Assembly (NCBI GenBank): GCA_019454205.1
Contig: CP075369.1
Coordinates: 1,747,051-1,779,050, forward strand
Source of the DNA: Xanthobacteraceae bacterium
GTDB lineage: Bacteria > Pseudomonadota > Alphaproteobacteria > Rhizobiales > Xanthobacteraceae
Reading direction: 5' to 3'
DNA: 32,000 bases
Both the position numbers and the translations under genes were made by a program. Shown here piece after piece: positions 1-32,000 of this stretch (positions are counted from its first letter, which is position 1; each line of letters begins with the position of its first letter). The notes below the pieces were generated by a model. It made no database searches. It saw nothing but the letters and a program-made list of their open reading frames with translations, and had not been told where the DNA came from.

Positions 1-353
1 ACACAACCGAGGAATGCCCAGATCGAGCCTTCGGTCATGTAGACCACCCCGCCGCCGATGCCGAGCGCGCCAAGGATGATGCAGATATTGGCAAGGACAT
101 CCCATTCCTTGCCGCCATTGTGCAGGATGAGAAATCCGGCTGCGATAATGATTGCACCGAGAACGATGCCGGTCAGTGCGTTCGGCACCAGTGCAATGGC
201 GCCGGCCGCGACTGCGATCACGCCGAAGCCGATCAGGATATTGAAGGCGAGCGAACCCGTGGAGCGCACCGACAGGCGCCTGAACTTGTCATATTCGGCC
301 TGGTTGATTTCGCCGCTTTCGAGCAACTGGGCAAGGTCGAGTACGACTTTCAT
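1..353 (-). CDS. hypothetical multi-pass membrane protein, N-terminal part (CDS runs off the left edge)
   Basis: Hand translation from ATG at 353-351: MKVVLDLAQLLESGEINQAEYDKFRRLSVRSTGSLAFNILIGFGVIAVAAGAIALVPNALTGIVLGAIIIAAGFLIL... The frame is open to position 1. It has hydrophobic helices and GC-rich third codon positions. It is absent from the ORF track because there is no stop in the window. Confidence 0.55.
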   Translation of the reverse strand, partial: MKVVLDLAQLLESGEINQAEYDKFRRLSVRSTGSLAFNILIGFGVIAVAAGAIALVPNALTGIVLGAIIIAAGFLILHNGGKEWDVLANICIILGALGIGGGVVYMTEGSIWAFLGC

Positions 354-450
354 GGCAATCCCCCTTCAATATCCGGCGGGTTCATAGCATGGCGGCCGAT
401 GGCGCGGTATCGTCCCGCATCACATGTTCGTGCCGTCAGGAGAAAAGCGA

Positions 451-840
451 ATGAACCCCGAAGCCCCTGCTGTCGCCGGTCACCCGCGCATGATTCTGAT
501 GTGCGAAGGCTTCGCCCTGTTTGCATTCTGCATCTTCGCCTACTCGAAGCTCGGCTATTCGTGGTGGCTGTTCGGCGTGCTGATTTTCGCGCCGGATGTC
601 GGCATGATCGGCTATCTCCGCAACGCGAAGACCGGCGCGCAGCTCTACAACGCGTTTCACATTACGGCGGTGCCCATCGCCATCGGGGCATGGGGATATG
701 CGTGGGCGGAGCCGCTTGCCGTCGCAATCGCGCTGGTATGGGTCGCGCATATCGGCATGGACCGCATGCTCGGCTTCGGCCTCAAATACGAAACCGATTT
801 TGCCGACACGCATCTGGGGCGGATCGGGAAAGAAAGCTAG
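451..840 (+). CDS. DUF4260 family membrane protein
   Basis: ORF 424..840. The second ATG at 451 is preceded by AGGAGA 7 nt upstream. The sequence FAPDVGMIGYL...GAQLYNAFH...HIGMDRMLGFGLKY...THLG matches my recollection of the DUF4260 pattern. Confidence 0.7.
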   Translation: MNPEAPAVAGHPRMILMCEGFALFAFCIFAYSKLGYSWWLFGVLIFAPDVGMIGYLRNAKTGAQLYNAFHITAVPIAIGAWGYAWAEPLAVAIALVWVAHIGMDRMLGFGLKYETDFADTHLGRIGKES

Positions 841-867
841 CGAACGGCAGCCCGTTTTGAGAGGAAG

Positions 868-1623
868 TTACTTCCTCAACAGCGCCAGCATCGTCGCCGC
901 TGCCGTGAACTCCCGGTGACGCGCGGCAAGCCGCCGCTGCGCTTCCGCGTCCTCGCCCCACTGGCTGATGTTCCATTGTTCGTCCACGTGCGTAGCATTC
1001 CACGCTTCGTCCGCGCCAAGCGCGCCTTCTGCGAGTGCCAGCGCAATCAATGCCGAACCGGAAAGATTGGTCGCGCTTGCCGCCGCCGCGAGACCGAACG
1101 GTCGCGACAACGTCTCCGCAATTCTTCGCACGCCACCGAGCGCCTGCTCGCTCTGCTTCGCGTGCACGATACCGGCAGCAAGCACCAAACGCGCACCGAA
1201 CGCCTGCTCCGCCCATCCAACGATGCGGTCCCATTGCTCCGCCTGCGCCGCGACCAGGCCTTCGGGTTCCTCCGCGCGGTAAAAAACCAGGTCGGTCCCG
1301 GCATATTGCACGATCTCGTCGATGACCGGCTGCGGCGCGAGGGCAATCGCGTCGATTGCGAGATTGGCGAGCCGCGTCAGCGGCAGTTTGACCGGATCGA
1401 CCACATCCTCGATGGCAGCCCACTCCGCCGCGACCGCATCCGCGAGTTTCCTGTTCGGCAGCAACAGGGATTTTTTCGCAGGCGTTTTCGCCGGCCGCCC
1501 GTCCAACAGAATTGCGAAACCACCCGGCGCTTCGCCGGCAGCCGCTTCCTTATAGAAGCGCTTCGGTAACTGCGCGCGCATTGCAGCCTGCGCACGGCGC
1601 ATCGGATTTTCTTCTTCGCTCAT
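868..1623 (-). CDS. ATP12 family chaperone (F1-ATPase assembly factor 2 homolog)
   Basis: C-terminal 251 aa of ORF 868..1917, starting MSEEENPMRRAQAAMRAQLPKRFYKEA...ILLDGRPAKTPAKK.L.LP...LA.AVAAEW, which is typical of alphaproteobacterial ATP12. The ATG at 1623-1621 overlaps the upstream stop (ATGA). Confidence 0.8.
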   Translation of the reverse strand: MSEEENPMRRAQAAMRAQLPKRFYKEAAAGEAPGGFAILLDGRPAKTPAKKSLLLPNRKLADAVAAEWAAIEDVVDPVKLPLTRLANLAIDAIALAPQPVIDEIVQYAGTDLVFYRAEEPEGLVAAQAEQWDRIVGWAEQAFGARLVLAAGIVHAKQSEQALGGVRRIAETLSRPFGLAAAASATNLSGSALIALALAEGALGADEAWNATHVDEQWNISQWGEDAEAQRRLAARHREFTAAATMLALLRK

Positions 1624-2666
1624 TCTTCCGGCGCTTCCACGATGGGATCGTAGGCCTTCGCGTCGAACGAGAGCAGGTTCCACGTCTGCTGCATGTGCGG
1701 CGGCAACGGCGCGGACACGTCGATCATGCCCTCGCCCTTCGGATGCGGAATAACGAGACGGCGCGCAAGCAGGTGCAGCCGGTTCTGCATGCCGCCCGGC
1801 AATTCCCAGTTCTCGATATCGAAATATTTCGGGTCGCCGACGATGGGATGACGGATATGCGCGGTATGCGCGCGAAGCTGGTGCGTGCGTCCGGTGACGG
1901 GCTTCAGCGAAATCCACGACACCTTCTGCGCCGCCTGCTCGATCACCGCGTAATACGTGACGGCGTGGCTGGCTTCGTCCTCGCCGTGTTTTGCAACGCG
2001 CATGAGTTCGCCGCCCTCGCCCGCGCCTTTCGCCAGATAGGTCGAGATGCGTCCCTGCCGCGGCTTTGGCACGCCGGCAACCAGCGCCCAGTAAATCTTC
2101 CGCGCGGAGCGCGAGCGGAATGTTTTTGCCAAGGTCGCGGCGGCGATCCGCGTTTTCGCAATCAGCAGAATGCCTGCCGTGTCCTTGTCGATACGATGCA
2201 CCAGCCGCGGCTTCTGTCCGTCGCGGCCGCGCAACGCTTCCAGCATGCCGTCGATGTGGCGCGTGGTGCCGGAGCCGCCCTGCACCGCAAGACCGAACGG
2301 CTTGTTTAGCACCATCACTTCGCGATCTTCGTAGAGCGTGATGGACTTAATGAACGCTGCATCGGCCTTCGCGTCGCCCATTTTCGAGGGCGCTTTCGTG
2401 GGGGACTTCGCGTGAGCATCATCTGCACCGCTCTCGCCGCCCTCCTGCTTTCCATTCTTTTCCTTCGAGAGCGGCGGCACGCGCACCGCCATGCCCGGCT
2501 CAAGGCGCGTGCTGGTTTTCGCGCGCGCGCCGTCCACGCGCACTTGTCCGGTGCGGAGCAGTTTCTGCAAATGACCGAACGAAAGATCGGGGAAGTTCGC
2601 CTTGAACCAACGGTCCAGGCGCATCCCGTCTTCGCCGTCTTTTACCTTGCGTGTCTGAACCGGCAT
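1620..2666 (-). CDS. rluC: RluA-family 23S rRNA pseudouridine synthase with N-terminal S4 domain (RluC-type)
   Basis: ORF 1620..2738 trimmed to MPVQTRKVKDGEDGMRLDRWF... (ATG 2666-2664). It has an S4-like N-terminus, the catalytic HRIDKDTAGILLIAKT motif and GRTHQLRAH. The symbol is a family-level guess only. Confidence 0.85.
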   Translation of the reverse strand: MPVQTRKVKDGEDGMRLDRWFKANFPDLSFGHLQKLLRTGQVRVDGARAKTSTRLEPGMAVRVPPLSKEKNGKQEGGESGADDAHAKSPTKAPSKMGDAKADAAFIKSITLYEDREVMVLNKPFGLAVQGGSGTTRHIDGMLEALRGRDGQKPRLVHRIDKDTAGILLIAKTRIAAATLAKTFRSRSARKIYWALVAGVPKPRQGRISTYLAKGAGEGGELMRVAKHGEDEASHAVTYYAVIEQAAQKVSWISLKPVTGRTHQLRAHTAHIRHPIVGDPKYFDIENWELPGGMQNRLHLLARRLVIPHPKGEGMIDVSAPLPPHMQQTWNLLSFDAKAYDPIVEAPEE

Positions 2667-2670
2667 CGCG

Positions 2671-3054
2671 TTACGCCACGCTACGCACGAGCCACATAGC
2701 AGCGAACATCGCCGCGATGGAAAGCACGACCGATGCAATCACATAAACCGCGCCAAGAAATACCTCGCCGCGCTCGAACAGCAGTGCGAAGTCGAGCGAG
2801 AACGCCGAGAAGGTCGTAAACCCGCCGAGAATTCCGGTGACGAGAAAAAGACGCAGCGATTGCGTCGTCGCGCCGTCGCCGCGGAATGCAAACCAAGCGG
2901 CCAATGCGCCGATCAGGAACGAGCCGACGATGTTCACCGTGAACGTGCCCCACGGGAACGAGGTGCCGAACCACTGCGCCGACGCGACGTTCACGCCGTG
3001 ACGTAGCCCGGAGCCGATGCCGCCGCCGAGAATGACAAGAAAGAGCGCATACAT
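2671..3054 (-). CDS. crcB: fluoride ion channel CrcB/FluC
   Basis: 127 aa with four hydrophobic helices. GGGIGSGLR, TFTVNIVGSFLIG and GILGGFTTFSAFS are hallmarks of CrcB. Confidence 0.9.
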   Translation of the reverse strand: MYALFLVILGGGIGSGLRHGVNVASAQWFGTSFPWGTFTVNIVGSFLIGALAAWFAFRGDGATTQSLRLFLVTGILGGFTTFSAFSLDFALLFERGEVFLGAVYVIASVVLSIAAMFAAMWLVRSVA

Positions 3055-3085
3055 GCGGCTGTTCCAGCGAGGAATGGAGAAGCCC

Positions 3086-3111
3086 GGAACCTAGTCCGCC
3101 CTTGCAGCGTT
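3086..3111 (+). promoter_or_regulatory. EcfG-type (general stress response ECF sigma) promoter motif GGAAC-N17-CGTT
   Basis: GGAAC at 3086-3090, a 17-nt spacer, then CGTT at 3108-3111. This lies 39 nt upstream of the ATG at 3151, with a GGAGGA Shine-Dalgarno in between. The -10 lies inside the perfect inverted repeat CAGCGTT-AGC-AACGCTG (3105-3121). Confidence 0.55.
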
Positions 3112-3150
3112 AGCAACGCTGAACCCCACCCTACGAGCGGAGGACGAGCC

Positions 3151-3516
3151 ATGCGGCGGCGATTTGCATTTCTTCTGGCGATCTCTGCCGGGTTCGCCGC
3201 CTCGGCGATGGCACAGCAGACTACCCCCGTTACGCCGCCCACGGCCCCGGCCGAAAACAAGCCCATGATTCGCGCGGAGCAGCAGGACCGGATTCGCGAA
3301 CTGGTCCGCAACGCCAAGGTGGATCATGCGGCCAAGGTTCGCTTCGATCTTCGGCTCGGCGCGGAGGTCCCGCGCAACCTGCATTTCTATCCACTGCCGA
3401 AGGAAGTGGCCGAGGCGGTCCCCGAATTCAGCAACTACTTCTATGTGGTAGCGGAGGAGAAAATCGTGGTGATCGATCCGTTAAAGTATCGCATCGTCGC
3501 CATAATTCCGGCCTGA
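3151..3516 (+). CDS. DUF1236 domain secreted protein
   Basis: Signal peptide MRRRFAFLLAISAGFAASAMA|QQ. The C-terminal pattern VPRNLHFYPLPKEV...P.FSNYFYVVAEEKIVVIDPLKYRIVAII fits the DUF1236 family common in Rhizobiales-type genomes. Confidence 0.75.
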   Translation: MRRRFAFLLAISAGFAASAMAQQTTPVTPPTAPAENKPMIRAEQQDRIRELVRNAKVDHAAKVRFDLRLGAEVPRNLHFYPLPKEVAEAVPEFSNYFYVVAEEKIVVIDPLKYRIVAIIPA

Positions 3517-3534
3517 CGAAAAACGCCGCAATCC

Positions 3535-3559
3535 GGAACCACTCTTTAACAACGTCGTT
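3535..3559 (+). promoter_or_regulatory. EcfG-type promoter motif GGAAC-N16-CGTT
   Basis: GGAAC at 3535-3539, a 16-nt spacer, then CGTT at 3556-3559. This lies 35 nt upstream of the ATG at 3595. An AGGAA Shine-Dalgarno-like sequence sits about 5 nt before that ATG. Confidence 0.55.
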
Positions 3560-3594
3560 CTATGAGGTGGACGCCTCAGGCGGCAGGAACTCTC

Positions 3595-3837
3595 ATGCGG
3601 CTTACCTTGCTCACTTTCACCGTGCTTGCCGTCTTCACCTTCGGCATGGGCGCCTCTATGGCGCAGCAGCCGAAGCAGATGGACCCCGGCACCATCAAGG
3701 TGAATCCGCCGCAGCAGCCGGTTTCGCCCCCGGTGCAGACGCAGCCCGCACCGATTCCGCAAACCAACACTTCCCAGAATCCGTACCGCAATAATCGCGG
3801 CTTCATGGAAACCCCGTTACCGCCGCAGAAGCGCTAG
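3595..3837 (+). CDS. small secreted Pro/Gln-rich protein, function unknown
   Basis: ORF 3562..3837. I prefer the ATG at 3595 because the ATG at 3562 lies only 3 nt after the putative -10. Signal peptide MRLTLLTFTVLAVFTFGMGASMA|QQ, then low-complexity PPQQPVSPPVQTQPAPIPQT. Confidence 0.5.
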   Translation: MRLTLLTFTVLAVFTFGMGASMAQQPKQMDPGTIKVNPPQQPVSPPVQTQPAPIPQTNTSQNPYRNNRGFMETPLPPQKR

Positions 3838-5163
3838 CTACTTCTTCTCCGCGCGCAGCTTCGCCCAGTAGTCGAGCCGCTTTTTTACTTCGCGCTCGAA
3901 CCCGCGCTCGACCGGCTGATAAAACTCCTGCCGTCCGAGTTTCTCCGGGAAATAGTCCTGCCCGGAGAAAGCGCCCTCCGCGTCGTGGTCGTATTCGTAA
4001 CCGGACGAATAGCCCTCTTCTTCCATCAGCTTCGTCGGCGCATTCAGGATGTGCTTGGGTGGCATCAGCGACCCCGCCTCTTTCGCGACTTTCACCGCGC
4101 GCTTGTAGGCGACATAGGCGGCGTTCGATTTAGGCGCGGTCGCGACATAGATCACGGCCTGCGCCAGCGCGAGTTCGCCTTCCGGCGTGCCGAGGAAGTC
4201 GTAGGCATCTTTCGCCGCATTGGTGATGACCAGCGCATTCGGATCGGCCATGCCGATATCTTCCACCGCCATGCGCACCACGCGCCGCGCGATATAGAGC
4301 GGATTCTCGCCCGCATCCAGCATCCGCGCGAGATAATAGAGCGCGGCGTCGGCGTCGGAGCCGCGCACGCTCTTATGCAACGCGGAGATCAGGTTGTAGT
4401 GGCCGTCCTGCGACTTGTCGTAGATCGGCGCGCGGCGCTGCACGATCTCCTGCAACTGCGCGGAATTGAACACTTCGCCTTTGCGCGCGGCGCGCCATAC
4501 TTCCTCGCTCAGCGTCAGCACGGCGCGGCCATCGCCATCGGCCATGCGCGCGAGCGTAAGGCGCGCTTCCTCGTCCAACGGGAGTTTTTTCCCTTCCGCC
4601 TCCTCAGCGCGTGAAAGCAGGCGCAACAACGCTTCTTCGTCCAGCGACTTGAATACCAGTACCCGTGCGCGGGAAAGCAGCGCGGCGTTCAGTTCGAAAG
4701 AAGGATTTTCCGTTGTCGCCCCGACCAGCGTGACGGTGCCGTCTTCCATGACAGGCAGAAACGAATCCTGTTGCGCGCGGTTGAAGCGATGGATTTCGTC
4801 GACGAACAACAACGTGCCCGTGCCGGTTTCGCGCCGCGCACGCGCCGCGTCGAACACTTTCTTCAGGTCCGCGACGCCGGAGAACACCGCCGACACCTGT
4901 TCGAAATGCAAATCAGTTTCGTTGGCGAGCAGCCGCGCGACTGTGGTCTTGCCGGTCCCCGGCGGTCCCCAGAAGATCAATGAGCCGAGCGAGCGCGCTT
5001 CCAGCATCCGCGTCAGTGCACCGTCCGCGCCGGTTAGCTGTTCCTGCCCCACCACTTCGGAGAGCTTTGCCGGACGCAACTTGTCGGCCAGCGGACGCGG
5101 TGCATCGTCCGCGAAGCCGGCGGCTGCGAACAGGTTGTCTGCGGTTTGCGGGCGCTTCGCCAT
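3838..5163 (-). CDS. rarA: replication-associated recombination protein A (AAA+ ATPase RarA/MgsA)
   Basis: Walker A FWGPPGTGKTT, Walker B LLFVDEIHRF and the MgsA C-terminal domain (HYNLISALHKSVRGSDADAALYY). I prefer the ATG at 5163 (MAKRPQTADNLF) over the track's TTG at 5199. Confidence 0.9.
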   Translation of the reverse strand: MAKRPQTADNLFAAAGFADDAPRPLADKLRPAKLSEVVGQEQLTGADGALTRMLEARSLGSLIFWGPPGTGKTTVARLLANETDLHFEQVSAVFSGVADLKKVFDAARARRETGTGTLLFVDEIHRFNRAQQDSFLPVMEDGTVTLVGATTENPSFELNAALLSRARVLVFKSLDEEALLRLLSRAEEAEGKKLPLDEEARLTLARMADGDGRAVLTLSEEVWRAARKGEVFNSAQLQEIVQRRAPIYDKSQDGHYNLISALHKSVRGSDADAALYYLARMLDAGENPLYIARRVVRMAVEDIGMADPNALVITNAAKDAYDFLGTPEGELALAQAVIYVATAPKSNAAYVAYKRAVKVAKEAGSLMPPKHILNAPTKLMEEEGYSSGYEYDHDAEGAFSGQDYFPEKLGRQEFYQPVERGFEREVKKRLDYWAKLRAEKK

Positions 5164-5205
5164 GTCACCGAAAATGGGCTTTGGCGCGCGCCCGCGCAAC
5201 CCCGC

Positions 5206-6597
5206 CTAGTTGCGGAGCATGATCTGCCGCTGCTGGCCGTTCCGCGACAACGTCACGCGCCATTCACGGGTATTCTGCCGCGACGCGCGGTCTAGGTCGC
5301 GCGTGGTCTCGATTCTCGCGCCGTTGACATTGATGATGATGTCGCCGGAACGGAAGCCAAGCCGTTGCGCGGTCGAGTTGTTCAGCACCTCGATCACCAC
5401 GACGCCTTGTGCGTCCGCATCGGTACGAAGCTGCATCGCGAGTTCGGGCGTGAAGTTGGAAATGCGCACGCCTTCAAATGGCGACGGCACCTGGATCTCG
5501 ACCTCGTCTGCCATCTTTTCCGGCGCCGCTTCGAGATTGAGCGTGACGTTGATGGCCCGTCCGCCGCGTTCCACGCTGAGCTGCGCGGTCTGCCCGATCG
5601 GGCGGAGCGCGAGGCGGTAGTTCACCGCATTCGGATCGTCCACGTTCTGCCCGTCGACCGCGACGATCACATCGCCCGCGCGCAGACCTGCGCGCGCTGC
5701 CGGGCTTTCCGGCACCACGCTCGCGACCAGCGCGCCCGCAGGCCGCTTGAGACGCATTGCCTGCGCGATCTCGGCGGTGACCTGCTGCAATTGCGCGCCG
5801 AAGAACGGACGCCGCACCGTCATGTTGCCGGCCTGCGCGGAAGCGAGCACCACACGCACCATGTTCGACGGGATGGCGAAGCCGATGCCGTGCGAACCGC
5901 CGGAGCGCGAGAAGATCGCGGTATTGATACCAACCAGCCTGCCCTGAATGTCGACGAGCGCGCCGCCGGAATTGCCGGGATTGATAGCGGCGTCGGTCTG
6001 GATGAAGAACTGATAATCGGCGACGCCGACGCGGGTGCGCGAAGTGGCGGAGATGATGCCCTGCGTCACCGTTTGGCCGACGCCGAACGGATCGCCGATT
6101 GCCAGCACCAGATCGCCGACTTCGATGTCGTCGGAATTGACGAACTCGATCGGAACAAACTTTTCTTTCGCATCGCGGATACGCAGCACGGCGAGATCGG
6201 TGCGCGGATCGCGCAGCACGACATCGGCCTCGAATTCGCGCCGGTCGGAAAGCGCGAGCCTCACGTCGTCCGCGCCGTCGATGACATGGAAGTTGGTGAT
6301 CACCAGCCCGTCTTCGGAAATGATGACGCCGGAGCCGAGCGAACGCTGCACCCGCTCCTGCGGCATGCCCCGCGGCATGCCCTCGAAGAAGCGGCGGAAG
6401 AATTCGTCGTTCATGAGCGGGTTGTTCACCCGCGTGCGCTTCAGCGCATAAACGTTCACGACCGAGGGCTTCGCCTTTTTCACCGTGCCGGAAAAGCTGA
6501 ACGCCAATTCCTGGCGGCTTTTCGGTGCGGGCTGGGCGTTTGCGCCGGACAGCGAGAGAGAGACGGCGAGCGCAGCGAACGCAAACAGTCGAAACAT
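5206..6597 (-). CDS. degP: periplasmic serine endoprotease, DegP/HtrA (Do) family, two PDZ domains
   Basis: Signal peptide MFRLFAFAALAVSLSLSGANA. The trypsin-like triad context is NFHV, DLAVL and GNSGGALV. Two PDZ-like segments follow (GALVASVVPESPAARAGLRAGDVI and GVVVIEVLNNSTAQRLGFRSGDII). Confidence 0.9.
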   Translation of the reverse strand: MFRLFAFAALAVSLSLSGANAQPAPKSRQELAFSFSGTVKKAKPSVVNVYALKRTRVNNPLMNDEFFRRFFEGMPRGMPQERVQRSLGSGVIISEDGLVITNFHVIDGADDVRLALSDRREFEADVVLRDPRTDLAVLRIRDAKEKFVPIEFVNSDDIEVGDLVLAIGDPFGVGQTVTQGIISATSRTRVGVADYQFFIQTDAAINPGNSGGALVDIQGRLVGINTAIFSRSGGSHGIGFAIPSNMVRVVLASAQAGNMTVRRPFFGAQLQQVTAEIAQAMRLKRPAGALVASVVPESPAARAGLRAGDVIVAVDGQNVDDPNAVNYRLALRPIGQTAQLSVERGGRAINVTLNLEAAPEKMADEVEIQVPSPFEGVRISNFTPELAMQLRTDADAQGVVVIEVLNNSTAQRLGFRSGDIIINVNGARIETTRDLDRASRQNTREWRVTLSRNGQQRQIMLRN

Positions 6598-6708
6598 TGG
6601 AGACCCCGATACGAAAAACCGCCCGGCGGCGGCAGAGGGTCAGGTTATATCACGCCGCTTTTCGCGCACCATCGCCCGCACCCCCGCCTCTCGCGAGCGT
6701 GATGGGCG

Positions 6709-7155
6709 TTACATCCGCGCCTGCCAGCCGTCCGGGACCGTTACGGTGCGCTGCGCAAGATCGATGATGATACGCGGCGGATAGCCGGTGCGCGGCGCGC
6801 CCGTGATCGGCTCCACCACGCGGGCGCCGAGGGCGCGTGGTGTCGGCACGTTCACGCCGAGAACGCCTACCGTCTGGTCTCGGGTGCGGACGGTGGTGAC
6901 CTCTGCCGAAACCGGGGCGAAGGCATTTGCGACGCAGGCCAGCCGCAGCGGCTCGTCCCCCTTGGGAACGCCGAGCGCCGCATTCGCGACCGAGACGCGG
7001 CCGACATGGGTATTTCCGAGATAGATGTCGCACTCGGTCGTGGGCTGGGCGAAAACGAAGGTAACGAGGTCGTCGCGCTCGATGTTGAACGTCGTGCAGC
7101 CCGCGCAAGTCAGCGCGAAGGCAAAAACCGCAGACCTAACCCAACGCTGAAACAC
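6709..7155 (-). CDS. hypothetical exported protein, probable lipoprotein
   Basis: GTG start with GGGGGA 5 nt upstream. The N-terminus MFQRWVRSAVFAFALTCAGC has an imperfect lipobox. GC-rich third codon positions. I recognise no family. Confidence 0.5.
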   Translation of the reverse strand: MFQRWVRSAVFAFALTCAGCTTFNIERDDLVTFVFAQPTTECDIYLGNTHVGRVSVANAALGVPKGDEPLRLACVANAFAPVSAEVTTVRTRDQTVGVLGVNVPTPRALGARVVEPITGAPRTGYPPRIIIDLAQRTVTVPDGWQARM

Positions 7156-7239
7156 ACAGTCCCCCGGCCGGCATCGCTCCCCGCGGCCATACTATGGGCA
7201 ATCGGGGCGAAAACGGGGAACGGCTACGCCTAAAAGGTT

Positions 7240-7268
7240 AAGACCCCGGCCGTTGAAGCCGGGGTCTT
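7240..7268 (-). terminator. GC-rich hairpin downstream of the GlsB-family gene (terminator-like on both strands)
   Basis: AAGACCCCGGC-cgttgaa-GCCGGGGTCTT, an 11-bp stem. T-run on the plus side. On the minus side it is followed by AACCUUUUA. It lies 26 nt past the stop at 7294. Confidence 0.6.
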
Positions 7269-7293
7269 TTCCGTTACGGCAGCGTATCCGCGC

Positions 7294-7551
7294 TTACGCG
7301 CTGCGCTGCTTCGAGACCACGCCCCAGAGGGCCAGCAGGATGACGGCACCGACGGTTGCGCCGATGAAGCCTGCACCCTGCCCTGCGCTGTACCAGCCGA
7401 GAGCCTGTCCAAGCCAGGTCGCGACGAATGCGCCGACAATGCCGAGGATCGTGGTCAGCACGAAGCCCTTCGGCTCGTTATCGCCCGGCATGATGAACTT
7501 CGCGAGGATGCCCGCGACGAAGCCGATGACGATGGTCCAGAGGATTCCCAT
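7294..7551 (-). CDS. GlsB/YeaQ/YmgE family stress-response membrane protein (transglycosylase-associated)
   Basis: 85 aa, MGILWTIVIGFVAGILAKFIMPG.....GFVLTTILGIVGAFVATWLG, a textbook pattern for this family. Its ATG overlaps the upstream stop by 1 nt (UAAUG). Confidence 0.85.
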   Translation of the reverse strand: MGILWTIVIGFVAGILAKFIMPGDNEPKGFVLTTILGIVGAFVATWLGQALGWYSAGQGAGFIGATVGAVILLALWGVVSKQRSA

Positions 7552-8015
7552 TATGCTCTTCCTTCCGCTTCAGCCTGCGGCACCTTTCCATCCGGCGTGT
7601 ACTTGTCGACGGCCGCGGGCAGTTCGCGGCAGAGGCGCGAGAGCAACTCTTCGCGGCTGAGACCGGTCTGCTGGGTCAGCGTTTCGAGCACGTCGGGACC
7701 GAGCGCCTGTTCGAGCTGCGCCGGCGAGCACGACTTGTTGTCGCCCGTCTTCACCCACGAGTCGGCGGTTTCGCCCTGTCCCGCATTCTTGAAGCGGTCC
7801 AGCAATTCGCCGAGGCCGCCGCCGAGGATGCTGCCGGACGAAGTACCCTTGGTGTCTACGCCAAGCTTTTCGAGGAGACCGCCGAGCGGCCCTTTGCCGT
7901 CAGGACCGGGCGTATTCAGCTTGCCCAGAACTTCCGAGATCTTGTCCCGGTTCTGATAGCCCGCGATGGCCAGCATCGCGAGCAAGGCCGTCATGGAAGG
8001 TAGTCCGCGCTTCAT
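7551..8015 (-). CDS. YidB family protein (DUF937)
   Basis: ORF 7551..8210 trimmed to MKRGLPSMTALLAMLAIAGYQNRDK... (ATG 8015-8013, GGGAGA Shine-Dalgarno 7 nt upstream). It has GGLGELLDRFKNAGQGETADSWVKTGDNKSCSPAQLEQALGPDVLETLTQQTGLSREELLSRLCRELPAAVDKYTPDG, the YidB/DUF937 signature. Confidence 0.8.
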   Translation of the reverse strand: MKRGLPSMTALLAMLAIAGYQNRDKISEVLGKLNTPGPDGKGPLGGLLEKLGVDTKGTSSGSILGGGLGELLDRFKNAGQGETADSWVKTGDNKSCSPAQLEQALGPDVLETLTQQTGLSREELLSRLCRELPAAVDKYTPDGKVPQAEAEGRA

Positions 8016-8043
8016 ATGAATTTCTCCCGTACCGCAGCTTCTG

Positions 8044-8068
8044 AACCACTTCCCCTGCGGAAAGTTCC
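8044..8068 (-). promoter_or_regulatory. near-consensus EcfG-type promoter motif GGAAC-N16-GGTT
   Basis: The minus strand reads GGAAC (8068-8064), a 16-nt spacer, then GGTT (8047-8044). This lies 28 nt upstream of the yidB-like ATG. It has one mismatch (G for C) against the CGTT -10 element. Confidence 0.4.
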
Positions 8069-8102
8069 ACCTAAGCCTACAGGACCATATTTCAATACGG
8101 CA

Positions 8103-8138
8103 GGAAAAATAAAACCCCGGCGCGATGGCCGGGGTTTT
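8103..8138 (-). terminator. rho-independent terminator after rplQ (end of the alpha operon)
   Basis: The minus strand reads AAAACCCCGGC-catcgc-GCCGGGGUUUU followed by AUUUUUCC. It lies 24 nt after the rplQ stop. Confidence 0.8.
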
Positions 8139-8161
8139 GAATTCATCGAGTAGCAGAACCG

Positions 8162-8608
8162 TTACGCGGGAACGTTCTGCGGCTCTTCCTTCGGCTGGGT
8201 CTTCAGCCACTCGGAGTGGCGGGCGAGATCGGCCTTGCCCTTGGCGCTCTCGTCGCGGTCCACGAATTCGATCACCGCGACCGGCGCCATGTCGCCGTGG
8301 CGGTAGCCGGCCTTGATGATGCGCAGATACCCGCCGTTGCGCTCCCTGTAGCGCGGCGCGATGGTCTCGAACAGTTTCTTCACCGCGTCGCGGTCGCGCA
8401 TTTCGGAGATGGCCTGACGGCGCGCGTGCAGGCTGCCCTTCTTGCCGAGCGTGACCAGCTTCTCGACGATCGGACGGATGTCCTTCGCTTTGGGAAGCGT
8501 GGTGACGATCTGCTCATGGGTGATGAGCGAGGCCGCCATGTTGGCGAGCATCGCCTTCCGGTGTTCCGGGCGGCGGTTGAAGCGGCGGTGTGCCTTGCCG
8601 TGACGCAT
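8162..8608 (-). CDS. rplQ: 50S ribosomal protein L17 (bL17)
   Basis: [46 protein letters not shown]..., and its position after rpoA. Confidence 0.97.
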
Positions 8609-8638
8609 GTTCTTTTCCTCCGAAGCGCTTTTTGCGCC

Positions 8639-9664
8639 TCAGTAATGGTCCTCGAAACGCTTCGCGAGTTCTTCGATGTTCTCCGGCGGCCAGCCCTGCA
8701 CTTCCATGCCGAGATGGAGGCCCATCGTCGCGAGCACTTCCTTGATTTCGTTCAGCGACTTGCGGCCGAAGTTCGGGGTGCGGAGCATTTCCGCTTCCGA
8801 CTTCTGGATCAGGTCGCCGATGTAGACGATGTTGTCGTTCTTCAAACAGTTCGCCGAGCGAACCGAAAGTTCGAGTTCGTCCACCTTCTTGAGCATGGCG
8901 GGCGGGAACGGCAGTTCCTGCATCGGCGCGGCTTCGACTTCGCGGCGCGGCTCTTCGAAGTTGACGAAGATGTTGAGCTGGTCTTGCAGGATGCGCGCCG
9001 AGTAAGCGAGCGCGTCTTCCGGCGAGATCGAACCGTTGGTCTCGATCGTCATGGTCAGCTTGTCGTAGTCGAGGATCTGGCCCTCGCGGGTGTTCTCGAC
9101 GCGGTACGAAACCTTGCGCACCGGCGAATAGAGGCTGTCCACCGGGATCAGGCCGATCGGACTATCTTCCGTGCGGTTGCGGTCGGAAGCGACGTAACCC
9201 TTGCCGGTGTTGACCGTGAACTCCATGCGGATTTCCGCGCCCTCGTCGAGGGTGCAGAGCGGCAGATCGGGGTTCAGCACCTGCACGTCGCCGACGGTCT
9301 GGATGTCGCCGGCGGTAACGACGCCGGGACCGGTCTTCTTCACGACCATACGCTTCGGGCCTTCGCCCTGCATCTTGATCGCGATGTCCTTGATGTTGAG
9401 GACGACGTCGGTGACGTCTTCGCGCACGCCGGGGATCGAGGAGAACTCGTGCAGCACGCCGTCGATCTGCACCGAGGTCACGGCCGCGCCCTGCAAAGAG
9501 GAGAGAAGAATCCGGCGCAGTGCGTTGCCGAGTGTCAGGCCGAAACCGCGCTCCAGCGGTTCCGCGACCACGGTCGCGAAGCGCTTCGGATCGGTGCCGC
9601 CCTGCACATTGAGCTTCTCGGGCTTGATCAGCTCTTGCCAGTTCTTCTGGATCACGGTCGTCAT
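8639..9664 (-). CDS. rpoA: DNA-directed RNA polymerase subunit alpha
   Basis: 341 aa. The N-terminus is ...[36 protein letters not shown]. The C-terminal domain has [22 protein letters not shown]. Confidence 0.98.
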
Positions 9665-9761
9665 TCTTCGTGTCCTCTCGCCGCAAGGCCGCCGCCCTGC
9701 ATAGGCCGCGCTAACCAGCGCGAAACAATCTCAACCGGCCGGAGCCGGAGCGAATACAAAA

Positions 9762-10151
9762 TCAGACGCGCCGGCGCTTGCGCGGACGGCAACCGTTATG
9801 CGGAATCGGCGTCACGTCGCGGATCGACGTAACGGTGAAGCCCGCGGCCTGCAGCGCACGAAGCGCCGACTCGCGGCCCGAACCGGGGCCGGAAACTTCC
9901 ACTTCGAGGGTGCGCATGCCGTGTTCGGATGCCTTGCGCGCGGCGTCTTCCGCCGCGACCTGCGCCGCATACGGGGTCGATTTGCGCGAACCCTTGAAAC
10001 CCATCGTGCCCGACGACGACCAGGCAATCGTGTTGCCCTGCACGTCGGTGATGGTGATCATCGTGTTGTTGAACGAAGCCGCGACATGCGCGACGCCGGC
10101 CGCGATGTTCTTGCGCTCGCGCTTGCGGACGACTTTCTGCTCTTTCGCCAT
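9762..10151 (-). CDS. rpsK: 30S ribosomal protein S11 (uS11)
   Basis: 129 aa, [30 protein letters not shown]...[13 protein letters not shown]. Confidence 0.97.
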
Positions 10152-10181
10152 ATCGAACCTGTTTCTCTATGTCTGTCGCGC

Positions 10182-10559
10182 TTAGCGCGTGGCCATCTTC
10201 TTGCCGGCAATCGCCTTCGCCGGGCCTTTGCGCGTGCGCGCATTCGTGTGGGTGCGCTGACCGTGAACCGGCAGACCCTTGCGGTGACGCAGGCCGCGAT
10301 AGCAGCCGAGGTCCATCAGACGCTTGATGTTGAGCGTGACTTCACGGCGCAGATCGCCTTCCACGACATAGTCGCGGTCGATCATTTCGCGGATCTGCAG
10401 CACTTCCTGGTCGGTAAGCTGGTTGACGCGGCGGTCGGCCGGAATCTTCAGCTCGTCCACGATCTTCTTCGCGCGGAGCTGGCCGATGCCATGAATATAC
10501 TGAAGCGCGATGACGACGCGCTTGCCGGTCGGGATGTTCACGCCTGCGATACGGGCCAA
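10182..10559 (-). CDS. rpsM: 30S ribosomal protein S13 (uS13)
   Basis: [25 protein letters not shown]... The track ORF starts at a TTG at 10574. I prefer the in-frame TTG at 10559 because it gives the canonical [11 protein letters not shown]-terminus and has GGAGA 8 nt upstream. Confidence 0.93.
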
Positions 10560-10682
10560 GGTCTTAGTCTCCAATAAGCGGGCGACATGGCCCGGCGTGG
10601 TGATCAGTACGGCAAAAATCGACGCCCAACCCGCCCGCGAAGGGGGCTCGGCATCGCTTCGGTTTTACCGACTGATGGCGGG

Positions 10683-10711
10683 TATGTAAGGAGATCGTCA
10701 TAGCGAGTCAA
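10683..10711 (-). promoter_or_regulatory. candidate sigma-70-type internal promoter for rpsM-rpsK-rpoA-rplQ
   Basis: The minus strand reads TTGACT (10711-10706), a 17-nt spacer, then TACATA (10688-10683). It lies in the 169-nt adk-rpsM spacer (to the preferred TTG start at 10559; 154 nt to the track ORF start at 10574). Confidence 0.4.
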
Positions 10712-10728
10712 CCGGACAAAACCGCCTT

Positions 10729-11325
10729 CTAATTCAATGACTTGCGGGCCGTCAGGCCCTGGTCGATGGCGGCTTCCACCGCGGGAATCGCAGCCATGCC
10801 GTCCACTTCCAGCAGCGTGCCCTGCTTGCCGTAATAGGCGGACAGCGGCGCGGTCTGGGCGCGGTAGGCGTCGAGGCGCTTTTTCAGCGCTTCGGGATTG
10901 TCGTCGGCGCGGATGGTCTCGCCCCGCGCGGTCATTTCCGCGATGCGGGTCTCGATGCGCTTGAGCAATGCGCCTTCGTCCACCTTGAGTTCGACCACGG
11001 CATCCAGCTTGATGCCCTTCCCCGCGAGCAGCTTGTCGAGCGCTTCGGCCTGACCGACCGTGCGCGGGAAGCCGTCGAGGATGAAACCCTTCTGCACGTC
11101 CGCTTCCTTGAGGCGGTCGTCGATAATCGCGATCACGACCTCGTCCGGAACGAGGTCGCCACGCGCCATGATGTCCTTCGCTTTCAGACCTACCGGCGTA
11201 CCAGCCTTCACCGCCGCGCGCAGCATGTCGCCGGTGGACAGGCGGGTAATGCCGTGCCGCTCGATCAGCCGGTCGCCTTGCGTGCCTTTTCCGGCACCCG
11301 GCGGTCCAAGCAAGACAAGTCTCAT
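10729..11325 (-). CDS. adk: adenylate kinase (short-lid type)
   Basis: ORF 10729..11751 trimmed to [39 protein letters not shown]... (P-loop). The ATG at 11325-11323 overlaps the secY stop (ATGA). The upstream part of the track ORF is out-of-frame secY. Confidence 0.95.
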
Positions 11326-12656
11326 CGCCGCGCCCCGCGCAGCTTCGACTTCTTGATCAGGCCTTCGTACTGGTGCGCGAGCAGATAGCCCTGCACCTGC
11401 GAAACCGTGTCCATCGTCACCGAGACCACGATCAGGAGCGAGGTGCCGCCGAAGTAGAACGGCACCGCCCAGTACGCGACCATGAGTTCGGGCAGCAGAC
11501 AGACGATCGAGAGATAAGCAGCGCCGACGACTGTGATGCGCGTCAGCACGTAGTCGATGTATTTCGCGGTGTTCTCGCCCGGACGGATGCCCGGAATGAA
11601 GCCGCCGTGCTTCTTCAGGTTGTCCGCGGTCTCGACCGGATTGAACACGATCGCGGTATAGAAGAACGCGAAGAACACGATCAGCAGCACGTAGATCGTC
11701 ATGTAGGTCGGACGGCCGTGCGCGAGCAGCGTGGTCATGTAGTTCAGCCATTCCGGGCCGGAGCCCTGACTGAACTGCGCAACCGTGGTCGGCACCAGCA
11801 ACAGCGACGACGCGAAAATCGGCGGGATCACACCCGACGAGTTCAGCTTCAGCGGCAGGTGCGAGCTTTGGCCCTCGAACATGCGGTTGCCGATCTGGCG
11901 CTTCGGATACTGGATCAGGAGACGGCGCTGTGCGCGCTCCATGAACACGATGAAGTAGATCGCGGCGACCGCAATCAGAATGATGCCGATGATGACTACG
12001 GTGGAAATACCGCCGGTCCGGCCGAGTTCGAGCAGACCTGCCAGCGCGCCCGGCAATTCCGCAACGATACCGGCGAAGATGATCAGCGAGATGCCGTTAC
12101 CGATGCCGCGCGCGGTGATCTGTTCGCCGAGCCACATCAGGAACACGGTGCCGCCGGTGAGCGTGATCACCGTCGAGAGCCGGAAGAACCAGCCCGGATT
12201 CGACACGATGCCGCCCTGCCCGCCTTCAAGACCGACCGCGATGCCGTAGGCCTGCAAGGCTGCGAGCAGCACGGTGAGATAGCGCGTGTACTGGTTGATG
12301 ACCTTGCGGCCCTGCTCGCCTTCCTTCTTCAAGGCTTCGAGCGTCGGCGAAACGGTGGTCAGCAGTTGCAGAATGATCGACGCCGAGATGTACGGCATGA
12401 TGTTGAGCGCGAAGATCGCCATGCGCTCGACTGCGCCGCCGGAAAACATGTTGAACAGGCCGAGGATGCCGCCGCGCGCCTGATTGAAGGCGTTCGCGAA
12501 CGCGACCGGATCGATACCCGGCATCGGGATGAAGGTGCCGAGACGATAGACCAGCAGCGCACCCAGCGTGAACCAGATGCGCTTCTTCAGATCGTCCGCT
12601 TTCGCGAGCGCGCTGAAGTTCAGATTTGCCGCGAGTTGTTCGGCTGCCGACGCCAT
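11322..12656 (-). CDS. secY: preprotein translocase subunit SecY
   Basis: 444 aa and 10 TM-like segments. It has ...GIDPVAF...[27 protein letters not shown]... and lies after rplO. Confidence 0.98.
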
Positions 12657-12708
12657 GTTCGCTCCGATCCGCCCCGACTGTTTCCCTTAAAGAAAGTACG
12701 GCCCAAGT

Positions 12709-13233
12709 TTACTTGGCCGATTCCTTCTTCGGCTTCTTCTGCATCTTGCCGGGTTTCTCCCGGTCGGCCTTTTTCACGACAAGCTGCTTCACCGAGCCGC
12801 CCGCCTTCTCCACCGCGGCAATCGCCGACTTCGACGCGCCCGCGACTTCGAACGAGAGCTTCGTCTTCAGTTCGCCGGCACCGAGCAGACGCACGCCGTT
12901 GCCGGCGCGGCGCAGCACGCCCGCCTTCGCGAGCGAGTCCGCGGTGACAGTGTCGCCAGCCTTGATGTGACCCGCGTCCACCGCCTTCTGGATGCGGCCG
13001 AGGTTCACTTCGTTGTATTCGATGGCGAAGATGTTGTTGAAGCCGCGCTTCGGCAGACGGCGATGCAGCGGCATCTGACCGCCTTCGCGGCCCTTGATGC
13101 GAACGCCGGTACGCGCCTTCTGACCCTTCACGCCGCGGCCGCCGGTCTTGCCCTTGCCGGAGCCGATACCGCGGCCGATGCGCATGCGGTTCTTGCGCGA
13201 GCCTTCGTTGTCCGCGATCTGGTTGAGTTTCAT
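12709..13233 (-). CDS. rplO: 50S ribosomal protein L15 (uL15)
   Basis: [43 protein letters not shown]... It has a Lys-rich C-terminal tail. Confidence 0.97.
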
Positions 13234-13243
13234 CGCCTCATCC

Positions 13244-13432
13244 TCACTTGTCTTCGACGATCCGCACCATGTGCGCGACCTTCGCGACCATGCCGCGCAC
13301 GGCCGGCGTATCCACCAGCTCGCGCCGCTTGCCGCGCTTGTTCAGGCCAAGGCCAATCAGCGTTTCCTGCTGCTTGGCCTCGCGGCGGATCGGGCTGCCG
13401 AACTGTTCGACGGTGATCTTCTTACCGGCCAT
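13244..13432 (-). CDS. rpmD: 50S ribosomal protein L30 (uL30)
   Basis: 62 aa, [45 protein letters not shown]. It lies between rpsE and rplO. Confidence 0.95.
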
Positions 13433-13444
13433 GACCCTCTCCTC

Positions 13445-14026
13445 TTACGCTTCCGCCGCTTCGGCGTCGGTGCCCTGACGGCGCGATTGCAAGGTCGAGA
13501 CCTTGATGCCGCGGCGCGCCGCGACCGAGCGCGGGCTGTCCTGGTTCTTCAACGCATCGAACGTCGCGCGAACCATGTTGTACGGATTCGACGAGCCGAA
13601 CGACTTGGCGACGACATCCTGCACGCCGACGGTTTCGAACACCGCGCGCATCGGGCCGCCGGCGATGATGCCGGTACCGGCCGGAGCCGCGCGCAGCACG
13701 ACCTTGCCGGCGCCGTGATGGCCGTTGACGTCGTGATGCAACGTGCGGCCGTCGCGCAGGTTAACGCGGATCAGCGAACGCTTGGCGGCATCGGTCGCCT
13801 TGCGGATCGCTTCCGGCACTTCGCGCGCCTTGCCGTGGCCGAAGCCGACGCGGCCTTTCTGGTCGCCGACAACGACGAGCGCTGCGAAGCCGAAGCGCTT
13901 ACCGCCCTTCACGACCTTCGCAACACGGTTGATGTGGACCAGCTTGTCGACCAGGCCGTCGCGCTCCTCGCGGTCGCGATCGCGATCCTTGCCCCGGCCT
14001 CGTTTCTCTTCTCTTTCGCGTGCCAT
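13445..14026 (-). CDS. rpsE: 30S ribosomal protein S5 (uS5)
   Basis: [52 protein letters not shown]... It has a charged N-terminal extension. Confidence 0.97.
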
Positions 14027-14036
14027 GATGCTGTCC

Positions 14037-14405
14037 TTAGAAACTCAATCCGCCTTCACGCGCCGCGTCGGCGAGTGCCTTGACGCGGCCGTGAAAGCGA
14101 TAGGCGCCGCGGTCGAAGATGACTTCCTTCACGCCTTTCGCTTTCGCGCGTTCGGCGATCAGGCTGCCGACCGCTTTCGCGGCCTCGACATTCGCGCCCG
14201 ACTTCAATTTGCCGCGCATGTCCTTTTCCAGCGACGAAGCGGAAGCGAGCGTCGCTCCCTTCGCGTCGTCGATGACCTGCGCATAGATGTTCATGCCTGA
14301 GCGGTGAACCGACAGGCGCGGACGGCCGTAAGCCGACGCTTTCAGCGAGCGGCGCACGCTTGCGGTGCGGCGCTTTGCGCGAGTGCGATCCTTGACCGAT
14401 GCCAT
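14037..14405 (-). CDS. rplR: 50S ribosomal protein L18 (uL18)
   Basis: [21 protein letters not shown]...[26 protein letters not shown]. Confidence 0.97.
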
Positions 14406-14417
14406 CGTCGTTCCCCG

Positions 14418-14951
14418 TTACTTCTTCTTGCCTTCCTTGCGGAAGATGAATTCATCGGCGTACTTCACGCCCTTGCCCTTGTAAGGCTCCGGCGGACGGT
14501 ACGAGCGGATCTCGGCGGCAACCTGACCGACCTTCTGTTTGTCGATGCCGGTGATCACGATTTCGGTCGGCTTCGGCGTCGCAACCGTGATTCCATCCGG
14601 AACCTTGTAGGTCACGTCGTGGCTGTAGCCGAGCGAAAGGCTCAGGTTCTTGCCGGCCATCGCCGCGCGGTAGCCGACGCCGTTGATTTCGAGCTTGCGC
14701 TCGAAACCCTTGGTGACGCCGGTCACGATGTTGTTCACCAGCGCGCGATAGAGACCCCAGGACGCCTGGTCCTGCTTCTCCTCGCCCTTCTTCTCGAAGG
14801 TGATCTGGTTCTTGTCGAGCTTCGGCGCAACGTTGTCGTTGAGCACGACCGAAAGCTCGCCCTTCGGACCCTTTACCTTCACGGTCTGGCCGGTGACGGT
14901 AGCGGTCACGCCGGACGGAATGGCGACGGGGCGTTTTCCGATCTTGGACAT
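14418..14951 (-). CDS. rplF: 50S ribosomal protein L6 (uL6)
   Basis: [34 protein letters not shown]...[17 protein letters not shown]. Confidence 0.97.
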
Positions 14952-14967
14952 GGTTCCCGTTCCTTCC

Positions 14968-15366
14968 TCAGAACACCGTGCAGAGAATTTCGCCGCCGAC
15001 GTTCTGTTCGCGGGCGTTGTGGTCAGCCATCACGCCCTTCGGCGTGGACAGGATCGCAATGCCGAGGCCGTTGTTGACGCGCGGCAGCGCATCGACCGAC
15101 GCGTAAACGCGACGGCCCGGCTTGGAGACGCGCGCGATCTCGCGGATCGCAGGCCCGCCTTCGGCGTATTTCAGTTCGACGTCGAACTCGGTCCGGCCAT
15201 TGCCGAACTCGGTAGTCGAGTAGCCGCGGATGTAGCCTTCGTCCTTGAGCACGTCGAGAACGCGCGCACGGAACGAGGAACCGGGCGTGGAAACGCGGTC
15301 GCGCTTGCGCATCTGCGCGTTGCGGATGCGGGTCAGCATATCGCCGAGCGGATCGTGCAATGCCAT
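14968..15366 (-). CDS. rpsH: 30S ribosomal protein S8 (uS8)
   Basis: [27 protein letters not shown]..., ending GGEILCTVF. Confidence 0.97.
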
Positions 15367-15381
15367 GTTCGATCCCTCCCC

Positions 15382-15687
15382 TTACCAGCTCGACTTCACG
15401 AGGCCCGGAATCAGGCCCTTGGAGCCGTATTCACGGAGCGCGAGACGCGACATCTTCAGCTTGCGATAGGTCGCGCGCGGACGGCCGGTCACGGCGCAGC
15501 GGTTGCGCACGCGCTCCTTGGCCGAGTTGCGCGGCAATTGCGCGAGCTTCAACACCGCGTTGAAACGGTCTTCGATGGACACTTTCTTGTCCATGACGAT
15601 CGCCTTCAGCTTCGCGCGCTTGGCGGCCGTGTTCTTGGCCATCTTGCGCCGGCGCTCGTTCTTCTCGATTGAACTCTTCTTCGCCAT
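15382..15687 (-). CDS. rpsN: 30S ribosomal protein S14 (uS14), long non-zinc form
   Basis: 101 aa, [16 protein letters not shown]...[41 protein letters not shown]. Confidence 0.97.
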
Positions 15688-15721
15688 TTCTGCTCCTAGT
15701 CTCCGCGTTTGAAGCGATGCT

Positions 15722-16279
15722 TCACTGCCGGAAGGGAAAGTTCAGAGCCGCGAGCAAAGCGCGCGCCTCGTCGTCGGTTTTCGCCGTCGTGCAGACGATG
15801 ATGTCCATGCCCCAGACCGACTCCGTCTTGTCGTAGTCGATTTCCGGGAAAATGATGTGTTCCTTGATGCCGATCGTGTAGTTGCCGCGGCCGTCGAAGC
15901 TCTTCGGGTTGAGGCCGCGGAAGTCGCGGACGCGCGGCAGCGCAACCGTGACCAGACGATCGACGAATTCGTACATGCGGTCGCCGCGCAGCGTGACCTT
16001 CGTGCCGATGCCGATGTTCTCGCGAAGCTTGAAGTTCGCGATCGCCTTGCGGGCCTTCGTGATGATGGCCTTCTGGCCGGCAATCGCGGTCAGGTCGTTG
16101 GCGGCTGCGGTGACCTTCTTCTGGTCCGACGCACCCTCGCCCACGCCCATGTTCAGCACGACCTTGTCGAGCCGCGGCACGGCGAACGGATTCGAATAAC
16201 CGAACTGCTCGACGAGTTTCGAGCGGATGGTCTTCTCGAACTGCGTCTTCAGACGCGGTGTGTAATCTTTCTCAGCCAT
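15722..16279 (-). CDS. rplE: 50S ribosomal protein L5 (uL5)
   Basis: ORF 15722..16327 trimmed to [48 protein letters not shown]. The ATG at 16279 overlaps the end of rplX by 8 nt. Confidence 0.96.
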
Positions 16280-16592
16280 CGATCTGCTCTCCCGAGCGGC
16301 GTGCCACGCGCACCTTGCGCCCGTCATTCAAAACCTTGAATCCGATCCGCGTCGCTTTCTTGCTGTCCTTCGGATCGGCCAGCGCGATGTTCGACAGGTG
16401 GATCGGCGATTCCTTGTTCACGATGCCGCCTTCGGTCTTCGCCGACTGGCGCTGGTGACGGCGCACCATGTTGATGCCGCGAACCAGCGCACGGCTTTCC
16501 GAGACCTGTACTTCGATCACTTCGCCCGACTTGCCCTTGTCGCGGCCGGTCAGGACGATGACCTTGTCGCCTTTTCTGATCTTCGCGGCCAT
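16272..16592 (-). CDS. rplX: 50S ribosomal protein L24 (uL24)
   Basis: The C-terminal 106 aa of ORF 16272..16901: [28 protein letters not shown]... The ATG at 16592 overlaps the rplN stop by 1 nt (UAAUG). Confidence 0.96.
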
Positions 16593-16960
16593 TACAGCAC
16601 CTCCGGCGCGAGCGAGATGATCTTCATGTGGTTCTTGGCGCGGAGTTCGCGCGGCACGGGTCCGAAGATACGGGTGCCGACCGGCTCCATCTGGTTGTTG
16701 ATCAGCACGGCCGCGTTGCGGTCGAAGCGGATCACCGAACCATCGGCGCGGCGCAGATCCTTGCGGATACGCACGACCACCGCCTTCATCACGTCGCCCT
16801 TCTTCACGCGGCCGCGCGGGATCGCTTCCTTGATCGAAACGACGATGACGTCGCCGACAGTCGCGTATTTGCGCTTCGAGCCGCCGAGAACCTTGATGCA
16901 CATGACGCGGCGCGCGCCGGAATTATCCGCGACGTCCAGGTTCGTTTGCATCTGAATCAT
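16592..16960 (-). CDS. rplN: 50S ribosomal protein L14 (uL14)
   Basis: [50 protein letters not shown]... Confidence 0.98.
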
Positions 16961-17028
16961 AAGGCACCTTTATTCCGTTCTTCTCGCCGGGATTCCGGCT
17001 ACGCGTCCCTATTGGGCCGCGCGGGGTT

Positions 17029-17268
17029 TCAACCGGCTTTCTCGTCGAGGACGATCCAGCGCTTCAGCTTGGAGATCGGACGATGTTCCGTGATCCGGAC
17101 CGTGTCGCCGACCTTGAACTTGTTGGCTTCGTCGTGCGCGTGGAACTTCTTGGAACGGCGCACGGTCTTCTTGAGCAACGGATGGGTGTAGCGGCGCTCG
17201 ACCTGGACGATGATCGTCTTGTCCTGCTTGTCGCTGACCACGGTGCCCTGCAATACGCGCTTCGGCAT
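17029..17268 (-). CDS. rpsQ: 30S ribosomal protein S17 (uS17)
   Basis: ORF 17029..17313 trimmed to [47 protein letters not shown]. The ATG at 17268 lies 1 nt after the rpmC stop. Confidence 0.95.
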
Positions 17269-17269
17269 T

Positions 17270-17479
17270 TTACTTGCCCTTCTTCGCGCCGGCGGCGCGT
17301 TTCTCGTTGGCAACGGTCGAAAGGCGCGCGATGTCGCGGCGCACCTGCCGCACGCGGCCGGTATTCTCCAACTGCCCCGTCGCTTTCTGGAAGCGAAGGT
17401 TGAACTGCTCCTTCTTCAGCTCAGCGATCTTGTCGGTGAGCTGGTCGGGAGTGAGCTGACGAACGTCTTCGACTTTCAT
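17270..17479 (-). CDS. rpmC: 50S ribosomal protein L29 (uL29)
   Basis: The C-terminal 69 aa of ORF 17270..18136: [53 protein letters not shown]. Confidence 0.95.
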
Positions 17480-17493
17480 CTTCAAATCTCCCG

Positions 17494-17904
17494 TTACTGA
17501 ATGCGCGCGACGAAGCGCGTCTTGATGGGAAGCTTGGCGGCGGCAAGGCGCAGCGCTTCGCGCGCGGTCGCTTCGTCGACACCGTCGAGTTCGAACATGA
17601 TGCGGCCCGGCTTGATGCGCGCCGCCCAGAATTCCGGCTGACCCTTGCCCTTGCCCATGCGGACTTCGGTCGGCTTCTTCGAAATCGGAATATCCGGGAA
17701 TACGTTGATCCACACGCGGCCGGCGCGTTTCATGTGGCGCGTCATGGCGCGGCGCGCGGCTTCGATCTGGCGCGCGGTGACGCGCTCCGGCTCGAGCGCC
17801 TTCAGGCCGTATTCGCCGAACGAAAGCAGCGTACCGCCCTTCGCGGTGCCGCGGATGCGGCCCTTGAACTGCTTGCGGAATTTGGTGCGCTTGGGTTGCA
17901 GCAT
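17494..17904 (-). CDS. rplP: 50S ribosomal protein L16 (uL16)
   Basis: [60 protein letters not shown]. Confidence 0.98.
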
Positions 17905-17928
17905 GGTGGTTACTCTTTATTCCTTGCC

Positions 17929-18633
17929 TTACGCGGCCTGATCGCCGCGGCGGCTGGTGCGGTTGTCGCCGTCCGCCAGTTTCTTGTCCTGCGCCATCGG
18001 ATCGTGTTCGAGGATTTCGCCCTTGAAGATCCAGACCTTCACGCCGCAGGTGCCGTAGGTGGTGAACGCGGTGCCGGTGCCGTAATCGACGTCGGCGCGC
18101 AGCGTATGCAGCGGCACGCGGCCTTCGCGGTACCACTCCATGCGCGCGATTTCGTTGCCGCCGAGACGGCCGGAGCAGTTGATGCGGATGCCTTCGGCGC
18201 CGAGGCGCATCGCGGACTGCACCGCGCGCTTCATGGCGCGGCGGAACGCAACGCGGCGCTCAAGCTGCTGCGCGATCGAGTCGGCGACCAGATGCGCGTC
18301 GATTTCCGGCTTGCGGATTTCGAGGATGTTGATGATGACTTCCGAGTCCGTCATCTTCGAAATCTGCTTGCGCAGCTTGTCGATGTCGGCGCCCTTCTTG
18401 CCGATCACGACGCCCGGACGGCCGGAGTGGATCGTCACGCGGCACTTCTTGTGCGGGCGCTCGATCACGATCTTCGCGACCGCGGCCTGCTTGAGCTGCT
18501 TCATGAGGAAATCGCGGATCTTGATGTCCTCGTGCAGGAGCTTGCCGTATTCGTTCTTGCGAGCGAACCAGCGCGAGTCCCAGGTGCGATTGATGCCGAG
18601 CCGGAGGCCGGTCGGATTAACTTTCTGTCCCAT
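17929..18633 (-). CDS. rpsC: 30S ribosomal protein S3 (uS3)
   Basis: [24 protein letters not shown]..., with a KH domain. Confidence 0.98.
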
Positions 18634-19058
18634 CAGGCGCTCGCTTTCGCTTCTGCTTTGGGTTTCGATTTCTTCTTCGGAGCATGTTCCTCGACCTCGC
18701 GCACGACGATCGTGATGTTCGAGAACGGCTTTTCGATACCAGACGAACGGCCGCGGCCGCGCGGGGTGAACCGCTGCATCACCAGCGCCTTGCCGGTGTA
18801 GGCCTCGGCGACGACGAGATCGTCGACATCGAGCTGGTGGTTGTTTTCCGCGTTCGCGATCGCGCTATCGAGGCACTTGATCACGTCCTTCGCGATGCGC
18901 TTCTTCGAGAACTGCAGGTCGGCGCGCGCGGTCGCGACCTTCTTGCCGCGGATCAGGCCCGCGACGAGGTCGAGCTTGCGCTGGCCGATGCGCAGGTTGC
19001 GCGCAACCGCCTTGGCCTCGTTGTCTTTCAGCGCTCGTTTGTTTGCTGGCTTGCCCAT
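18633..19058 (-). CDS. rplV: 50S ribosomal protein L22 (uL22)
   Basis: [48 protein letters not shown]... It has a Lys/Ala-rich C-terminal tail. Confidence 0.97.
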
Positions 19059-19070
19059 GACTGTTCCCGA

Positions 19071-19352
19071 TTAAGCCTTCTTGGCTTTCTTGTCGGCGGC
19101 GGTGTGGCCCGTGAACGTGCGGGTCGGCGAGAACTCGCCGAACTTGTGCCCCACCATCTCTTCCGAGACGTAGACCGGAACGTGCTTCTGGCCGTTGTAG
19201 ACGCCGAAGGTCAGGCCGACGAACTGCGGCAGGATCGTCGAGCGGCGGCTCCAGATCTTGATCACTTCCGAGCGGCCGGAACCGCGCGCGGCATCTGCCT
19301 TCTTGAGCAGATACCCGTCGACGAAAGGACCTTTCCAAACTGAACGGCTCAT
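19071..19352 (-). CDS. rpsS: 30S ribosomal protein S19 (uS19)
   Basis: [18 protein letters not shown]...[34 protein letters not shown]. Confidence 0.98.
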
Positions 19353-19355
19353 CGT

Positions 19356-20195
19356 TTAGGCCTTCTTCTTCCGCGCGTGGCGGTTCGCAATGATGAACTT
19401 GTTGGTGCGCTTGTTCTTGCGGGTCTTCTTGCCCTTGGTCGGGAAGCCCCACGGCGACACCGGATGGCGGCCGCCCGAAGTGCGGCCTTCGCCGCCGCCG
19501 TGCGGGTGGTCGACCGGGTTCATCGCGACGCCGCGGTTGCCCGGCTTCTTGCCCTTCCAGATGTTGCGGCCGGCCTTGCCGATCGCGGTGTTCATGTGAT
19601 CGGGGTTCGACACCGCGCCGACGGTCGCGAAGCAGCGGCCGTGGATCAGGCGCTGCTCGCCCGAATGCAGGCGAACGATGCAGTAACCCTGGTCGCGGCC
19701 CACGATCTGCGCGTAGGTGCCGGCGGAACGGGCGATCTGGCCGCCCTTCCCGATCTTGGTCTCGATGTTATGGACGATGGTGCCGACCGGCATGTTCTCC
19801 AGCGGCATCGCATTGCCCGGCTTCACGTCCACATCTTCACCGGCGACGAGCTTGTCGCCGGGATTCACGCGCTGCGGCGCGAGGATGTAGGCGAGCGTGC
19901 CGTTGTCGTACTTCAGCAGCGCCAGGTACGCCGTACGGTTCGGATCGTATTCGATCCGTTCGACAGTGCCGACGATGTCGCGCGTGACACGCTTGAAATC
20001 GACCGTGCGCAGCGAACGCTTGTGACCGCCGCCGCGGAAGCGGACGGTGATGCGGCCGTTGTTGTTGCGCGCACCCGTGTTCATCTTGCCGGTGGTCAGG
20101 CTCTTTTCCGGCTTACCTTTGTGCAGGCCGGTGCGATCGACGCTGACGTACTGCCGGAGACCGGGAGTGACGGGTTTATATGTTCTGAGTGCCAT
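19356..20195 (-). CDS. rplB: 50S ribosomal protein L2 (uL2)
   Basis: 279 aa, ...[19 protein letters not shown]..., [25 protein letters not shown]. Confidence 0.98.
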
Positions 20196-20207
20196 GACTT
20201 CTTATCC

Positions 20208-20504
20208 TCAGAGGCCCGTGGTGACGTCGATGGTGCTGCCCGCTTCGAGCGTCACGATCGCTTTCTTCACGTCGCCCTGAAAACCGCGCACGCCGCGGAA
20301 CCGCTTGGCCTTGCCCTTGCGAATGGTGGTGTTGACGCTCGTCACCTTCACCTCGAACAGCTTCTCGACCGCGTTCTTGATCTCGGTCTTGGTCGCGTCG
20401 AGGCGAACCTTGAACACAACCTTGTTGTGCTCGGAGGCCGCGGTCGCCTTTTCGGTCACGACCGGCGACAGGATCACGTCGTAATGGCGCGTTTCCTTGC
20501 TCAT
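20208..20504 (-). CDS. rplW: 50S ribosomal protein L23 (uL23)
   Basis: [26 protein letters not shown]...[18 protein letters not shown]. The ATG overlaps the rplD stop (ATGA). Confidence 0.97.
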
Positions 20505-21121
20505 TTGAATCGCGCCTCCAGCGCATCGAGGGCGGCCTTGGTCAGCACCAGCTTCTGGCGGCGCATGATGTCGTAGACGTTGATGCCCTGAACCGGCAGC
20601 ACGTCGACCTCGCGCAGGTTGCGCGCGGCAAGGCCGAAGTTCTTCTCGATCTCCGCGCCGCCGATGACGAGCGCATTCGAGAAACCGAGATCGGCGAAGT
20701 TCTTCGCCAGCGTCTTGGTCTTCGGTTCTTTCAGCGTCGCTTCCGAGAGCACGACGATCGCGGACTCTTTCGCCTTCGCCGAAAGCGCATGCTTCAGCGC
20801 GAGCTGACGCAGCTTCTTCGGCAGTTCGGTTTCATGCGAACGCACGACCGGACCGAAGGCGCGGCCGCCGCCACGGAACTGCGGCACGCGGGCCGAGCCG
20901 TGACGGGCATTACCGGTGCCCTTCTGGCCGTACATCTTCTTGCCCGTGCGCCAGATTTCCGCACGGTTCTTTACTTTATGCGTACCGGCGCGGCGCTTGT
21001 TGAGCTGCCAGTTGACGACACGATGCAGCAGGTCGGCGCGCACTTCGAGACCGAAGATCGCGTCGTCCAGCTTGACCGACTCGCCTTTCTTGCCGTCGAG
21101 CGAAACGATGGAGAGTTCCAT
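20501..21121 (-). CDS. rplD: 50S ribosomal protein L4 (uL4)
   Basis: 206 aa, ...[44 protein letters not shown]. Confidence 0.97.
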
Positions 21122-21894
21122 TATGCGCCCTCCTTCGCTTCAGTTGCTTCCGGAGCGGGAGCGGCGTCAGCGGCAGGCGCTTCTTCCTTCTTTGCTTCCG
21201 GCTTCTTGTTGGCTTCATCGGCAAGGCGGAACTTGCCCGGCTTCGGCGCATCCTTCGGGAGCGCCTTCTTCACGGCGTCGCGCACCATGATCCAGCCGCC
21301 CTTCGCGCCCGGAACGGCACCTTCGACGAGCAGGAGGCCCTTCTCGACATCGGTGCGCACGACTTTCAGGTTCAGCGTGGTGACGGTTTCGTCGCCCATG
21401 TGACCCGGCATCTTCTTGTTCTTGAAGGTCTTGCCCGGATCCTGACGGCCGCCGGTCGAACCGATCGAGCGGTGCGAGATCGACACGCCGTGCGAGGCGC
21501 GCAGGCCGCCGAAGTTCCAGCGCTTCATGCCGCCGGCGAAACCCTTACCGATCGTGGTGCCGGTGACGTCGACGAACTGGCCTTCCACGAAGTGGTCCGC
21601 GGTGATTTCCGCGCCGACCGGGATCAGGCTGTCGGCGGGCACGCGGAATTCCACGAGCTTGCGCTTCGGCTCGATCTTCGAGACGGCGAAGTGGCCGCGC
21701 ATGGCCTTCGAGACGCGCGTGGTGCGGCGCGTGCCGGCACCAAGCTGGAGCGCGACATAGCCGTTCTTTTCCATCGTGCGATGGGCAACGACCTGGCAGT
21801 TTTCGAGTTTCAGCACCGTGACCGGGACATGCTCGCCCGCGTTGGTAAAGACGCGGGTCATGCCGATCTTCTGTGCGATTACGCCGGAGCGCAT
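21121..21894 (-). CDS. rplC: 50S ribosomal protein L3 (uL3) with an acidic/Ala-Pro-rich C-terminal tail
   Basis: [36 protein letters not shown]...[16 protein letters not shown]. The tail is ...[33 protein letters not shown]. Confidence 0.97.
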
Positions 21895-21919
21895 TGTACT
21901 TTCCTCGTTCGCTTATCGC

Positions 21920-22228
21920 TTAGAGCTTGATCTCGACATCGACGCCCGCAGCCAGGTCGAGCTTCATCAGCGCGTCCACGGTCTGCGGCGTCGGGTCGAC
22001 GATGTCCAAAAGGCGCTTGTGAGTGCGCATTTCGAACTGCTCGCGGCTCTTTTTGTCGATGTGGGGCGAGCGGTTGACGGTGAACTTCTCGATCCGCGTC
22101 GGCAGCGGAATGGGCCCGCGTACTTGCGCGCCCGTACGCTTGGCGGTCGCCACGATTTCCCGCGTCGAAGTATCGAGAATTCGGTGGTCGAACGCCTTGA
22201 GGCGGATTCGGATATTCTGGCCGTTCAT
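21920..22228 (-). CDS. rpsJ: 30S ribosomal protein S10 (uS10)
   Basis: [66 protein letters not shown]. Confidence 0.98.
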
Positions 22229-22287
22229 CGCATTAGCTCCACGGGTGTCCCGCGTTTTGGGTTACTTTTATTTCCGGTAGTCGCGGA

Positions 22288-23478
<1,191 letters not shown>

Positions 23479-23534
23479 CTTGCTCTCCGTTCAGCCTAAG
23501 CGGCGAAGTCCTGTTGAATCCAAATGCGAAAGGC

Positions 23535-25607
<2,073 letters not shown>

Positions 25608-25634
25608 GATGTGTCCTCGGCCGGTTTCTGCGCG

Positions 25635-26105
25635 TTACCAGCGGTAATGGGAAAAGGCGCGGTTCGCTTCGGCCATGCGATGCGTGTCTTCGCGCTTCTT
25701 GACGGCGTTGCCCCGGTTGTTGCTTGCGTCGAGCAGTTCGCCCGACAGACGGTCCACCATCGTCTTTTCGTTGCGCTCGCGCGCGGCGTCGATCAGCCAG
25801 CGGATGGCGAGCGCCTGGCGGCGGTCCGGACGGACTTCGACCGGCACCTGATAGGTCGCGCCGCCGACGCGGCGGGAGCGGACTTCGACCGACGGCGCGA
25901 CGTTGTCGAGCGCCGACTGGAAAACCGTGAGCGGGCTGGTCTTGGCCTTCGCCTCGATGACGTCGAGCGCGCCGTAGACGATTCCTTCGGCGACCGACTT
26001 CTTACCCTGCTTCATCACCGCATTCATGAAGCGGTTTACGACGAGCGATCCGAACTTCGGATCCGGAAGGAGTTCGCGTTTTTCTGCGCGGTGGCGGCGG
26101 GACAT
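25635..26105 (-). CDS. rpsG: 30S ribosomal protein S7 (uS7)
   Basis: [46 protein letters not shown]...AFSHYRW. Confidence 0.98.
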
Positions 26106-26118
26106 GTTCGCGCTCCCC

Positions 26119-26490
26119 TTACTTCGGACGCTTCGCGCCGTAGAGCGAACGGCGCTGTTTGCGGTTCTTGACGCCCTGCGTATCGAGGACGCCGCGGAGG
26201 ATGTGGTAGCGGACGCCCGGAAGATCCTTCACGCGGCCGCCGCGGATCATCACCACCGAGTGTTCCTGCAGGTTGTGGCCCTCACCCGGGATGTAGCCGA
26301 TCACTTCGAAGCCGTTGGTCAGGCGAACCTTGGCGACCTTGCGAAGCGCCGAGTTCGGCTTCTTCGGGGTCGTCGTATAGACGCGCGTGCAGACGCCGCG
26401 CTTCTGCGGCGACGCCTGAAGTGCCGGCACCTTGTTGCGGTAGCGCGGCGCGATCCGAGGCTTGCGGATGAGCTGGTTAATCGTAGGCAT
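26119..26490 (-). CDS. rpsL: 30S ribosomal protein S12 (uS12)
   Basis: ORF 26119..26580 trimmed to [60 protein letters not shown] (ATG 26490-26488). Confidence 0.97.
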
Positions 26491-26748
26491 TCGGCCTTCA
26501 CCCTGTGTTCGCCAAAGCCGCGTCCGGCTCCGGCAGTAGAAAAACGAGCAAACAAAACGTGCGCTCTTTCCACGGGACACGCGGAAAAGCGCCCATTTGC
26601 CTGCACAGAGGACCGAGTGCGGGTTGCCCCGGCCCGGTCGTACACCCTGATCTGACGTCGGTAGTCAGAGGCAGCGTCTCGGAACCCTGGATCTGCGCTG
26701 TTGCGCTGATCGGCGGATCCGACCGCCTGCCTGCAATTTCGAGCCGGG

Positions 26749-26777
26749 TTTTAGACTCGCGAGTCGGGATGCGTCAA
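26749..26777 (-). promoter_or_regulatory. candidate promoter of the str operon (rpsL-rpsG-fusA-tuf)
   Basis: The minus strand reads CTTGACG with TTGACG at 26777-26772, a 17-nt spacer, then CTAAAA at 26754-26749. It lies directly downstream of a hairpin and implies a leader of about 250 nt. Confidence 0.4.
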
Positions 26778-26780
26778 GGC

Positions 26781-26808
26781 AAAAACCCCTTGGGAATCGC
26801 GGGTTTTT
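26781..26808 (-). terminator. weak terminator-like hairpin flanked by A5/T5 (bidirectional in appearance)
   Basis: AAAAACCC-cttgggaatcgc-GGGTTTTT. Only 3 G:C pairs plus A:U pairs and a 12-nt loop, so the call is weak. It lies between the paralog cluster and the putative rpsL promoter. Confidence 0.3.
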
Positions 26809-27144
26809 GAGGCTTTTTGCCCCTGCTGGCCCCGTCACATTCAGGCGAAAAAGAGTCCACTCTTTTGCGCACGATTTCCCATTCATGAGAAAGCATGGAT
26901 GCCGGTCCGCGAGTCCGGCCGGAAGGCTTTACCACCGCATCCGCATTGCCCCGCATGGCGGGTTAATTGTCATTATTTTCCAGATACTTAGAGTTTCCGG
27001 TCAGGCCCTCAGGAGGCGGTCGAACTGATTCTGCCGGCCTTCAGCAAGTCTGTCGCCTGCGCCTCGGAGCACGGACCGCCCCCGGCACCCGCCGTTTCCG
27101 CCATCACGCCCCGCACAGCACGGTGACCCGAAACGAAAGAGACG

Positions 27145-27573
27145 TCAGCGCAGACCGCTTCCGGCAGAATTTTCATTGAACTCGATTCTGCGCACCGGCC
27201 GCGCGCGCCACTTCCCGTCCGGATGGCGGCAGACGGTCGCCTGAAATGTCGGATTCAGCCCGCCATCATTCGCGTGATGCACGACATGAATGAAGCGGCG
27301 GCAGAACCATGCGCCTTCGCTGTCCGGCACTTTCAGTCCCGCGATGATGGTGCCCGACGAACCATGCGGGCCGCGCCAGTCGTAGCCGGTAATCAAACCG
27401 TCCTGTGCCAGCACCGCCTGTTCGGCATCGTAGGCGGCAAGCTTGTCCTCGTAGCGCATCAGCGCGGTTTCCTTTTCCGCAAGTATTCCGGGCACGGACG
27501 GCGACTGCGCGAACGCGACGGACATCGCGCCGGAAATTTGCAGCGACAGAACTGCCGTAAGGAAGAGACGCAC
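27145..27573 (-). CDS. small secreted Cys-containing protein, paralog 1 of 3 (17-kDa-surface-antigen-like C-terminal module, unknown function)
   Basis: GTG start 4 nt after the paralog 2 stop. Signal peptide MRLFLTAVLSLQISGAMSVAFA|QS. Shared core GYDWRGPHGSSGTII...FCRRFIHVVHHANDGGLNPTFQATVCRHPDGKW. It has a unique C-terminal tail of about 19 aa. Confidence 0.7.
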   Translation of the reverse strand: MRLFLTAVLSLQISGAMSVAFAQSPSVPGILAEKETALMRYEDKLAAYDAEQAVLAQDGLITGYDWRGPHGSSGTIIAGLKVPDSEGAWFCRRFIHVVHHANDGGLNPTFQATVCRHPDGKWRARPVRRIEFNENSAGSGLR

Positions 27574-27577
27574 CGCC

Positions 27578-27964
27578 CTACCCGCTGATCCGTTCGCGCA
27601 ACGTCCACCGCCCGTCTACGCCGCGGCAAAGCGTGCCGACAAAGGTCGGATTCAACCCGCCATCGTTCTTGTGGTGCACGACATGGATGAAGCGGCGACA
27701 GAACGTGGCGCTCAACGTATCCGCGACCAGCCCGCCAACGATGACCGTACCGGACGCGCCATCCGGTCCCTTCCATTCATAGCCGGTGACGATTTCTCCG
27801 CTGACCAGCGCGGCGCGCTCTGCTTCCCGCGCGGCGAGCTTGTCCGGATAGGAAAGCGAGGCCGTCTCGCGGTCAGCGAAAATGCCGGACACTTTTTCCT
27901 GCTGCGCAACCGAAACCTGCATCGGCAACAGCAACGCTGCGAGAACCATCAAGCTGCGATTCAT
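27578..27964 (-). CDS. small secreted Cys-containing protein, paralog 2 of 3
   Basis: The ATG lies 15 nt after the paralog 3 stop. Signal peptide MNRSLMVLAALLLPMQVSVA|QQ. Core GYEWKGPDGASGTVIVGG...FCRRFIHVVHHKNDGGLNPTFVGTLCRGVDGRW. Confidence 0.75.
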   Translation of the reverse strand: MNRSLMVLAALLLPMQVSVAQQEKVSGIFADRETASLSYPDKLAAREAERAALVSGEIVTGYEWKGPDGASGTVIVGGLVADTLSATFCRRFIHVVHHKNDGGLNPTFVGTLCRGVDGRWTLRERISG

Positions 27965-27979
27965 TTTCCGTCCGCTTCG

Positions 27980-28342
27980 CTATTCTACCGCCCACTCGCC
28001 GTCCCAGCCGCGGCATACCTTACCACGAAAGGTGGGGTTCAAACCGCCGTCGTTTCCGTGGCGAATGATATGGATAAAGGTGCGGCACCTGCCGAGTGCA
28101 ACGTGATCGGGATATTCGCCGCCGACGATGATGAAGCCGCTCGCCCCATCCGGCCCGTGCCATTCGTAACTCTTGACCGGCACGTCGCGGTCGAGAACTT
28201 CCCTTTCGGCATTGGTTGCGGCCAAGCGGTCGCGATCGCTCAAGCCTTCGACTTCGCGCTTCGCCAGAATTTCGTGCGCAAGCAACGGCGAAACCGAAAC
28301 GCAGACAACAAACAATGCCGCGAACCAAATAGTCTTCTTCAT
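27980..28342 (-). CDS. small secreted Cys-containing protein, paralog 3 of 3
   Basis: ORF 27980..28744 trimmed to MKKTIWFAALFVVCVSVSPLLAHE... (ATG 28342-28340). Core SYEWHGPDGASGFIIVGG...RCRTFIHIIRHGNDGGLNPTFRGKVCRGWDGEW. The upstream in-frame part crosses the rpoC terminator and has AT-rich third codon positions. Confidence 0.7.
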   Translation of the reverse strand: MKKTIWFAALFVVCVSVSPLLAHEILAKREVEGLSDRDRLAATNAEREVLDRDVPVKSYEWHGPDGASGFIIVGGEYPDHVALGRCRTFIHIIRHGNDGGLNPTFRGKVCRGWDGEWAVE

Positions 28343-28371
28343 GCGAAGGCCGTGACACGGAAACATGAAAG

Positions 28372-28399
28372 AAAAAAGGACCGCCCTTTCGAGCGGCCC
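28372..28399 (-). promoter_or_regulatory. terminator-like hairpin plus U6 inside the leader of paralog 3 (possible attenuator or end of a small transcript)
   Basis: The minus strand reads GGGCCGC-ucgaaagg-GCGGUCC-UUUUUU. The stem is 7 bp and includes a G:U pair that exists only on the minus strand (A:C on the plus strand). The U-run ends 29 nt before the ATG at 28342. Confidence 0.4.
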
Positions 28400-28601
28400 T
28401 TGGGCGTCCCTGCAAATTTTTGCCTTCGAAAACTTCCCCCGGCATCCAATGAATAAGAACAACAGGCAGGACCATGCCGGCAGAAAGAACATAGCAGATT
28501 TACGCATCCCTCGCGCGTACCCTCTTTGCTCCGCAAGGACGGTAATACATTGCCTCAACGCGTTTACACACGCGAGAATAACGAGACGAACAAAGACAAA
28601 C

Positions 28602-28630
28602 AAAAAGGCCGCCCCGAAGGGCGGCCTTTT
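28602..28630 (-). terminator. rho-independent terminator after rpoC
   Basis: The minus strand reads AAAAGGCCGCCC-uucg-GGGCGGCC followed by UUUUUGUUUGUCUUUG. The hairpin starts 23 nt after the rpoC TAA stop. Confidence 0.85.
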
Positions 28631-28649
28631 GCATTTCATGCAGCGATAC

Positions 28650-32000
<3,351 letters not shown>

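Follow-up and report, generated by a model that had tools for sequence, protein, structure and literature searches.

The proteins encoded at the locus described here find their closest known relatives in the 17-kDa-antigen-like outer-membrane lipoproteins of Proteobacteria, in which the Pfam domain PF16998 (17kDa_Anti_2) forms the C-terminal part. Literature searches on PF16998, COG4520, RT0821 and "17 kDa surface antigen" return Rickettsia diagnostics and expression lists, and no functional work on the domain. Two classes of RNA are also relevant: the Rho-independent trans-acting sRNAs of Alphaproteobacteria, with which one element of the locus shares an intergenic position, a length of about 120 nt, a highly conserved stem-loop loop, an intrinsic terminator, covariation support and conservation independent of neighbouring genes, and rpsL leaders or attenuators, long, highly conserved and strongly structured 5' UTRs with a terminator-like hairpin, of which Rfam includes those of Rickettsia and Pseudomonas. 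Candidate counterparts of all three lie between rpoC and rpsL in the window, the 32,000-nt stretch of DNA from an uncultured soil-type alphaproteobacterium that was analysed here. With a probability of roughly 0.7, the three genes in this gap, A-B-C, form an old operon restricted to one clade and encoding exported PF16998-like proteins, placed in a slot between two conserved non-coding elements.

The gap covers positions 26491-28649 (2159 bp), from the rpoC stop codon at 28650-28652, on the minus strand, to the rpsL ATG at 26490 (Table 1). An earlier note on this DNA had described three tandem paralogous open reading frames of 120, 128 and 142 aa in a gap of this size, on the same strand, 15 and 4 nt apart and preceded by a strong rpoC terminator, and all of this agrees with the coordinates; the tandem period across the frames is 387-397 bp at the DNA level. 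Hairpins equivalent to the rpoC terminator also lie 3' of rpoC in lineages L001, L008, L010, L006 and L015, and the corresponding upstream gene of relatives carries the RNA_pol_Rpb1_1-5 Pfam domains. The same note took some 650 bp after gene C as noncoding; 654 bp do lack a conserved ORF, but about 350 bp of them are conserved in relatives, made up of the rpsL promoter and leader (~285 bp) and ~60 bp upstream of both. In the non-conserved 305 bp that follow gene C, the far end carries an A/T-rich hairpin of 12 bp (26845-26870), possibly the cassette terminator, and tblastn found no relic of a fourth paralog in this tail.

Table 1. Features of the rpoC-rpsL region, in window positions.
Feature	Position	Strand	Basis and remarks
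3' part of rpoC (RNA polymerase beta' subunit)	28650..31952	-	ORF and translation; runs off towards window end
rpoC intrinsic terminator	28603..28630	-	AAAAGGCCGCCC-TTCG-GGGCGGCCTTTT, then T-run; 12 pairs, 8 G-C
sRNA-like structured element, ~120 nt	28369..28488	-	Alignments, RNAalifold, covariance model R1
Gene A, 120 aa, predicted exported, type A	27980..28342	-	Single PF16998-like domain, 2 conserved Cys
Gene B, 128 aa, predicted exported, type B	27578..27964	-	Best Pfam match among the three proteins
Gene C, 142 aa, GTG start, predicted exported, type C	27145..27573	-	Identical to P0005 / QYK43920.1
Cassette 3' non-coding stretch, non-conserved	26840..27144	-	Aligns with no other lineage
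Promoter-like site of rpsL (str) operon	26749..26778	-	CTTGAC-N17-TCTAAA(A), read from sequence
rpsL 5' leader, long, conserved	26491..26748	-	blastn against four divergent lineages, RNAalifold
rpsL (ribosomal protein S12, 123 aa)	26119..26490	-	PF00164; rpsG and fusA next, PF00177

The three reading frames are real genes. Their orthologues show dN/dS values of 0.10-0.27, well below 1 and indicative of purifying selection, 31 columns are invariant in an alignment of nine sequences, the GC1/2/3 pattern is of the coding type, and the AlphaFold (AF2) model of the gene B product is confident (pLDDT 83, pTM 0.73). That the frames might instead be non-functional, either chance ORFs in G+C-rich DNA or pseudogenes in decay, could be argued from the NCBI names, which are those of hypothetical proteins only, from the weak ribosome-binding site of gene A and from start codons that differ between gene callers, some of which begin gene C 16 codons later (126 aa) and thereby lose its signal peptide; this reading is effectively refuted by the low dN/dS, the invariant columns, the predicted fold and clear homology to a large protein family. 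In the NCBI annotation, gene A appears as the 175-aa KF794_08885, a version that continues across the sRNA-like element and whose start is probably set too far upstream. The GC3 of the trio (0.69-0.76) is below that of neighbouring genes (0.83-0.87), suggesting modest expression.

The N-termini of A, B and C display a basic n-region, a hydrophobic core (maximum Kyte-Doolittle value of 2.0-2.9 in a 10-residue window) and an A-x-A-type cleavage motif, so that the signal peptides previously proposed, assigned here by eye and hydropathy, appear well founded; the predicted peptides end at LLA/HE, VSVA/QQ and VAFA/QS, and no lipobox is present. B and C are 42-47% identical to A over their full length (42-59% for the paralogs among themselves), and these predicted exported paralogs have, as the earlier note had it, no link to transcription or translation. 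The gene C protein has a 17-residue C-terminal tail that is absent from orthologues. No match was obtained for the three proteins in an NCBIfam scan, or against the PADLOC models of anti-phage defence at E <= 0.1.

None of the three proteins reaches the PF16998 gathering cut-off of 26.6 bits (A, 14.8; B, 24.6; C, 16.9), and their subfamily relatives score 19-25 bits or give no match. Profile comparison nevertheless relates them to this domain: hhalign aligns the subfamily with PF16998-positive lipoproteins over 100 columns (probability 99.7%, E 2.6e-26) that take in both cysteines and the W-G-x-x-G, CR-x-x-H and G-x-x-CR-x-x-DG-x-W motifs, a profile search with the subfamily retrieves about 170 PF16998-type proteins (E 1e-10 to 1e-3), and the cysteine pair, within C-R-x-x-x-H ... 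C-R-x-x-D-G-x-W, is invariant in two alignments, A1 and A2, as well as in the PF16998-positive set, A5. The relatives of the trio are labelled "surface antigen" in IMG. The cassette products are therefore not without relatives, being remote homologues of PF16998 and of the IMG "surface antigen" proteins; judged by these profiles, the trio belongs to a subfamily of the PF16998 domain that has diverged and is not lipidated. These genes do not amount to a new type of system, and the superfamily as a whole is functionally uncharacterised. A PDB sequence search with the subfamily profile and a 10-sequence profile of PF16998-positive members found no solved structure, and Foldseek gave no significant match that would anchor the fold or function of the trio; a PDB match to GhpA was discarded, consisting of many tiny Y-x-W-x-G-P-x-G repeats, none significant alone.

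The mature part of each protein (~100 aa) would thus correspond to a single PF16998-like domain, predicted to fold as one helix packed against a six-stranded antiparallel sheet, with the two invariant cysteines probably forming a disulfide and with a subfamily-specific loop, H-x3-H-x-N-D-G-G-x-N-P-T-F. Given the lack of a lipobox and of a glycine zipper, for which no Pfam domain matched A, B or C, and the presence of this loop, the proteins most likely serve as soluble binding modules in the periplasm or associated with the envelope, and the roles of the three old types of paralog are probably distinct or cooperative.

Three old orthologue types, A, B and C, can be resolved, and about nine related lineages of Xanthobacteraceae have them at the same rpoC-rpsL site, in sets that vary (A-C, B-A or A alone) and that often adjoin one to five LuxR-like regulator genes; the arrangements seen elsewhere are A-C, lux-A-C, 5xlux-A-C, lux-A-[SBP+HK]-C and B-A. 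Cassette presence and copy number vary across relatives. No protein-coding cassette is found in the spacer of L008 and L010, whose RpsL is identical to that of the window, or of the more distant Rhizobiales Methylocystis and Nitratireductor, and in this sense the rpoC-to-rpsL order is indeed interrupted in the window. Direct adjacency of the two genes, however, is not, in this order, the normal state that the earlier note had assumed: in four cassette-less relatives the spacer measures about 705-850 bp (0.7-0.9 kb), and the DNA added by the cassette therefore amounts to only ~1.4-1.5 kb. The family is rare: in a set of 1.84 billion representatives it accounts for only 4-5 clusters (50% identity).

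The reading put forward in that note, a recent horizontal insertion or local triplication confined to this genome and splitting a tight rpoC-rpsL junction, would account for the missing cassette in close relatives with identical RpsL, for the somewhat lower GC3 of the trio and for the rarity of the family, yet it is very improbable. A lineage-specific internal duplication is contradicted by the recurrence of A, B and C as old orthologue groups in several lineages at the same site, and the paralogs are old, since they share just 42-59% identity. Across the lineages bearing the cassette, RpoC is ~90% identical whereas the cassette proteins are only 50-69% identical. Furthermore, the two cassette-less lineages, L008 and L010, are nested among cassette-bearing ones, a placement that points to the cassette having been lost in both; tblastn detected no relics of cassette genes in cassette-less spacers. 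The marks of a mobile genomic island are also missing, with no transposase or integrase genes in the gap, no IS elements or flanking direct or inverted repeats at the cassette borders, and a G+C content (0.58-0.65) similar to the surroundings. A weak tblastn match at window positions ~16190-16300 (E ~0.005), inside the ribosomal-protein region, was dismissed.

Two conserved non-coding parts of the gap had gone unremarked in the earlier note: the sRNA-like element, and the rpsL promoter with its leader. The element comprises a 5' hairpin (CCGGCAT...ATGCCGG) whose loop, GTCCTGCCT..CTTAT..ATTGG, is conserved, then a weak hairpin in the middle and, near its 3' end, a second intrinsic terminator (28401-28376), likewise overlooked. 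The R1 covariance model scores 103-137 bits in eight lineages, 73 in L024-27 and 126 in L029/31. In a set of only eight sequences, with the alignment fitted to the model, 27 pairs were counted with 95% of cells paired and eight pairs changed on both sides; none of 500 shuffles reached the observed score, and slid controls were 37-52% paired. G-U pairs favour the assigned strand. The element thereby joins conserved structure with covariation to an intrinsic terminator, as is characteristic of trans-acting sRNAs. Searches of Rfam 15 with the element and the rpsL leader gave terminator-driven matches only, far below gathering, and the L001, L006, L008 and L010 spacers gave no Rfam match. Upstream of the element, a -10-like CTATGT/CTATGA box lies ~10 nt away, with no conserved -35. 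By inspection, a sigma-54 promoter in the conserved GGCATGGTCCTGC was rejected because its GG-GC spacing is one base too short, and no EcfG-type promoter (GGAAC-N16-17-CGTT) was seen upstream of gene A. An 8-nt match between the element loop (CCUGCCUG) and the start of the rpsL leader (CAGGCAGG, at its 5' end) was not retained as a pairing, since one side alters without the other in L024 and L003.

The element lies directly upstream of gene A; wherever a lineage has both, 24-40 nt separate its terminator from the ATG (33 nt in the window). This position, together with the conserved structured 5' domain and a terminator showing covariation, might suggest that element and terminator form a cis-acting leader of the cassette, a riboswitch or attenuator in which a ligand or protein controls conditional termination, rather than an independent sRNA. 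We consider this unlikely: the element is equally conserved in the cassette-less L008 and L010, including compensatory changes in the terminator stem, L015 and L028 have cassette genes but lack the element, no pairing that could act as an alternative anti-terminator was identified and no Rfam riboswitch matched.

On the other side of the slot, the rpsL promoter-like site is invariant or nearly so in eight distinct lineages; a strict sigma-70 scan did not call it, and we thus infer its promoter role. By blastn, the leader downstream shares 83-87% identity with its counterparts in the four divergent lineages used for comparison, and its core is present also in a Methylocystis-like spacer. About 45-85 nt ahead of the ATG, the leader carries a terminator-like hairpin with a T-rich run behind it, and RNAalifold predicts 81 nearly invariant pairs at -93.7 kcal/mol, the sequences being too alike for covariation to show.

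In the preferred reading of an old operon, the cassette would occupy a variable slot of the spacer that runs from the terminator of the sRNA-like element to the rpsL promoter, with two terminators shielding it from rpoBC and that promoter separating it from the str operon. The short distance between element terminator and gene A leaves no room for a separate promoter, and transcription of A-B-C would accordingly come, probably, through terminator read-through or from a terminator-overlapping promoter; read-through of the element is not a universal mode of expression, given that L015 and L028 hold cassette genes without it. We infer operon structure, read-through, export by the Sec route, disulfide formation and periplasmic location of the trio. 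A more elaborate version, in which the terminator of an undescribed sRNA acts as a gate into A-B-C, yielding an sRNA when terminated and an mRNA when read through, with the three paralog types assembling into a hetero-oligomeric periplasmic complex of a new non-lipidated branch of the surface-antigen fold, under the control of amplified LuxR-like regulators in other lineages, is distinctly improbable.

The neighbouring regulators raise a further possibility, that the LuxR-like proteins control the cassette as their output and that its exported proteins are effectors of a signalling circuit, for example between cells or at the envelope, the window genome having relocated its regulator or lost it. 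In five lineages, the gene just before the element and gene A encodes a ~365-aa protein whose C-terminal part is a GerE/LuxR helix-turn-helix; this gene is amplified to five tandem copies in one, and genes A and C of L003 are separated by inserted genes for a dCache hybrid histidine kinase and a periplasmic binding protein. We regard this explanation as unlikely. The cassette occurs without such a regulator in the window, L006, L015 and L028, no relic of a LuxR-like gene was found between rpoC and gene A in the window, no autoinducer-binding domain was detected in the LuxR-like proteins, and co-location may reflect just a shared insertion-tolerant site.

If the preferred reading of an old, exported PF16998-like operon is correct, a compact soluble branch joins a widespread envelope domain that has neither a characterised function nor a solved structure, and small disulfide-bonded single-domain proteins would suit structural and binding studies of the fold. 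The rpoC-rpsL spacer, commonly seen as a fixed junction, is a variable slot in one clade, where genes for exported proteins and regulators accumulate around a conserved sRNA-like element. This element and the long leader of rpsL each represent a candidate new RNA family. Current understanding is not overturned by any of these findings.

Set against the known systems, each part of the locus retains features of its own. The rpsL leader differs from known leaders in matching no Rfam family at E <= 1. The sRNA-like element departs from described alphaproteobacterial sRNAs in belonging to no Rfam 15 family, in having no convincing -35/-10 upstream and in being clade-restricted, as it is absent from the Methylocystis and Nitratireductor spacers. 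The trio shares with the PF16998 lipoproteins a homologous domain over ~100 residues, the helix motif D-[KR]-x-A-A-x-x-A-E-x-x-A-L, W-x-G-x-x-G, C-R-x-[FY]-x-H, G-x-x-C-R-x-x-D-G-x-W and both cysteines, and like them is exported, in its case by prediction. Unlike those lipoproteins, the trio has a predicted type-I signal peptide without a lipobox, lacks the glycine-zipper region (PF13488/PF05433) found in typical members such as P0014, P0022 and P0023, carries an additional conserved His and an N-D-G-G-x-N-P-T-F loop, and occurs at a fixed chromosomal site in tandem sets of one to three.

The interruption between rpoC and rpsL claimed in the earlier note is real; the note's account of the layout is borne out, and its interpretation holds in part. 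The two genes are separated by 2159 bp, within which a strong rpoC terminator is followed by three tandem same-strand ORFs (genes A, B and C) with intergenic distances of 15 nt (A/B) and 4 nt (B/C), and the tandem period of the DNA (387–397 bp) matches the paralog repeat. A second terminator-like hairpin, upstream of gene A, had been overlooked. The approximately 650 bp downstream of the ORFs are non-coding, as claimed, but not uniform, since the rpsL promoter and leader are conserved and the stretch 3' of gene C is not alignable; the A/T-rich hairpin at its end may be the cassette terminator. Two long plus-strand ORFs were rejected as genes, being shadow ORFs typical of G+C-rich DNA.

Features of the rpoC–rpsL interval (window positions) and of the corresponding loci of relatives (locus positions)
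Feature	Position	Strand	Remark
rpoC stop codon	28650-28652	-	ORF read from sequence
Strong terminator 3' of rpoC	28630-28603	-	terminator scan
sRNA-like element	28488-28369	-	~120 nt, conserved; between rpoC terminator and gene A
Second terminator-like hairpin	28401-28376	-	33 nt upstream of gene A ATG
Gene A	27980-28342	-	120 aa
Extension of A in NCBI	28343-28507	-	
Gene B	27578-27964	-	128 aa
Gene C	27145-27573	-	142 aa, GTG start
Part of C cut by gene callers	27526-27573	-	
Stretch 3' of gene C	27144-26840	-	aligns with nothing
A/T-rich hairpin	26870-26845	-	at end of stretch 27144-26840
rpsL promoter and leader	26778-26491	-	conserved across relatives
rpsL start (ATG)	26490	-	ORF read from sequence
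ORF antisense to fusA/rpsG/rpsL	23514-26171	+	885 aa
ORF antisense to rpoC	28365-30644	+	759 aa
L001 = L005, L029-31			rpoC - LuxR-like - A - C - rpsL
L004			LuxR-like - A - C; contig cut off at both ends
L024-27			five tandem LuxR-like genes - A - C - rpsL
L003			LuxR-like - A - [periplasmic binding protein + dCache hybrid histidine kinase] - C - rpsL
L006			rpoC - A - C
L015			rpoC - B - A - rpsL
L028			molybdoenzyme gene - A - rpsL
LuxR-like, L024	1-5383		
LuxR-like, L025	1-4326		
LuxR-like, L001	2495-3586		
LuxR-like, L003	13-1029		
LuxR-like, L029	2533-3633		
Binding protein and kinase, L003	1612-5002		
Differences in B and C, L002	1522-2338		

Genes A, B and C are real genes under purifying selection. 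Orthologue pairs from other lineages yield dN/dS values of 0.10–0.27, approximate because dS is high, yet clearly below 1, and GC1/GC2/GC3 follow the coding-DNA pattern, with GC3 at 0.69–0.76 against the higher 0.83–0.87 of rpsL, rpsG, fusA and rpoC. The AlphaFold2 model of gene B, computed from a 9-sequence alignment, confidently predicts an alpha+beta fold (pLDDT 83, pTM 0.73) of one helix (residues 39–54) followed by six beta-strands. NCBI lists the three products as hypothetical proteins (KF794_08885/80/75, "MAG: Xanthobacteraceae bacterium"). Start codons differ between public annotations of A and C: the NCBI gene A, at 175 aa, extends across the sRNA-like element, terminator included, and several gene callers shorten C to 126 aa, removing its signal peptide. 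Homologue comparison favours the lengths tabulated here. A near-identical metagenome contig (OEIU01015457, L002) shows clustered non-conservative differences in B and C (dN/dS 0.6–0.9), which are probably assembly or sequencing errors and not relaxed selection.

Relatives for a comparison of the spacer came from exact-protein look-ups and from one scan each of genomes and metagenomes. Many samples contain a locus nearly identical to that of the window (L002, L007, L009, L018-23); in other lineages, whose RpoC is ~90% and RpsL 96–100% identical, varying sets of related genes occupy this site. The cassette is absent from L008 and L010 (spacer 705–723 bp, RpsL identical to that of the window) and from Methylocystis-like and Nitratireductor loci (spacers ~730 and ~850 bp). 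Direct rpoC–rpsL adjacency is hence not the baseline that the earlier note supposed, the spacer being already long without the cassette, which adds ~1.4–1.5 kb over the empty state (window 28365–26840 versus ~96 nt in L008). In five lineages the cassette is preceded by a gene for a ~365-aa protein that ends in a LuxR/GerE helix-turn-helix and whose N-terminal region has no assignment; amplification has produced five tandem paralogs in one of these lineages, and the window has none. In L003, a periplasmic binding protein (Peripla_BP_4) and a dCache hybrid histidine kinase have been inserted after the A-type gene and before the C-type one, which demonstrates that additional signalling genes can enter the slot.

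The cassette had been proposed to be lineage-specific and internally duplicated. It is instead common to a clade, and a neighbour-joining protein tree resolves three old orthologue types (A, B and C), all of them found in more than one lineage, so that the paralogs predate the split of those lineages. Trees built from the rpsL leader region and from the C-terminus of RpoC both nest L008 and L010 among the cassette-bearing lineages, where L001/L029 are their sisters, and the empty state of L008 and L010 is most simply explained by loss. With orthologue types older than the lineage split and a nested cassette-less state, recent insertion and recent triplication are both rejected. Neither transposase nor integrase genes turned up in the ORF listing, repeat searches found no flanking repeats at the cassette borders, and the bulk G+C of the cassette is unremarkable. 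These comparisons indicate that the cassette is old and confined to one clade, and that it sits in a variable slot, its position conserved through copy gain and loss.

Of the points left over, the conserved rpsL leader and the unannotated sRNA-like element are of most interest; neither matches an Rfam family. A promoter-like site (CTTGAC-N17-TCTAAA) precedes the ~260-nt leader, which is 83–87% identical (blastn) between the window and four divergent lineages, alignable over eight distinct lineages and recognisable, in its core, in the Methylocystis-like spacer. Strongly structured (-93.7 kcal/mol), with an internal terminator-like hairpin and T-rich tail, and too invariant for covariation to show, it is a candidate ribosomal-protein leader or attenuator.

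The sRNA-like element comprises a hairpin (CCGGCAT...ATGCCGG) bearing a highly conserved loop (GTCCTGCCT, CTTAT, ATTGG), a G-rich stretch that reads GGGGGAATTGCAAG in most lineages and is divergent in the window, and the second terminator. It aligns over seven divergent loci, both cassette-less ones included, and RNAalifold assigns it 27 pairs. Its covariance model found more copies in L024-27 (73 bits) and L029/31 (126 bits), with compensatory changes such as TTGGCAT/ATGCCAA and AGAGCCGCTC/GAGCGGCTCT, and none in L015, L028, Methylocystis or Nitratireductor. Over eight distinct sequences, few in number and in an alignment fitted to the model, 95% of cells are paired and 8 pairs show changes on both sides; none of 500 shuffles scores as high, and in slid controls the paired fraction is just 37–52%. 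No convincing promoter for the element was found. Because L008/L010 retain the element but no cassette, and L015 and L028 the cassette but no element, we favour an independent sRNA, a candidate new one, over a dedicated leader.

The gaps within the cassette are short enough to suggest a single A-B-C transcript, which two terminators would insulate from rpoBC. Wherever element and gene A coexist, terminator and gene start lie 24–40 nt apart, too close for a separate sigma-70-type promoter to fit between them, and transcription would therefore enter by read-through of the second terminator or from a promoter that overlaps this terminator. It may be speculated that the recurrent LuxR-like neighbours regulate the cassette.

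The N-termini of the three proteins fit the signal peptides claimed for them: one or two basic residues precede a hydrophobic stretch, which is followed by a site resembling A-x-A (putative cleavage between LLA and HE, VSVA and QQ, and VAFA and QS), a pattern consistent with type-I signal peptides and Sec export. The claimed shared core also holds: full-length identity to A is 47% for B and 42% for C, and 43 columns are invariant, including two cysteines, which probably form a disulfide, and F-I-H-x-x-x-H-x-N-D-G-G-L-N-P-T-F. The proteins are rare, for a nine-sequence subfamily profile searched against 1.84 billion representative proteins retrieved just 4–5 clusters at E < 1e-20, but they are not without relatives. 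After a sharp drop, the same search returned ~170 proteins (E 1e-10 to 1e-3), most of those checked carrying PF16998 (17kDa_Anti_2) with a score that reaches or approaches its cut-off, and several having glycine-zipper domains as well; one, a trypsin-like protease with two domain copies, prompts the speculation of a protease-associated role. Against ten such proteins, hhalign aligned the subfamily profile over 100 columns (probability 99.7%, E 2.6e-26), with D-K/R-x-A-A-x-x-A-E-x-x-A-L (a helix motif), W-x-G-x-x-G, C-R-x-F/Y-x-H, G-x-x-C-R-x-x-D-G-x-W and both cysteines in common. NCBIfam and PADLOC scans gave no matches, PDB sequence searches with subfamily and wider-family profiles found no solved structure of any relative, and Foldseek found no significant PDB match to the predicted fold.

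On these profile comparisons, the cassette proteins are a divergent subfamily of PF16998, the "17 kDa outer membrane surface antigen" family; some members of the subfamily carry the IMG name "surface antigen", and the literature found on the rickettsial 17-kDa antigen concerned diagnostic uses only. Homologous as they are, they score below Pfam's own threshold (A 14.8, B 24.6 and C 16.9 bits, cut-off 26.6) and, unlike the canonical lipoproteins, have neither lipobox nor glycine zipper, which together set them apart from ordinary members. With these membrane anchors missing, they would be soluble in the periplasm or loosely associated with the envelope. Unlike their PF16998 relatives, they also possess a second conserved histidine and an N-D-G-G-x-N-P-T-F loop, and this H-x3-H / N-D region might, speculatively, form a ligand or metal site.
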